DNA from: an uncultured Bacteroidales bacterium
GTDB lineage: Bacteria; Bacteroidota; Bacteroidia; Bacteroidales; WCHB1-69
Direction: 5' to 3'
DNA length: 64,000 bases
NCBI GenBank assembly: GCA_900315245.1
Contig: OMYJ01000007.1
Location: forward strand, 93,256 to 157,255
The stretch's first letter is position 1, and the number at the start of each line of letters is the position of its first letter. Shown one piece after another: positions 1-64,000 of this stretch. The position numbers and the translations under genes were made by a program. Below the pieces are notes generated by a model. That model saw only the letters and a program-made list of their open reading frames with translations, was not told where the DNA came from and made no database searches.

Positions 1-26
1 TAGTCTATGAATTGTTCTTCTGCCAT
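1..26 (-). CDS. 5' end of a CDS that runs off the window (MAEEQFID...)
   Basis: ATG at 26..24. It is preceded by the same 40-nt leader module seen in front of nqrE and of 57983..59473, and by a TAnnTTTG box at 169..176. Confidence 0.35.
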
Positions 27-31
27 TCTTT

Positions 32-133
32 AATGGTTATTGGTTATGGGTTATTGGTTATTGAAGCTGGTGATTGTTGTTGGTGAATAGTGAATAGTGA
101 TTGGTGAATAGTGATTGGTGAATAGTGATTAGA
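32..133 (+). repeat. Leader 40-mer plus GTGAATA/GTGATTG heptamer array
   Basis: The 40-mer AATGGTTATTGGTTATGGGTTATTGGTTATTGAAGCTGGT is followed by 7-nt tandem units. The plus strand is C-free over the array. Confidence 0.85.
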
Positions 134-168
134 GGTTCTTCATCGTCATTAATCGTTGAATGACGCGG

Positions 169-176
169 CAAAAGTA
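169..176 (-). promoter_or_regulatory. Bacteroidota -7 box (TACTTTTG)
   Basis: Matches TAnnTTTG on the minus strand, ~140 nt upstream of the ATG at 26. Confidence 0.5.
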
Positions 177-192
177 CGATTTTTTCGGGATA

Positions 193-3100
193 TCATCGGA
201 TCAATGTGACATTCCCTTTCAGTTCCAACTCATCGCCGTCCATGCACTTGCCTTTGAAATAGTAGTCATAAACACCCCTTTGGCATTCTTTCTTCTTGAA
301 AGAGCCGTCCCAGCCGACGGTCTTGTCGTGCGTTTCGAAAATCTTTTCGCCTAAACGATTGTAAATCACGAAATAACATTCGTCTAATATGTCGCTGCGA
401 ACGTACAGAATATCGTTTACACCGTCACCGTTGGGGGTGAAACTGTTTGGGATAAACACAAACGGCATGTCACAAGTTACCGGATCCACTTTGACGGTGA
501 CCGTATCGGTGAGTGCGCATCCGAAAGTGTCAGTGACGGTAATGGTAAAGGTGGTTGTCTCGGTGGGGGAGGCGGTGGTGACGGGACGATAAGGCGTATC
601 CACTATGGTTGGGGGAGTCCATGAGTATGTGTAGTCGCTTCCATAATCGTTTGTATATAAGGTTGTTTTATGGTATGCGAGCACATTGGTGGGGGAGCAC
701 CAAGCCTGTAGTGAATCCTGAAATGTGCCTACTCTCACCTTAATCACGCCGTTTGCCGTGGCTGTGCATCCGTTGATGTCTGTGACGGTGACTGAGTAGT
801 TGGTGGTTTGTTGTGGGGTGAATGTCGGATTTGCCTCTGTGGATGCCTCGCCGTCGTCCAACTGCCATTGGTATTGGTAAGGTTGAGTGCCGCCACCGCA
901 AAGCACTTGTGCTGAAACCTCGTTTTCAAAACATAGCAGATAGTTCGGATTGTCAGTTATTTCCATTTTGATTACGGTGATAGAATGAGGGATTATTCTG
1001 ATACAGTAATCGGTAGTCACGCGTGCGTAATAGCTTCGCGAAGAAGTTGGAGATACCGTCGCGGATAAAGTGTTGGCTGCAATAATATTTTGGAAATCAG
1101 GGGATTCAGACCAATCCACCACATAATTGTCTGTGGTGGCAACATTGATGGATAGAGTGGTGCTTTCCCCGACGCAAATAATGGAGTCTCCAGATATTGA
1201 GGCGGAAACATCGTGAACATCCACTTGTTGGAAGATCGTGTCCACGCAGGCGGCGGTGGAGGCTGTTAATGAGTATAGAGTGGATTGGGTGGGGGTGGCT
1301 ATGGGGTTGGAAATGGTCGGATTGTTCAGGTTTTCCGCCGGCGACCACAGGTAGTCCACCCCGATAGACGGCGGGACTCCCAATTCGGCATATTCACCGG
1401 TGCAGATATTGACCGTGGGCAAGGTGGATTGGGTGTTGGAGAGCACCAGTATCCGTTTCCGAAGTGTGTCGGCCACATTGCAGCTTCCCAGATCATGTAT
1501 AATCAGGGTCACTTCGTAGTATCCCGTTTGGGCATAAACATGGTAGGGCTCCCACTGATTCGAGGTGTTGCCGTCACCGAAATTCCACGAAATGTCTGTT
1601 TGTGAACTGATTGTTTGCGAATAGTTGGTGAAGAAGACGGTGTCGGGCAGACAAACGACGTTGGGCATCAGGAAATCGGCCACCACCACGGGCAAACTGA
1701 AATCGATTTTGATAACTCCGAGATTGCAGTTGGAACTTCCGTTAAGGTTGGCATAGACGTTGTCGGGAGTTGTGGGGAAGCTGCTCTGTCCACCGCATCC
1801 CGCACACACGGCTTGGTAAATTTTGCCGTGTTTGTCGAACCGGCTGGTGCCGCCGTCCACGTGTTCTCGTGCGGAACCGGCCGCGCCACCGAAGTAAGTC
1901 GCATAAATCAGGTTGCTGGCATCGTCGCTGATGGCCATGAAATAGAAATCGCTGCCGTCGGTGGTGGATTGGAAAGCGCCATCGGTGACGGGAAGTCCGT
2001 TGGTGCCTCCGAATCCGTTCAACTGGCGGGAACCCCATCCGGAGAGGTAGATGTTGTCGCAGTAATCCACCAACATGGCGGTGGGGGAGATGTCCGGTCC
2101 GCCATTGCCGGACCCGAGGGCCGTGGACCAAATGGAAGTGCCAAGGTCTTTCGACAATTTGATCAAAAACTGACCGCCTCCGGTCACATAATAACCGACA
2201 TTTTGAACCCATTGGGTGCCATCGGCAGATGTCTGCCCCAGCAAATGTGGAAAGTCTTCGTCGTCACCCTTAATCAAATAGGCCTGATCGTAATTGGATT
2301 TTCCCAAATAGGTGCTTTGCAGTAACAAACTGCCGTTCGAGGAAAGGTGCGCCACGAATCCGTCAACGGAAGCGCCGTTGTCAGCATGGGCGGGTTGATA
2401 GACATTTGGGGTGATGGGTAGATCTACGGATGTGGTGCCGCCACAGAAATAGATGCTTTTGTCAGCCGCCACATACATGCTGTAACCCGCATCATTACTG
2501 GAACCGCCGAAATAGGTACACCAGATTAGCGAGGAAAGGTCTTGGCTGAATTTGAAGACACAGACACTTTGATTGCCGGAATTGCTTGGTTGGTAACAAT
2601 TTGCGGTGACGGGGAAGTCTGACGAACTTGTGGAGGAAACCACATAGACATTACTGTTCCCATCTACGATGATTTCACCCCGATTGTCGTCAGCGTAGTT
2701 TTTGCGAAGCCCGGAGGCGGTGTTGACCCCGTCGTTTCCGCTGCCACCGATGTAAGTGGATGCTGGCAGCTGCGTGCCGTCCGCACTTAGCTTGGCGACG
2801 AAGATATCGGATCCGGCGGGAAAATCCATGCTGGTGGAGAGGGAGATGTTCGGGCCGCCGTTGAAGGAGGTGTCGAACGCATCTGCAGTGACAGGGAAGT
2901 CAGCAGACCCCGTAGTACCGAAAATGTAAAGCTCGTCATTGTCGTTCACATACAGACTGTGCGGAATGTCGGCGGCGGTGCCTCCAATGTAAGTGGAATA
3001 GTGCAGGAAACTGCCCGTGGCATCAAATTTGGAGATGGCAATATCCACATCCCCGGCAAAGTCGGTTTGATAGGCGCCGAGGGCGGGGACGAGAGGATAA

Positions 3101-3951
3101 CCCACACCAAAGACAATGCCGCCGCCATAGAGGTTGCCGTGTGAGTCGTAGGTGGCGGTATAGCCCCAGTTGTCAGCGGTGGAACCTGAGTAAGAGGAGA
3201 AAACCACCGTCGGGTCAATCACTAACGGCAAAGCTGGGTCGTATTGGTCGAGGGTGAACGATACAATGTCTTTTGAAAGGGAGTAAGAACACTTGATGGG
3301 GATTGTATCTCCTTTATCATCAATTTGATAAGCGAACGGAGCGAGTTCCAATACGCGATCCACAGCAGTGTGCAGCAATAATTCTTCCCCCATTTTGGAG
3401 ATACTTTTCAGTCCGTCGTAGCGTAGCCGGATTTGCTTCGGGTCACCTCCCGGAGCAATATGAAATTCGTATTTCAGATAATCACCATCCCCTAAGAAAT
3501 ATAAATCAATATTGGGGTATAGCTGATTGTATTCCAAATGATGATAGGCGGATACATGGGATGCCCAGCCTTTGGCAGAGCGGCCTGTATAAAAATTGTA
3601 ATAATGTTCGAAAGGTTGAATGCCGTTCACCTTGATATCATTCAAGGCATTCATGAACGTCACCCGGTAGGCAGCGGCGTCGATAAAAGATGACGGGAAG
3701 GGTTTCCCCGAATGTTTGGCCTCGTGGAAAGCCTCTAATTGGTTCGGGTCTAATTGTGCGACAAGGAAAGAGTTATGTTCAAAGAAAAGAGCGCCGCCGT
3801 ACATAGTGGCTTTGTACAGCACGGGGGATTCCCATTGACCGAGATTCTGCACAAATTCCCATCGCCCTGCCGACAGGGTGTCGATGGGCTTTCGTGCCCA
3901 CAAATTCACCACGGACAATAAGGTGAGTGTGAATAAAATCAATCTCTTCAT
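193..3951 (-). CDS. Large secreted adhesin-like protein with beta-propeller-type repeats, a PKD domain and a T9SS type-B (gliding-motility) C-terminal sorting domain
   Basis: Track ORF 193..3969. The signal peptide MKRLILFTLTLLSVVNLWA starts at ATG 3951; 3969 is a TTG inside the -7 box. Repeated GGSxxD...DFPVT motifs. PKD-like ISWNFGDGNTS. C-terminal IPNSFTPNGDGVNDILYV motif. Confidence 0.85.
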   Translation of the reverse strand: MKRLILFTLTLLSVVNLWARKPIDTLSAGRWEFVQNLGQWESPVLYKATMYGGALFFEHNSFLVAQLDPNQLEAFHEAKHSGKPFPSSFIDAAAYRVTFMNALNDIKVNGIQPFEHYYNFYTGRSAKGWASHVSAYHHLEYNQLYPNIDLYFLGDGDYLKYEFHIAPGGDPKQIRLRYDGLKSISKMGEELLLHTAVDRVLELAPFAYQIDDKGDTIPIKCSYSLSKDIVSFTLDQYDPALPLVIDPTVVFSSYSGSTADNWGYTATYDSHGNLYGGGIVFGVGYPLVPALGAYQTDFAGDVDIAISKFDATGSFLHYSTYIGGTAADIPHSLYVNDNDELYIFGTTGSADFPVTADAFDTSFNGGPNISLSTSMDFPAGSDIFVAKLSADGTQLPASTYIGGSGNDGVNTASGLRKNYADDNRGEIIVDGNSNVYVVSSTSSSDFPVTANCYQPSNSGNQSVCVFKFSQDLSSLIWCTYFGGSSNDAGYSMYVAADKSIYFCGGTTSVDLPITPNVYQPAHADNGASVDGFVAHLSSNGSLLLQSTYLGKSNYDQAYLIKGDDEDFPHLLGQTSADGTQWVQNVGYYVTGGGQFLIKLSKDLGTSIWSTALGSGNGGPDISPTAMLVDYCDNIYLSGWGSRQLNGFGGTNGLPVTDGAFQSTTDGSDFYFMAISDDASNLIYATYFGGAAGSAREHVDGGTSRFDKHGKIYQAVCAGCGGQSSFPTTPDNVYANLNGSSNCNLGVIKIDFSLPVVVADFLMPNVVCLPDTVFFTNYSQTISSQTDISWNFGDGNTSNQWEPYHVYAQTGYYEVTLIIHDLGSCNVADTLRKRILVLSNTQSTLPTVNICTGEYAELGVPPSIGVDYLWSPAENLNNPTISNPIATPTQSTLYSLTASTAACVDTIFQQVDVHDVSASISGDSIICVGESTTLSINVATTDNYVVDWSESPDFQNIIAANTLSATVSPTSSRSYYARVTTDYCIRIIPHSITVIKMEITDNPNYLLCFENEVSAQVLCGGGTQPYQYQWQLDDGEASTEANPTFTPQQTTNYSVTVTDINGCTATANGVIKVRVGTFQDSLQAWCSPTNVLAYHKTTLYTNDYGSDYTYSWTPPTIVDTPYRPVTTASPTETTTFTITVTDTFGCALTDTVTVKVDPVTCDMPFVFIPNSFTPNGDGVNDILYVRSDILDECYFVIYNRLGEKIFETHDKTVGWDGSFKKKECQRGVYDYYFKGKCMDGDELELKGNVTLIR

Positions 3952-3966
3952 CCCGAAAATTTGCCG

Positions 3967-3974
3967 CAAACATA
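3967..3974 (-). promoter_or_regulatory. -7 box (TATGTTTG) for the T9SS adhesin gene
   Basis: TAnnTTTG match 16 nt upstream of ATG 3951. Confidence 0.55.
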
Positions 3975-4124
3975 CATAAAATATGAATATACGCGGAAAA
4001 TGTTCCGATCTTGTAATAAAAACAGAATGGTTAAAAAGTGGTGTACAGGCAGGAGATGTCGCCTTCGGAACGAACCATGAACAGCAATAATACCAGAATG
4101 AATATTGCTATGGTAATCAATACT

Positions 4125-5234
4125 TTAACGATTCTCTTTTTCCAAAACATATTCTCTGATTTTCTGATAGATTAAAAATGCGCCATAACTGTTTGGATGC
4201 TGCCAGTCATCGAAAGTGGCGGGATTGGCGGAGAGCTCGGAGCAGTCTATGTATTGCGCTCCCTCCTTTTCCAATAATCGGATGGTGTTGGTCACAACCA
4301 GTTGAATGTCATTTAGATATTCTGGATGAATTTGTTCGAAGGCGGCTCGGTTGTAGGGGCCGACCACAAACGTGGCATCCACCCCATGTTCGCGGCACAG
4401 TCGGACCATCGTGCGCAATTCGTCGTAACGGTACTGCTCCTCAGGATATGGTCGCAGCATATAGGAATAGACATTGAACGTGCTGGAAATATTCAACGAA
4501 TAGTTGTGCTGGTTGCTGTCCGGAGGAGTACAATTCCGTGCCTTTCGGTTTATCCAAGCTGTGTCAGCCCATGTCAGACGATGATAAAACTTGGTGGGAT
4601 CCAGCGCAAAGGCAAGGTCCTGATGATATTTCCGGCGAACCCGGTCTGCCATACACGAAAGAGGTTCCACAATCCTGTCCGATAATCGCACATTGCGACG
4701 ATTTACCTTCAAAATATGGTCAACATCTTGATCCTTAGGATGATTAGCCTTCCTGTATTCTGTAATCGAGACATATCGGTGGAAATAGTCCGCATTGCTT
4801 TTCGCCAGTTTGTTGCACCAATAGGAAGGGTTGACAAAATAGATAAGCTTGAGATTCCGCACATTCTCATTGCTCTGAATTAGAGGAAAATAGGTACAGG
4901 GAGTTCGTCCGGCACCGCCGATGACGGAGAAGAAGGCATGGATGGTGGTATCCGCATTCAGAAAGTCGAAATAGTTGCCGTTCGGTAGCTCGTTGGTCTC
5001 CGAAGTTCCCAACACCAAGTACCCGTCATGTTCTTTGATGCCCTTCAGCAGCAGATTTGTGTACAATGGGTTGTTGTCACGCAAATCCTGATGTCGGATG
5101 GTGTAGATTTGCGCACTGCTGTCAGGCGTGGTATAGGGTGGGATGCACCAAGCCACCGCCATCCAGAACAGGATCGCGACGAGTGCCGCCATCCCAATCC
5201 AAGCTAAAACTCTCAGTGTGTATATTTTTTTCAT
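4125..5234 (-). CDS. Membrane-anchored DltD/SGNH-like partner of the MBOAT acyltransferase (putative)
   Basis: N-terminal TM helix. Its ATG overlaps the stop of the upstream MBOAT gene (ATGA). LVLGTSETNEL resembles the GSSE motif of DltD-type proteins. The assignment is from memory only. Confidence 0.4.
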   Translation of the reverse strand: MKKIYTLRVLAWIGMAALVAILFWMAVAWCIPPYTTPDSSAQIYTIRHQDLRDNNPLYTNLLLKGIKEHDGYLVLGTSETNELPNGNYFDFLNADTTIHAFFSVIGGAGRTPCTYFPLIQSNENVRNLKLIYFVNPSYWCNKLAKSNADYFHRYVSITEYRKANHPKDQDVDHILKVNRRNVRLSDRIVEPLSCMADRVRRKYHQDLAFALDPTKFYHRLTWADTAWINRKARNCTPPDSNQHNYSLNISSTFNVYSYMLRPYPEEQYRYDELRTMVRLCREHGVDATFVVGPYNRAAFEQIHPEYLNDIQLVVTNTIRLLEKEGAQYIDCSELSANPATFDDWQHPNSYGAFLIYQKIREYVLEKENR

Positions 5235-6430
5235 CAGAACAGCAATTCAAACATTACCAATAACTTATCAACAGGATAGTTGAAGAAAACCCAACCGACG
5301 GTCACAAAAAGGAATGTGACAACAATGCCGACAACTTTACGTGTTGTGGTGAGGGGCTTTGCCGTTTTTCCATACGTAAACAGCTTATAGACAGAGAGTC
5401 CTATGCCATGCCAGAGGCCCCACAGAACAAAATTGAGCGTGCTGCCATGCCAAAGGCCGCAGACGAGGAAAGTGACGAGGTAGGCCGTGACGGAGACCGC
5501 CATCCGCCATTTAGCGATGGGCAGACGGTTCAGCAGTCCGATGACTGGCTTGAAGACATAGATTTTCAGGAATGTGGAGAAAGTGATGTGCCAACGTTTC
5601 CAGAATTCTGAAATGTTGCTTGAAAGATAGGGGTTGTCGAAGTTTTCGGGAGTTCGGACGCCCATTGTGTAGGCCATACCAATGGCCATGTCGCAATAGC
5701 CGGAGAAATCGATGTAGATGTAAAGCGAATAGAGTAGGGCGGCGGTACAGACCGCTCCCCATGGGCTGAGTTGAGGAATAAAGGCTTGGTAGTCAATGGC
5801 GTATGGCTTTATCAGCGGGACGATGAGCAAGGCCTTGACAGCTCCAATAAAGATCCTTCCAATGCCGGCAAGGAACATTCGCCTGTTGAAGCGTACGCGG
5901 GTTGTGCTCATCCAGTAGTGGAAGTTGTTGAATGTGTCGATAGGACCGGCCATGAAAGTCGGGAAGAAGAACAGGTAGTTTAAGAAAGACAAGAAGTTGC
6001 GACTTCGGAGGGTGTTTTTGTAACTTTCCACCAACCAATGGATGATGCGGAACAGAATGTACGACAGCCCGATTTTCTCCACCGAAAGGAAATGTTTGCC
6101 CAGCGTGTCGGTCCACCAGGTGCCGAGCCACGACTGCACCAGAGGGTAGTTGCGGACAGAGAAGAGGAGGATCAGTAAGGAAAGTGACAAAGCCAGCACC
6201 CAGCCAGACTTGCGCTTTCTTAACAGGAGTCCCGCGCCGTATGCCAACAGTGCCAGCAGCGAAAGCAGGAATAGCGATTTCCATGATACTATATGCGTCA
6301 GTATCAATATGTTGCCGCCGATGAGCAGGAGATTGTTGAGCCAACTCTTTTTGAGCCCCCATTTGACAATGACGAACAGGAGTATGAAAAGCAGGATTTC
6401 AAAGAAGAGTTCGTATGAGGTGAACAGCAT
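5234..6430 (-). CDS. MBOAT-family membrane-bound O-acyltransferase (AlgI/DltB-like)
   Basis: Polytopic membrane protein. FWKRWHITFSTFL and CGLWHGSTLNFVLWGLWHG motifs contain the conserved MBOAT histidine. Confidence 0.85.
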   Translation of the reverse strand: MLFTSYELFFEILLFILLFVIVKWGLKKSWLNNLLLIGGNILILTHIVSWKSLFLLSLLALLAYGAGLLLRKRKSGWVLALSLSLLILLFSVRNYPLVQSWLGTWWTDTLGKHFLSVEKIGLSYILFRIIHWLVESYKNTLRSRNFLSFLNYLFFFPTFMAGPIDTFNNFHYWMSTTRVRFNRRMFLAGIGRIFIGAVKALLIVPLIKPYAIDYQAFIPQLSPWGAVCTAALLYSLYIYIDFSGYCDMAIGMAYTMGVRTPENFDNPYLSSNISEFWKRWHITFSTFLKIYVFKPVIGLLNRLPIAKWRMAVSVTAYLVTFLVCGLWHGSTLNFVLWGLWHGIGLSVYKLFTYGKTAKPLTTTRKVVGIVVTFLFVTVGWVFFNYPVDKLLVMFELLF

Positions 6431-6442
6431 GTGGTGAATCGG

Positions 6443-6784
6443 TTAATAAAACAAGTGTTGCTTGGACTTGTTCTTCCAGCCGGCCTCGCTCTTGTAGTCG
6501 GTGAAATACACTTTGACATCCGCTTCGGAGCTGTATTCTGTAAAATAGATTTTCTTCTTCGCCTCACTCTTGTATTGAGTGAAATACCAGACCCCCTTGT
6601 TGTCCGTGGCTTCCGAACTGTATTTGGTCTTATAGACGACAAGATCCGCTTCGGAGCGATAGTTGGTCACATACACCTTCACGTCGGCCTCGGACTTGTA
6701 GTTTGTGGAATAGATCTTCTGCGCTTGAAGACCGCAGATTCCCAGCAACAGGAAAAGCAACAAGATAAATGTTCTCTTTTTCAT
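6443..6784 (-). CDS. Small secreted protein built from five Y-x-SEAD-x-KVY repeats
   Basis: Signal peptide MKKRTFILLLFLLLGICGLQAQ from ATG 6784. Repeats include YKSEADVKVYVT, YRSEADLVVYKT, YSSEADVKVYFT. A TAnnTTTG box lies at 6826..6833. Confidence 0.6.
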   Translation of the reverse strand: MKKRTFILLLFLLLGICGLQAQKIYSTNYKSEADVKVYVTNYRSEADLVVYKTKYSSEATDNKGVWYFTQYKSEAKKKIYFTEYSSEADVKVYFTDYKSEAGWKNKSKQHLFY

Positions 6785-6825
6785 ATATGTATAGTTTTGC
6801 TGAATGACAGATAACAATTTGACGG

Positions 6826-6833
6826 CAAAGATA
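6826..6833 (-). promoter_or_regulatory. -7 box (TATCTTTG)
   Basis: Extended GCAAAGATAC context, 42 nt upstream of ATG 6784. Confidence 0.55.
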
Positions 6834-6890
6834 CGCTTTTTTTTAGTTAGAAGTTAGTGGTTAGCAATTAGTAGTTGTTGGATATAAAAA

Positions 6891-6914
6891 GCGCCCACAG
6901 AATCCTGTGGGCGC
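6891..6914 (-). terminator. Rho-independent terminator of 6942..7532
   Basis: GCGCCCACAG-AATC-CTGTGGGCGC, followed on the minus strand by TTTTT. Confidence 0.75.
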
Positions 6915-6941
6915 CGTTTCGATTATATGTACGGATAACGC

Positions 6942-7532
6942 TTATGCAGCAGTTGCGTCGCGGTGGAACACCAACGGGAAGTTGATGGTGGTGTCTTCGT
7001 CCTCGGCGTTGGCGAATTGCAGGTTGATGGTGATGGTATCTTCGTCGTCATCGTAGGTGAAGACAATCTGATAGTTGATGGGGTTGCCGTTCTCGTCGTT
7101 GCCTACAGCCGTCAGAGTGCCGGTGTGTGTAGAACCGTCATAAACGTACGCAAGATCCATGTTTTCGATTTCCTCATTAGTATATTCGCCGGCCAGCTCA
7201 GCCACGTTGATCACAGTGATGTTGTCGCCAAAGGTGATATGGGCGTACTCGCTGTCGAAATTGATGTGGAACGTCATGTTAGCGTCAAATCCTTCAGGGA
7301 ATTCGCAACCGTAGTCGCTGAGGTTCATGCCGGTCATGGCTTGGAGCAAGTCTTCGAGGGCGAGGTTGGCTGTCCAGTCGGTGCCGATGAGGTCAGAAGT
7401 GACGGCCACTCTCGGAGTGTTGGCAGGGTTTTCACCATTCCCAGAGATGCCAGGGATGATTTCTTCTCTTTGACAAGATGCCATGCAGAGGGTGATGGCG
7501 ATGAATGCGATTGCAAAAATGTTTTTCTTCAT
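6942..7532 (-). CDS. Acidic lipoprotein, function unknown
   Basis: Lipoprotein signal MKKNIFAIAFIAITLCMASC. Followed by a strong hairpin + T-run terminator. Confidence 0.6.
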   Translation of the reverse strand: MKKNIFAIAFIAITLCMASCQREEIIPGISGNGENPANTPRVAVTSDLIGTDWTANLALEDLLQAMTGMNLSDYGCEFPEGFDANMTFHINFDSEYAHITFGDNITVINVAELAGEYTNEEIENMDLAYVYDGSTHTGTLTAVGNDENGNPINYQIVFTYDDDEDTITINLQFANAEDEDTTINFPLVFHRDATAA

Positions 7533-7709
7533 ACTCTTGATTTTTTTACTTTGATTGATTATTTGAATTAATTCGATTGTTTCTGTTGTAAGAACGCATC
7601 AAGAGAATGAAAAACTACAACGGCAAAAAAAATTTTTCGAATTGCAAAGAATGAAAAGAACCGCCCGTTTCTGTGTCATCGCGGGTTGTGTTCGTACTCA
7701 GGAGCAAAA

Positions 7710-7743
7710 AACTCCTAACTCTTAACTCCTAACTGCTAACTAT
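7710..7743 (+). repeat. AACTCCT-type heptamer array
   Basis: AACTCCT AACTCTT AACTCCT AACTGCT AACTATT. Confidence 0.8.
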
Positions 7744-8987
7744 TATTTCCCTCCAAAATCATCATAATGCACCATTTCCTTCGTGACGCCCAAGCTGTCG
7801 AGCATCTTCAGCACGGCCTGCAGCATCATGGGCGGACCGCAGATGTAGTACTCGATGTCCTCGGGTGCGGGGTGGTTCTTCAGGTACTGCTCGTAAATCA
7901 CGTCGTGGATGAAGCCCGTGGGACCGGTCCAGTGGTCCTCGGGGAGGGCGTCGGAGAGGGCGACGTGGAACTCGAAATTGTCGTGTTCCGCCGCAAGCCG
8001 CTCGAATTCGTCCATGTAGAAGAGTTCCTTGCGCGAGCGGCCGCCGTACCAGAAGGTGGTTTTCCGTTGTGTATGTTTCACTTTGAACTGGTCGAAGATG
8101 TGCGAGCGCATGGGGGCCATGCCCGCGCCGCCGCCGATGAACATCATCTCACGGTCGGTCTCTTCCACGAAAAAGTCGCCGTAAGGTCCTGAGACATAGA
8201 CTTTGTCGCCCGGCTTCAGGCTGTAGATGTAGGATGACGCCACGCCTGGGTTCACCTTCTCCATCCGTCCCTTCTTGCGGTTGAAGGGTGGGGTGGCGAT
8301 GCGCACGTTGAGCATCACGATGCCGTTTTCCGCCGGGTAGTTGGCCATCGAGTAGGCGCGCACCGTCGGGGTTCCGTTCTTCATCCGCAGGTCGAAGAGC
8401 CCCATCTTCTGCCAGTCGGCGCGGTAGGGTTCCTCCACCGTCATGTCGGAGAAGTTGACGGTGCCGGCGGGGATGTCGATCTGGATGTAGCCACCGGAGC
8501 GGAAGTCCATGACCTCGCCCTCGGGCAGCTGCAGCACCAGCTCTTTGATGAAGGTGGCCACGTTGTGGTTGGAGACGACCTCGCACGCCCACTTCTTGAT
8601 GCCGAAGAAACTCTCGGGAATCTCGATTTCCATGTCCTCGCGCACCTTCACCTGACAAAAGAGGCGGTAATGGTCGGCGGCCTCCTTGCGGGAGATGTGC
8701 GTCAGCTCGGTGGGCAAGATCTCGCCGCCGCCGCTGAACACTTTGCCCCGGCAGGTGCCGCAGGAACCACCCCCGCCGCACGCCGACGGCACGAAGACCT
8801 GGGCGTCGGCCAGCGCCTGCAACAACGTGCACCCGCGCTCATGCTCGATCTCCTTCTTTCCGTTGATGTTGATCTTCACCGATCCCTCGGGGATCATCTT
8901 CTTCCGCGCAAATAACAGTATTCCGACCAGTAACCAGATGATTACCAGGAAGATGCTGGTAGCGGATATGATGGTTAAGATGTTCAT
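7743..8987 (-). CDS. nqrF: Na+-translocating NADH:quinone oxidoreductase subunit F
   Basis: N-terminal TM. 2Fe-2S motif [17 protein letters not shown]-binding region RAYSMANYP. Position after nqrE. Confidence 0.95.
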
Positions 8988-9004
8988 AGTCTGATTCGTT
9001 TTAT

Positions 9005-9079
9005 ACCCCCCTGCCCTTCGGGCATCCCCCCTAAAGGGTTTTACCCCCCTGCCCTTCGGGCATCCCCCCTAAAGGGGGG
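9005..9079 (+). repeat. Two tandem copies of a GC-rich double-hairpin element
   Basis: ACCCCCTGCCCTTCGGGCATCCCCCCTAAAGGG(GGG) twice, with stems TGCCC/GGGCA and CCCCCC/GGGGGG. A third copy is at ~9907..9944. Confidence 0.85.
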
Positions 9080-9099
9080 AATGGTCCTTCGACCGTATT

Positions 9100-9160
9100 A
9101 TTCTACATTATTAATTCTTAATTCATAATTCATCATTCATCATTCATCATTCATAATTGG
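9100..9160 (+). repeat. CATTCAT/AATTCAT heptamer array (nqrE-nqrF spacer)
   Basis: ...TTAATTCTTAATTCATAATTCATCATTCATCATTCATCATTCATAATTGG. Confidence 0.8.
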
Positions 9161-9162
9161 AA

Positions 9163-9765
9163 TTACATTCCCAGGAACGCCATAAACCCCATGCCTAACA
9201 GTCCGGTGATGATGTAGGCGATGCCGTTGCCTTGCAGTTTGGGCGGGATTTTCGCGTATTTGAGGCGCTCGCGGATGGCGGCGAAGGCGGTGATGGCTAA
9301 TAGCCAGCCGATGCCGGAACCGAGCGCGTAGGCCAGACTGTGCGCCACGGTGGGGAAGTTGCGCTCCTGCATGAAGAGCGAGCCGCCGAGGATGGCGCAG
9401 TTCACGGCAATCAGCGGCAGGAAGATGCCTAACGTCATGTACAGCGCCGGAAGATACCGCTCGAAGACCATCTCCAACAACTGCACGATGCCCGCGATCA
9501 CCGCGATGAAGATGATCAGCGACAGGAACGAGAGATCCGTGCCGGCAAAGCTCGCGCTCAGCCACGTCAACGCCCCTTCGCGGAGCAGGTATTTGTCGAT
9601 CAGGTAGTTGACGGGCACGGTAACCGTCAGCACGAAGCAGACGGCCAGTCCCAACCCGAAAGCAGTCTTCACGTTCTTGGAAACGGCCAGATAGGAGCAC
9701 ATGCCCAGGAAGTAGGCGAAGACCATGTTGTCGATGAAGACGGAGCGGAGGAAGATTTCTATCAT
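9163..9765 (-). CDS. nqrE: Na+-translocating NADH:quinone oxidoreductase subunit E
   Basis: 200-aa polytopic protein, FIDNMVFAYFLGMCSYLAVS, typical NqrE/RnfA family. Confidence 0.95.
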   Translation of the reverse strand: MIEIFLRSVFIDNMVFAYFLGMCSYLAVSKNVKTAFGLGLAVCFVLTVTVPVNYLIDKYLLREGALTWLSASFAGTDLSFLSLIIFIAVIAGIVQLLEMVFERYLPALYMTLGIFLPLIAVNCAILGGSLFMQERNFPTVAHSLAYALGSGIGWLLAITAFAAIRERLKYAKIPPKLQGNGIAYIITGLLGMGFMAFLGM

Positions 9766-9802
9766 AATGGTTATAGGTTATGGGTTATTGGTTATTGAAG
9801 CC
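9766..9802 (+). repeat. Leader 40-mer variant abutting the nqrE start codon
   Basis: AATGGTTATAGGTTATGGGTTATTGGTTATTGAAGCC differs at 2 positions from the copies at 32..71 and 59474..59513. Confidence 0.85.
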
Positions 9803-9838
9803 CTACACTGCGGCTTCGCTGCGCCTATGTGGGCTAGT

Positions 9839-9908
9839 GCCCCACACTGCGCTTCGCTTATGTGGGGTTATTAGCGCTTCGCGCGTCTTGCCCCTTCGGG
9901 GCTGCTTA
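9839..9908 (+). repeat. ~70-bp direct repeat, left copy, flanking the methyltransferase gene
   Basis: GCCCCACACTGCGCTTCGCTTATGTGGGGTTATTAGCGCTTCGCGCGTCTTGCCCCTTCGGGGCTGCTTA. A further degenerate half-copy lies at 9801..9838. Confidence 0.8.
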
Positions 9909-9960
9909 CCCCCCTGCCCTTCGGGCATCCCCCCTAAAGGGGGGAATTGGGGATTTTCGC

Positions 9961-10030
9961 ATCTTCATTCAACATTCATAATTCAGCATTCATAATTCAG
10001 CATTCATAATTCATAATTCTTAATTCTTAA
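9961..10030 (+). repeat. CATTCA(T/G)-type heptamer array
   Basis: ATTCAACATTCATAATTCAGCATTCATAATTCAGCATTCATAATTCATAATTCTTAATTCTTAA. Confidence 0.8.
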
Positions 10031-11030
10031 TGGAGTTTCGTTCCCAGAAGACGCCGTCGGCGTATCCTTGTATTGTGGGATTCGTGTCGGCGAGGAGGAG
10101 GCGTTTGGCGGTCCAGAGGCAGTATTCGCGGTTGAGTTCGACGCAGCAGAAGCGACGGTTGAGCTTCTTGGCAACGACGGCGGCGGTGCCGCTGCCGGAG
10201 AAGGGGTCGAGGATGCGGTCGTCGGGGTTGGAGGAGGCGAGGATGAGTTTGGCGTAGAGTTTCTCGGGCTTCTGCGTGGGGTGGTCGGTGTTCTCGGGCA
10301 TCGACCAGAAGGGCACGCTAATGTCGTCCCAGAAGTTGGAAGGGTGGGTGAGTCGGAATTTGCCCTCGGCGGTGTCGTCCCAGTCTTTGGGCTTCCCGTT
10401 CACTCGATATGGGGCTATCACCTTGCGTTTCATCATGACGGCATCCAGGTTGAAGGTGTGGTGTTTCGGGTCTTTCACGGCGAACCAGATGTCCTCCATG
10501 CTGTTCTTCCAGTTGGATTTCGCCCCGCGGCCCTTCTCGCGTTGCCAGGTGATGCGGTTGAGGATGGTAAGTCGCTCTTCGATAACCCGTTGCATGGAGG
10601 AGGAACATTTCCAGTCGCCGCACATGTAGAGCGTGCCAGTCGGTTTCAGCTTGTCGCACACCTTGCCGAACCAGCTGCGCAGGAATTCCTCGTATTCGTC
10701 TGATTTCATAGACGAGAACTTCCGTCCGTTGAAGTCTTTGTCGAGGTTGTAGGGCGGGTCGAGGAGGATGAGGTCGAAGTGTTTGTCGGGGATGAGGTCG
10801 AGGCATTCGAGCAGGTCGCCGTTGACGAGCATGTTGTCGCGGAAGCCCGAGCGCAGGTCGTCCGGCGTGCTGACGATCGGTTCCAGCGCGGGGACTTCCC
10901 CGGCGGTGACCGTCAGCGTCTGATTACGCGGGGCACGTCCCCCACACTGTGGCTCCGCCTTGTGTGGGGTTAATTTTGCTTCGCGCGTCTTGCCCCTCCG
11001 GGGCTGCTCAAGGAATGAATTCGTTGTCAT
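10020..11030 (-). CDS. Orphan beta-class N6-adenine/N4-cytosine DNA methyltransferase (N6_N4_Mtase family)
   Basis: Motif IV LLDPPYNL precedes motif I DPFSGSGTAAV. The track start 11075 is a TTG inside the -7 box, so the first plausible ATG is 11030 (alternative 10832). The first ~35 codons are encoded by a repeat element. No adjacent endonuclease is recognisable. Confidence 0.85.
   Translation of the reverse strand: MTTNSFLEQPRRGKTREAKLTPHKAEPQCGGRAPRNQTLTVTAGEVPALEPIVSTPDDLRSGFRDNMLVNGDLLECLDLIPDKHFDLILLDPPYNLDKDFNGRKFSSMKSDEYEEFLRSWFGKVCDKLKPTGTLYMCGDWKCSSSMQRVIEERLTILNRITWQREKGRGAKSNWKNSMEDIWFAVKDPKHHTFNLDAVMMKRKVIAPYRVNGKPKDWDDTAEGKFRLTHPSNFWDDISVPFWSMPENTDHPTQKPEKLYAKLILASSNPDDRILDPFSGSGTAAVVAKKLNRRFCCVELNREYCLWTAKRLLLADTNPTIQGYADGVFWERNSIKN
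10939..11010 (+). repeat. ~70-bp direct repeat, right copy (inside the 5' end of the methyltransferase ORF)
   Basis: CCCCCACACTGTGGCTCCGCCTTGTGTGGGGTTAATTTTGCTTCGCGCGTCTTGCCCCTCCGGGGCTGCTCA, in the same orientation as 9839..9908. Confidence 0.8.
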
Positions 11031-11064
11031 TTGCTGCCTCTTTCTCTCATGCTTTTCGAAGCCG

Positions 11065-11072
11065 CAAAGGTA
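11065..11072 (-). promoter_or_regulatory. -7 box (TACCTTTG) for the methyltransferase, possibly also feeding nqrEF
   Basis: Extended CCGCAAAGGTACA context, 35 nt upstream of ATG 11030. Confidence 0.55.
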
Positions 11073-11146
11073 CAATTTTTTGGTGTTCGTGCATAATCAT
11101 CAGAAACAACAATCGCATTTCACCTGCGCACTATCGGATTTTTTTG

Positions 11147-11154
11147 TACTTTTG
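11147..11154 (+). promoter_or_regulatory. -7 box (TACTTTTG) reading into the plus-strand island genes
   Basis: TAnnTTTG match divergent from the methyltransferase promoter. Confidence 0.45.
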
Positions 11155-11430
11155 CACCTGTAAAAATGGATAAGAACCAAACTTTATTGAATATTAGAAG
11201 AGAGAAATAGACATTTATAATTTTTTGATATAAAGCGTTTTTGCTTTTCAAGTAATCGGAAATCTGGACAATTTCCACTGTGTTACAGAAGAAGGCAGAA
11301 ATGCTCACGGTGTATCCGTGGGCTTTCTCGTTTGTAACACAGGCAGTCCAGAGCCTCCGATTAGACAGAAAGACTCACGGATTCTTTTTTGTGACAGCTC
11401 GAAAGGCGAAGCGCCCCAAACGCCAAGCCT

Positions 11431-11634
11431 ATGAGCACCAAGTTTTTCAACAATATCGAGACGAGGCTGATGGACAAATTCCACGGCATCGCCTCCGCCA
11501 TGGCCAACTTCGACATCTTCCATGCCGTGGTTGGCTATTTTCGTTCCAGCGGCTACTTCAAACTGCGCAAGGAGCTGGAGAAGGTCAGCGAAATCCGCAT
11601 CCTCGTCGGCATCAATATCGACACAATATTCTGA
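11431..11634 (+). pseudogene. N-terminal 67-codon fragment of a PLD-like-domain / SNF2-type restriction-like helicase gene
   Basis: MSTKFFNNIETRLMDKF...FDIFHAVVGYFRSSGYFKLRKELEKVSEIRILVGINID matches, from memory, the N-terminus of large PLD-helicase(-methylase) proteins. The ORF stops exactly where GC-rich sequence switches to AT-rich sequence. Confidence 0.55.
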
Positions 11635-11669
11635 AAATAATAAATACACGATTGCTTTTTAAGAAGTAG

Positions 11670-14027
11670 TTGAAACTTGCGACTATTTTTTTAGTTTTGC
11701 AAAGTCATATTCAAAAGAATTGTTTTTACAAAATATCAATAGTTGTGGAAAATTATAAACATGCTTGGCAATATGCTTTAAGAAATCAATTAAAGCACTT
11801 GCGGTCCGAAGGTGAGATATCTGAAAGAGAGTGCCTGTCTTTAATAGATGATATAATATCTTGTGATTCTGAAGCGGAATTTTATCGTCGTCATGACATG
11901 GATAACATTTTGAGTGGCGATATCATTCCTGACTTTGTCACAACTGATGATATTATCACAGATGACCTAACTATTGAAGACGAAGCACGTAAAATTGTAT
12001 TAGAGAAAAATATACAACTTATTGATGGCGTTTATTATTGTTTGAAAGAAAAAAAAGTAATCGCTATTAAGGGCGATGTAACACATTGTCATATACGAGA
12101 AGGAATTAAAGAAATCACTTACTATGCTTTTAGAAACTACTCCGAATTTGATATTCGAGATATTCTTGAGGATTATTCTGTCTTCAGTCACAATGCTTTA
12201 CTGGATATCATATTGCCTGATAGTTTAAAAAAGATAGATGACCTCGTCTTTTATAATACTAGTTTACGTAATGTTAAATTACCTGATGGTTTAGAAATGT
12301 TGGGAGAAAAAACTTTTGCTGCTAATGATTCTTTAGAAACAATTGTTTTACCAACCAAACTGCGCACAATAGGGAAAGGATGCTTTTCTAATTGTCCAAA
12401 ACTTAAGGAAGTTGAGCTTCCCCAATCGGTAAAAATGATAAAAGATGATTGTTTCAATGGCTGCACTTCTTTAGAAAAGTTTATTTTCCCTCAAACAGTG
12501 AAATCCATTGGTAAGTGCGTTTTCGAAAAATGTGTCTCTTTAAAAGAAATTGAGCTTCCTCATTCTTTGGAAACTATAGGACAAGCCGCTTTTACTAAGT
12601 GTACATCCCTACAGTCTATTATTATACCTAAAAATGTAAAAAACATTTCCGATAATGTATTTGGATATTGTTCCTCTTTAAAGAAAATTGAGTTTTTAGG
12701 GAGCTTCGACGAATTGAAGGGTGGTTTTTTTCGCAGTTGCTATTCATTGAAAGAAGTATTGTTGCCAAATAGTTTAGTAGAAATCGGCAATGCTGCTTTT
12801 AGCTCATGTATATCCTTAAAGGGCATAAAGATTCCTGACACAGTAGAATTAATAGGCTGTAACACTTTTAGAGATTGTATTTTGTTGGAGGAGTTCAGAT
12901 TTCCGAATAATCTTCAAGTTATTTTATCGCAAGCTTTTAAGGGATGCAAGAGCCTACGAGTAGTATATGCAAACAACAATATTGTAAAGATTTTTCCTAA
13001 CGCCTTTGATGATTGTAGTTCATTACAAGCCATTGTTGTTCCACCAGGATCGCTAAAACGAATGCAAAGTATCTTCCCGAAACGTGTTGCTGAAAAACTA
13101 GTAGAAATAGACCAGTTTCGGCCAGAAACTATTGTTGCTGTGCAACTTTATAAGAAAGATTATGTAATTAACAATATCAATCGTTCTTTTTTGAATAGTT
13201 TTCCGTGGAAGTATATTAATACCAACAATGTTACTCTCTTGCATCCCAATTACGTAGTTGGGCCTTGTCCAAAGCACCTTATTTATGAACGGGAAGATTT
13301 ATTGTCTCTTGAAACAAAGTACCAAGATTATTATTATAAGATTCAAAATGATTTTATACGAGGAACATTTTACAATCTCGATGACGAAATGTATAAGACG
13401 TATGCTTTCATACTATTTTTCGACTTAATTGCATCATACAGAGACAATAAAGATTTGAGTAAATTGCTTAATCAATTAGAAATTGTGCGTATTTCCTGTC
13501 CTATAATAGGGGATTATGTCCCAGAAAAGCTAATGACAATAATAGATTATAAACAATTGACTGGCACCTCTAAATTAATGATTCTTAAGGCTTTTCCGGG
13601 TTTTCGAGGCATGATGTCCATAAAGGACTATGCCCTGTTGGTGTTAAATTATTCTGATTCTCAAATAATCAAATTGAAAATACTGGAAGACGTTCAGATT
13701 TGTGAAATACAATTGTTGAAGTCTTATGAGAAAAGATACAAAGTGACACAAGGAGAGATTATAAAAGAAACGATAGATCTTGTGCTGCAAGTCGCCGGAA
13801 AATATGATGATTTTTCAAAGGCAGCGTTGTTGGCAGCAAAAAGGCAAAAAATCACATCTCTAACAGAGATAGGTTCGAGATTTTTGCGCAGATGCTTTCA
13901 GGAAGTGCTTCGTAATCATAATCCAAATATTATTTATGGTGATGGGATAGGATATGGAGATTGTGGAATTGAGAAAATTGATGAATACCTAAAGGAAATC
14001 ATGGAATCGAACACGCCGATTCACTGA
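11670..14027 (+). CDS. Signal-peptide-less BspA-type leucine-rich-repeat (LRR_5) protein with an unknown ~320-aa C-terminal domain
   Basis: About 11 repeats of the form LP.SL..IG..AF..C.SL..I.IP. The start is uncertain: TTG 11670 or the first in-frame ATG at 11898. AT-rich. No signal peptide or TM is visible. Confidence 0.75.
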   Translation: MKLATIFLVLQSHIQKNCFYKISIVVENYKHAWQYALRNQLKHLRSEGEISERECLSLIDDIISCDSEAEFYRRHDMDNILSGDIIPDFVTTDDIITDDLTIEDEARKIVLEKNIQLIDGVYYCLKEKKVIAIKGDVTHCHIREGIKEITYYAFRNYSEFDIRDILEDYSVFSHNALLDIILPDSLKKIDDLVFYNTSLRNVKLPDGLEMLGEKTFAANDSLETIVLPTKLRTIGKGCFSNCPKLKEVELPQSVKMIKDDCFNGCTSLEKFIFPQTVKSIGKCVFEKCVSLKEIELPHSLETIGQAAFTKCTSLQSIIIPKNVKNISDNVFGYCSSLKKIEFLGSFDELKGGFFRSCYSLKEVLLPNSLVEIGNAAFSSCISLKGIKIPDTVELIGCNTFRDCILLEEFRFPNNLQVILSQAFKGCKSLRVVYANNNIVKIFPNAFDDCSSLQAIVVPPGSLKRMQSIFPKRVAEKLVEIDQFRPETIVAVQLYKKDYVINNINRSFLNSFPWKYINTNNVTLLHPNYVVGPCPKHLIYEREDLLSLETKYQDYYYKIQNDFIRGTFYNLDDEMYKTYAFILFFDLIASYRDNKDLSKLLNQLEIVRISCPIIGDYVPEKLMTIIDYKQLTGTSKLMILKAFPGFRGMMSIKDYALLVLNYSDSQIIKLKILEDVQICEIQLLKSYEKRYKVTQGEIIKETIDLVLQVAGKYDDFSKAALLAAKRQKITSLTEIGSRFLRRCFQEVLRNHNPNIIYGDGIGYGDCGIEKIDEYLKEIMESNTPIH

Positions 14028-14072
14028 GCATACTGATTAAAAATAGGCGTGATGCTCTTTCTTTCTTTTATT
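14026..14072 (+). terminator. Candidate terminator after the LRR gene
   Basis: GAGCATAC...GTGATGCTC imperfect stem followed by TTTCTTTCTTTTATT. Confidence 0.4.
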
Positions 14073-14247
14073 AGTTGAAGCTTGGAGTTGCATATTCCGG
14101 CGATACCCGTTGGAGTTTTTGAGTTTGCGGAAAATTAGTCAAATATCTTATGAAAAAGAAAAACGATAACAAATACCGAAAATCAATACAATCAATATGT
14201 GATTGAGGTAATATCATAATCTCAAACACAATGGGGATTTACTACAG

Positions 14248-14469
14248 TTGGATAAGGTTCAATTTCTTACAGTCCCGTTATACTGTCCTTCTACTAAGCA
14301 ACAAACACTCGTTGTCGCTTTGGTTGACAAAATCATTGATGCTAAGAAGTCCAATCCTTCGGCTGATACCTCCGCGTTGGAGCGTGAGATTGACGAGTTG
14401 GTGTACGAGTTGTATCAATTGTCACCTGAAGAGATTGCCACAACAGAGGGTTATTGTACACAGAATTAA
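14248..14469 (+). pseudogene. C-terminal fragment of a type IIG / Eco57I-like restriction-modification methyltransferase
   Basis: ...LVVALVDKIIDAKKSNPSADTSALEREIDELVYELYQLSPEEI is the characteristic C-terminal tail of gamma-class RM/BREX-type methylases (from memory). No upstream catalytic region is present. Confidence 0.55.
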
Positions 14470-14548
14470 AATAATAGTGTAAATCGCTGTGTGATTTCTT
14501 GTTCAAAAGGTCTATTCACCTGTAATTTACTGCAATTTGGTTGATAAG

Positions 14549-14594
14549 AAATAGCATTTTTTTCTGACAATTCACGAATTAAATGCTATTTTTG
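14549..14594 (+). promoter_or_regulatory. -7 box (TATTTTTG, 14587..14594) embedded in an 11-bp inverted repeat
   Basis: AAATAGCATTT (14549..14559) and AAATGCTATTT (14581..14591) are perfect reverse complements. The right arm overlaps the -7 box. Confidence 0.5.
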
Positions 14595-14631
14595 TGAAAT
14601 AATCAACCTAACGAAAGGAGGTATAAAAGAA

Positions 14632-14757
14632 ATGGCAAAAAAAGTACCATCAAGAAGAGTCGCATCTCTTGCAGCTCGTGCGTTAAGAAATCGCAAATCA
14701 AGCAGAGCCTTAAAAAGTTTGGCGGGAAGTGTGCTTTCACAGCGAGAAAAGAGATAA
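14632..14757 (+). CDS. 41-aa Arg/Lys-rich micro-ORF (MAKKVPSRRVASLAARALRNRKSSRALKSLAGSVLSQREKR)
   Basis: Not in the track because it is <60 aa. ATG is preceded by AAAGGAGG at -18..-11 and by a TAnnTTTG box at 14587..14594. Coding status is unproven. Confidence 0.3.
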   Translation: MAKKVPSRRVASLAARALRNRKSSRALKSLAGSVLSQREKR

Positions 14758-14801
14758 AGCAATAAAAATGTTTATAATTCTAACAATTAAATCTAAGTAA
14801 C

Positions 14802-15224
14802 ATGGATAGTAGCAAATTAAAAGATCTTATCGTGACTTTGCTCATAGAAGAGTCATCAAAAGTTGGGAACAGATTCACGTTTGATGCCTGCGCAACACCG
14901 ATAAAAGAATCAACGTCTGATGATGTTGAGCGCGTACTGCATTCGTTGGCGCAAGATGGATTCATCAATTGTGATGATTTATTAGAAAACAACTACTTTA
15001 TAACATTAAACCAGTCAATTTTTGATTTGAAAGAGCGCGGCGGGTTTTCAATGCAACTTGAAATCCTAAAGTTGAGATTTGAGAAACTACAAATAGAGGT
15101 TGAAAAACTTGAGAAAGAAGACTTCGAAAAAAGCTCCATGAAAGTTTCCGCGTTTCGTGACATTACGGGAATATTGAGCTCTCTTATCAATATCGTTTCT
15201 GCCATTGCAGATTCTTACAAATAA
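14802..15224 (+). CDS. Hypothetical protein (possible wHTH-like N-terminus, coiled coil, hydrophobic C-terminal helix)
   Basis: AT-rich ORF with a 12-nt gap to the next ORF. LEILKLRFEKLQIEVEKLEKEDFEK coiled coil. C-terminal ITGILSSLINIVSAIA. No family recognised. Confidence 0.55.
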   Translation: MDSSKLKDLIVTLLIEESSKVGNRFTFDACATPIKESTSDDVERVLHSLAQDGFINCDDLLENNYFITLNQSIFDLKERGGFSMQLEILKLRFEKLQIEVEKLEKEDFEKSSMKVSAFRDITGILSSLINIVSAIADSYK

Positions 15225-15236
15225 AATAATCATACA

Positions 15237-16073
15237 ATGAAGACATTTCAAGATAATAACAAAAATGAATGCCCTAAACCAGGAATTCGTCAGAGGTGTT
15301 TTCGACACTCGATTTTTAAAACGCTATCTGATATTAAGGACTTTTATGAAAGTTTGTCTGGGAATGATGATACATCTACTATTCTCGCAATTAAGGGTGA
15401 AATCAACGTTAACTGGAGCATTCTTGAATCTCTTTCTAATACTATTGACTCCATAATAACATTGTTGGAAAGAGGTCATGTGAATGACTCGCTTGCCTTA
15501 ATGAGAAAATACAGCGATGCTGTCTTTTTGCATGTTTACATGCTTGTGCTAATAGAACAAGGAGAACAAAACTTTTTCGAAAAAGAATATGCAGATATCT
15601 ATGACAATGTCCTTAACCAATGGGTTAGAGGGGAAAGTTGTTTGATTGAGAAAAAGGACAAAGATGAGAAAACAGACGCTTATTTAGCAGAAATACGAAA
15701 ACGAGACGCTATATTAACCAAGCTGTTGTTTACAAAAGGCAATAAAACATTGTATGGAGAAGGTAGGGCTTCTTTTAACGACAACATTCATTACAACAAC
15801 TTGAAATCGTTTCGGTGGAACAATAATGCCTTTTTGGATTATGAAACATGTTTAACTGTACTGAATCAAGCAGAAAAAGCAATCAAACTTATTTTGAGCA
15901 TTCATTTCGCTTACATAACTCTATTGCGCCCAATGGCTTTGAAATCAGAAGAGGTTGGATCTTGTGCGGCCAATCCTTTCGCAGACGAAATTTTCAAGAA
16001 GTATATTGTTCCTGAATACTGCGAGTTAGCCAGTTACTTGAGACATTGTTCTTTTTTAACATTCGAAGAGTGA
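15237..16073 (+). CDS. Hypothetical all-alpha protein
   Basis: 278-aa AT-rich ORF tightly linked to 14802..15224. No family recognised. A loose resemblance to AbiV/HEPN-like helical proteins is only a guess. Confidence 0.55.
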   Translation: MKTFQDNNKNECPKPGIRQRCFRHSIFKTLSDIKDFYESLSGNDDTSTILAIKGEINVNWSILESLSNTIDSIITLLERGHVNDSLALMRKYSDAVFLHVYMLVLIEQGEQNFFEKEYADIYDNVLNQWVRGESCLIEKKDKDEKTDAYLAEIRKRDAILTKLLFTKGNKTLYGEGRASFNDNIHYNNLKSFRWNNNAFLDYETCLTVLNQAEKAIKLILSIHFAYITLLRPMALKSEEVGSCAANPFADEIFKKYIVPEYCELASYLRHCSFLTFEE

Positions 16074-16118
16074 CCGACTATAACTATCTTCGTGTCTATT
16101 CTATAAAATCAAACTATT

Positions 16119-16424
16119 ATGAACCAAAACGACCCGCGCATCACCGAATATCAAAACGACTTACAGCGCTATCAATCTTGGGGAAATTTATTCCTCGGTT
16201 TCTCTTTTGGTAGCTTCTTCTCCCCAAACGTGCCGTGCGATTCGCTAACCCTTCACAACGGCTTAGAGTATCTCAAAGCCAAAATGAAACTAAACGCCTT
16301 TAACAGCCAACATCATTCGGACGAGGAAATCGAGCACCGTTTGCGACAAATCGATACGGACATCCGCCATGTGGAGGAGGCCCTGCGGAACGACCTCTCC
16401 TTCCGAGGCCTGCTCCGTCCGTAA
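16119..16424 (+). CDS. Small hypothetical protein whose 3' half belongs to the island composite repeat
   Basis: 101 aa. Hydrophobic WGNLFLGFSFGSFFSP. The C-terminus HRLRQIDTDIRHVEEALRNDLSFRGLLRP recurs at 19500..19609, and a paralogous tail recurs at 16800..16887. Confidence 0.45.
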   Translation: MNQNDPRITEYQNDLQRYQSWGNLFLGFSFGSFFSPNVPCDSLTLHNGLEYLKAKMKLNAFNSQHHSDEEIEHRLRQIDTDIRHVEEALRNDLSFRGLLRP

Positions 16425-16887
16425 CCGCCGTCACGCGCCTCCCTGCCTACACCGGCGTCAACCGCCACGCCTCCGGCATCCGCATCGAGCTGATGGACAG
16501 CATGGTGCCGGTGGAAGCACTGGTGTGCGGGGTGAATCATCCCCGTCAGGGGATGCCTGTCTGTAGCGGATGCCCATGCGCGGGTTCAAATCCCCGGAGG
16601 GGATTCATGTTCAGCGGGTTGCCGAAACATTGTTGTGCCCGATGTGCAACCCCTCACGGGGTTGTGGGGGCTGCCGCATCGCCAACGGCTACAGACAGGG
16701 AACCCCTAACGGGGTTCGGGGGTGCGGTCGGGAACGTCCTCGCGCTACAGATATGGAAGCCCTGACGGGCTTTGGAAGGATACGGAAACGAGCCCATCAC
16801 CGCCTTGCCGAAATCGACGACGACATTCGCAAGGCCGAGGAGGTTTTCCGCTACGACCTCTCCTTCCTCAGGCGGTTGGAAACATGA
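16281..16887 (+). repeat. Island composite repeat copy A (alpha + beta units)
   Basis: Alpha ~16281..16623 aligns with 19469..19813. Beta ~16624..16887 aligns with 20980..21200. It is made of short perfect hairpins such as ATCCCC-GTCA-GGGGAT. Confidence 0.85.
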
Positions 16888-17047
16888 ATGCCCTAGTTCC
16901 ATATAATATAATAAGAACGCCCTGTTGCCACTATCGCACGTCGGGAATCCCATCCAAGTGGAAAATGCATTCCGTTAACAATGCGAATAGCAGATTTCAA
17001 AAATAATTCCAATCATCCAATATTTATTGCATAGAACAAAAAAAATG

Positions 17048-17055
17048 TATTTTTG
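17048..17055 (+). promoter_or_regulatory. -7 box (TATTTTTG) for the DUF4062/AlbA_2 pair
   Basis: TAnnTTTG match 80 nt upstream of ATG 17135. A GCAAGC/GCTTGC hairpin lies in the leader. Confidence 0.55.
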
Positions 17056-17134
17056 CAATTGCAAGCCGAGTTCGTTTACTCAGCTTGCATGAACTAATTT
17101 GGTGTAGTCATTGAATGTTTATTGAATCGGTGTG

Positions 17135-17794
17135 ATGGTAGAAAAGGACAAATTTACGGTGATGGTGAGTTCATCAGTGAACGGATTTGAAGATCAATTG
17201 CTTCGCATTGAGGCACAATTCATCACGTTGGAATATGATGTAATAATGTCAATGTCGGGTTCAATGAAGGTTGACCCAAGACTGCACAACTTTGACAATT
17301 GCTTAAAAGCCGTTGAAGAGTGTGATCTGTTTTTTGGAATTATCAGACCTGATTGCGGTACAGGCAGAGACGGAAGTGAAAGTATTACCTTTCAAGAATT
17401 TAAACATGCTCGGGAATGTCATAAACCTTGTTGGTATGTGATTGATAATCGAATTAAAACATACAAGAATTTGCTGAAATCTTTAGTTCTGCGTGAACAT
17501 CCAGACACAAAAGATGAAGATTTGAACAAAGCCATCACATCTTTCTATGATAACACTATAAGACAAAGGAGGAAACTTCCAAGAGTGTTGGATCTTTTTG
17601 AGACCAAAGACTTACATCAGTTTGATCCTTTATGTTTTGTTATGGAAGATTTTGTGAACCACAAAGGTTTACCTAAAGAAGAAATCACCAATAATTGGAT
17701 GCACTATTATGACCATGAATTGGATATCGCAAAATATATCCGTACAAATTTTGGGGACAAGGTATTCATTGCTAATGTATTAAAAGAATTTTGA
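17135..17794 (+). CDS. DUF4062-like (TIR / nucleoside deoxyribosyltransferase-like fold) protein
   Basis: FTVMVSSSVNGFEDQL...CLKAVEECDLFFGIIRPDCGTG...ITFQEFKHARECHKPCWYVI follows the DUF4062 pattern (vFiSS...DL..eR...cD.fv.i.G.rYG...S.te.Ey..A...kp...f). GTG 17132 / ATG 17135. TAnnTTTG box at 17048..17055. Confidence 0.6.
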   Translation: MVEKDKFTVMVSSSVNGFEDQLLRIEAQFITLEYDVIMSMSGSMKVDPRLHNFDNCLKAVEECDLFFGIIRPDCGTGRDGSESITFQEFKHARECHKPCWYVIDNRIKTYKNLLKSLVLREHPDTKDEDLNKAITSFYDNTIRQRRKLPRVLDLFETKDLHQFDPLCFVMEDFVNHKGLPKEEITNNWMHYYDHELDIAKYIRTNFGDKVFIANVLKEF

Positions 17795-17796
17795 TT

Positions 17797-19356
17797 ATGA
17801 GCGACAATTCGTATATAGTGGATTTTTTACTCAAAGATAGGCAAAATGTGGTGCCTATTCCAACAGCAGACCCCGTAGAGATTGCTAAAAATGCTTGTGC
17901 TTTGGCCAACACACAAGGAGGTACTATGCTCATTGGGGTCAATAATCTTGGCGAACTTGTAGGTGTTGGCCTAAAAGAAGCCACGGACATCATAAACAAA
18001 TGCCTTATCAACAATGTACACCCAACACTTCCTTTTACTATTGGCCATTCTGAAAAAGAGGGCAAAAACATTGCAATAGTTTCTGTTTGGGAAGGCCCGA
18101 ACAAGCCCTATGTTGCAAACGGTGCCTTTTACATACGAAAAGAGGATACTACTGTTGCTGCCTCATCTGACGAAATGATTGGCCTTTTTGAAGAAAAATA
18201 TTCATTAGATGAAGGATGGGAACGGAGAACGCAAGTTTCTGCTTCTATTGATGATTTAGACAGTGTTGCCATATCAAAAATTCGAAACGTATTACTACGG
18301 AAAGATGGAAAGTATGCGACAGCTTCAGAAGTGGAAATTATGCGAACTATGGGATTTGTAAAAGACCAATCCTTCACAAATGCTGGTGTTGTGGTAATGT
18401 CAAAACAGCCTTCCATATTTATACCTCAAACAAGAATTAGAGTGTCGGTATTCACAACGGATAATGGTCAAGCATCTTTGGCAGATGTAAGGTTATACGA
18501 TATTAGTCTTATATCCGCTGTTGACGAAGTGGTCGCCTATCTTTACAATCTATATCCTAAGCGTGTTGTTATCGAAGGAATGTTACGCTCTGATGTCGAG
18601 TCATTGCCGTTGTTGGCCTTACGAGAAGGAATATTAAACGCCGTAGTTCATCGTTCGTATGAAAGCCATCAGTCTTTTGTTGCCATTAATGCATATAGCG
18701 ATTATCTGGAAATTGTTAATAGTGGGAATCTTATGGATGGTGTCACCTTGGATGGATTAAAGAGCGTTCATCGTTCTGTTTTACGTAATCCGGATATTGC
18801 AAATGCTTTTTACCAATTAAGATATATCGAAATGGTGGGAAGTGGTACTTTAAGGATTATTGAATCCTGCAGACAAAACAGATGCGAAGAACCAGTATGG
18901 ACATTGGCGAACAATTGCGTGATTCTGACTTTTCCAAATGTCCATCACAATTTACAACCATTGAAAGAAAAGAAATCTGTTGATGTTTCCAATCTGACGA
19001 CAGACAATTCGGTCAAAGTTTCATTAACTGCTATTATGGATTATTTAGCTACTCATGATCACGTTAAATTAAATGAGTTGACAGAACTGACAGGAAAGAG
19101 CTACCCTTCAGTGAAAAGATACATGCGAATTCTGAAAGACGCATCATTAATTGAATATCTTGGTAATTTGCGTTCTGGCGGCTGGGCATTATCTAATAGT
19201 GTCAGCACCTCGCGTCATAGCAGACCGCTTGATGATCCCAATGATAGTCCTAATGATGATCTTAATGGTGATCCCAATGACGATCCTAATGATGATCCCA
19301 ATAGTGATCCCAATGGTGATTCCAATGGTGTTCCTAATGGTGATCCTAATATATAG
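17797..19356 (+). CDS. Schlafen-type AlbA_2 domain + HATPase_c_4 + wHTH protein (RecG-like putative regulator family) with a low-complexity Asp-Pro-Asn tail
   Basis: N-terminal IAKNACALANTQGGTMLIGVNNLGELVGV (AlbA_2). LREGILNAVVHRSY...MVGSGTLRIIESC (HATPase_c_4). wHTH LNELTELTGKSYPSVKRYMRILKD. Start is either ATG 17797, 2 nt after the upstream stop, or TTG 17791 overlapping it. Confidence 0.8.
   Translation: MSDNSYIVDFLLKDRQNVVPIPTADPVEIAKNACALANTQGGTMLIGVNNLGELVGVGLKEATDIINKCLINNVHPTLPFTIGHSEKEGKNIAIVSVWEGPNKPYVANGAFYIRKEDTTVAASSDEMIGLFEEKYSLDEGWERRTQVSASIDDLDSVAISKIRNVLLRKDGKYATASEVEIMRTMGFVKDQSFTNAGVVVMSKQPSIFIPQTRIRVSVFTTDNGQASLADVRLYDISLISAVDEVVAYLYNLYPKRVVIEGMLRSDVESLPLLALREGILNAVVHRSYESHQSFVAINAYSDYLEIVNSGNLMDGVTLDGLKSVHRSVLRNPDIANAFYQLRYIEMVGSGTLRIIESCRQNRCEEPVWTLANNCVILTFPNVHHNLQPLKEKKSVDVSNLTTDNSVKVSLTAIMDYLATHDHVKLNELTELTGKSYPSVKRYMRILKDASLIEYLGNLRSGGWALSNSVSTSRHSRPLDDPNDSPNDDLNGDPNDDPNDDPNSDPNGDSNGVPNGDPNI
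19231..19353 (+). repeat. 12-nt tandem repeat (~10 units) encoding the (D/N/S)-(D/G)-P-N tail
   Basis: GATGATCCCAAT GATAGTCCTAAT GATGATCTTAAT GGTGATCCCAAT ... Confidence 0.85.
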
Positions 19357-19381
19357 CATTTGATGATTGAGGAAAAAGTGA

Positions 19382-19612
19382 CATTGGCATCTCATTTCTC
19401 AGCTACTTTTCTTCCGATCTCCCAGCGGTTCCATAATTCGCAACAACAGTTTGGAATTCTGCAAATCCCAAAAGAAGCTAAACGCCCTCACCGATGCCCG
19501 TCACTCTGACGAGGAAACCGCTCACCGTTTGCGGCAAATCGACACGGACATCCGCCATGTGGAGGACGTCCTCTGTCACGACCTCTCCTTCCGAGGCCTG
19601 CTCCGTCCGTAA
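19382..19612 (+). pseudogene. Start-less degenerate copy of the 16119..16424 ORF
   Basis: The in-frame translation ...KKLNALTDARHSDEETAHRLRQIDTDIRHVEDVLCHDLSFRGLLRP* parallels the C-terminal half of the 101-aa ORF. There is no ATG, and a TGA lies immediately upstream. Confidence 0.45.
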
Positions 19613-19813
19613 CCGCCGTCACGCACCTCCCTATCCCACACCGCCCCCAACCGCCACGCCTCCGGCACCCGCATCGGGCTGATGGACAGCACGGTGTCGG
19701 TGGAGGCGATGGTGGGCGGGGTGCCCCCATCCCCGTTAGGGGATGCCTATCTGTAGCGGATGCCCACGCGCGGGTTCAAATCCCCGGAGGGGATTCATAT
19801 TCAACGGGTTGCA
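19469..19813 (+). repeat. Island composite repeat copy B (alpha unit only)
   Basis: Near-identical by eye to 16281..16623, with scattered substitutions. Confidence 0.85.
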
Positions 19814-19917
19814 AGGTGAAAATTGTCGTGAAATTATGTTCGTGCAATAAATGCGCCCCGTCCTCGTTAATCTCTGAAATAAAACGGAATATTAAACAAA
19901 CAGTAAAAGAAAACAGA

Positions 19918-20658
19918 ATGGAAATAGGAAATTTCGGATACTACTGGTTGGACACCTGGGTGATGTCCAACGTGATACAACTCGCCACGCAGGATTTCTG
20001 CAGGCGCTATCTAAACCGTTCCAACGATCCGTGTGGCCGCCAATACGACCAGATGACGCAAGCGGCACGGTCGGTACCGGCCAACATCGCGGAGGGAAAC
20101 TCGCGACACGACACCTCTAAGGAGACCGAGATGCGGCTCACAGATGTGGCCCGCGCGAGCCTCGCAGAACTGGCCAACGACTACCTGAACTGGCTCCTCC
20201 AGCACGAAGAGCTCCCATGGTCGGTGAAATCGGACATCTACTGCAAGGTGTCAAACACCCACCTCGACAAGCCCTTATACAAGGACGATGTGCAATATCT
20301 AAGCAGCCAACATATTCTGGTCCAAAAGCACAAATTCGATGAGTGGCTGGAGGCAAAGAACTCGATTATGGCAGCCAACTGCTTGTTAGTCCTCTGCAAT
20401 CGTTTGATCATGATGCTGAGGAAACAACTGGCTAACCAACTGGAAACTTTCCGGGCCGAAGGCGGTTTCACAGAAGCCCTGACCGCCGAAAGACTCGCTT
20501 ACCGAGCCGAACAAAGCGCGAACTCCAACGCCCCTGTCTGCCCGAAATGCGGCAAACCGATGATAAAGCGGATGGCAAAGAAAGGCATAAATTCGGGAAA
20601 GGAGTTCTGGAGCTGTTCCGGATACCCGGCGTGCAGAGGGACCAGAAACGTAGAGTAA
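19918..20658 (+). CDS. Four-helix-bundle (23S rRNA IVS / Avd-like) domain fused to a topoisomerase-type C4 zinc finger
   Basis: From ATG 19918: WVMSNVIQLATQDFCRRY...SVPANIAEGNSRHDTSKETEMRLTDVARASLAEL (TIGR02436-like). C-terminal CPKCGKPMIKR...FWSCSGYPACRGT (zf-C4_Topoisom-like). Confidence 0.75.
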   Translation: MEIGNFGYYWLDTWVMSNVIQLATQDFCRRYLNRSNDPCGRQYDQMTQAARSVPANIAEGNSRHDTSKETEMRLTDVARASLAELANDYLNWLLQHEELPWSVKSDIYCKVSNTHLDKPLYKDDVQYLSSQHILVQKHKFDEWLEAKNSIMAANCLLVLCNRLIMMLRKQLANQLETFRAEGGFTEALTAERLAYRAEQSANSNAPVCPKCGKPMIKRMAKKGINSGKEFWSCSGYPACRGTRNVE

Positions 20659-20676
20659 GGGTAATGTCGATGTGTC

Positions 20677-20703
20677 ACGTTATCACGTGATAACGTTTAT
20701 CTT
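20677..20703 (+). terminator. Perfect 20-nt palindrome after the 4HB-zinc-finger gene (terminator or operator)
   Basis: ACGTTATCACGTGATAACGT followed by TTTATCTT. A third ACGTGATAACGT half-site lies at 20704..20715. Confidence 0.45.
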
Positions 20704-20732
20704 ACGTGATAACGTAATCTTCAAATTGACAT

Positions 20733-21275
20733 CTCCGTCACGACCTCTCCTCCCGTCGCCTGCTCCGTCCGTGACCCCCTGTCCCGCACCTCCCTTGTCC
20801 CTCACCGCCTCCACCCGCCACGCTTCCGGCACCCGCATCGGGCTGATGGACAGCACGGTGCCGATCGAGGCGCTGGCGAGCGGGGTGGCTCATCCCCGTT
20901 AGGGGATGCCTATCTGTAGAAACGGATGCCCATGCGCGGGTTCAAATCCCCGGAGGGGATTCATTTTCAACGGATTGCCAAAACATTGTCGTGACCGATG
21001 TGCAACCCCTCACGGGGTTGTGGGGGCTGCCGCATCGCCAACGGCTACAGAGAGGGAACCCCTAATGGGGTTCGGGGGGCGCGGCCGGGAACGTCCTCGC
21101 GCTACAGATATGGAAGCCCTGACGGGCTTTGGAAGGATACGGAAACGAGCCCATCACCGATTTGCCGAAATCGACGACGACATCCGCAAGGCCGAAGCCC
21201 CTCCGTCACGACCTCTCCTTCCGTGGCCTGCTCCGTCCGTGACCGCCGTCATGCATCTCCCTTGTCCTACACCGC
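20733..21275 (+). repeat. Island composite repeat copy C (5'-truncated alpha + beta + a second partial alpha abutting nqrD)
   Basis: 20733..20979 aligns with the distal part of alpha. 20980..21200 aligns with beta. 21200..21275 repeats the start of the alpha core and overlaps the nqrD stop codon. Confidence 0.8.
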
Positions 21276-21857
21276 CCTCGGTCCTTTCGCCCAAATAATC
21301 ACCCCAATCAAGATCAGCGCCATGGGCGGCAAAATCATCAGCCCGTTGTTGAGGTAGCCGGCGGCGTACCAGCTGTCGGGGACGACCTGGTGGTTCCACA
21401 ACGTGCCGGAGCCGAGCAATTCGCGGAAGAAGGCCACCACGACGAGCACCAGCCCGTAGCCGAGACCGTTCATCACGCCGTCCATGAACGACGGGAACGG
21501 TTTGTGTGACAGCGCGAAGGCCTCCAACCGGCCCATGATGATGCAGTTGGTGATGATGAGTCCCACGAAGACCGACAGCATCTTGCTCACATCATAGAGA
21601 TACGACTGCAGCAACAGATCCACGAGGATAACGAAGAAGGAGACCACCAGCAGCTGCACGATGATGCGGATGCGTGGCGGTATCGTGTTGCGCATCAAAG
21701 AGATGATGAAGTTGGAGCAGGCACAGACCACCGTCACGGAGAGCGCCATGACCACGGCGGGCTTGAGTTGCGCGGTCACTGCCAACGCAGAGCAGACGCC
21801 CAACGTCTGCACTAAAATCGGGTTGTCTTTGCTGAGAGGTCCGAGGTACTTTTTCAT
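21267..21857 (-). CDS. nqrD: Na+-translocating NADH:quinone oxidoreductase subunit D
   Basis: NPILVQTLGVCSALAVT, polytopic, 196 aa. The last codons and the stop lie inside an island repeat. Confidence 0.95.
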   Translation of the reverse strand: MKKYLGPLSKDNPILVQTLGVCSALAVTAQLKPAVVMALSVTVVCACSNFIISLMRNTIPPRIRIIVQLLVVSFFVILVDLLLQSYLYDVSKMLSVFVGLIITNCIIMGRLEAFALSHKPFPSFMDGVMNGLGYGLVLVVVAFFRELLGSGTLWNHQVVPDSWYAAGYLNNGLMILPPMALILIGVIIWAKGPRAV

Positions 21858-21861
21858 GGCA

Positions 21862-22476
21862 TTAATGGTGATTGGTGATTTGTGAAGAGTGAATGGAGGA
21901 TTGCATCATCTCATCCACTCCTTTGGAGGTCAGTGTGGCGCCGGAGATGGCATCCACGCGGTTCTCTTTGGCGATTTCGCTAGCGGTTCCAGCTTTCAGA
22001 ACCCTCACGGACACGAAGTTGCCATCCTTATCGTAGAGTTTCTTGCCTTCGAAGGCTTTCAGGAACGCCTTTTCTGTGATTTTCGCGCCCAAGCCGGGGG
22101 TTTCCGATTTGTGGTCGAAAGCGACACCTTTGAGCGTTTGTCCGTCCTCCGACACCACCGCGTAGCCCCATATCGGACCCCAAAGCCCTTTGCCATCGAG
22201 ACGGATTGCTGTGCCCTTCGAACCGTCGGCGCAGATGACACGGTACTGCTGACCGTCATCGGTCAACGGCTCGGCAAGGTTTGCGAACGCCGCCACAGCT
22301 TTCGAACGGTCGATGTCGTGTCCGGCCGCCCGCAGGATCTGCTGATACGTCTCGGCCTGCCGATTGCGGTCGCGTCGCGGCTTTAACCCCGTGGAAACCA
22401 GAGTAAGCACCACCGCTATCACCACAACTAACGCCGTGATATAGAGGAAGATGTAGGTGTTGCTGAATTTTTTCAT
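21862..22476 (-). CDS. nqrC: Na+-translocating NADH:quinone oxidoreductase subunit C
   Basis: N-terminal TM. FMN attachment motif SGATLTS. The C-terminal QITNHH is encoded by heptamer-repeat-like sequence. Confidence 0.95.
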   Translation of the reverse strand: MKKFSNTYIFLYITALVVVIAVVLTLVSTGLKPRRDRNRQAETYQQILRAAGHDIDRSKAVAAFANLAEPLTDDGQQYRVICADGSKGTAIRLDGKGLWGPIWGYAVVSEDGQTLKGVAFDHKSETPGLGAKITEKAFLKAFEGKKLYDKDGNFVSVRVLKAGTASEIAKENRVDAISGATLTSKGVDEMMQSSIHSSQITNHH

Positions 22477-22478
22477 TT

Positions 22479-22648
22479 AGTGATTGGTGATTAGTGATTG
22501 GTGATTAGTGATTGGTGATTAGTGATTAGTGATTGGTGATTAGTGATTAGTGATTGGTGATTAGTGATTGGTGATTAGTGAATAGTGATTAGTGATCGGA
22601 GCCAAAAGTCTCAAGTCTCAAGTCATAAGTCCAACGTCTTACGTCTCC
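22479..22648 (+). repeat. GTGATTA/GTGATTG heptamer array (~16 units) plus an AGTCTCA array in the nqrB-nqrC spacer
   Basis: ~115 nt are C-free on the plus strand. The AGTCTCA/CGTCTTA units run into the nqrB stop region. Confidence 0.9.
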
Positions 22649-23687
22649 GTTTGATGTGGTTTTGTACGATGCACCAGTCGATGAGGGGGGCGAAGATGTT
22701 CATGAGCAGGATGGCGAGCATCATGCCTTCGGGGTAGCCTTTGTTGAGGGTGCGGATGAGGATGGCCAAGATGCCGATGAGCAGTCCGTAGAAGTACTTG
22801 CCGTTGCGGGTGTGAGCGGCGGTGACAGGGTCGGTGGCCATGAAGACCGCGCCGAACATGAATCCGCCCATCAGCAATTGGTCGTGGGCGGCGACGGGAC
22901 AAAGACCTGTCAGCTGGCAGACCACCGCTGTTGCATAGCCGCCGACGAACACGGAGAGCATAATCCGCCAGTCGGCCACCTGCGTGAAAATCAGGATGGC
23001 TGCGCCGATGAGGATGGCGATCTTGCAAGTCTCCCCGATACAGCCGGGAATCGTGCCGAAGAAGAGTTCCCATGTGGAGGGCATCGCCTCGGGGTGACCG
23101 TTCATGACGAGGGCGAGGGGAGTGGCGCCGGTGACCGCGTCCGCACCGGAAATCCAGACTTTGTCACCGGAGATCACCGACGGGTAGGCGAAGAAGACGA
23201 AGGCACGGGCCAGCAACGCAGGGTTCAGGAAGTTGTAGCCGGTTCCGCCGAAGACCTCCTTGCCGAAGATCACGGCGAAGATAGTGGCCACCGCCACGAT
23301 CCAGAGCGGCACGTCGGGCGGCATGATCATCGGGATGAGGAAGCCCGTGACGAAGAAGCCCTCCGCCACCTCCTCCTTGCGGATTTGTGCGAAGAGGACC
23401 TCCACGCCGAGCCCGCTGACATAGGTCACGATGACCAACGGCAGCCATTTCAGAAAACCGTACCAAAGGCAAGGCCACAGTGCAGTCTCTCCCCCGATAG
23501 CGAGGAAATGCTGATAGCCCACGTTCCACCAGCCGAACAGTAGCGCGGGACAGAGCGCAATCATCACGGTAATCATGATGCGCTTCATATCGACCGCGTC
23601 GCGCACGTGGCAACGGCCGTCCGTGACTGTCGCGGGCGTGCGCAGGAACGTGTCCATGGCGTCGAGCAGGGCGTTGAACTTTCTCAT
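22623..23687 (-). CDS. nqrB: Na+-translocating NADH:quinone oxidoreductase subunit B
   Basis: Polytopic NqrB/RnfD-family protein, located between nqrA and nqrC. Confidence 0.95.
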   Translation of the reverse strand: MRKFNALLDAMDTFLRTPATVTDGRCHVRDAVDMKRIMITVMIALCPALLFGWWNVGYQHFLAIGGETALWPCLWYGFLKWLPLVIVTYVSGLGVEVLFAQIRKEEVAEGFFVTGFLIPMIMPPDVPLWIVAVATIFAVIFGKEVFGGTGYNFLNPALLARAFVFFAYPSVISGDKVWISGADAVTGATPLALVMNGHPEAMPSTWELFFGTIPGCIGETCKIAILIGAAILIFTQVADWRIMLSVFVGGYATAVVCQLTGLCPVAAHDQLLMGGFMFGAVFMATDPVTAAHTRNGKYFYGLLIGILAILIRTLNKGYPEGMMLAILLMNIFAPLIDWCIVQNHIKRRRKTLDL

Positions 23688-23688
23688 A

Positions 23689-25029
23689 TTAATTTTGCGT
23701 TCTCAATTCAAAAATAGCGTCTTCCACGATCTTTTGGCACTCTTTCTTTGATGGGCAAACCAGCTCGCACAGGGCGAAATCCTCGCTATCGACTTCGTAG
23801 ATGCCGAGCGCCTCCATCTGTTCTAAATCTTTGATTTCGCAGGCTTTGAGCAGTTGCAGCGGCATCAGGTCGAAGGGGAAGACTTTGTCATAGACGTCCG
23901 TCATCATGAAGGCGCGGCGGCCTCCCTGCAACGATGTGTTGACGGCATACGTGCGCTTGGGGGTGAGCCAAGCCAGGAAAGTGTGCGACAGACTCCACTT
24001 CTTCAACCCGGGCAGCAACCAGCCAATGAACTCCCGTTTGCCGCCTTCCGCAATGACAGATATTTGATGGTCATGGAAGCTAAGGGTTGGATTATCTGTT
24101 AACTTTCTGCCATTCAATATACTACCGCTGATTATGCGCACGTCCTTCTGCGTGAGGCTGTCGCTGAGAAAGGCGGAAAGATCGGCTCCGTGTATGGTCT
24201 GGAAATAGCCGGTCGCCTTAACCTCCGGACCCGTGAGCGCCGCCGTTTTCCCGAATTGCAGCTTGTGCTCCGCGAAGAAGCAACCGATGCGGGCAACCTC
24301 TTGTGGATCAATAAACCACACGGTCTCCCCTTTGCCGATGGGATCGATATGGTGGATATGGGTGCCGACATTGCCAGCCGGATGCGGACCACTGAAGTAG
24401 TGCTTCTGTACGTTCTCGACAGTTTCAAACAGTTCGTTCTCTGCGTCTTTCCGCATACAGAGATGGATCGGGGCGTTTTCTGCGGCCAAATGCAACATTT
24501 TAAGTCCGTGTCGGAAATGTTCCTCTTTGTCGCGCATCAGTATATTAAAGTCGGGAGCTAACGGATTGCTGTCGAAACAAGGGATGAAAACCGATTTCGG
24601 GCTGATGTCGGGATTTGGGATGACCGAATAAGGTCGTTGCCGCAGACAAGGCCATAAACCGTATTGTAACAGCAGTTTACGAGCCGATTCACCATCAGTG
24701 GGGTCGTCAAAATCTACCAAAGTTTCCAAAGCGGTCTCGCAGTTACGAACGATGGTGATCTCCTCGATGACGCGCTTTTCTCCCCTCACAATCTCTTTCA
24801 CGGAACCCGCCACGGGCGAGACCGTCACGACCCGTTCCTCTTTTTTGTCTGCGAACAGCGGGGTGCCGATTTGCACGCGGTCGCCGGGTTGCACAAGCAG
24901 CTTCGGGGTAAGCCATCGGAAATCGTCCGGGCGGATGTGGAACAGGTCCGGCAGCGCGAAATCCAACATCGTGTCGGTCGCGCCACCGTCAATCTTCAAA
25001 TCCAGCCCTTTGGTAATCTTGACGTTCAT
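23689..25029 (-). CDS. nqrA: Na+-translocating NADH:quinone oxidoreductase subunit A
   Basis: MNVKITKGLDLKIDG... is a typical NqrA N-terminus. The track start 25050 is a TTG inside the -7 box, so ATG 25029 is used. Confidence 0.95.
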   Translation of the reverse strand: MNVKITKGLDLKIDGGATDTMLDFALPDLFHIRPDDFRWLTPKLLVQPGDRVQIGTPLFADKKEERVVTVSPVAGSVKEIVRGEKRVIEEITIVRNCETALETLVDFDDPTDGESARKLLLQYGLWPCLRQRPYSVIPNPDISPKSVFIPCFDSNPLAPDFNILMRDKEEHFRHGLKMLHLAAENAPIHLCMRKDAENELFETVENVQKHYFSGPHPAGNVGTHIHHIDPIGKGETVWFIDPQEVARIGCFFAEHKLQFGKTAALTGPEVKATGYFQTIHGADLSAFLSDSLTQKDVRIISGSILNGRKLTDNPTLSFHDHQISVIAEGGKREFIGWLLPGLKKWSLSHTFLAWLTPKRTYAVNTSLQGGRRAFMMTDVYDKVFPFDLMPLQLLKACEIKDLEQMEALGIYEVDSEDFALCELVCPSKKECQKIVEDAIFELRTQN

Positions 25030-25047
25030 CGTTTCGTTTTGAAACTG

Positions 25048-25055
25048 CAAAGGTA
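25048..25055 (-). promoter_or_regulatory. -7 box (TACCTTTG) for nqrA
   Basis: Extended TGCAAAGGTACA context, 19 nt upstream of ATG 25029. Confidence 0.6.
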
Positions 25056-25066
25056 CAATTTTTTGG

Positions 25067-25115
25067 GATTAGTGATTAGTGAATAGTGAATAGTGAATGG
25101 TGATTTGTGATTGAA
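25067..25115 (+). repeat. GTGATTA/GTGAATA heptamer array upstream of nqrA
   Basis: GATTAGTGATTAGTGAATAGTGAATAGTGAATGGTGATTTGTGATTG. Confidence 0.8.
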
Positions 25116-25125
25116 GATGCCTTTG

Positions 25126-25560
25126 TCAAATAAGTGCGGAGAAAAGTCCCGCTACCGCCATGTAGCGCAGTCCTTTGCCGATGAACATGAGGAGGGTGGT
25201 GGGCACCACGCGGGTGCGCATAAGCCCCATGGCGAGTGCGATCGGGTCGCCGATGATGGGAATCCAAGTGAGGAGTGCGGCGAAAGAACCGTATTTTTCG
25301 ACTTTTTGATGCGCTTTGGCCAGCGTTTCCTCCTTCACTTTCAGGAAACGTTCAATCCAGGACCATTTGCAGAGCCAACCCAACAGGTAACAGGTCATGC
25401 CGCCGATGGTGTTGCCTAATGTCGCCACAAGGATTACTGTCCATGGCGAATAGTCAAGCAGCAGCGCCCCTGTCACTAATGCTTCCGATGAAAACGGGAT
25501 GATAGTGGCCGACAGCAGGCAGCCCAAAAACAACCCCCAAAGTCCAAGCTGATTCAGCAA
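25126..25560 (-). CDS. YqaA/DedA-type (VTT domain) small membrane protein
   Basis: 144 aa with 4 TM. FLGCLLSATIIPFSSEALV...LGNTIGGMTCYLLG. Only a TTG start is available. Confidence 0.65.
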   Translation of the reverse strand: MLNQLGLWGLFLGCLLSATIIPFSSEALVTGALLLDYSPWTVILVATLGNTIGGMTCYLLGWLCKWSWIERFLKVKEETLAKAHQKVEKYGSFAALLTWIPIIGDPIALAMGLMRTRVVPTTLLMFIGKGLRYMAVAGLFSALI

Positions 25561-25563
25561 CTC

Positions 25564-25597
25564 AACTACTAACTGCTAACTACTAACTGCTAACTGA
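25564..25597 (+). repeat. TAACTAC/TAACTGC heptamer array
   Basis: AACTACTAACTGCTAACTACTAACTGCTAACTGA. Confidence 0.8.
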
Positions 25598-27004
25598 TTA
25601 TAGCGTTCCCTGCTTCAGCTTCTCCACATATTCGTCCACCATCTGCATCATTTCGGGAATTCGGATGCGTTGTGGGCAATGCGTTACGCACTCGCCGCAG
25701 TGGGTGCAGTGGTCGGCTTGGCGAAGTTTCGGCACGCTGCGGTCGTAGCCGATGAGGAACGCCCGCCGCATCTTCTTGTATTCGCTCTCGTCCCGCGACT
25801 TGGCCAAGTTGCCCTCTTTGATGCACTTGTTGTAGTGTGAGAAGATGCCGGGAATGTCCAAACCGAAGGGACAGGGCATACAATACTGGCAGGCGGTGCA
25901 AGGAATGTTTTTCAGGTCGTAAATCTTTTTGGCGATCTCTTCCAAGAAGTTAAGTTCTTCATCCGTAAGCGGTTTCAGCGGACAGTGAGTGGCGAGGTTG
26001 TCGTCGAGGTGGTCCATGTAGGTCATGCCGCTGAGGGAGGTGAGCACATTGGGGAAGGTGCCGCAGAAGCGGAACGCCCACGAGGCCACGCTGCGCTCGG
26101 GTTCGCGGGTCTTCATCTCTTCCACGATGTGGTCGGGAACGTTGGCGAGGCGACCGCCCAACAGCGGTTCCATGATGACGGCAGGTATGTTTCTCTTTGT
26201 CAGTTCGTTGTAAAGATATTCGGCATCCGTGTTCCGGTCGTTGATCTCGTCGGCGAAGTGCCAGTCGAGGTAGTTCATCTCGATTTGCACGAAGTCCCAC
26301 TTGTACTCGTCGTGGCGCGACAGCAGGTAGTCGAACACCTTGACGTCGCCGTGGTAGGAGAATCCGAGGTTCCGGATGACCCCCTTCTCGCGCTGTTCCA
26401 ACAAGTAGTCGAGGATGCCGTTGTCGTAGTAGCGTTTGCGGAGCGTCTCCATGCCATCCTCGCCGCCACCGATGCTGTGCAAAAGCAGGTAGTCGATATA
26501 ATCGGTTTGCAACTCCTTGAGGGAGTTTTCGAACATTTTGATGGATTCCTCACGCGGCCAGGTGCCGGGCGCGAAGTTCGACATCTTGGTGGCGATGAAA
26601 TATTCGTCGCGTTTGTGCCGCGACAGGGCGATGCCCGTGGCATGTTCGCTGCGTCCCTGGCAATAGGCCGGGGAGGTGTCGAAGTAGTTGACCCCGTATT
26701 CGATGGCTTTATCGACCATCTTGTTGACCATCTCCTGGTCAATGGGGGCGGGCACCTCACGACCGGAGGCGCCGCTCGGGCCATCCTCCTCAATCACGGG
26801 AAGCCGCATCATCCCGAATCCTAACAACGACACTTTATCGCCGGTTTTCGGGTTCGTACGGTAGGTCATCTGCCCTTTCTGGGGCTTGATGGTGCCTTTG
26901 GGGTCAAGGTCGCTGTCGTTTTTGCACCCTGCCATCGTCGCGGCCGTCGCGACGGTGCCGGCACCTAATATTTTGAGGAAATCTCGTCTGGATATGTCTT
27001 TCAT
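25598..27004 (-). CDS. Tat-exported aldo/keto reductase with a C-terminal 4Fe-4S domain
   Basis: Twin-arginine signal SRRDFLKILGAGTVATAATMAGC. AKR core. CTACQYCMPCP and CTHCGECVTHCP cluster motifs. Confidence 0.85.
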   Translation of the reverse strand: MKDISRRDFLKILGAGTVATAATMAGCKNDSDLDPKGTIKPQKGQMTYRTNPKTGDKVSLLGFGMMRLPVIEEDGPSGASGREVPAPIDQEMVNKMVDKAIEYGVNYFDTSPAYCQGRSEHATGIALSRHKRDEYFIATKMSNFAPGTWPREESIKMFENSLKELQTDYIDYLLLHSIGGGEDGMETLRKRYYDNGILDYLLEQREKGVIRNLGFSYHGDVKVFDYLLSRHDEYKWDFVQIEMNYLDWHFADEINDRNTDAEYLYNELTKRNIPAVIMEPLLGGRLANVPDHIVEEMKTREPERSVASWAFRFCGTFPNVLTSLSGMTYMDHLDDNLATHCPLKPLTDEELNFLEEIAKKIYDLKNIPCTACQYCMPCPFGLDIPGIFSHYNKCIKEGNLAKSRDESEYKKMRRAFLIGYDRSVPKLRQADHCTHCGECVTHCPQRIRIPEMMQMVDEYVEKLKQGTL

Positions 27005-27163
27005 TAATTATGAATGTTGAATGATGAATGATGAATGATGAATGCTGAATGCTGAATGTAGAATGAAGAATAGTAGTTGATAGTTATTAGTCTAAGTCTA
27101 AGTTTAAGTCATTATTAGTTAAAAGCTAATAGCCAACAGCCAAAGGCCAACAGCCAACAGCCG
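27005..27163 (+). repeat. Spacer composed almost entirely of several short tandem-repeat families
   Basis: TGAATGA/TGAATGC x8. AGTCTA hexamers x4. AGCCAAC/GGCCAAC heptamers x4. Confidence 0.9.
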
Positions 27164-28696
27164 TTAAATCGTCCGTTGTTGTTCGACGCCTTCGACGTAA
27201 ATGGCGGACAATGGGCGGGCGGGGCAGACGTATTCGCAGGCGCCGCAGCCGATGCACTTGCTCTCGTTTATGGCGGGGATGAGCAGTTTGCCGGTGTCGT
27301 CGCCGCGTTTGGGCACCATCTCGATGGCTTCGGCGGGACAGTGGCGGGCGCAGTTGCCGCAGGGGATGCCGTCAGCCACCACGATGCAGTTTTGGACCAA
27401 CCAGATGGCCTGCCCTTTCTTGGTCACCGCTTTCTCCTCCTTGAGCAGTTTCTGGATCGCGCCGGTGGGGCACACATCGCTGCAGGCGGTGCATTCGGGA
27501 CGACAGTAGCCGCGTTCGAACGACATCACCGGCTGCATCAAGTGCATGAGGTCGGTGGAAGGACGCAGTACATCGTTAGGACACTGTGACACACAGAGTT
27601 GGCAGCCAGTGCAACGGGTGCGGAACCGTTGGAGGGAACCCGCGCCGGCAGGTACGATAGGCGTTTTCCGTTCGGGAGCCACCTTGTCCTCAATGGCCGC
27701 CAAACCACCATCGACTTTCTTCTTCTCCTGTGCGAAGGCGGCGGTGCCGAGGGCCACGGCGGAACCAATCAGGAAGGCGCGCTTGCCGGTATCAACGGTT
27801 TCGGAGGGCGTTTCGTTGTTGCCCGATAGGGGCGAATGATTATTCGCCTCTACAACGGTGGTATTGCCCTTAACGTGTTTGTATTCAATCGCCTCTTTCG
27901 GGCACACCGCCATGCAATTGCCGCAGGTCACGCACCGCGAATAATCGACAAAACCGTTCTTGCCATCAATGCAGGAGGCCTTGCAGTTCTTGGTGCAGAG
28001 ACCGCATTGCACGCATTTCTCCTCGTTGATGTGCATCTTGAACCAAGAAAACCGGCTGAAGAAGCTGAGGAAAGTGCCTACGGGGCAGATGTTGTTGCAG
28101 TAAGTGCGGCCGTTGCGCCACGCCAACACCACGATGACCACGAATGTCACCGCCGCAATGATGAAAGTGGGCAGACTGCGCATCCACACTTCTTTGCTGT
28201 AGAAGGCGTAGCTGTTGAAATGTTCGCTGAGACTGGCCAGACCGTTGTTGCACCACTGCCATATCGGGGCGAAGAGGTTCTGCACGATTCGGCCGTAGGC
28301 GGAGTAGGGGGCAAAAAGCGCAGCCAGTGAGCTCACACCTGCGATGAGCGTAATGACGAATACTCCCAACATGATGTAACGCAGGATGTTGTTCGCCTTT
28401 GAGAACGTGTAGCGGTTCTTCTTTGTCCAGTTGTGGACGTGCGCCACCCCGTCCTGGAACACGCCTAACGGACAGATGACGGAGCAGTAGATACGGCCGA
28501 ACAGCAAAGTGATAATCAATAGGATGACGACAACTATGAAGTTGAGGGCGAGCACTGCAGGCAGGAACTGCACCTTGGCCATCCAGGCCAAAAATTTGTG
28601 CAATGTGCCAGTGAAATCGAGGAACATCAGCGTGATGCCGAGGAAAAAGATAGCCGCGAGCACCCGCCGGATCCGTTGTAAGGTTTTCTTGTGCAT
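27164..28696 (-). CDS. Membrane-bound polyferredoxin (NapH/MauN-like 4Fe-4S binding protein)
   Basis: N-terminal TM segments with CxxC, and multiple CxxCxxCxxxCP motifs (CVQCGLCTKNC, CVTCGNCMAVCP, CTGCQLCVSQCP, CIGCGACEYVCP). Confidence 0.8.
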   Translation of the reverse strand: MHKKTLQRIRRVLAAIFFLGITLMFLDFTGTLHKFLAWMAKVQFLPAVLALNFIVVVILLIITLLFGRIYCSVICPLGVFQDGVAHVHNWTKKNRYTFSKANNILRYIMLGVFVITLIAGVSSLAALFAPYSAYGRIVQNLFAPIWQWCNNGLASLSEHFNSYAFYSKEVWMRSLPTFIIAAVTFVVIVVLAWRNGRTYCNNICPVGTFLSFFSRFSWFKMHINEEKCVQCGLCTKNCKASCIDGKNGFVDYSRCVTCGNCMAVCPKEAIEYKHVKGNTTVVEANNHSPLSGNNETPSETVDTGKRAFLIGSAVALGTAAFAQEKKKVDGGLAAIEDKVAPERKTPIVPAGAGSLQRFRTRCTGCQLCVSQCPNDVLRPSTDLMHLMQPVMSFERGYCRPECTACSDVCPTGAIQKLLKEEKAVTKKGQAIWLVQNCIVVADGIPCGNCARHCPAEAIEMVPKRGDDTGKLLIPAINESKCIGCGACEYVCPARPLSAIYVEGVEQQRTI

Positions 28697-28812
28697 TATC
28701 GGTTGTTTTTGTTGACAGAATCAGGGTGCAAAAATAATATTTTTCACGATAATACACATTGGTCTTAAGTTTGCAGAATATAGTTGCAATTGCATTTGTG
28801 GTCAACCGTATG

Positions 28813-30060
28813 TTATGATTGGCAGTTATTTCCCTCATTTATAAATTTGCAGAATTCTTCCAGACTTCGTTGAATGACACTGCCAGCCTGCAGATGTTCT
28901 TTATAGAGTGCTACCATTGTGGGTGACATACTACGGTTCAGGGCGTATCGTACCACCTCCATGTTGGCATCTTTACATAGGATGATTCCAATGCTTGGAT
29001 TTTCGTTCGAACGACGTTCTTCTTGATCAAGTGCTTCCAGATAAAATTCTAGTTGTCCCAAATCCTTTGGTTGGAATTCTTCCGTTTTTAATTCAATAGC
29101 TACCATACATTGCAACAATCTGTGGTAGAACAACAAATCCACCTTGAATGTTTTTCCGCCCACTGACAAACGATGTTCTTCGTCGATAAACAGAAAATCT
29201 TTGCCCATCTCCAAAATGAAATCCTTCATGTGGGCTGTTATTTTTTTCCTCAGTTTCGATTCTTTATATTTCATGGGTAGCCCGAACATTTCCAGATAAA
29301 CTGTATCTTTAAACACTATGCCGCTTTGCGGGTATTTCCGTTTCATCATTTCAGACTGCATTTTCTTGCTCCCAAGTATAGCAGACATCGCATCTGTTTT
29401 CAGCGCACGCTGAAGTTCTTTATATTCTAACTGTTCGTGACCTGCATAAAGTATGTAAAACAACCGTTGTTCATTGGTTTTGCATTGTCTCATAATCAGT
29501 TGATGGTTACTCCAACCTGTGGAAAAAAGCACATTGGGGATTTGTATCATTTCAAATGGCACAAGTTCATCTTTTTCAATTTGTGTCAATTCGATTGACA
29601 CAAAATCGTTCTTTGGTAATGAAGCCAAGCGAACTGGCAATGATGACTCTTTGTCAGAAGATGACTCGTTGGATATTGTCCCCAACAAGTGGTTTTGCAT
29701 TCCATAATGATTGACCAGTTGAGCAAAACTCTTTGTGGAATAAGTATCATAAAACCTCACCATTCTGTATATGGTACTATAGCTCCATCCTTTGGCTTTG
29801 GGATTCCGAGTGCGGATGTAATCTGCAAGCATTCGGATTACCCGGTCACCCCAAACGGCTTTCTTCAAACGGTCTGACACGTAGGCACCCACTTCCCAAA
29901 GCATGCGGAGCGACTCGTTGTGCACAGCATTCATTGCCCGTCGCTTATGGGCTGATATGATGCCATAAATCATTTCAAAATCATCTTTGTAAACTAGAGG
30001 ATTACTGTCAGTATCAATAACTGTTGAGGGATTATTCTTTTTTGTCTTATTCTTTGCCAT
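28813..30060 (-). CDS. YhcG-family (DUF1016) PDDEXK nuclease-domain protein
   Basis: N-terminal ...AMNAVHNESLRMLWEVGAYV...WSYSTIYRMVRFY. C-terminal VAIELKTEEFQPKDLGQLEFYLEAL. An AT-rich gene in a GC-rich context. Confidence 0.75.
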   Translation of the reverse strand: MAKNKTKKNNPSTVIDTDSNPLVYKDDFEMIYGIISAHKRRAMNAVHNESLRMLWEVGAYVSDRLKKAVWGDRVIRMLADYIRTRNPKAKGWSYSTIYRMVRFYDTYSTKSFAQLVNHYGMQNHLLGTISNESSSDKESSLPVRLASLPKNDFVSIELTQIEKDELVPFEMIQIPNVLFSTGWSNHQLIMRQCKTNEQRLFYILYAGHEQLEYKELQRALKTDAMSAILGSKKMQSEMMKRKYPQSGIVFKDTVYLEMFGLPMKYKESKLRKKITAHMKDFILEMGKDFLFIDEEHRLSVGGKTFKVDLLFYHRLLQCMVAIELKTEEFQPKDLGQLEFYLEALDQEERRSNENPSIGIILCKDANMEVVRYALNRSMSPTMVALYKEHLQAGSVIQRSLEEFCKFINEGNNCQS

Positions 30061-30095
30061 TTTTTTTGTTTATAAACATTTTGTTTTTTTGCCGA

Positions 30096-30103
30096 CAAAG
30101 ATA
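30096..30103 (-). promoter_or_regulatory. -7 box (TATCTTTG) for the YhcG-like gene
   Basis: Extended GACAAAGATACA context, 36 nt upstream of ATG 30060. Confidence 0.55.
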
Positions 30104-30108
30104 CAACA

Positions 30109-30133
30109 AAACCTCTTGTTTGTCAAGAGGTTT
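30109..30133 (-). terminator. Candidate rnr terminator
   Basis: AAACCTCTTG-TTTGT-CAAGAGGTTT 10-bp stem with a U-rich tail on the minus strand. Confidence 0.5.
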
Positions 30134-30308
30134 GTTGAAATTTTTGTTGTCCCTGAACAACAATAAGTTGTGATTAAAATTTACAATTTAAATCACTGAT
30201 TGTTAAATTATAAGAAAGAGTTTTTGCAATAAGATGTGTGAGTTGCGGTATCGAATCGCAAAACGCAAAATGCTGAAAGAGGGCGGAAAGATTCATGGAT
30301 TGCAGTCC

Positions 30309-32447
30309 CTACACCCTCTCGAAATCCATCCTCCGTTTGATAATATCCACCGCAACCACACGCACGCGCACCGGGTCGCCGAAACGGAGGTTCTTGCCGT
30401 GATGCAAACCCACCAACGTGTAGTTTTCTTCGTCAATGTAGTAGAAGTCGTCGTCGAAACTGCGCATCGGGATCATGCCCTCGCAGTGGGAATCCTTCAG
30501 CTCGGCATAGACGCCCCACTTGGAGATGCCCGACACCACCGCGTCGAACTCCTGCCCGATCTTGTCGGACAGGTACTCGGCCTGCTTGTACTTGATGGAG
30601 TTGCGCTCGGCCTCCATTGCCTGCCGCTCCATGTCGGAACAGTGCTTGCAGTAGTCCTCGTATTGTTCTTTGTTCACCGACGGCTCATGCGCCAAATAGC
30701 GGTCTAACAATCTGTGTACCATCAAGTCAGGATAACGACGGATGGGCGAGGTGAAGTGGGTGTAGTAGGGGAATGCGAGCCCGTAGTGGCCGATGTTGTC
30801 GGTGGTATAGACGGCGCGAGCCATAATGCGGATGGAGAGCTTGCTCAACATGTCGTAGTCGGGCTTGCCCTTCTCGCCCTCCAGCATTTTGTTCAGCGAG
30901 CTGCTGAAGGCCTTCGTGGAGGTGGTCTTCAGGTCGAAGCCCAACTTCTTGACGAAATTCTTGAAGATGCCCAATTTGTCCTCCAACGGTTTGTCGTGGA
31001 CACGATAGACGAAGACGTTCGTGGGCTGCGTGGCCGTGCGTTTCTTGCCGATTTTCTCGGCCACGCGCTTGTTGGCTAACAGCATGAACTCCTCGATGAG
31101 CCAGTTGGCCTCTTTCTGCTCTTTGAGATAGACGCCGATGGGCTTGCCGTTCTCGTCGAGTTTGAACTTGACTTCCTCGGTTTCGAAACTGATGGCGTTG
31201 TTGTCGAAACGTTGCTTGCGCATCACCTGCGCGAGCTTGTGCAGTTGCAGGATGGCCTCGCTGAGGTCGCCTTCGCCCGTCTCAATGATTTGCTGCGCCT
31301 GCTCGTAGTCGAAGCGGCGGTTGGAGCGGATGACCGTGTGGCCGAACCACTCCTTGTGGACTTTGGCCTTGTCGTCGAGGTCAAAGACGGCACTGTAGCA
31401 GAGTTTGTCCTCGTCGGGACGGAGCGAGCAGAGGTTGTTGGAGAGTGCTTCGGGAAGCATCGGGATAGTGCGATCGACGAGATAGACGGAAGTGCCTCGG
31501 CTGTAGGCCTCCGCGTCGATGCCGCTGCCGGGCTTCACGTAGTAGGAGACGTCGGCGATGTGGATGCCCACGCGGTAGAGACCGCTCTCAAGCACCTCGA
31601 AGGAGAGGGCGTCGTCGAAGTCCTTGGCATCGGCGGGGTCGATGGTGAAGGTGGTCACGTCGCGGAAGTCGCGGCGGCGCAGGATCTCCTTTTCAGGGAT
31701 TTCCGTGGGGATCGCTTCGGCCTCCAGCTCGACGGCTTTCGGGAAGGAGACAGGGAAGTCGCTCTCGGCGAGGATGCTGAGCATCTCCACATCGTTGCTG
31801 CCGGGCTTGCCGAGCACGTTGAGGACTTCGCCGATGGGATTGCGGTGGTTGCCCGACCAGTCGAGGATGCGCACCACCACCTTGTCGCCGGTCTTGGCTT
31901 TGCGCAGGTTTTTGCCGGGGATGATGACGTCGCGGCGCAGAATCGTGTTGTCGGGCACGAAGAAGGCGATGCCTTGCTTGATGTGGATGGTGCCGACGAG
32001 TTGCCGTTTACTGCGCTGCACGACCTCGACCACCTGACCTTCAAGGCGTTTGCCTTTGCGGGCGGGGAAGAGGACCACCTTCACGAGGTCGCCGTTGAGG
32101 GCGTTGCCGAGGTTGCCGTCTGCCACGAAGATGTCATCGATGGTGGATTCGTCGGGCGTGTCGTCCTGCTTGCCCTGCGGGATGACGAAGGCCATGCCGC
32201 TGCGTTTCTGCTCCACGCGGCCGATGATGTAGTGCTTGCCGGTGGTCTTGGTGTCCTGGAACTTGCTGTTCAGCTTGTACTTGCCGCGGCCGGCCTTCAG
32301 CACGACCTTGGCGTTGATGAGCTTTTCAAGCTCTTTCTTCACTTCCTCGCGGCCTTTCTTGTCGAAAATCTTCATTTTGGCCGCTATCTGCTTGTAATTC
32401 AGTTTTTCGCTGCTGTTCGACAGCACTTCTATGATTTGTTTGTTCAT
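30309..32447 (-). CDS. rnr: Ribonuclease R
   Basis: 712 aa. Cold-shock/OB N-terminus. RNB core (DPADAKDFDDALS, SPIRRYPDLMVHR). C-terminal S1 domain. Confidence 0.95.
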   Translation of the reverse strand: MNKQIIEVLSNSSEKLNYKQIAAKMKIFDKKGREEVKKELEKLINAKVVLKAGRGKYKLNSKFQDTKTTGKHYIIGRVEQKRSGMAFVIPQGKQDDTPDESTIDDIFVADGNLGNALNGDLVKVVLFPARKGKRLEGQVVEVVQRSKRQLVGTIHIKQGIAFFVPDNTILRRDVIIPGKNLRKAKTGDKVVVRILDWSGNHRNPIGEVLNVLGKPGSNDVEMLSILAESDFPVSFPKAVELEAEAIPTEIPEKEILRRRDFRDVTTFTIDPADAKDFDDALSFEVLESGLYRVGIHIADVSYYVKPGSGIDAEAYSRGTSVYLVDRTIPMLPEALSNNLCSLRPDEDKLCYSAVFDLDDKAKVHKEWFGHTVIRSNRRFDYEQAQQIIETGEGDLSEAILQLHKLAQVMRKQRFDNNAISFETEEVKFKLDENGKPIGVYLKEQKEANWLIEEFMLLANKRVAEKIGKKRTATQPTNVFVYRVHDKPLEDKLGIFKNFVKKLGFDLKTTSTKAFSSSLNKMLEGEKGKPDYDMLSKLSIRIMARAVYTTDNIGHYGLAFPYYTHFTSPIRRYPDLMVHRLLDRYLAHEPSVNKEQYEDYCKHCSDMERQAMEAERNSIKYKQAEYLSDKIGQEFDAVVSGISKWGVYAELKDSHCEGMIPMRSFDDDFYYIDEENYTLVGLHHGKNLRFGDPVRVRVVAVDIIKRRMDFERV

Positions 32448-32451
32448 TTTT

Positions 32452-32535
32452 GTAATGGTTATTGGTTATGGGTTATAGGTTATTGAGGGTTAATGGTTTA
32501 TGGTTATTGAGGGTTAATGGTTTATGGTTGGTGGG
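32452..32535 (+). repeat. GGTTATT/GGTTAAT-type repeat array upstream of rnr
   Basis: AATGGTTATTGGTTATGGGTTATAGGTTATTGAGGGTTAATGGTTTATGGTTATTGAGGGTTAATGGTTTATGG. C-free on the plus strand. Confidence 0.85.
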
Positions 32536-33633
32536 TTAATGGGGTAGTGGGTTGGAAGTGTGGAGTACGTCTTTTACTTCGTGGATGATTTGTAGGCATC
32601 GTTCACGACTCATTTTGGTGTTCATGCCGACGGTAATCATGTCTTCATCCGATGGCAATCCCTTGAAATTAACGGATGTGGCATGTTCTCCAAGTGTCTC
32701 GTTGTACGTCAGATCGTATGCTGGAGAGAGTTCCCAATGTTCGTCGCGGTAGATGAAACTGAAATTGCGGGCGTGGTCATCGTAGTTGTGGGCGTAATGG
32801 TTGAAAACCATCCTTCGGAATTGTTGTTCCACAGCCGCAGGCGATTGCGTGAGGTAGCCTGTGAGCTGCAAGAGCGTGTAGTAATCCATTTTGGGTGGGG
32901 AGATGGGTTCGTTGAGCAGTCCACTGGCAGTGGCCACATGCAGCCGTTTGCCGTTTTCATCAATATCGAACCGTTTCGTGGCGAAATACTTCCCTTCCAT
33001 CAATCGGAACTCAGGCACGTCAATGCCAGCACGTTTTGCAACCTCATTGTAGCGGTATTCCATTTGCCCGATGTCCTTCGGGTCATAGATATGCCGGAAT
33101 TTGACGAGCCAGTGCCCATCCGCGTCATGGTAAACACATTTGGGACGGACCCCCCCCGAGTTGCCGCTGTGCATCAACAGCAGACCTGCGTTCTCGTCTT
33201 TTTTCTCCGAAAGCACCTCTGTCGCCATAGCCTGCATCTCATCAAGAGTGACAGACGAATCCATTTCCATCAGCCTGTTTTCAGGGACGTAGCATAGCGC
33301 CCCCATTCCAGAACTCCCTACAATACTCAGTTGTTGGATTGGTGTAAGACTTTGATAGTCAATTCCATTACGACGCAAAACCTTGTGCAAGAGATAGTCG
33401 CCATAACCTCCTGGAAGACTGTCTTTGAAGATGCCGAAATTGCCGTTAAAGGGTCGGTAGTCTGCGGTGAAAAGTCCCGTTTTCAAGGGCAAATGTAACG
33501 GTGATATAGAAAAGCCGTCGCGAAGCCATTCCCGATTGTATTCAAACTGGCAACACGAATGGGTATCCATTGAAAGTGTTCCCACGTTACGTTCATGGCA
33601 CATCACGCGCACATATTTCACATCCTTTATCAT
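32536..33633 (-). CDS. hipA: Type II toxin HipA-family Ser/Thr kinase
   Basis: HipA N-terminal coupling region and C-terminal kinase motifs (NYDDHARNFSF, SPAYDLT). 4-nt overlap with the upstream HTH gene. Confidence 0.85.
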   Translation of the reverse strand: MIKDVKYVRVMCHERNVGTLSMDTHSCCQFEYNREWLRDGFSISPLHLPLKTGLFTADYRPFNGNFGIFKDSLPGGYGDYLLHKVLRRNGIDYQSLTPIQQLSIVGSSGMGALCYVPENRLMEMDSSVTLDEMQAMATEVLSEKKDENAGLLLMHSGNSGGVRPKCVYHDADGHWLVKFRHIYDPKDIGQMEYRYNEVAKRAGIDVPEFRLMEGKYFATKRFDIDENGKRLHVATASGLLNEPISPPKMDYYTLLQLTGYLTQSPAAVEQQFRRMVFNHYAHNYDDHARNFSFIYRDEHWELSPAYDLTYNETLGEHATSVNFKGLPSDEDMITVGMNTKMSRERCLQIIHEVKDVLHTSNPLPH

Positions 33634-33941
33634 ACGCCGCGTTTTCTGGTTTTGTTCTTGTTTATTTCCAGCAATTCCTCCATCGTGTCGTATTTAGGTT
33701 CGGCAAGAAGTTGCATCATCTCTTCGGAGTAGCCAAGGGCCTTTGCCAGACGAACGTATGATTCCAATGAAATGGCATGTTTCAGTTCAAACCGTTGGAT
33801 AGTGGAGGCCGGAACACCGCTCATTGTCGCCAAACTCTTGGTGGATAGCTTTTTCTCCAAACGACGGGCACGGAGATTCACTGCCAACTGTTGCATGGTT
33901 TGCGACAAAGGGTACGGGTCAAATACATATTCGTTACGCAT
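33630..33941 (-). CDS. XRE-family HTH antitoxin (HipB-like)
   Basis: 103 aa. HTH LSTKSLATMSGVPASTIQRFE. Overlaps the hipA start. Palindromic operator-like sites lie upstream. Confidence 0.75.
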   Translation of the reverse strand: MRNEYVFDPYPLSQTMQQLAVNLRARRLEKKLSTKSLATMSGVPASTIQRFELKHAISLESYVRLAKALGYSEEMMQLLAEPKYDTMEELLEINKNKTRKRGV

Positions 33942-33972
33942 ATAATACTATGTGTAAAAAGATATTTCGTTG

Positions 33973-34015
33973 TTTTACGCAGCATATATTATGCGTAAAA
34001 TTTTCGGCAAAGATA
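33973..34015 (-). promoter_or_regulatory. -7 box (TATCTTTG, 34008..34015) plus a 9-bp inverted repeat operator candidate for hipBA
   Basis: TTTTACGCA (33973..33981) / TGCGTAAAA (33992..34000). An extra TTACGCA half-site lies at 33934..33940. Confidence 0.55.
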
Positions 34016-34139
34016 CAAAAAATTCTAATTTAGTAATTGCGTCAAACATTATAAATCGACAACATCCCCTGATAATCATTCAGCATTCAACATTCATAAT
34101 TCTACATTCTTCATAGTTGGCGCATATTCGTAATTTGTG

Positions 34140-34147
34140 TACTTTTG
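34140..34147 (+). promoter_or_regulatory. -7 box (TACTTTTG) for the Ser/Thr kinase
   Basis: TAnnTTTG match 9 nt before ATG 34156. Confidence 0.5.
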
Positions 34148-34155
34148 CGCCCGTT

Positions 34156-35538
34156 ATGCCTACATCTCGCAAAATGCAAACGGAATCGCATCAGGCTTCC
34201 TCTTCTGGCGAAATCACCTCTTCATTCGAGAATATCTCGGACGTGTTCACCGCGTATGCGGAAATCCCGTCGGGTGGGTTCAACCGCTTGTATAAGGCGA
34301 AGCGGTACGGAAAGTGGTTTGTGTTGAAGGGCCTGAAGCCGGAATTTCAGAGGAAGGCTGTCTATAATGAGCTGCTGACCAAAGAGTTTGAGTTGGGGGT
34401 ACAGATGGATCACCCCAACATCGCGCATACGTTCAGCTTTGAGACCGACCCTGTTGCCGGGCCGTGCATCGTGATGGAGTATGTGGATGGATGTACGCTC
34501 AAGGAGTTCCTCACACAGAGTCCATCTCGGGCCGTACGGATGAAGGTTGCGAAGGAGATACTATCGGCAATGTCCTACTTCCATGGCAAACAGATTATCC
34601 ATCGCGATCTGAAGCCCGACAACATCTTGATCACGCACAACGGACACAACGTGAAAATTATCGATTTTGGGTTGGCGGACACCGATTACCACGGCATTCT
34701 GAAGCAGCCGGCGGGTTCGGACAAATACGCTGCGCCCGAGCAGGTGGCCGGCAGCGTGCCGTTGGACTGCCGTGCCGACCTGTATGCGTTCGGGGTCATC
34801 TTCCGGCAGATTTTCCCGCATCGCTATGGGGGCATCTTCCGCAAATGTACGCAACCCGACCGCAATCGGCGGTTCAACAACGCGGAGGAGATTCTGCAGC
34901 GGCTGCAACGGAGCCAGCGACAAATCCCCGTTTTCATCACTTTGACCTCTCTACTCGTTATTGCGGTGGGCGCGTGGGTGTTGTGGCCAACGGCAAGCGA
35001 GGTGCAACCCAAGCCTTTGTCGCCAGAGACAGAGGAAACCGCACCCTCGGAAACACCATCTGGAAATGTCGGGGAGCAGCAGGAGCTTCAGACAGTGCCA
35101 TTGCCTCAAGTTGAACCGGGCAATACGGCTGCGCCAATAGCCCAAGTGGAGCAGAATAGCCAGACCGCACAGGAAAAGGAGGTGGATGTGTTTTCGGAAG
35201 AGTATATTTACCGGCAGATTCCTGCAGAGGCCAAGAAGATGATAGAAACCTCCTTGGACACGCTTTTCCGTCCGTTCTGGGATTGGAACCGGGCTGCGGA
35301 GGCGCAAGGGATGACTCCTATTGACAAACTTGCGCATTACACCCAGTCGGATTTTTTCAAGAACAATTACGAAATCCGGGAACGGCATCGCGAGGTGGTG
35401 GTAAACGACCTCCTGCGGCGTTACCCGCAGTGTGAGCCTGTCAAGGAGAAAGTGACCATGTACTACAATCTCCTGTTTGCAAGGCGGATGATTGCGGTGG
35501 GCAACGTGGTGTATGAGTGGCAGAAGGCCGCGCGCTAA
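34156..35538 (+). CDS. Membrane-spanning Ser/Thr protein kinase with an unknown C-terminal domain
   Basis: Hanks kinase motifs VLKGL, HRDLKPDNIL, DFGLA, APE. TM VFITLTSLLVIAVGAWVLW. ATG 34156 (alternative 34174) lies just after the TAnnTTTG box at 34140..34147. Confidence 0.85.
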   Translation: MPTSRKMQTESHQASSSGEITSSFENISDVFTAYAEIPSGGFNRLYKAKRYGKWFVLKGLKPEFQRKAVYNELLTKEFELGVQMDHPNIAHTFSFETDPVAGPCIVMEYVDGCTLKEFLTQSPSRAVRMKVAKEILSAMSYFHGKQIIHRDLKPDNILITHNGHNVKIIDFGLADTDYHGILKQPAGSDKYAAPEQVAGSVPLDCRADLYAFGVIFRQIFPHRYGGIFRKCTQPDRNRRFNNAEEILQRLQRSQRQIPVFITLTSLLVIAVGAWVLWPTASEVQPKPLSPETEETAPSETPSGNVGEQQELQTVPLPQVEPGNTAAPIAQVEQNSQTAQEKEVDVFSEEYIYRQIPAEAKKMIETSLDTLFRPFWDWNRAAEAQGMTPIDKLAHYTQSDFFKNNYEIRERHREVVVNDLLRRYPQCEPVKEKVTMYYNLLFARRMIAVGNVVYEWQKAAR

Positions 35539-38500
35539 TTGCGGAGGCAGCGGACGGAAAACGCACTGTTTTGACCATGGGAAGTGAAGTTGAAACCACA
35601 GAAGTCTGAACAAGAGCTTCTCAAACAGGCGTGCTCAACATTAACATTTGACGGGTCGTCGGTAATCCAAAACACTGCTTCTTCAAGGAAATGGCTTGCA
35701 GAGCCGCAGCCCGCAGGCAGAGCGGAGAACCCCGAGGCGTTATTGGTTGCGGGAGTATTGCCCACGGAGCATTCGTTGTCGGAATAAGACCAGAACTTTG
35801 TGGAAGCCAATGCCTTGGCGACGAGATTGCTGTCGTCACCGCATCTGTATTCTGCTTGGCTGCCTACGTAATCGACAAGTTGATGCCACTCTGCGGCACT
35901 CGGTACGTGCCAACCTGCAGGGCAGACGCCTTGCAAGCCGCTGGGGTTGGCACTGCTGGTGTCCGAACCATGCAAAGCAGCCGCTCTGTTGTAGAGATAT
36001 CCGAATATGGGGACCGCCTCGTTATCGCCATTCCAAGGGGCAAAGCGATAGGGTGTGGTTGCGTATGTGGTTGCATTATAGCCAAGAGCTATCGCCGAGC
36101 CGTCGGCAAAGTGCGTGGCCCGCAAGTTCTCCCTCAGCCAGCACTGGGTGCCGATTTGAATGGTGCGGTAGATGTTGCCGTCGAAGTCCATCACGGTACT
36201 GCCTCCGCAGGAGTCAGGCCAGTAGGTGGTGAAACTCCGCTCTTCCCCGTAGGCAGTGCCCACATCGCTGGTGGCGTAGGGTCGCAAATAGTAGGTGGTG
36301 CCGGGCGACAGACCTGTGATTTCGCTGTTGAAGCGGCCTGTGCCGATGCCTTCGGAGGTGTGGCTGTCACCCACGGTAGGGTTTTGGGAGGTGCTCCAGC
36401 AAAATCCTCTGGTGGTTACCGCCGATCCGCCGCTGGCCGTCACAAAACCTATGCAGGAGGCCGAAGTGGCGTCAATGCCGTCGAGAGTGATAAGCGAGAC
36501 GACCGGCAAAACAGCCGTACTGCTGTCCACCCCCGAATCATTTAGAAGACAACGTACGGAAACGACATCGTAACCACTGTTGAAGGAAATATCCCCCCAG
36601 TTACGGAACGTCTTTTCCTCGGTGTCCTGGCCGCCATCGCCGAGCCCCGATCCGAAAAACGAAAAGGAATCGTAACAGAAGAAACGGGCTTCATCATGGT
36701 AGTAAAAATTCCAGGAAAAGAAGCCTGCCGGCAACGCAGAAAAACCGGTGGCATTGTTGGAAGGCAAATCCATCTTAGGAGAACACAAACTTAGAGGAGG
36801 GATCACTCCTGCGCCATTTTCCCATCGGGTGGTGGAGGCCAATGCTTTGGATATGTTGTTGCCGTTGCAAGTATATTGGCTTTGGCTACCCACAAAATTC
36901 ATCAACTGTTCGGATTCAGTACAACTGGGTATATGCCATCCCTCAGGACAAATCCCTTGCACCCCGTCGGGATTGGAGTCGTTTCCGTTAGCTCCATGCA
37001 TTGCTGCCCCCATATTGTAAAGGTAGCCATAAATGGGCACATTGCCACTGTTGTCTCCGGGTGCTCTTCGATAATTGTCATAGGAAGAGGGGTACTCGGG
37101 GATGGTCATGCCATCGGGATAGTGCGTGGTGCGAAGGTTCTCCTTCATCCAGCACTGGGTGCCGATTTCGACCGTGGGATAGCGGTTGCCGTCGTAGTCG
37201 GCCACTGAGTCGATGCCGCAGTAGAACGGACCTATGACCGTGTCGGAAGGCAAGGTGGTAAAGCTGCGCTCCTCCCCGTAGGCCGTGCCCACACTGTTGG
37301 TGGCGTAGGCCCGGACATAATAGGTGGTGTTGGCGTACAAGCCGAAGATGTGGCTTGTGAAACTGCCGACACCGCTGCCGTCGCTGGTGTGGATGTTGCT
37401 CAAGGTAGGGCTCTGCGTCGTGCTCCAGCAGACACCGCGCATCGTCACGGCACTGCCGCCGTCATACGTCACATTGCCGCCGCAGACCGCCCCGTGGATT
37501 GCGGTGTCCGTCACCATGAATGTGTGCACCTCCGGCAGATCCGACTGCGTGTCGAAGTAAAGTATGTCTCCATAGGTGATTCCCAGGTCCGTCCTGGCAT
37601 AGGCCCGGTAGTAGTATCGGGTGCCCATCTGCAGGCCGCTGACCTCATAATGGAAACTTCCGCCGCCCGCGCCGTCCGTGTAGTCGGAGGCCCCGACCAA
37701 CTGGGCGTTGTCGGTGATCAGGAAACCGCGGCTGAAAACAGGATATCCGGAGGTCTCCACTACCAAACCGTTCAGCTTGGCCTCCGTGGGCGTGATGTTG
37801 GTCGCGGCTTCGGTCGTCACGGTGGGCAGCGGCAAGTTGAACGGAAGCGTAATCAATTCCGAACCGTTTTGCATCTGAAGCACCGGATCACTGGTGAAAT
37901 CCGTTCCCGCCAAATGGACGTCGCCCACATACAGCATCCAGTCGCCGTAGTTGAACGGCAGGTTGGTGTTGCCCTTGGCGTTGTCATCCGACTTTGCCAT
38001 GGGAGAAGTCTCCCCTTTGCCGAGGTATTCGAGGCGGTTCTGTCCGGCGCGGCCTGCATTGACCATCTTGATCTGGATGGTGCCGCCGTCTGTCCGGGCG
38101 TTGAGCAGGTAGGTCTGCGGGGACGCTAACCAGGAGCGGAATCTGTGGCTTCCCGGATCTAATGAACCTGAGTGGGTGGCCGTCACGATGCCGTTCAAAT
38201 CGCAGATTTCGAGCAGCACCGCTGAAGCTTCCGGCAGGTAGAGTACAAAGTCAGTCACCCCGTCAAAAGGGTTCGGCACATTCTGGAAAAGCCGCACGCC
38301 GTCACTGAGCTGTTCGATTTCTTCAATGCCGGTTTGCCCGATGAAGAGAGTTGTGTCGGGATAGTAGAGCATCTCCTGCCAGTGTTTGGTGACATTCTCC
38401 ACGGTGACGGTGCTCAACGGCACGTGCTGGCCGAATTAGTCTTGTCCGGTAAATTGCAGGGTGACGGGGGCTTGGGCGTGGCCTAACAATGAGCAAACGA

Positions 38501-38546
38501 CCAAGACGGTCATATAGACAATCTTATTCAAGTCAAGTTGGGCCAT
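35535..38546 (-). pseudogene. FISUMP (Fibrobacter succinogenes major paralogous domain) surface protein interrupted by an in-frame TAA after the signal peptide
   Basis: ATG 38546 encodes MAQLDLNKIVYMTVLVVCSLLGHAQAPVTLQFTGQD. TAA follows at 38438..38436. The same frame then continues FGQHVPLSTVTVENV... as track ORF 35535..38423. Two FISUMP-type modules are present (DYDGNRYPTVEIGTQCWMKENL; DFDGNIYRTIQIGTQCWLRENL). Confidence 0.7.
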
Positions 38547-38570
38547 ACAAATTTTCGCGAATAAAACGTG

Positions 38571-38578
38571 CAAAAATA
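38571..38578 (-). promoter_or_regulatory. -7 box (TATTTTTG) for the FISUMP gene
   Basis: 25 nt upstream of ATG 38546, inside three imperfect copies of ACAAATTTTCGCGAATAAAA. Confidence 0.55.
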
Positions 38579-38642
38579 CAAATTTTCGCGAATAAAAGTG
38601 GGAAATACACAAATTTTCGCAAATAACGGTCTTGCGGCGTGG

Positions 38643-39572
38643 CTAAGGGTGGCGTTCCATTGTCACCCTGAAACCGACGGAAACGCTGACATCATCGCCG
38701 TTGTAGAAGTCCCGGCCGGTCACGCGGCAATAGGTGGGGAAATAGGTCCATGCGCCGCCTCGCAGCACGAACAGGCTTCCGGAATCGGCAAGCGGGTCTG
38801 TCTGTGGCGTGCTGGGGTACGGTCCGTAGGTGTCCAGGCACCACTCCCACAGACTGCCGCTCATGTCGTGGAGACCCAATTCGTTGGGAAGTTTCCCGCC
38901 CACGGGATGCAATGAACCGTTGGCGTTTTCCTTGTGCCAGGCTACCTCATCTACATCGTTGCTGCCACTGTAACGCAAATGCAGAGACTGGTTCCCGCCC
39001 CGTGCGGCGTATTCCCATTGCGCCTCGGTAGGCAGCCGGAAGGGAAGACGGGTCATGGCACTCAGCCTTTCCACAAACCGCAATGCGTCGGTTCGCGACA
39101 CATTGTAGGCGGGGAAATCATCCCCTCTCCCGTATTGTTCCGGCCAGTCCAGCTCGTCGCCCATGATTGTGCGCCATTCCTGTTGGGTGATTTCGAACTT
39201 GCCGATAAAGTAATTGCTGAGTGTCACCTCATGTACGGGATTTTCGTTGTCGCGGGCCTCGGTGTCGTAATTGTCGGATTGGGGATCACTGTTTTGCGCA
39301 CCCATTCTAAAAGTTCCACCCGACACGCTCACCATATTCGCAACGAGGTTCCGCACCACAATTTTCTGTTCGTCGCTGATGTCCATCGTGTCGGCCCAGT
39401 GGATGAGGATCCCGTTGATATCATCCACCTTCGAGAAATCGTCGTGCTCGTAGAGGTAGTCCCCCTGCTCAAAGACGGGATCCTTCCCGCAAGAGAAAGC
39501 TGCAAGTCCCATGAAAACAAGAGCGACCACAACGAACAGGGGTGATATACGTTTATACTGTTGCAAGTTCAT
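38643..39572 (-). CDS. Formylglycine-generating-enzyme (FGE-sulfatase/SUMF1) family protein
   Basis: GGTFRMGAQ, NPVHEVTLSNYFIGKFEITQQEW, LPTEAQWEYAARGG, LHDMSGSLWEWC, RGGAW. Confidence 0.85.
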   Translation of the reverse strand: MNLQQYKRISPLFVVVALVFMGLAAFSCGKDPVFEQGDYLYEHDDFSKVDDINGILIHWADTMDISDEQKIVVRNLVANMVSVSGGTFRMGAQNSDPQSDNYDTEARDNENPVHEVTLSNYFIGKFEITQQEWRTIMGDELDWPEQYGRGDDFPAYNVSRTDALRFVERLSAMTRLPFRLPTEAQWEYAARGGNQSLHLRYSGSNDVDEVAWHKENANGSLHPVGGKLPNELGLHDMSGSLWEWCLDTYGPYPSTPQTDPLADSGSLFVLRGGAWTYFPTYCRVTGRDFYNGDDVSVSVGFRVTMERHP

Positions 39573-39597
39573 AACATGAATTGTCCATTATCAATTA

Positions 39598-40815
39598 TCA
39601 ATTATCAATTCCAAAACTGTACCCAATCCCCACACGAGCACCCCATGCACACTTCATGTCGTTAATCCGATTCAGGTTGTACATCATGCCCGTGGCTTCG
39701 GCGGAAAGGGCGAGGCGCCAGACGTGGAACATCACGCCGAGCGAGGCGGTGGGACCATAGTAGTTCCGTTTCGGGAAGTTATGCCAGCCCTGGTCGCTTT
39801 CGAAGTTGAGGGTTCGGTAGCCGAAACCGGCTCCAATATGGAGGGAGAACAGGTCGTGGGGACGGACAACCAATCCCAACTGTCCTTCAAGGTAGGTGGT
39901 CTTGGAGACACCAGTGAGAACGTAATGTACGTTGGGACTGAAGGTGGAGAATGCGCCTTTGTAGTTGAAGTTGGTCATCGCGCTGAGATACCAGCCGAGT
40001 CTCCGCATGGTGCCGACCTTGAATCCGAAGGACCATTGTGGCATCGCGGTGTAGGTGGTGTTGAGGGTGAAGAAGGTGGTCAGCGGGTAGGCGTTGAGGA
40101 ATGCCTTTCGTTTGGCGGCTTTTCCTTGTCTTTCGGCGGCCTTTTCGGCGGCGAGAAGGGCACGTATGGAGACCTTCGTGGTGTCGTTGGCAGTCGTTCG
40201 GGAGGGTGGGGAAACTGTTTCTGTCTTCCCAACGCTATCCCTCTCATCACGCCTTAAGTTATAGTCATTGCCATAGTTATTGTTATAGTTGTTGTTATTG
40301 TCCCCGTCCTCGTCCCCGCCATCGTAATCCATCGCCAGTCGGAATCCCGTGGAGGCATCGTTGCCACCAAGGTAGAAGGAGGGGGTGACGTCCGGGAGGA
40401 GACCCGTCTGGACGGCACACGTCCATTCCGATTCCGTGGGGAGGCGGTACTGCATATTCGTTTTCTGGTTAAGCCAGAAGATGAAAAGCTGCACCTCGTC
40501 GCGGGAGACGTTGGTCACGGGCAGATAGTCGTCGGCCTCTCCGTTCGCGTGGGTACCCATGACCTCGTTCCAAAGCCGTCGCGTGACCTTATGCTTGGCG
40601 ATATAGAAACCTTTAGCGAGGGCAGTGCCTGTTTGCGCGGCTGAAGCGTCGTTCATGGACAGACAAGACGGCACAAAGCGCATCTCGATGACGGGGTTGC
40701 TATTGTGCGAGATGTCGTTTTGGGAATAGAGAAGTGACGGGAATACGGTTGATAAAAGACACACTATCAGCGTGATAAGAAATATTTGCCGTGATGCTGA
40801 TGTGTTCTTTGCCAT
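39598..40815 (-). CDS. Secreted protein with a partial FGE-sulfatase-like N-domain, an Asn/Asp-rich linker and a beta-barrel-like C-domain
   Basis: Signal peptide. FYIAKHKVTRRLWNEVMG...LPTESEW. Linker GGDEDGDNNNNYNNNYGNDYN. The C-terminal 170 aa show alternating hydrophobic strands. Confidence 0.5.
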   Translation of the reverse strand: MAKNTSASRQIFLITLIVCLLSTVFPSLLYSQNDISHNSNPVIEMRFVPSCLSMNDASAAQTGTALAKGFYIAKHKVTRRLWNEVMGTHANGEADDYLPVTNVSRDEVQLFIFWLNQKTNMQYRLPTESEWTCAVQTGLLPDVTPSFYLGGNDASTGFRLAMDYDGGDEDGDNNNNYNNNYGNDYNLRRDERDSVGKTETVSPPSRTTANDTTKVSIRALLAAEKAAERQGKAAKRKAFLNAYPLTTFFTLNTTYTAMPQWSFGFKVGTMRRLGWYLSAMTNFNYKGAFSTFSPNVHYVLTGVSKTTYLEGQLGLVVRPHDLFSLHIGAGFGYRTLNFESDQGWHNFPKRNYYGPTASLGVMFHVWRLALSAEATGMMYNLNRINDMKCAWGARVGIGYSFGIDN

Positions 40816-40853
40816 AAAGTCCGAAATTCTTCCATGATCTTTGAAAGATTCGG

Positions 40854-40861
40854 CAAAATTA
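40854..40861 (-). promoter_or_regulatory. -7 box (TAATTTTG)
   Basis: 39 nt upstream of ATG 40815. Confidence 0.5.
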
Positions 40862-40967
40862 CAAAAAAATCCAAATCATAGCCTTTTGAGACAACATACT
40901 CACTATAGTAATTAAACATATCAGGAAAGAGAGCAATACATGATAAAGATTCCTATTGTTTTTTTCA

Positions 40968-42437
40968 TTAAATGAGTGTTGGTTGCTGGAAAAGATGGTT
41001 TAAGGTAACCACGTGCTGGAAAATCCCGCTGTGCACATTTTGGTGAAGACCGAAAGTGGTGACCAACACATGTTGCAAGGCTTTTTTTGTTTTGGTTTCT
41101 TTGCGAAACAAGGTTTCCCTGTTGCGAAGATGTTCTGCATAACTGGCATCCACCGTGAAATTATCTTGAGCGTATTTCATTTCGCAAACACTGATTACAT
41201 TGTCGTTCCGGTCTATCAGCAAGTCAATCTGCCCTCCTTTCCAGTGTGTCCCATCGCTATCGGTGAATGGTTTGCAAAGCCAAGTGTATGCGTTGCTCAA
41301 AATCCCCAGAATGCTCATGCTGCTTTTGATTTGATTCAAATGCAGCAGACACACCTGTTCGAAAGCATATCCAGACCATGCGTTTTTAGCCCCTGACCCT
41401 TGTATGTTGGTCCAGAAAAGCTCGTCTTGCCCGCTCCCTTTGGCTACAAATCGCAGGTGAAAAAGTGAAAAAAGGTCAGTAAGCTGATACAAGGTGTTCT
41501 TTTCCTTTTTTCCGAATTCGGTATATTTTCGTATGAAGTCGCATTTGCACAGATTCTCCAAGGCGAGGGTCAGTACCCCTCCATCTCCTATGCCGATTTC
41601 AGACATGATCTCTTTTCTGGTAAGTCCTTTGAGTTTCGTGGACAGAGCCTCCACGATGTTTTGGTAGAGTTTGGATTCTTTGAAAAGAGAGCGGAACAGA
41701 AAGGTATATTCATTCCTCAGAGGAGCGTCTTTCCCGAAAAACAGTCGGTCGATGTTGCGGCTCAACGGCAGATTGGTTTCCATCATGTCAAGATAATAGG
41801 GAATACCGCCCATAATCATATACGTTTCCAGAATCTGCATTCTTCCCCAATTTAATCCTTTGATTTTCAGAAAGTATTGTTCAGTTTCATCCAACGAGAA
41901 AGGGGACAAATGGATGGGACGGCAAACGCGTCCGTAAAGGCCGCCCTTGTCGCCGACAAATTTGTCAAGCATCCAAGTGGTGGCTGATCCGCATACAAAC
42001 AGTTTGAGGTTGGGTTGTGTGGATCCCCATGTGTTCCAAAAGTTGGAGAAAGCGGCCAGAAAATTGCTCCGTGGAGTGTCCATCCAAGGCAACTCATCCA
42101 AAAACACGACCAGCTTCTTCTTGTTCAGCGTTTTCAAATAGTCTTTCAATGCGTCAAAAGCGGTGAACCAGTCCTTCAAAGGGGGCATTTTTTCGGTTGT
42201 AAGACGTGAAAGCTCTTTCCGGAACAGAGAAAGATGCACCGCGCGGGAGGTCTCGTACATCCCCGTGAAATAAAAGTCGAACTGATTCTGAAAAAAGGAC
42301 TTCACCAAGTACGTTTTGCCAACCCGTCGTCGTCCGTAAATAGCGACAAGCTCGGCTTTTGGCGAGTCTAAGTATTGCTGTATCAAGGATTTCTCGTATT
42401 CTCTTCCAATAAATAGAGGTGTTGAAACAGTATCCAT
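40968..42437 (-). CDS. AAA ATPase (archaeal-type ATPase domain + DUF234-like C-terminus)
   Basis: From ATG 42437: FIGREYEKSLIQQYL...VAIYGRRRVGKTYLV (Walker A), VVFLDELPW (Walker B). TAnnTTTG box at 42457..42464. Confidence 0.75.
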   Translation of the reverse strand: MDTVSTPLFIGREYEKSLIQQYLDSPKAELVAIYGRRRVGKTYLVKSFFQNQFDFYFTGMYETSRAVHLSLFRKELSRLTTEKMPPLKDWFTAFDALKDYLKTLNKKKLVVFLDELPWMDTPRSNFLAAFSNFWNTWGSTQPNLKLFVCGSATTWMLDKFVGDKGGLYGRVCRPIHLSPFSLDETEQYFLKIKGLNWGRMQILETYMIMGGIPYYLDMMETNLPLSRNIDRLFFGKDAPLRNEYTFLFRSLFKESKLYQNIVEALSTKLKGLTRKEIMSEIGIGDGGVLTLALENLCKCDFIRKYTEFGKKEKNTLYQLTDLFSLFHLRFVAKGSGQDELFWTNIQGSGAKNAWSGYAFEQVCLLHLNQIKSSMSILGILSNAYTWLCKPFTDSDGTHWKGGQIDLLIDRNDNVISVCEMKYAQDNFTVDASYAEHLRNRETLFRKETKTKKALQHVLVTTFGLHQNVHSGIFQHVVTLNHLFQQPTLI

Positions 42438-42456
42438 AACGATGATTTTTCGCGGG

Positions 42457-42464
42457 CAAAAATA
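42457..42464 (-). promoter_or_regulatory. -7 box (TATTTTTG) for the AAA ATPase
   Basis: 20 nt upstream of ATG 42437. Confidence 0.55.
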
Positions 42465-42528
42465 CAAAAATATTCGGATACCATATCCGAAACCTGTCAA
42501 AAAATAGTAGTTTCGGATATAGTATCCG

Positions 42529-42888
42529 CTATTGTTTATCCGTAACTATGTAAAAATATAGGGTTTCGGATGTGCTATTGACGAGGAAGGCCGTTAAGGC
42601 TGCGGGCTCGGTGGCACAGGCTATTTCCTGATTTCCGGCTCCACAATTCTCCGTCTCCAGATCCATGATCTTGAGTCCTTCGAAGAGTTCCTTCTGTCCT
42701 TTGAAATACGAGTCTAACGTGGTGGACAGCAGGCTCTTGCCGAACCGACGCGGCCGGCAGAGGAAGACGAAAGGACTCTCCTTGGTGACCTTCCAGACCA
42801 AGTCTGTCTTGTCGATATAGAGGTAGTTCTCTTTTCTCAGCCTTTCAAAGGTCTGGATTCCCACGGGGTATTTGTGGACGGTGTTCAT
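42529..42888 (-). pseudogene. Truncated N-terminal fragment of an AAA-ATPase_like (PF09820-type) / PDDEXK_9 protein
   Basis: YPVGIQTFERLRKENYLYIDKTDLVWKV...FLCRPRRFGKSLLSTTLDSYF is the N-terminus of a family that is normally ~500 aa. Only 119 codons remain. Confidence 0.6.
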
Positions 42889-42908
42889 GACGGGCGGTTT
42901 TATCGCGG

Positions 42909-42916
42909 CAAAGGTA
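42909..42916 (-). promoter_or_regulatory. -7 box (TACCTTTG) for the truncated ATPase fragment
   Basis: 21 nt upstream of ATG 42888. Confidence 0.5.
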
Positions 42917-43033
42917 CAAATTTTTCGTTTATGGCTCATATACGATGCAAGGGCTTGGGAACGCCTTGCCGGCGAAATGTCAGCGTTGTTCTGTTCGAAT
43001 GCTCCTCAGCCGCGGGACAGGGTGTAGCCGTCC

Positions 43034-44371
43034 TCACTCCTTGACAACATACTTCGCCCGGTAGTATTCCGTGGTGGGCATCGTGGCCAAGGATTCGAGC
43101 CACAGATAGACGGAGTAGCGCACGCGGGTGTTCTCGAAGCCGAAGTAGAGGGTCTTCACACCTTTGGTGGGGATGCGGTCGTTGCACGACTGGGTGCCCT
43201 TCTTGGAGAGATCGACGTTGTACTTCAGGTCTGCCACGGGCTTGCCGTCGGCGAACTTCTTGGCCTCGGCGGAGCTGGTGAAGATGTAGAGGTTACAGTA
43301 GGCCTCCTCCTCGCGGTAGGGCTCGCAGGCGTTGAGCAGCTCGCGGAAGATGTTGGAGGAAGAGTTGTGGGATTCGTAAAGTGGTAATCCTAACAGCTTG
43401 ATTTCCTTGTATTTTTCGTCCATTCTGCGGCAGAACTGTCCGTCGGCGTTTTGGTCGCTTTGTGAAGTGGAGATACGCAGGCTGTAGGCTACGTCGGTGC
43501 TGCCGGCGGGTACTTGCATGGCTACCACCGAGCGGGTGCCGCCGCCCGAAAACAGAGCCTTGCCCTGCGAGCGCAGCGTGACCTTTCTTGGTTCCTCGAA
43601 CACGCTCTTCAGCTTAATGCCCTGGATTTTCTTTGCCCCGAAGTCTTTGGCGGTGCATTCCGACTTTTCCTCTTCGATGTCGGGGGTTTCTTTGGAGAGA
43701 TCCTCGGCCTTCGCCACGGATTTTGTTGCCGTGAAATCAACGTACTGGCTGCCCACGGGCTTGAATTCCACCACATACACGGCGGTGTGGGCGACCGGGA
43801 TGGAGTCGTGTACCACTTTCTTCCCGGCGTACGTTTTCAGCGCGGAATGGCTGTCGGCGTTATAGACCCGCAAGGTAACGTTGCCCTGCGTCTCGAAATC
43901 GAGGAACAGTTTCTCGCCTTTGCGCAGATATACCGGGTGGGATTCCGTTTCCGCAATCAGGTGGTCGCTTTCGGAGAACAGCGGCTTGCGAATGCGTTTC
44001 AGTCCTGTTTCCAACAGGGCTTTGACGGACTGTGCGGTGGAGTCGGCCTCTGCCGCCAGCTTCCGGTCCGCACGGAAAAGATCCTCATCGTCGCAGAGCG
44101 TCTGCAGCTCCTTATGGACTTTCATCAGCCGTTTGAAGTTCTTCTCCGAGGGTTCCCGTTCGAACTTGCGCACGGCGAGGGCGGCATCGCCCAACAGGTC
44201 GTCGGCTTTCTCCTTGATTATCTCCTCCGGGCTTTTCTGGGGTTGTTCGCTCATCAAGCCGTTTTTAGTAGTTTCTTGCGAGGACTGGTTTTTGCTTCCG
44301 CAAGCGGAGAGGCCCAACGACAGGGTCAGGAGGGCGATGGATGCGAGTGTGAATTGTTTTAAGGGGGTCAT
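43034..44371 (-). CDS. Lipoprotein, function unknown
   Basis: Lipobox LSLGLSACGS. 445 aa. No family recognised. Confidence 0.6.
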   Translation of the reverse strand: MTPLKQFTLASIALLTLSLGLSACGSKNQSSQETTKNGLMSEQPQKSPEEIIKEKADDLLGDAALAVRKFEREPSEKNFKRLMKVHKELQTLCDDEDLFRADRKLAAEADSTAQSVKALLETGLKRIRKPLFSESDHLIAETESHPVYLRKGEKLFLDFETQGNVTLRVYNADSHSALKTYAGKKVVHDSIPVAHTAVYVVEFKPVGSQYVDFTATKSVAKAEDLSKETPDIEEEKSECTAKDFGAKKIQGIKLKSVFEEPRKVTLRSQGKALFSGGGTRSVVAMQVPAGSTDVAYSLRISTSQSDQNADGQFCRRMDEKYKEIKLLGLPLYESHNSSSNIFRELLNACEPYREEEAYCNLYIFTSSAEAKKFADGKPVADLKYNVDLSKKGTQSCNDRIPTKGVKTLYFGFENTRVRYSVYLWLESLATMPTTEYYRAKYVVKE

Positions 44372-44397
44372 ATTGTCGTTTTTTTGTTATGTCGGTG

Positions 44398-44423
44398 TAT
44401 AGACGTTGTGCGCAACGTCTATA
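44398..44423 (-). terminator. 11-bp perfect hairpin between 44452..45225 and 43034..44371
   Basis: TATAGACGTTG-TGCG-CAACGTCTATA. There is no clear U-tract, so its function is uncertain. Confidence 0.3.
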
Positions 44424-44451
44424 CAGAGGGTAACTATTGTTCCTGGAATCA

Positions 44452-45225
44452 CTAATTGATCAGCCACGCCCCCCCGAGCCCAATTCCGTTGAAACTCCGG
44501 GGATCCTGGCAGTTGAACATCCCGTAGAGGTCGAGTTGCACACGCGGGTGTACGAGGCAGTTGAAGCCGAAGTCTAAGTCGCATTCCGCTTCGGTGTTTT
44601 TCTTTCCGTAACGGGTGAAGTAGTTGTAACTCTCCACAAAGGCTCCGAAGCGGTCGGACATATTGAAGCCGAGGCAGAGGGCAAGGAAGGTGGACGGGAT
44701 GTGCGAGACGCCTGACCATTCCGCTCCAACATTGTAGCCGATGTTGAACCACTCGGTGACGTCGTTTTGGAAGAGCAGGTAGAGCGACGGGGCCACATGG
44801 GGTTGCACACCTCCGTCGGGCACGCGGGTGAGTGGGATGGCGAGGTTGGCCATCAGGGAGATTTTGGGCACCCACTTGTAGCCTTCGAAGATTTTGACTT
44901 TGGTGCCGATGACGAGCGGCTGCACGTCGTAGGACCAGTAACGGAGTCCATGATGGTCGAAGCGGCAGTACGAGCCATCGTACTCAAGTCGCAGTTCAGC
45001 GAAGCGGGTTACGCCGAAGCGCAGCATTGTGGTGGGCAGCAGGAATCCTGGGGAACCGTTCCAGGTGCTTTCAAAGCCGGTCTCCCACACCACTTTCAGG
45101 AAGGGGGTGACGTCGGGTCCCGTCGCCATTCCGGGCCGGTCGGCGGAGAGGGTGGGGGAGTCGGTTTGGGCGTTGGCGGTAACGAAGCACGCCAGGAGGA
45201 GGAAAAGGGGGAATAGTTTCTTCAT
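44452..45225 (-). CDS. Outer-membrane beta-barrel protein (MetA-pathway/phenol-degradation-like transporter family, tentative)
   Basis: Signal peptide. N-terminal LSADRPGMATGPDV motif. Beta-strand periodicity. Confidence 0.45.
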   Translation of the reverse strand: MKKLFPLFLLLACFVTANAQTDSPTLSADRPGMATGPDVTPFLKVVWETGFESTWNGSPGFLLPTTMLRFGVTRFAELRLEYDGSYCRFDHHGLRYWSYDVQPLVIGTKVKIFEGYKWVPKISLMANLAIPLTRVPDGGVQPHVAPSLYLLFQNDVTEWFNIGYNVGAEWSGVSHIPSTFLALCLGFNMSDRFGAFVESYNYFTRYGKKNTEAECDLDFGFNCLVHPRVQLDLYGMFNCQDPRSFNGIGLGGAWLIN

Positions 45226-45274
45226 ATTCTATAGGAGGTGTGGTTGTTTTGTTAAAATGTTTGTTTTCAGTTTT

Positions 45275-47035
45275 TTACAGTTTTACCACCGCATTGTAAA
45301 ACTCGATACAGGATTCCTTGATCTGGTCGGTGTTGGTGCGGTAGTCACCCTCCAGTTGCGCTTCCCATTTGTGGAGGTTTTGATTTTTCTTCCCCAAATG
45401 ATAGTTGAAATGGTATTTGGCTAAGTCGCCACCAGCCATAACGTTTATCTTTTCCACCATATCCGGGTTTTCTGTTTGAATCTGCAACGTGAAGGAATTG
45501 TCTTTGGGCGAGCAGCGGAATTCCGCCTTTAAGTTGTTGCGTTCGTAAATCCTGCCGTAGGTCTTGCCTTTTACCGCCCTTATGCTCGGAATGGAGGGTT
45601 TCAAGTCGGCCACGAAATGCTCAAAGAAACTCATTATTTCAAGGGCGGCCTGGCTCTTGCCCCTCTTCGGAGCCGTGTCGAACGCCTTGAGGTTGGTGAC
45701 CGCCGACAGGGCGATGACCGATTCCACGATGTCGCCCAATTTGTCGTCATTGCCGATGATTTCGGCGATTTTGTTGAGCAGTCTCGACACTTGGAAGGCG
45801 CGTATGCTCAGATAGGTCTCCTTTTGACACATCCGGAACAACACTTTCTCCCACTCCTCGTCGAACTCTGTGGCAGCGTTCAGGCTCTCCTTCTCATCTT
45901 CGGTCAGATGGCGCAGTTTCAGCTTCGCGGCAGTGCCATCGTTCCAATTCTTGAAATCGGGTTCTTCCGTCAGCTGGTTATACACGTACGGATAGGCGAT
46001 CTGCATACAGACCAACGCGAAATTGATCAGTTTGGCCTGTGTGGCATTGGTGTCATTCACCTCGTCATCGTCATCCCCTTCGTTGATGATGGAGATGAGC
46101 GACAGGGTGTTGCTCAGGCGTTTCAACGAGCGCGGGTTGCTTCCGACCGACAGGCGGGCAATCTCACTGAGGTTTTCGGCCAGAGACTCGTTTTCCAATT
46201 CCTTTGGTGAAAAAAATTCGATTTTCTGGAGGGCATCCACCAGGAAGGTGTCAACGTTGTAGGAGGCCACGGGCATCGAGAAGGGCAGTTGGATGATCTT
46301 GTCGAAGAATGCGCGGAACTCGCGCTCGTTCTTGTCGGTCAGCTCGCCGAATTTGGATCTCAGGCCCTTGATGACCACGTCGTAGTCTATGGCGAGGATG
46401 AACACGCACTTGTCGAGGTCGAAGATGTTCTTCATCAGTTCCAGAATCTCCACGGCGACAGGCGGGTCGATGCGGTCGAGGTCGTCAATGTAGAAAGTGA
46501 AGCCGATTTTCGACGGGTTCATCTTGAGGGCCTCCTCGATGAGTTTGGCGATTTCATTTTTCAGCTGGAGGATATCGGACTCAGCGCTTTCGCCGCCGAA
46601 CAGTTCGTCCACCACATCTCCGTCCACGCCCACGGTGCTGGCCGCCACCTTGGCGCCCACCGAGGCCATTTTCTTGAAGATGCCGCCAATTTTCTTCTTG
46701 CTCTCGTTCCATTTGTGGTCGGGATTGATTTCGCCGATTTGGTTTATACACCCTTCGAGGATGCTCATAATGGCCTGCGGTGGCGTTTTCATCAGCGAAT
46801 ACTGCCACGTGTTGACCCATACGGGGAAATAGGGTGCTCCCTCTTTGTCACACAGCTCATAGCGGAGCTGGTTCATCAGCGAGGTCTTTCCGCTGCCCCA
46901 CTCGCCTTGCAGGGCGATGGTGATGGGCGTGTTGGTGAGCCGGATGAACTTGACTAGCGCGTTCTGGTATTTTTGGATTCCGAACAAATCTGCCTCCGAA
47001 TATTTGCGAGGCACATCAATGATGCTGGATTTCAT
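45275..47035 (-). CDS. KAP-family P-loop NTPase
   Basis: Walker A LQGEWGSGKTSLMNQL. YIDDLDR Walker B/KAP signature. 586 aa. Confidence 0.85.
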   Translation of the reverse strand: MKSSIIDVPRKYSEADLFGIQKYQNALVKFIRLTNTPITIALQGEWGSGKTSLMNQLRYELCDKEGAPYFPVWVNTWQYSLMKTPPQAIMSILEGCINQIGEINPDHKWNESKKKIGGIFKKMASVGAKVAASTVGVDGDVVDELFGGESAESDILQLKNEIAKLIEEALKMNPSKIGFTFYIDDLDRIDPPVAVEILELMKNIFDLDKCVFILAIDYDVVIKGLRSKFGELTDKNEREFRAFFDKIIQLPFSMPVASYNVDTFLVDALQKIEFFSPKELENESLAENLSEIARLSVGSNPRSLKRLSNTLSLISIINEGDDDDEVNDTNATQAKLINFALVCMQIAYPYVYNQLTEEPDFKNWNDGTAAKLKLRHLTEDEKESLNAATEFDEEWEKVLFRMCQKETYLSIRAFQVSRLLNKIAEIIGNDDKLGDIVESVIALSAVTNLKAFDTAPKRGKSQAALEIMSFFEHFVADLKPSIPSIRAVKGKTYGRIYERNNLKAEFRCSPKDNSFTLQIQTENPDMVEKINVMAGGDLAKYHFNYHLGKKNQNLHKWEAQLEGDYRTNTDQIKESCIEFYNAVVKL

Positions 47036-47112
47036 AAGTGTTCTAAGGTGTTTAAATTATTGTTTCCCAAAGTCCGTTTTGTTAATGAGTTGACCGATTT
47101 TGCGACGCCCAG

Positions 47113-47355
47113 TTACTTCTCCCGCTTCAATGCCTCCTTGGCGTTTTCGATGTTGCGCTTGATGGACTCGATGTTGCGGTCGTGGGAGGCCGCATGGTCG
47201 ATCTTGGATTTGCGGTAGGAAGCCTTTGAGGAGGGCGAGGACGCGCTCTTGATCAGGCTCGCATAGCGTTCGTTGTCTCTTTTCTTGGCCTCGCGCTCGC
47301 GTTCCAGCTGCGCCCGCAGGTCGATGATTTTCTTTTTGTAGTACTCTTTGCTCAT
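47113..47355 (-). CDS. 80-aa charged coiled-coil protein
   Basis: Lys/Glu/Arg-rich heptad-like sequence on the same strand as its neighbours. Confidence 0.45.
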   Translation of the reverse strand: MSKEYYKKKIIDLRAQLEREREAKKRDNERYASLIKSASSPSSKASYRKSKIDHAASHDRNIESIKRNIENAKEALKREK

Positions 47356-47377
47356 AATTCTTTATTACTGTTGTTTC

Positions 47378-47417
47378 GCCTACTCTTTTCCGGATTTTTG
47401 GCGGGCTCCGTGGTAGG
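47378..47417 (+). repeat. Conserved intercistronic motif, copy 1
   Basis: GCCTACTCTTTTCCGGATTTTTGGCGGGCTCCGTGGTAGG. Compare 49961..50000 and 50900..50935. Confidence 0.8.
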
Positions 47418-47422
47418 AATTG

Positions 47423-49043
47423 TTATTTCTCGTAATTCTTTCGTGCCATTTCCAAGATGGTGAGCGCGGCCTTCGTCTGCTCAGTGGTCGGGGCTTTGTC
47501 CACCGGGAACTTGAAGGTGTGGTAGCTGACATTGCGTGAGGTGACCTTGTGCTCGAAGTTCGGAAGCGCTTTGCCAATCTTTTCAATCGCCACCGAATCC
47601 TCCATACCCCAGGCATTGACAACGAGAGCCTTGGGCTGTGGGGCAAAGGTGACGAAGTTCTTGGCCTTGCCATTCTGCGAAAAGCCGATGTAGCTTTTGC
47701 TGTCGTAGTTCACTTGGTAGGTGCCGTCTTGTACGTATGGCATCCCCGCAACGAGCCTGTCCAAAATCTGCAGCGCAGGTTTCACATCCTTCACCATGTT
47801 CTCCCAAACATCGCGGCCGGGAGCGGTCGAGCTGGCAGACTTTGCGGTTTGTTTCACTTCTTTGGGCGTCTCTTTTTCTTTCTTGGGTTCTTCTATTTTC
47901 TCGACAACTTTCTTCTCTGCCTTTGGTGTTTCTTTCTCTTTTTTTTGGTGCGTTTTTCTGCTGAGCCTCGTAAATGCGAGCATCCAGCAGCAGCTCGAAC
48001 TCATCGGTGTCGCCGCCGGCTTCTTTTACCTTTTTGATGAGGATGGCACGCTCTTTGTCGGTGACCACACCATCCACTAGGGCGGCTTGGATGAGTTTCT
48101 CCAGGTCAATGGAGGCTCCTTTGGCCGGGACTGTTTCCTTTTTCTTTTCCTTGGTTACTTTTTCCGCTGCCGGTTTCGGAGCTTTCTTTTTGCCCAGGTA
48201 GTTGATTTTTACACGATTGGTGAATGCGGTAGGGTGAATGACCACCTCTCCCTCCTCGTTCAAGATGTTAGCGATCTCAAGACCACATAACTGATCTCCA
48301 TTATCACCAAAGGCATCGTTGGCAACTGCAGTGACAGAATCGGGTATTGTGATTTCTTTTAATGAAGAACAGCCCTTGAAAACAGAGGAATTAATAAAAA
48401 TGACAGAATCGGGTATTGTGATTTCTTTTAATGAAGAACAGTCGGAGAAAGCATCGGGACCAATGGAAGTGACGGAATCGGGTATTGTGATTTCTTTTAA
48501 TGAAGAACAACGCTCGAAAGCAGAATCACCAATTTCAGTGACAGAATCGGGTATTGTGATTTCTTTTAATGAAGAACAGCCCAAGAAAGTACCGTAACGA
48601 ATGGAAGTGACAGAATCGGGTATTGTGATTTCTTTTAATGAAGAACAGCCCAAGAAAGCACAGCAATCAATGAGAGTGACAGAATCGGGAATTGTGATGG
48701 TTTCCAACGAGGAAGGAAAACGACAAGAAATTTTTTTGATTGTTTTAGGCAACACCACTTCTCTAGTTTGTGAATTAAAAATCTGCTCATACACTTTCGA
48801 GCTTCCTTTTTTTCTTTTATCAAAATATATCTCGGCTTCTTTGTATCTATCCAGAGCGGTGACTGTATATTCCACTCCGTTATATCTGACTCTTATAGGG
48901 ATGACGCACCTCTCAGAAGAATTTGTAGCATGTATTAGCGCCACCTCTTTTTGGGATTCATCTATGATTTTATAATAGAAACCGTAGAATTCAAAGGATG
49001 TTTTTTCGTCAGTACTGGTAATTTTTGTGTAATAATCTGCCAT
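47423..49043 (-). pseudogene. BspA-type LRR + TerB-like helical module + unknown C-domain protein, split by a frameshift in an A8 tract
   Basis: Track ORFs 47583..49043 and 47423..48004 overlap. Removing one A from the A8 run (47939..47946) joins ...YEAQQKNAPKK to EKETPKAEKK.... Six LRRs of consensus SLKEITIPDSVT. No signal peptide. Confidence 0.7.
48333..48720 (-). repeat. Six 69-bp tandem units encoding the LRRs of the frameshifted gene
   Basis: Units start at 48333, 48402, 48471, 48540, 48609 and 48678. A ~41-nt block (GACAGAATCGGGTATTGTGATTTCTTTTAATGAAGAACA) is invariant and ~28 nt are variable. Confidence 0.9.
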
Positions 49044-49091
49044 ATTTTTAAATTTATTTGTTTAGTCGTTATTGTTGTTGTTTCAAAAATG

Positions 49092-49931
49092 TCATATTTT
49101 TTTGCTTGCCGGATAAATCTGCGTATCTTTCTTGTCGTTACATCTTAAAATATCCTTATGGTTATGTCGCAAATAGTTTCTGACCATCCATATCAAGTTG
49201 TCCTTACTGCCGTTGTCCAATGCACGTTGTCCAGAAAGCATAGAGGAGAAGTACATCTGGGCCTTGAAACCCTTTGTGGAAAAGGTGTAGCCTCCGAGTT
49301 GGTCGTTTTGGGTCAAGCTATACTTGGCATTCTTGTAGAAATTGTCGTATTTGGGTTGGTCGAGTTTCAAGAGATCCCTACATAACATTTTGCAAGCAAG
49401 AGCATTGGCAACAATAATGACTTTTGGCTGAGTCAGTATCAAATACTTCAAAAAAAGTTCAAACATCTCCTTGTAATAGTCTGGGTTTTCCAGAAAATCC
49501 TCTCTTACGACAGACTGGTTGCTCTGCACGATACCGAAAAGATCCAATTCTGAAAAACTATTCGTACAACCTAAACATTTTTCCGCAAACTCCCCCATCT
49601 CTCTATAGTACGGGCTGTCCCCACCATAGGCAAACACATCTTCTTTGTTGCGGGAATAGCTTTTCTTGTCAGTTCCGGAAGGATTCATGCCGACAAACAG
49701 GAGAGGAGCTCCCTCGCAAAGCCGGTCGCTTATTTCAATGCAGGGAATCTCATCCGGTTTGTCACCGCTATTTTTCTTCTCAGAATACTTGCACTTGTCG
49801 CGTTCAAGAACCCATTCTTCCGTCTTGTTGTCAAGTCTTATCTTGCGGTTGCAGAATCTTTCTCTAAAACTTGGAACATTCCATAGCGCGACGTATTCTT
49901 CTTTCAACTGCGTTGTCAATGGGCTTATCAT
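49092..49931 (-). CDS. Uracil-DNA-glycosylase-superfamily-like protein (Mug/TDG-like motifs; tentative)
   Basis: PLLFVGMNPSGTD resembles the Mug motif LFVGINPG. FSSMLSGQRAL resembles the PNPSGLS second motif. From memory only. Confidence 0.35.
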   Translation of the reverse strand: MISPLTTQLKEEYVALWNVPSFRERFCNRKIRLDNKTEEWVLERDKCKYSEKKNSGDKPDEIPCIEISDRLCEGAPLLFVGMNPSGTDKKSYSRNKEDVFAYGGDSPYYREMGEFAEKCLGCTNSFSELDLFGIVQSNQSVVREDFLENPDYYKEMFELFLKYLILTQPKVIIVANALACKMLCRDLLKLDQPKYDNFYKNAKYSLTQNDQLGGYTFSTKGFKAQMYFSSMLSGQRALDNGSKDNLIWMVRNYLRHNHKDILRCNDKKDTQIYPASKKI

Positions 49932-49960
49932 TGTTTTTTTGACAAAGGATAAATAGTAAT

Positions 49961-50000
49961 GCCTACTCTTTTTCGGATTTTCGGCGGACTCCGTGATAGC
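49961..50000 (+). repeat. Conserved intercistronic motif, copy 2
   Basis: GCCTACTCTTTTTCGGATTTTCGGCGGACTCCGTGATAGC. Confidence 0.8.
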
Positions 50001-50138
50001 GTTTTATTCAGCTCAAGCTCCATTCCGTTGGAGTCTCTGCTTGATTAATCCGTTCGGTGGAAAGGCGGTTCGTGAAAGTCTAGTTCAAAAAAAGATGACT
50101 ATCTGGCAAAACTGTCAGATAGTCATCAATAATTATGG

Positions 50139-50876
50139 TTAGTTATTTCCAGCGTCTTTCAACATGGAGCTGTCGTTGGAAAGTTTGCTGTCATCCGAGC
50201 GGGCCACCTGGACATTGATGCCGAAAATGGATTTCATCTTATATTCAAAGTCCATCACCTTCATTTCGTTGGTGGCCTCGAAACTACCCACTTGGGTGGC
50301 ATCACCGTCAATGCGAAGACCGGCGAGGTGTGCCTTCGGGTTCGCCTTTTTGCCGCTGGGTTCATAAACACGCAGGCAGGCATTGAAAGCATCTTTGAAT
50401 TCCTGCTGCAAGGTGTTCACCGTCATACGGCCGTCCACTTGGAAGGTGAAGCCGGCAAGATATTCCAACTCGTAGGAGCCGCGTTCAGTGCCTCCTTTGG
50501 TCTTTTCGAAGGAGGCAACCTCTATGCCGAGTCCCTTTGCGTGCTCCACTATGGTTGGGAAGTTGCTTTCTCCCCACATTATCTTGTAGAAGATAACTTC
50601 GGTGCCGTCTTCCAAGGTGAGATACCAGTGAATTTTTCTCCATTGGGCGACGTCTGCTTTCTCGCGATCGGTGCCGTTTGCCTCGACTCCATTCTCCAGT
50701 TCATTCAAATCAACGAGAAGTTTGTCAGTGCTTTTAGTCGAGGCGAACTTATCGCGCGGGAAAGCCTTGTTCAGGTCTTCCAATGTGGCGTAAGGATAAA
50801 TCTTCAAATAGGCATTAATTATGCCAAGGGCAGTCCACCCTTTTGCTTTTCCATAAACTAAAACTTTAGGTTCCAT
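50139..50876 (-). CDS. Hypothetical protein carrying module X at its C-terminus
   Basis: The C-terminal ~95 aa (VNTLQQEFKDAFNACLRVY...FEYKMKSIFGINVQVARSDD) are paralogous to 52040..52342 and 52388..52750. Confidence 0.55.
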   Translation of the reverse strand: MEPKVLVYGKAKGWTALGIINAYLKIYPYATLEDLNKAFPRDKFASTKSTDKLLVDLNELENGVEANGTDREKADVAQWRKIHWYLTLEDGTEVIFYKIMWGESNFPTIVEHAKGLGIEVASFEKTKGGTERGSYELEYLAGFTFQVDGRMTVNTLQQEFKDAFNACLRVYEPSGKKANPKAHLAGLRIDGDATQVGSFEATNEMKVMDFEYKMKSIFGINVQVARSDDSKLSNDSSMLKDAGNN

Positions 50877-50899
50877 AATAATATTGTTTTTGTTGTTTT

Positions 50900-50935
50900 G
50901 CCTACTCTTTTCCGGATTTTCGGCTTACTCTGGTT
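50900..50935 (+). repeat. Conserved intercistronic motif, copy 3
   Basis: GCCTACTCTTTTCCGGATTTTCGGCTTACTCTGGTT. Confidence 0.8.
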
Positions 50936-50975
50936 ACACTTATCTTCGGTGTTTTTATTCTACAGTTGTAATAGA

Positions 50976-51407
50976 TTATTCGAATAATTTTGTGATGTTG
51001 GATATCTTTTTTGCGAAGTCAGAGACATCATCCATCATTTTCATTGCGTCGTCCAATTCAGCCAAATCTTTCCGTTTCCGTTCTTCCTCCGTCAGGAAAG
51101 TCTTGTCGAAATCGTCATCGAATTCGAATTCGAAATAGTCGTCGTAGTTGGGTTTCCGGAAGAGGGATTTTTTAGCGCCTCGTTTTTTGGAGGTCACCAT
51201 AGCGTCCAACAACAGTCCGAACTCCTCGGCATCGAACCCTATTGCCACGGCTTTGCGTATCAGGATGCCCGCATCAAGTTCGGAGAGTTCGTCCTTCATC
51301 AGGGCGGAGCGTACGAGTGGGCGCAACGATTCAACCTGCGGCAACGGTGTTTTATCCCCGTTGCCGCCAGCTGAATGGTTGAAAATGTCAATATCGTTGG
51401 TGTTCAT
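50976..51407 (-). CDS. Hypothetical acidic protein with a TerB-like helical module
   Basis: ATG 51407 (MNTNDIDIF). LSELDAGILIRKAVAIGFDAEEFGLLLDAMV parallels VTDKERAILIKKVKEAGGDTDEFELLLDARI in the LRR gene. Confidence 0.5.
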   Translation of the reverse strand: MNTNDIDIFNHSAGGNGDKTPLPQVESLRPLVRSALMKDELSELDAGILIRKAVAIGFDAEEFGLLLDAMVTSKKRGAKKSLFRKPNYDDYFEFEFDDDFDKTFLTEEERKRKDLAELDDAMKMMDDVSDFAKKISNITKLFE

Positions 51408-51459
51408 TATAGTATGTGTCGTAAGGATTGGTATGAAAGATGTTGGGAATAGCGAGGCT

Positions 51460-51768
51460 TTACATTTCCTTTTCTTCAACAAGTTCCGTTAGAATACCTT
51501 TGGCATGTTCTGTGTCAATGCCAAGAATGCCGGCAAGGACAAAGAAATTGTTGATCTCTTCTTCTGCAAGGTAGGAATCGCATCCCATCAGTTGGAGGCA
51601 GAGGGCTAATATCCCGTCTTTTTCTTCGGGATTTACCTTTTTGGCGGCGTCGGTGAGCTTTTTAGTCAGTTCATCAGCAGATAGATTTGTGACATCTGCT
51701 ATACAAGCCTGAACATCGTCAACTAAGGTGTCTAGTTCGAGATTGGCTGCGATTTCTTGTGTCGCCAT
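51460..51768 (-). CDS. Small acidic helical protein (TerB-like, tentative)
   Basis: 102 aa. DGILALCLQLMGCDSYLAEEEINNFFVLAGILGID. Its start overlaps the stop of the upstream peptide ORF. Confidence 0.45.
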   Translation of the reverse strand: MATQEIAANLELDTLVDDVQACIADVTNLSADELTKKLTDAAKKVNPEEKDGILALCLQLMGCDSYLAEEEINNFFVLAGILGIDTEHAKGILTELVEEKEM

Positions 51769-51938
51769 TATTTACGTTTTTTCCTGCCTGTGAAAAGGTT
51801 GAGGATTCCCCTCCCGATTTTGCGTTCCAGGCCGCCTTTGGTGGTTGGTATGCGTGTCTTGCGGGCGATTTTGGTCTTGAGACCAGAGATGCCGATGGCC
51901 CGTTTTAAGGAAAATGAAAGACCACGTACACGAGACAT
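51768..51938 (-). CDS. 56-aa Arg/Lys-rich peptide
   Basis: MSRVRGLSFSLKRAIGISGLKTKIARKTRIPTTKGGLERKIGRGILNLFTGRKKRK. This is the distal part of track ORF 51768..52175. Its stop overlaps the next start (TAATG). Confidence 0.3.
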   Translation of the reverse strand: MSRVRGLSFSLKRAIGISGLKTKIARKTRIPTTKGGLERKIGRGILNLFTGRKKRK

Positions 51939-52039
51939 AATGTGATATTTTAGTGGTGGATTGGTGCTTTTTTGAATTAAACTCATAAAAGTTGTACGCT
52001 GTTGTGCCAGCGTACAACTTTGCGATTTAAAACGAAATA

Positions 52040-52342
52040 CTATCTGCCGGCGGCAGCGATAGTGATGTCGTTGTCGGCCAGTGCGCTGTCGTCCTTGGTG
52101 GCGACTTGCACGGTGACGCCGAACAGCTCTTTCATTTTGGTCTCGAAGTTGCCGACCTTGAGGTTTCCGGCGCATTTGAGTTCACCGCCCTTGGCGTCGC
52201 CCACGCGGATAGACGCGAGCGTGGCGTCATCGTCAGCGAATTGTTTGCCCTTGTAAACTCTCAGCGTTGCACCGAAAGCTTCTTTGAATTGTTTCTTCAG
52301 ACTTTTGACCGTCAAGCGGCCGCTAATGTTAAATTCTGCCAT
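52040..52342 (-). CDS. Hypothetical 100-aa protein consisting of module X
   Basis: LTVKSLKKQFKEAFGATLRVYKG...KVGNFETKMKELFGVTVQVATKDD. Confidence 0.55.
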   Translation of the reverse strand: MAEFNISGRLTVKSLKKQFKEAFGATLRVYKGKQFADDDATLASIRVGDAKGGELKCAGNLKVGNFETKMKELFGVTVQVATKDDSALADNDITIAAAGR

Positions 52343-52387
52343 AATGAATGTTTTTTTAGTGAATAATTGGGTTGAAAAAGGTTTCTG

Positions 52388-52750
52388 TTAATATTCGCCA
52401 CGAGCAGCCTGCCCGATGGTGATGTTGTTCGGCACACACTCCTTGCCGGCCTTGTCCTTGATTTGGACGGTTACGCCAAAAGCATCGTTAAACATTTTCT
52501 CTGCATCTCCCACCTTGGTGCTGCCCTTGAGTTTGATCTCTGCGTTAGCTTTTTTCACATTTTTGGAAGTGTGCTTGTCCAATTCCGCAAGCGTCATGTC
52601 GCCGTCCGCGATCATCGACCCTTTGTAGAAGACAAGTGTGCAGTCGAAATTTTTCTTGAATTCCGCTGAAATGGTTTTCAATTTCTTGTTCGGAGCGACC
52701 GTGAACTCCGCGTTGTTGAATCGGTCTTTGATGTTGTTGAGAATACCCAT
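52388..52750 (-). CDS. Hypothetical protein consisting of module X
   Basis: ATG 52750 (track start 52780 is a TTG). LKTISAEFKKNFDCTLVFYKG...KVGDAEKMFNDAFGVTVQIKDK. Confidence 0.55.
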   Translation of the reverse strand: MGILNNIKDRFNNAEFTVAPNKKLKTISAEFKKNFDCTLVFYKGSMIADGDMTLAELDKHTSKNVKKANAEIKLKGSTKVGDAEKMFNDAFGVTVQIKDKAGKECVPNNITIGQAARGEY

Positions 52751-53018
52751 AACAATTAAGTTTTGATTGTTTTTGATCAATGAATCAATACTGCAAGGGC
52801 TTCACTAACAGGCACGAAAAAAGGCGTGGCCTGTCTTTGTCGTCAAAGAGGTTCTAGCAAAACCCAAGCAGAAAACAAAAAACAATCCACGCCTGTTGCA
52901 GGCATGATCACTGTAATTGCTTTTCTGCTGTTGATTAAAATTTGCTAGATTTCTTTGACAAACAAAAAGCGATTGCACGATAACTAAAGAACGTCAGTTT
53001 TTCGAGGAAAACATGCTG

Positions 53019-53026
53019 CAAAAATA
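53019..53026 (-). promoter_or_regulatory. -7 box (TATTTTTG) ~265 nt upstream of 52388..52750
   Basis: TAnnTTTG match. It implies a long structured leader. Confidence 0.45.
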
Positions 53027-53027
53027 T

Positions 53028-53099
53028 AAAAAAATCATACACAAGCGTGAATTGTGTTTTTTTTCAAAGAACGACGTGAAATCCGTTGCCTGTGATTTC
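53028..53099 (-). ncRNA. Candidate ~70-nt small RNA or promoter-proximal attenuator
   Basis: -7 box at 53106..53113. 9-bp hairpin CGTGAAATC/GATTTCACG (53075..53102). Second hairpin ACACAA/TTGTGT (53039..53057) followed by a T-run on the minus strand. Confidence 0.25.
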
Positions 53100-53105
53100 A
53101 CGCCG

Positions 53106-53113
53106 CAAAGATA
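53106..53113 (-). promoter_or_regulatory. -7 box (TATCTTTG)
   Basis: Extended CCGCAAAGATAA context. Followed by two hairpins and a T-run. Confidence 0.45.
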
Positions 53114-53362
53114 ATATCTTGATTGATTGCCCGTTTGGTCCGAATTGGTCCGAATTAGGGTCGGCTGTTAGGGGTTGCTCTCGCAAGAGCCCCTATCATC
53201 ATCGCTTCATCGTTTCATCGCTTCATCGTTTCATCGTTTCGTCGCTTCATCGTCAAATTTTTCGCCAAATCACGACCTTAAAATTTACAATTAGAAATCG
53301 AATAGTTAACTGAATTTTTGTAAACAATTGACTCTCAGCGAGAAATAAATTACGCAAAACCC

Positions 53363-53393
53363 TTGACAAACGGGATGTTTTGTTGTACCTTTG
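53363..53393 (+). promoter_or_regulatory. Promoter for 53501..53950: TTG (53363..53365) and TACCTTTG (53386..53393)
   Basis: 20-nt spacing between the -33-like TTG and the -7 box. The ~100-nt leader contains the hairpin AGAGACGCGCCATGGCACGTCTCT. Confidence 0.55.
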
Positions 53394-53500
53394 TCATCGG
53401 AAATGCGGTTGAACAATGGGGCATTTGTGTTCCCGTTTCAGAGACGCGCCATGGCACGTCTCTACGGATGACTGCCTGACCGGAACGAACAAAAAAAAGA

Positions 53501-53950
53501 ATGACGAAAACTAATATTAAAGAAGCAGTTGTAGAAACAGGGAAATATGGTCCAGTGTACAGACAATTTGCGGGGAAGCCAAAAGAGGCTATCAAATTTC
53601 TACGTGAAAAGAAAAATGGCGAATGTATAGCAGCCCTGTACCGCAGCGACATTGGGGACATTGACATCGTTTGGGGAGAAATTACAGACCCGATCAAACA
53701 CAAAGGATATGGTTTGGCTCACATTATTGACAAGCACGAACTTGAAATCAATAAGTTGGGATTTAATGTGGAAGATTTTGTACCTATCGTCGTTCAATTT
53801 GGCAATTTCAATCTAAAGAAGTCAGACAGTCAGAAAAAAGTGTTTGAAAGCGAGACTTTCAGATTTGTTGTGGCATTGGAAAACGAACAGAATGGGAAGA
53901 TAAAGAAATGGTTGCTCTCAGCCTTTGATATATTAAAAAGACCGAAGTGA
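53501..53950 (+). CDS. Small stand-alone protein resembling the N-terminal nuclease-like domain of phage/ICE polyvalent proteins (PBECR-like; tentative)
   Basis: GPVYRQFAGKPKEAIKFLREKKNGECIAALYRSDIGDIDIVWGE...GYGLAHIIDKH resembles, from memory, a domain at the N-terminus of giant conjugative-element/phage proteins. It has its own TAnnTTTG promoter and a terminator hairpin. Confidence 0.4.
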   Translation: MTKTNIKEAVVETGKYGPVYRQFAGKPKEAIKFLREKKNGECIAALYRSDIGDIDIVWGEITDPIKHKGYGLAHIIDKHELEINKLGFNVEDFVPIVVQFGNFNLKKSDSQKKVFESETFRFVVALENEQNGKIKKWLLSAFDILKRPK

Positions 53951-54030
53951 ACCTTCGGTCTTATATTGTTCGTCACTGCCAAAAACATCGACGCTGACAG
54001 TCTTCGTTACCTGCGCTGTATGGTAAAACG
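53935..54030 (-). ncRNA. Candidate ~95-nt small RNA convergent with 53501..53950
   Basis: -7 box at 54037..54044, no ORF, and a terminator hairpin + T-run at 53962..53935 that overlaps the stop codon of the opposite gene. Confidence 0.3.
53938..53962. terminator. Bidirectional terminator hairpin at the end of 53501..53950
   Basis: AAGACCGAAG-TGAAC-CTTCGGTCTT. The minus-strand version is followed by a T-run. Confidence 0.65.
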
Positions 54031-54036
54031 ACACCG

Positions 54037-54044
54037 CAAAGATA
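54037..54044 (-). promoter_or_regulatory. -7 box (TATCTTTG) pointing into the 3' end of the plus-strand gene 53501..53950
   Basis: Extended CCGCAAAGATACA context. No CDS lies downstream on that strand. Confidence 0.45.
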
Positions 54045-54152
54045 CACTTTTTTAATGTCCACACAATATTCGATATTTTTTTTATAAACCGAAAAGGCAC
54101 GTTTTGTCAACCAACGCACCATCTATCGTTCCAATCATCGTCATTCATCGCT

Positions 54153-54722
54153 TCATCGCATCATCGACACTTCCGTGAGCCCGCCTTTGTTGCCGACCAC
54201 GAACAGCGTCGGGGCGTTGCTGCCGTGTACGAAGTTGTCGAGGTAGAGCGGTTCCCCGATGACGAAACAAGAACAGGAGAAGGAGTCGCCGGGCTTGAGC
54301 TTGGAATTCTCGCTTTCCATCACCATGAAACTCCCTTCGCCGAGGTGACGCAGCAGCACACGGCGGTCAGGAGACCACGCGATGCGCACGAGACCTTCCT
54401 CAGGGATCTCTTCGGGATGCAGGGCGCGGCCGAGCACCAGGTTCGAGGATTCGCCCATGCGGTTGTGGTTGGTCAGGAAGTCCTCCCAGTCGCGGAAACC
54501 CACGCAACGGGCGAGGACCGAGAGGGTGGAGTAGCGGGTGGTGTCGTAGCCCTCCACATAACCCCAGATGCGCTTGAGGGTGGTCACGCCGAGCGTTTCT
54601 TTGCAACGCTCCTGGATCACGCCGGTCAGGAATTGGAAGTCAGCCGGGGTTTTCATCTTGCGCGACACGGACTCCTCTACCATTTCGCGAAGTTGCAGGA
54701 TTTCGGTTTCGTTGGGTTTCAT
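54153..54722 (-). CDS. Hypothetical protein
   Basis: 189-aa ORF with a TAnnTTTG box 20 nt upstream. No family recognised. Confidence 0.55.
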   Translation of the reverse strand: MKPNETEILQLREMVEESVSRKMKTPADFQFLTGVIQERCKETLGVTTLKRIWGYVEGYDTTRYSTLSVLARCVGFRDWEDFLTNHNRMGESSNLVLGRALHPEEIPEEGLVRIAWSPDRRVLLRHLGEGSFMVMESENSKLKPGDSFSCSCFVIGEPLYLDNFVHGSNAPTLFVVGNKGGLTEVSMMR

Positions 54723-54741
54723 AAAGGGAATTTTAGACGCG

Positions 54742-54749
54742 CAAAATTA
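54742..54749 (-). promoter_or_regulatory. -7 box (TAATTTTG)
   Basis: 20 nt upstream of ATG 54722. Confidence 0.5.
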
Positions 54750-54785
54750 TAAAATTCGGAAATCTGTTGACGGTCCGATTTGGTC

Positions 54786-55793
54786 CTAATGCTGGCCCTC
54801 CGTTGTAGGATGTTTCCTCATTGTGAACCCTCCGTCCTCTTCCGCAACAATAAACCACGCCTCCAGTTCCGGATGCTGCTTCACGATTTGTTCGGACTTT
54901 TCGTGGCCGAGTACCATGAAGGCGGTGGCGTAGGCGTCGGCGGTGGCGCAGTCGGGGGCGACAACCGTGACGCTCAGCAGGTTGGTGCGCTCGGGCTGGC
55001 CGGTGCGCGGGTCGAGGATGTGGGTGTAGCGCACACCGCCCTCCTCGAAGTAGTTGCGGTAGTTGCCGCTCGTGGCCACGGCCCGACGGTCGGGCAGGGG
55101 AATCGTTTCGAAGCTCTCACGCGCCCCGTCGGCTGTCTTGGTCGGCACCTGGATGCCCACCTTCCAGGGCTTGCCGTTCTTGGTGCCGCGGGCCGCCACC
55201 TCGCCGCCAATCTCGACGAGACAGTCCGTGTAGCCGTTTTCCACCAACCAGTCGGCCACACGATCAACAGCATAGCCCTTCGCCACGGCATTGAAGTTCA
55301 GCTGCACGCGCGGGTCTTTCCGAAGGATGCTGTCCCCTTGGATGTCAACAAGTTGGAAACCGACGAACTCGCGAATCGCTGCGAGCGTGTCGTCACCAAC
55401 CGTGTGGCGCACGCCGTCCTTGCCGAAGCCCCACAGCTGCACCAGCGGCTGCACGGTGCAGTCGAACGCGCCGTCGGTGACTGCACTCACACTCTTGGAA
55501 AGCCGCAGCACGTACAGGAAGTCTTCGTTCAACTTGACATCTTCCCCCTTGTTCCAGTGGTATATGATGGAGGTGGTGTCGAAAATGGAGAAGGTGTGTG
55601 ACAAATCCGCCAACAGCGAGTCGATTTGCGGACGCAATATTCTGCTTTCATCCGAAGCGCTGTTGCCGATGCAGTTGATGGAGTACATTGTTCCAAAAGC
55701 CTGACCTTCAAAGTGAATGACAGATTTCTGATGACAGGAACACATCGTCAGTGTCAGGCAGGACAACAATATGTATATGAAATTTTTTTTCAT
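54786..55793 (-). CDS. apbE: FAD:protein FMN transferase (ApbE)
   Basis: Lipoprotein signal from ATG 55793 (MKKNFIYILLSCLTLTMCSC). SGNYRNYFEEGGVRYTHILDPRTGQP. ADAYATAFMVLG. ATGA overlap with the upstream ORF. Confidence 0.9.
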   Translation of the reverse strand: MKKNFIYILLSCLTLTMCSCHQKSVIHFEGQAFGTMYSINCIGNSASDESRILRPQIDSLLADLSHTFSIFDTTSIIYHWNKGEDVKLNEDFLYVLRLSKSVSAVTDGAFDCTVQPLVQLWGFGKDGVRHTVGDDTLAAIREFVGFQLVDIQGDSILRKDPRVQLNFNAVAKGYAVDRVADWLVENGYTDCLVEIGGEVAARGTKNGKPWKVGIQVPTKTADGARESFETIPLPDRRAVATSGNYRNYFEEGGVRYTHILDPRTGQPERTNLLSVTVVAPDCATADAYATAFMVLGHEKSEQIVKQHPELEAWFIVAEEDGGFTMRKHPTTEGQH

Positions 55794-57250
55794 TTCGAGG
55801 ATTTTTGTGAAATAAGACAAATGGAAGGTGGAATGGCGATCAATAGCAGGCAGAAAATGATTAGTAGGTATGCTAACGGATTTTGTCGGTGCTGATATTC
55901 GATAAGTTGGGATTGATACAGTTTTTCCGGCGCCATTGCGTTGATGCGCTCCAAACGCTCACTGGACAGACACCGTAGCACAAGTTGGTGCGAGCCGGTA
56001 GGGACATCTTCGGAAAAGACAATGTCCAGTCGGCTTGAGGTGGTGTTGGAGTCCAAAGTGAATGTTTTGTCCTCCCGCTCTGTTCCATTAAAAAACAGTT
56101 GGAAATCAGATTCTTGAATGTTGTTGAAGGAAAGTTGGAAGAGTGCGGTGGCATTGTTTCGACGAGCTTCTTTGTTCATGAAATCCTCCAAACGGATGTG
56201 GAGCGTGTCGGGCCGGTTGGCTTTCCAGAACAGAAACGTGGGGTAATGTTGTATTTGAAGTTCGGAAAACCATCTGAGCGGAAGATAAAGGATTCGTTCG
56301 GGCTTGTTCACCACACGGACATGGATGCTGTCGGTGACGAGCCAAAGGTCGTGGGTGTCCGCTTTTATTCGGATGTCAAAGTGGTATTCGTTCCTGCCTG
56401 ACAAGCTGTCCTCAATGGTTTTGGGGAATTTGGGCATGATGTTGATACTGCCGTAGCTGTTTGCAAGCTGGATTTTGTTTTGCACATGGAAGAGAGGGTC
56501 ATCCGTGTTTGCGGAAAAGGTGAACGGGCCGTCGATGGAGAAATGAATCTCTTGCCTTGATGAAATGCCAAAGGGCCAGCTGTTACGGCTGTTGTCCTGC
56601 ATGTCTTGCAGGTTCACCACGATTTCGCGTGGCATAAAGGCACATACGGGTTTTGGCTTCCGCCCTTTTGATTCAAGGAGAAAGACATCCGGACAACAAT
56701 TGATAGCTTCTACAACAGACTCGTTGTATGCGTTTTGGGAGAGCATGATGTAGAAGACATGGACGTTTTCGGGCTTCATGACGCACCAGTTTCGGATAAA
56801 ACGGCAGAGCGCTTCCGCATCGCTTGTTTGAACGGGACTGTTCGTCAAAATGTAGATGAAATTGTCTTTTTTGTTGTCAATATGTTTTACCGCTTCCTTT
56901 ATGGCGTTGTAATGATTCGCTTGTTCCTTTTTCCGCATCAATCGTCCCATTTCGTTTTCCACCTTGCTGACAAACCCATTTAGTTGATTTTCAGTCTGTT
57001 CGTTGGCGTTGAAAGAGATGGAGGGGGAAGTTTCTTCTTGGAAGGGGATGAAGGTCACTTTCCCCTCATGTTGATTCTGGATGTCGTGCTCAAGCCATTT
57101 CAGGGTGTTTTTCCAAAGGCTTTGGGTGTTGTTCATGGCGGAGCTTGCGTCAACCATGTAAATGAGGTTGCGTTCGCGCTGCGCATGAAGGATCATAGCG
57201 GAGAATATACAGCAGAAGAGGACTAATATTTTGACAATGAGGTGCTTCAA
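55790..57250 (-). CDS. Hypothetical exported protein with a C-terminal TM anchor (possible vWA-like N-domain)
   Basis: Signal-like N-terminus (TTG start). LIYMVDASSAMNN weakly resembles a MIDAS motif. C-terminal TM YLLIIFCLLLIAIPPSICLI. Confidence 0.55.
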   Translation of the reverse strand: MKHLIVKILVLFCCIFSAMILHAQRERNLIYMVDASSAMNNTQSLWKNTLKWLEHDIQNQHEGKVTFIPFQEETSPSISFNANEQTENQLNGFVSKVENEMGRLMRKKEQANHYNAIKEAVKHIDNKKDNFIYILTNSPVQTSDAEALCRFIRNWCVMKPENVHVFYIMLSQNAYNESVVEAINCCPDVFLLESKGRKPKPVCAFMPREIVVNLQDMQDNSRNSWPFGISSRQEIHFSIDGPFTFSANTDDPLFHVQNKIQLANSYGSINIMPKFPKTIEDSLSGRNEYHFDIRIKADTHDLWLVTDSIHVRVVNKPERILYLPLRWFSELQIQHYPTFLFWKANRPDTLHIRLEDFMNKEARRNNATALFQLSFNNIQESDFQLFFNGTEREDKTFTLDSNTTSSRLDIVFSEDVPTGSHQLVLRCLSSERLERINAMAPEKLYQSQLIEYQHRQNPLAYLLIIFCLLLIAIPPSICLISQKSSK

Positions 57251-57279
57251 AACGATAGACAGATCTTTTTTTTATGCCG

Positions 57280-57287
57280 CAAATGTA
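57280..57287 (-). promoter_or_regulatory. -7 box (TACATTTG)
   Basis: 30 nt upstream of the TTG start at 57250. Confidence 0.5.
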
Positions 57288-57339
57288 CGAAATAAACCAA
57301 AAGGTTTGATAACAGTCATTCTATATCCGATGAAAAATG

Positions 57340-57347
57340 TACTTTTG
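57340..57347 (+). promoter_or_regulatory. -7 box (TACTTTTG)
   Basis: 28 nt upstream of ATG 57375. Divergent from the 57280 box. Confidence 0.55.
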
Positions 57348-57374
57348 CACGCGAATTTGATTCGAATCTTGTTT

Positions 57375-57926
57375 ATGAAAAAGATAATTTTTACCGTGTT
57401 GTTTTGTGTAGCTTTGGTTGCCGGTTATGCGCAGACGCAGCCGATGAAGTTTTTGGGTGTCAGCATGAACAGCACAATGTCCACATTCGTTTCCAAACTC
57501 AAGGGCAAGGGTTTCGTGGAGGATGTCAGCCATACAAAACCCAATTATACTGTGATGAAAGGCACTTTCGCGGGCGAGCGCGTGAAAGTGGAAATCCGTT
57601 CTGCCGCCAAGACCCACCTCATCTACAAGGTGGATGTCTATTTCAATATGAGCACCCAGTTCACTTATCCGGATTTGCAGGACCGCCTCAGTGGCAAGTA
57701 CGGAGAAATCACGCAGGAGGTTAATAATATTAAAGGGGAGCCGGTTTATGTGAAATACACTTCCGACTACTCCAAATGGCAGACCGACACCGACACGCTG
57801 ACCCAAGGATTTAACACGATCATCCTTTCCAAATGCAGCTATCACAGCACCTCACCAGTGGTAATATCCTATATTGACGGGAAAAATTCCAAGGTGGAGG
57901 CGTTGGAGGTTAATTCGGATTTTTAA
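57375..57926 (+). CDS. Secreted hypothetical protein
   Basis: ATG 57375 gives MKKIIFTVLFCVALVAGYAQ. TAnnTTTG box at 57340..57347. Confidence 0.6.
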   Translation: MKKIIFTVLFCVALVAGYAQTQPMKFLGVSMNSTMSTFVSKLKGKGFVEDVSHTKPNYTVMKGTFAGERVKVEIRSAAKTHLIYKVDVYFNMSTQFTYPDLQDRLSGKYGEITQEVNNIKGEPVYVKYTSDYSKWQTDTDTLTQGFNTIILSKCSYHSTSPVVISYIDGKNSKVEALEVNSDF

Positions 57927-57982
57927 TGGTTATGGGTTATAGGTTATTGATGTGTTCGCTGGCGAGAAGCAGAACCTTGAAC

Positions 57983-59473
57983 CTAAAACAGCAGATACAA
58001 ATTCACGGGCAGCAAATTCCTTCCTTTCTCCATGGCATCGCAGCTGAGGGAGAAGATGCGCATCTCCTTTCCAAAATGTGAAGATTTCCCTTTTTCAGAG
58101 AGCTGTGATGGCCAATAAGGGTCTGCATCTTCATGTAAAATCACATAATTGAATATGGAAGACGATGCAACAGCTTCGTTGACAAAACCATAGTAGCGGT
58201 TTTTACTCAAGTCTTCATTGCTCTTGAAACTTTTCAGGTAGGCAGTTGCCGCTTCTGAAGAGGGGGCGAAGACGAGGGCGCGGTCATTGGCGACCACCCA
58301 ACTCATGCTGTCTGGCATCAGCACTGGCATCATGGGTGCAAGCATATAAGGCAGCGGATAAATGCCATTGGGATACGCGTTTCGTACGGAGTCGCCACAA
58401 TTGGTGTTCGAGTACAATAAGCCGAGGAAATCGTTTGTGGAATCGGGAAGAAGGACGAAATATTGGTATTTGTTTGTGTCTGCGCAGAGTGAAAAACAAC
58501 CGGCATGCGTGGGGGCAAGTTTGTTTAAGGTGGCCTTTTGACCCTCGTTAAGGCCCGGGGTGCGGTCAATGACATTTGCCCAGTAGGATTTGCCGTTGCA
58601 GGCCCGAGTGTACCAGCTCACAAGATTGGGGAAGACGGACAGAAAGTCTTCCATGCCGTCAGATTTGGAAACGTTGAAACGTTCACTGGTGTAACGGTCG
58701 GGATTGTCCATGAACGCATAGCCGGAAAGATACATCTCATTGCCGGAAAAGCGCAGCTGCAATGCTGTCCAACCAGTGGCTGCCAAGCCGTCTGTGATTG
58801 TTTTCACCATATCCTCTTTCAGAAAAGAGGAGAGATATTTGGTATAACTCTTCGGATTGATAATCAGCCAGTTTTGTTTGTTGTTTTTCTCCGTAAGATT
58901 ATACATCTCCTTGAACTGTTTGTCCGACAACAGATTTTTGGGATGGGAATGTTGCACGATGGCGCGTTTCAACAGCTCTATGTCGGTGGAGAAGGATATG
59001 ACATGGTTGAGAAAGACAAACTTCATGCTTTTGAAATTGGTGCCGTAGGTGTAGATTCGGTTGTTCTCAAAAGCCGTGTAATTGTTGGGGTCGATGCTGA
59101 GGGCGCGCAAAAGCCGTTTGAAAGCCGCCTTGTCGGCGTGCGTGTTGAAAAGGACACTGACTCCCTCATTGTTGGTGTGTCCTGAAACGGTGAGGTCGTA
59201 CTCGCCGTCAGGCAGCTTGCCGCGCATGGTCTCGTATGCGGGCAGCGCATCCATTGCGAAAATCTCGTTCAGGTAAGTCGCCACCTTTGCCGAACTGACC
59301 ACGAAACCGTCATTGTCGTTCAATGTGAAGATGAACGTTGCATCCGTCGGGATAGCCTCGATCAGCTCCGACTTCGATTGCCGGAAAAGGTTGTAATAGA
59401 AAAAGATGCCTACACCGGCAAGGATGACAGCAATGATGGTGAGCCAAATGAGCCATGGACGGTTTTCTTTCAT
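57983..59473 (-). CDS. Membrane-anchored hypothetical protein (DUF3352-like, tentative)
   Basis: N-terminal TM WLIWLTIIAVILAGVGIFFYY. 496 aa. Confidence 0.55.
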   Translation of the reverse strand: MKENRPWLIWLTIIAVILAGVGIFFYYNLFRQSKSELIEAIPTDATFIFTLNDNDGFVVSSAKVATYLNEIFAMDALPAYETMRGKLPDGEYDLTVSGHTNNEGVSVLFNTHADKAAFKRLLRALSIDPNNYTAFENNRIYTYGTNFKSMKFVFLNHVISFSTDIELLKRAIVQHSHPKNLLSDKQFKEMYNLTEKNNKQNWLIINPKSYTKYLSSFLKEDMVKTITDGLAATGWTALQLRFSGNEMYLSGYAFMDNPDRYTSERFNVSKSDGMEDFLSVFPNLVSWYTRACNGKSYWANVIDRTPGLNEGQKATLNKLAPTHAGCFSLCADTNKYQYFVLLPDSTNDFLGLLYSNTNCGDSVRNAYPNGIYPLPYMLAPMMPVLMPDSMSWVVANDRALVFAPSSEAATAYLKSFKSNEDLSKNRYYGFVNEAVASSSIFNYVILHEDADPYWPSQLSEKGKSSHFGKEMRIFSLSCDAMEKGRNLLPVNLYLLF

Positions 59474-59577
59474 AATGGTTATTGGTTATGGGTTATTGGT
59501 TATTGAAGCTGGTTTATAGTTTGTAGTGAGTAGTGAATAGTGAGTAGTGAGTGGTGAATAGTGAATAGTGATTGGAA
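59474..59577 (+). repeat. Leader 40-mer plus GTGAGTA/GTGAATA heptamer array
   Basis: A 40-mer identical to 32..71 directly abuts the ATG of 57983..59473. Confidence 0.9.
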
Positions 59578-59580
59578 AAT

Positions 59581-59608
59581 GTAGAGACGCAAAATTTTGC
59601 GTCTCTAC
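59581..59608 (-). terminator. Perfect 28-nt palindrome after 59618..60055
   Basis: GTAGAGACGCAAAATTTTGCGTCTCTAC, followed on the minus strand by ATTTTCC. Confidence 0.6.
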
Positions 59609-59617
59609 GGTCGGGAA

Positions 59618-60055
59618 TTATTCGTTGTCAGATTTCTCTGCGGGTTCCTCGGTCTTTTCCTCGGTTGCCGGTTCCTCTAAATCCACCAGATTGTGCTCCA
59701 CGAGGATGTTGTACCAAGAGAAGACCTTCTTCATGTTGGAAACATAGACGCGATCGCGGTCGTATTCGGGCAGAATCTCAGCGAAATAGGCCTTGATGGC
59801 GTTGCTGTCTTTCGGAATCTCCAATTTCTTGCCGTCCTCTTTGCGGTAGATGTTTTGGAAAACGGTCTGCAACGGCACTTCGTCCGTTTCAGTGAAAATA
59901 GCGATGTTGTCCAGTGCGGCCACACCGTCGCTGGAGAAGGCAGGAAAACGTTTGCCGTCATCCAACCCTTCCACGATGAAGCTGTTGGTCGTTTTAGAGA
60001 GGAACTTGAACAGGCCTCCTTTGCCTGTGATCGATAAAATCTTGCTTAAATCCAT
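59618..60055 (-). CDS. Conserved Bacteroidota protein (DUF5606-like)
   Basis: MDLSKILSITGKGGLFKFLSKT...GKRFPAF...DNIAIFTE pattern. Acidic C-terminal tail. Confidence 0.55.
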   Translation of the reverse strand: MDLSKILSITGKGGLFKFLSKTTNSFIVEGLDDGKRFPAFSSDGVAALDNIAIFTETDEVPLQTVFQNIYRKEDGKKLEIPKDSNAIKAYFAEILPEYDRDRVYVSNMKKVFSWYNILVEHNLVDLEEPATEEKTEEPAEKSDNE

Positions 60056-60079
60056 CTTTTTTAAGTTTATAGGTTAATT

Positions 60080-60117
60080 ACTTCGTGTTTTTTACTTCGT
60101 GTTTTTTACTTCGTGTT
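60080..60117 (+). repeat. 14-nt tandem repeat ACTTCGTGTTTTTT (2.7 copies)
   Basis: A further ACTTCGTGTT follows the 18-mer array at ~60248. Confidence 0.8.
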
Positions 60118-60120
60118 AGT

Positions 60121-60246
60121 TAGCCTTCGGCTGTTGATTAGCCTTCGGCTGTTGATTAGCCTTCGGCTGTTGATTAGCCTTCGGCTGTTGATTAGCCTTC
60201 GGCTGTTGATTAGCCTTCGGCTGTTGGATAGCCTTCGGCTGTTGAT
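60121..60246 (+). repeat. 18-nt tandem repeat x7 (TAGCCTTCGGCTGTTGAT)
   Basis: Seven head-to-tail units, six identical and one with a single substitution. Each contains the mini-hairpin AGCC-TTC-GGCT. Confidence 0.95.
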
Positions 60247-60261
60247 TACTTCGTGTTGGGC

Positions 60262-60333
60262 AATCCCCGTCAGGGGATCCATATCTGTAGAACGGTGCAT
60301 CCACGCGGTTTTAAAATCCCCGTAGGGGATACA
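60262..60333 (+). repeat. Solo copy of the hairpin pair found in the alpha repeat
   Basis: AATCCCCGTCAGGGGATCCATATCTGTAGAACGGTGCATCCACGCGGTTTTAAAATCCCCGTAGGGGAT parallels 16537..16610. Confidence 0.7.
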
Positions 60334-60335
60334 TG

Positions 60336-61244
60336 TTAATAATAAGAGAACGTCCGTTTTTTGATATAGACGATTTGTCCATCAACGGCGCAGACCTCGG
60401 TCTGCCAGTTTTTGTGGGTGTCGTAGTCGAAGAAGTAGTGGAATTCCTTGACGTGGTGCAGTTTGTCCTCGTAAATGACCTTGCGCACGCGGCCGTCCTG
60501 GGCGTATTCCGTGTAGGTGTATTCAATCATCTGGTTGCCGGCCTTATAGACGCAGCGGTTGACTTCGTCGCCGTAGTTGTCGTACTCCATTTTTGCGGTC
60601 TTGAAGACCTTGCCGTTGGGTTCGTATTCTATGATTTCCGTCACCAGCCCTTGCTCGTTGTACTTGTTCTCCAGCGTGGTCTTATACCTGCCGAACGACT
60701 GTACGGTTCGAATGGCGTTGCCGATACCGTCGGTGGTGTGACTGAACGACATCACCATACTGTCGCCTTGGAAAATCTGTTCGCCCACGAGAAACCCGTT
60801 ACGGTCGTAGGTGTAGTTCCCGTGCGTAACCTGCGCCCCGTCAGCGTCATACTCTTCCCATCCTGTGATGTGCGCTTCCTTGTCGTACGTGTAGTTGCGG
60901 CGAAGGATCGTGTCGGATTCGGAGAGCTTGATGAACTCCATCAACCATCCGTCAGAGGTGTAGCGTTGAATGGAGCTGGCACGGTCGGAAACCCCGCATG
61001 TTGAATCGCAAACGGCCATCAGTCTCTTCAGGTCCGCTGTGTCCTTCACGGGTATGGAATCCCGCTGCACATAAAAGGTCGCAGTTCCCAACTCCTTGAC
61101 ATTCCCGAATATATGGTTCCTTTGCAGGTGGTTCTTCTCAATGTCGGGGGTAATGACGATAGGGGCGGGCTTCTTGCGGCAGCCGGAAAGGCACGCAACG
61201 AGCGTTAGGATCAATATCGTTATGGTTGGAGTACGCATTATCAT
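60336..61244 (-). CDS. Lipoprotein, function unknown
   Basis: Lipobox LVACLSGC. 302 aa. Confidence 0.6.
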   Translation of the reverse strand: MIMRTPTITILILTLVACLSGCRKKPAPIVITPDIEKNHLQRNHIFGNVKELGTATFYVQRDSIPVKDTADLKRLMAVCDSTCGVSDRASSIQRYTSDGWLMEFIKLSESDTILRRNYTYDKEAHITGWEEYDADGAQVTHGNYTYDRNGFLVGEQIFQGDSMVMSFSHTTDGIGNAIRTVQSFGRYKTTLENKYNEQGLVTEIIEYEPNGKVFKTAKMEYDNYGDEVNRCVYKAGNQMIEYTYTEYAQDGRVRKVIYEDKLHHVKEFHYFFDYDTHKNWQTEVCAVDGQIVYIKKRTFSYY

Positions 61245-61246
61245 TT

Positions 61247-61278
61247 TAGTGATCAGTGAATAGTGATCAGTGATCAGG
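61247..61278 (+). repeat. GTGATCA/GTGAATA heptamer array
   Basis: TAGTGATCAGTGAATAGTGATCAGTGATCAGG. Confidence 0.8.
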
Positions 61279-61654
61279 ATTTGGGGTTCGATGTTGATTG
61301 TTTGGTTAGTTTTGTATTGAGATAACTGATATATCCTGATAAAATTTTTCTAACCGTAATAAGTTGCTCGAATATGTCATTATTTGATTTAATGTAATCA
61401 AGTTCAGCAGAAATCAGCAATTGAGTTTCTAATTCAGCTAATGAACCTTGGGAAATAAGGCAAAAACGTAAAAGTTCCTTGTCGCTGTTTCGTCCCGCAC
61501 CTTCTGCAATGTTAGAAGGAATAGACACCGCAGTCCTTCTCATCTGAGAACAAATTCCGAATTGTTCATAAGACGGATATGATTTCAGTAAAAGATAAAC
61601 TTCCTTTACCAATTTCATACTCTCTTTCCAAACCGCCAAATCCTTATGATTCAT
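61274..61654 (-). CDS. Four-helix-bundle protein (23S rRNA intervening-sequence / Avd-like family)
   Basis: LAVWKESMKLVKEVY...RRTAVSIPSNIAEGAGRNSDKELLRFCLISQGSLAELETQL is the canonical TIGR02436 pattern. Confidence 0.85.
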   Translation of the reverse strand: MNHKDLAVWKESMKLVKEVYLLLKSYPSYEQFGICSQMRRTAVSIPSNIAEGAGRNSDKELLRFCLISQGSLAELETQLLISAELDYIKSNNDIFEQLITVRKILSGYISYLNTKLTKQSTSNPKS

Positions 61655-61680
61655 AGTAACACGCTAAATCGTCACAACCA

Positions 61681-61712
61681 ACTGCTCACTGCTCACTGTT
61701 CACTGTTCACTG
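61681..61712 (+). repeat. CTCACTG/TTCACTG heptamer array
   Basis: ACTGCTCACTGCTCACTGTTCACTGTTCACTG. Confidence 0.8.
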
Positions 61713-63710
<1,998 letters not shown>

Positions 63711-63720
63711 ATCTTTTGGT

Positions 63721-64000
63721 TTATTGTTTGCTGTTTAAGGGAAGAAGATTTTCTATATTATCTACAAACTCGTGGGATAAAGGAGCCATTTCACGGACTT
63801 CCGTTTCCGAAACTTCTGCTATGCTGTTGTAATCTGCTTTGATGCGAAGTTGAATCATTCGGGCAAAAAAGCGACCAAATTGTTTGTCTAATTTACCTGT
63901 AAGAATGAAGTGCTTGCCAAGTTCTGTAAGAGTTCCATCGTGGGTCTTTACGATAATGTTGTTGGAAATAAAAACGGCATGGACTATATGATAGCAGGCA
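63721..64000 (-). CDS. HEPN-domain protein (toxin half of an MNT-HEPN pair), 5'-truncated by the window edge
   Basis: Not in the track. My translation of the minus strand gives ...ACYHIVHAVFISNNIIVKTHDGTLTELGKHFILTGKLDKQFGRFFARMIQLRIKADYNSIAEVSETEVREMAPLSHEFVDNIENLLPLNSKQ*, with R-x4-ADY typical of HEPN. The stop is at 63721..63723. Confidence 0.65.
   Translation of the reverse strand, partial: ACYHIVHAVFISNNIIVKTHDGTLTELGKHFILTGKLDKQFGRFFARMIQLRIKADYNSIAEVSETEVREMAPLSHEFVDNIENLLPLNSKQ

Follow-up and report, generated by a model that had tools for sequence, protein, structure and literature searches.

The window, i.e., the whole stretch of 64,000 nucleotides from an uncultured Bacteroidales bacterium that was analyzed here, carries on its minus strand a run of exactly eight A residues at 47939..47946 (T8 on the plus strand), one A longer than in the in-frame CC-A7 allele. 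The run lies in the minus-strand context ...CAG CAG AAA AAC GCA CCA AAA AAA AGA GAA AGA... (flank: GAGAAAGAAACACCAAAGGCAGA), and two minus-strand open reading frames overlap at it in different frames: one of 486 aa (47583..49043) and one, as reported by gene callers, of 193 aa (47423..48004). When the run is read as A7, the 368 codons upstream and the 171 codons downstream join into a single 539-aa protein, with the junction reading ...NAPKK/EKETPKAEKK... (in a longer stretch, ...NAPKKEKETPKAEKK...), and the joined-frame protein has full-length homologues at E values of about 1e-170. It is this union of both frames in one product, with homologues along its whole length, that stands above chance; the A8 run alone is not unusual. 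An earlier note on this DNA, made from its letters, had claimed a frameshift at A8 with two overlapping ORFs, and this is borne out exactly by the minus-strand letters and the ORF list; its single protein of about 540 aa at A7 proves to be one of 539 aa whose junction is spanned by intact relatives, and the gene that it took to be a split LRR/TerB-like fusion is indeed one, with LRR, TerB-like and C-terminal parts parted by one extra A in the homopolymer.

The original-frame part of the gene (47939..49043, minus strand; 368 codons) encodes the N-terminal region, BspA-type LRRs, the TerB-like segment and the start of a linker, whereas the native downstream frame (47423..47938, minus strand; 171 codons and the stop) encodes the remainder of the linker and the C-terminal domain. 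In the 486-aa ORF, the run is followed by an out-of-frame, Arg-rich tail of 118 codons (47583..47938, minus strand, by translation), which is probably not native coding sequence: its frame has a codon-usage score of -0.36, versus +0.58 for the other, native frame. The first 22 codons of the 193-aa ORF (MSSSCCW...) are, in turn, the TerB-like region read out of frame, and its start is fortuitous, not being conserved in L052, a second out-of-frame allele taken up below. Separate translation of the downstream half was considered and is unsupported, the ATG of the 193-aa ORF being an out-of-frame accident that misses the domain in L052.

The upstream part is a BspA-type LRR protein (PF13306 LRR_5 in Pfam, E 2.8e-53, 179.6 bits versus a gathering cut-off of 27.7), and the intact protein of one relative, L005, reaches 275 bits against the same family. 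The N-terminus of the split gene is identical to those of the intact relatives P0003 to P0007; no N-terminal hydrophobic signal or signal peptide is seen in the LRR protein sequence, and neither NCBIfam nor PADLOC holds a family for it. The 69-bp repeats that had been claimed within the gene are real, forming a tandem array at 48330..48698 (minus strand; period 69, 5.3 copies, 83% matches) that encodes 23-aa LRR units, with five core copies in the window and four or two in related alleles from non-Logan assemblies. In L047, a Logan contig (ERR2027910) of the window's own clone, the five core copies at window 48422..48606 appear as one, making Logan unreliable for copy number. LRR copy-number differences in Logan contigs were therefore dropped, and copy-number variation is supported by the non-Logan assemblies only (5, 4 and 2).

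The TerB-like helical segment (residues about 298–352; 47988..48152, minus strand) is recognized by sub-threshold profile matches only, namely to PF04391 DUF533 (E 0.0018, 18.3 bits, cut-off 29.6) and to the NCBIfam DjlA region (E 4e-4, 20 bits, cut-off 162), and precomputed PF04391 matches are present on some relatives. Looser copies of the TerB-like motif VTDKERAILIKKVKEAGGDTDEFELLLDA occur in a nearby 168-aa gene (50976..51482, minus strand) and elsewhere in the genome (G000:C13:121355-121540), and the motif is also found in many Paludibacteraceae LRR proteins with different C-termini. After this segment comes a Lys/Glu/Pro-rich linker encoded by A-rich DNA, and then a 131-aa alpha/beta domain (47426..47818, minus strand), which AlphaFold2 and fold matches describe as DUF5655-like, with a MotA-CTD/YbjN-like fold. 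The AlphaFold2 model of this domain has a pLDDT of 91.1 and a pTM of 0.85; its best fold match in BFVD is a phage DUF5655 protein (TM 0.63, E 2.6e-5), while PDB matches to MotA-CTD, YbjN and T3SS chaperones are weaker (TM 0.4–0.5), and the match to Pfam DUF5655 (PF18899) lies below threshold (13.2 bits, cut-off 24, E 0.093). The domain is rare, with 10 clusters among 1.84 billion representatives, nearly all of them C-terminal on LRR proteins. Among 151 family and 55 genus representative genomes, neither it nor the tract flank was found outside the window's own genome, the TerB-like segment alone being found there, so that the comparison of strains relied on metagenome contigs.

The split gene lies in a same-strand locus and adjoins a gene for a KAP-family P-loop NTPase (45275..47035, minus strand; PF07693, E 2.4e-36), whose product matches the PADLOC models PDC-S20 (1.4e-30), PifA (3.2e-30) and QatA (5.8e-19). 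These matches to defense models suggest that the whole locus is defense-like in context. The region (window 44452..52900) is strain-variable when set against L002, L038, L039, L042, L043 and L044/L045: bounded by a Phenol_MetA_deg-like gene (44452..45225) and by upstream small genes, it differs strongly in content between strains. The window, L038, L042 and L005 have the KAP NTPase, L044/L045 lack it, and in L002 it is replaced by genes of 655, 271 and 210 aa. Depending on the strain, the next gene upstream of the LRR gene encodes 279, 282, 271 or 189 aa, and at least three unrelated types of LRR N-termini are fused to the same TerB-like and C-terminal module. In the window, the 279-aa upstream gene (49092..49931, minus strand) matches no Pfam, NCBIfam or PADLOC family at E 0.01 bar a marginal one (PADLOC Aga_REase, E 0.009), and it is conserved at 96–98% beside several different LRR alleles.

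Homopolymers are a classic site of indel errors, and A8 might, accordingly, be a sequencing or assembly artefact of a genome with A7. The 193-aa ORF requires CC-A8 and hence serves as a marker of the out-of-frame allele in the public protein collection, which includes both it (P0123) and the 486-aa ORF (P0023). The exact A8-dependent ORF is carried by 10 contigs, which stem from no fewer than seven assemblies or runs (ENA ERZ920286, ERZ1029110, ERZ1029115 and ERZ28614290; an NCBI record; and the Logan runs ERR2027910, ERR3275091 and ERR12543467), and all seven of these contigs that were fetched show AACGCACCAAAAAAAAGAG and match the window at 99.7–100% identity. The collection of 15 billion proteins has no exact copy of the 539-aa protein with its frame restored, and no in-frame version of the window clone was found in the 10 contigs or in that look-up. 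The assemblies may share reads of the same cattle-rumen projects, as their sample names would indicate; against this, they comprise a single-sample scaffold, k87 co-assemblies and the Logan contigs of three runs, and L047 carries 10 substitutions relative to the window in 3.5 kb next to the repeats, which suggests that it was built from other reads. At an 8-base run, moreover, errors in an Illumina consensus are rare. Since several assemblies, made with different programs and from more than one run, all have A8 as their consensus, an assembly error is very unlikely, and an artefact of any kind is barely credible; the comparison of assembled contigs thus speaks against A7 in the true genome, an outcome that the earlier note had named as one that would undo its claim.

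Relatives were sought with residues 250–539 of the read-through protein, and about 18 intact ones, up to 97% identical, run in one frame across the site, with 94–97% identity over these residues and many covering 99–100% of the region. P0003 to P0007 (95–97% identity) have the junction NAPKKEKETPK or NAQKKEKETPK, and the window's downstream frame is 92–97% identical to the C-termini of intact relatives. Scans of metagenome contigs and genome contigs gave just one close locus, L005, and a scan of viral contigs for the locus gave no match. Aligned as DNA, 13 loci plus L051 and L052 show the tract in several states. The in-frame alleles have CC-A7 (L002, L038, L039, L051), C-A8 by a C>A substitution that turns Pro to Gln (L005, L040/L041, L043) or, in the more distant L042 and L044/L045, CCT-A6 preceded by AAGAAAGAG. 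The out-of-frame CC-A8 occurs in the window clone alone, and L052 (Logan SRR16020817) is out of frame with C-A7 (GCAC-A7-GAG), i.e., in a -1 state: its upstream frame ends ...NAQKKRKKHQRQRRKLSRK at a stop, and the domain goes on in another frame. The in-frame allele L043 also has an A10 run (L043:4050..4085; ACACAAAAAAAAAACGC) directly upstream of its C-A8; some linker alleles thus hold still longer slippage-prone runs.

L052 is an allele in its own right, sharing 97.3% identity with the window over 911 nt, and is placed as its sister with support of 100/99 in a tree of the last 846 nt. Because the tracts of the two differ by two bases, the alignment implies that the run changed at least twice, in separate events, in these sister lineages. 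Alleles that are at least 96% identical include both in-frame and out-of-frame lengths. A further allele, L053 (Logan SRR19497819, 470..520), has a different lesion in the linker, which, by comparison with P0013 and P0017, looks like a deletion of about 11 nt; the frame of its downstream domain is intact. These other frameshifted alleles were found by a search for C-terminal fragments, which biases the sample toward breaks in or near the linker; both are Logan contigs, for which a k of 31 should still report a 7–8 base run correctly.

The ORF is disrupted relative to intact homologues, as it would be in a decaying pseudogene, the other outcome by which the earlier note would have had its claim fail. 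Further lesions are not seen: the 171 downstream codons contain no stop or further indel, and constraint on them does not appear relaxed, with a pN/pS of about 0.4. Between the window and L052 there are seven synonymous and 10 non-synonymous differences downstream, and the resulting pN/pS of 0.38 falls inside the range of in-frame pairs (0.18–0.47); synonymous changes exceed the neutral expectation with a binomial P of 0.048, on small numbers. Taken together, these two values argue, with the caution that small numbers demand, that the window and L052 diverged mostly while the domain was translated, in which case the frameshifts would be recent or the frame would often have been restored, and that the gene is not a long-dead pseudogene. 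Among ten alleles, the codons unique to the window (six synonymous and three non-synonymous) all lie downstream, and their clustering suggests an imported segment.

The run is ordinary in this genome of 3.05 Mb, in which A/T8 runs number 397 and longer A/T runs 124, with 63 sense-strand A8 runs inside long open frames, and in which AAA makes up 52% of Lys codons. The tract is thus not unusually long for the genome, nor is it kept as a tract among homologues, distant alleles having CCT-A6. The gene itself has two other A7 runs (48807..48813 and 48731..48737), at which no frame-breaking change is seen in any full-length allele. A genome-wide scan for homopolymer-split genes gave 41 candidates and was used solely for the codon scores of the three frames; as true frameshifts the candidates were set aside, most of them appearing to be neighboring genes parted by an A-rich spacer. 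Outside the window, one A/T run reaches 26 bases and falls within an open frame of 300 codons or more, and there are several G/C runs of 9–10 bases; as candidates for slippage switches, these are a priori stronger than A8.

A parallel might be struck with the classic contingency loci of Neisseria, Haemophilus, Campylobacter and Helicobacter, in which, as here, a mononucleotide run inside the gene changes the reading frame when its length changes, and that length differs between strains. There, the tracts tend to have more bases (at least 8 for G/C, at least 9–10 for A/T) and to be maintained as tracts; they are placed close to the 5' end or within the promoter, and their switching rates range from 1e-5 to 1e-2. 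Conservation of the tract, when tested here, was, unlike in those loci, not found. Neisseria examples of homopolymer slipped-strand mispairing have been listed (PMC5084427). The closest parallel is the tract of Listeria inlA, whose 5' poly(A) occurs as A7 in frame, A6 with a frameshift and an interrupted A2GA4 (Orsi, Bowen & Wiedmann 2010, PMC2831843). Its A6/A7 changes have rates of 5.5e-7 and about 4e-8 per cell, so that the tract changes at about 1000 times the point-mutation rate and yet far below classic phase variation, and the frameshift arose at least twice independently (PMC2831843). Like the gene studied here, inlA encodes an LRR protein, has a short poly-A run of Lys codons, shows in-frame, out-of-frame and interrupted alleles among close strains, and has at least two frameshift origins. 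The two differ in that the inlA run lies at codon 8 and its frameshift abolishes a whole surface protein, whereas the present run, from a rumen Bacteroidales that is uncultured, is located two-thirds along the gene of a cytoplasmic protein, and its frameshift would take away the C-terminal domain alone. Similarly, the 7C tract of Mycobacterium tuberculosis glpK is a short (7–8 base) homopolymer within an ORF rather than a canonical long SSR, and it gives a transient, heritable and reversible loss of function (bioRxiv 10.1101/717272; PMC10334774); in that case, reversion and a selective benefit have been shown experimentally.

The phase switch that the earlier note had raised as possible gains some support. 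The tract length does toggle the frame (A8 gives the split ORFs and A7 the 539-aa ORF), and both the ON and the OFF lengths occur among close strains, in alleles at least 96% identical. At this one run, the sister lineages are out of frame in different ways (+1 and -1), as would be expected of a truly phase-variable tract; the downstream frame is intact and constrained in both; and the other two A7 runs of the gene are never broken in full-length alleles. The adjoining KAP NTPase, with its matches to defense ATPase models, would also suit a switch; homopolymer switching of a defense gene is known in pglX of the Streptomyces Pgl system, and toggling here might perhaps modulate a defense-like locus. 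Other observations speak against the tract as a switch. The clone's 10 contigs are all A8, and the look-up among 15 billion proteins has no in-frame variant of it; the run is short and common, with hundreds of equal or longer runs in the genome; it lies two-thirds into the gene and not near the 5' end; and in more distant alleles it is replaced by CCT-A6 and AAGAAAGAG. A7/A8 is, besides, at the low end for poly-A switches, a comparable tract changing at 1e-7 to 1e-8 (PMC2831843). On balance, a true contingency switch that toggles the C-terminal DUF5655-like domain at an ecologically relevant rate seems unlikely. Low-rate reversible switching would be plausible but is unproven, and it is doubtful that a low-rate switch reversibly detaches the DUF5655/MotA-like domain from a cytoplasmic LRR and TerB-like sensor in a hypervariable, defense-like island that includes the KAP NTPase.

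The frameshift might also be partly bypassed during expression, either by RNA-polymerase slippage that gives A7 transcripts or by a ribosomal +1 shift at AAA-AAA-AGA, making the allele leaky instead of null, with a minor amount of full-length protein still produced, and such leakage would be compatible with a slippage hot spot as well as with a switch. The motif CCA AAA AAA AGA does allow +1 re-pairing of tRNA-Lys, which is evidence of capacity only, and a slip on AAA AAA A/GA would give exactly the APKKEKE reading; AGA is a minor Arg codon here (9.7%), and constraint seems to act on the downstream frame. [quoted passage not shown] By the same slippage rescue (Baranov et al. 2005, PMC1088944; also endosymbiont poly-A tracts), an out-of-frame A8 could yield a corrected mRNA, but the documented bacterial cases are mostly of runs of nine or more A, or of conserved sites, and the A8 here is unconserved. 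About 18 relatives read through the site in a single frame, all other alleles but two are in frame, and L052 would need the opposite correction, so that the site is no evolved recoding signal and any bypass can only be incidental leakiness, which we regard as quite improbable. A -1 ribosomal shift on A_AAA_AAA was rejected, the -1 frame stopping after about 18 codons and the needed frame being +1.

We thus favor, with a probability of roughly 0.6, a recent frameshift at a recurrent slippage hot spot over an evolved switch. This reading starts from what is directly observed, i.e., the insertion, its reality across assemblies, the intact relatives, the recurrence at the run and the lack of decay downstream. 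The change from CC-A7 to CC-A8 is a real and heritable insertion of one base, most simply explained by replication slippage, in the A-rich Lys/Glu/Pro linker of what is probably an accessory, cytoplasmic LRR, TerB-like and DUF5655-like protein of a rumen Paludibacteraceae-type bacterium. The main product in the clone would then be truncated, keeping the LRR and TerB-like parts, gaining a nonsense tail of 118 residues and presumably losing the C-terminal domain. The lesion appears young, and the run acts as a recurrent indel hot spot, to judge from the independent change of opposite sign in the sister allele. Its mutability is probably a by-product of AAA Lys codons and not an evolved switch. 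A slow, inlA-type reversible ON/OFF change, or a rescue of a few percent by RNA-polymerase slippage, may ride on top of such a hot spot.

For annotation, both ORFs belong to one frameshifted gene of the LRR, TerB-like and DUF5655-like type, rather than to two hypothetical proteins, and the annotated 486-aa product bears a nonsense tail of 118 residues. The locus, defense-like and variable between the strains of a rumen commensal, offers a clean natural example of what looks like repeated slippage at a short poly-A run. Were the low-rate switch true, slippage in the homopolymer would let strains turn one arm of an as yet undescribed conflict system on and off. Phase variation in Bacteroidales has been described mainly for DNA inversions, and a homopolymer switch would be unusual there. 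Should the run lengths be mixed within a population, the gene would be a rare instance, for Bacteroidales, of phase variation through a homopolymer; otherwise, it would reflect the ordinary turnover of accessory genes.
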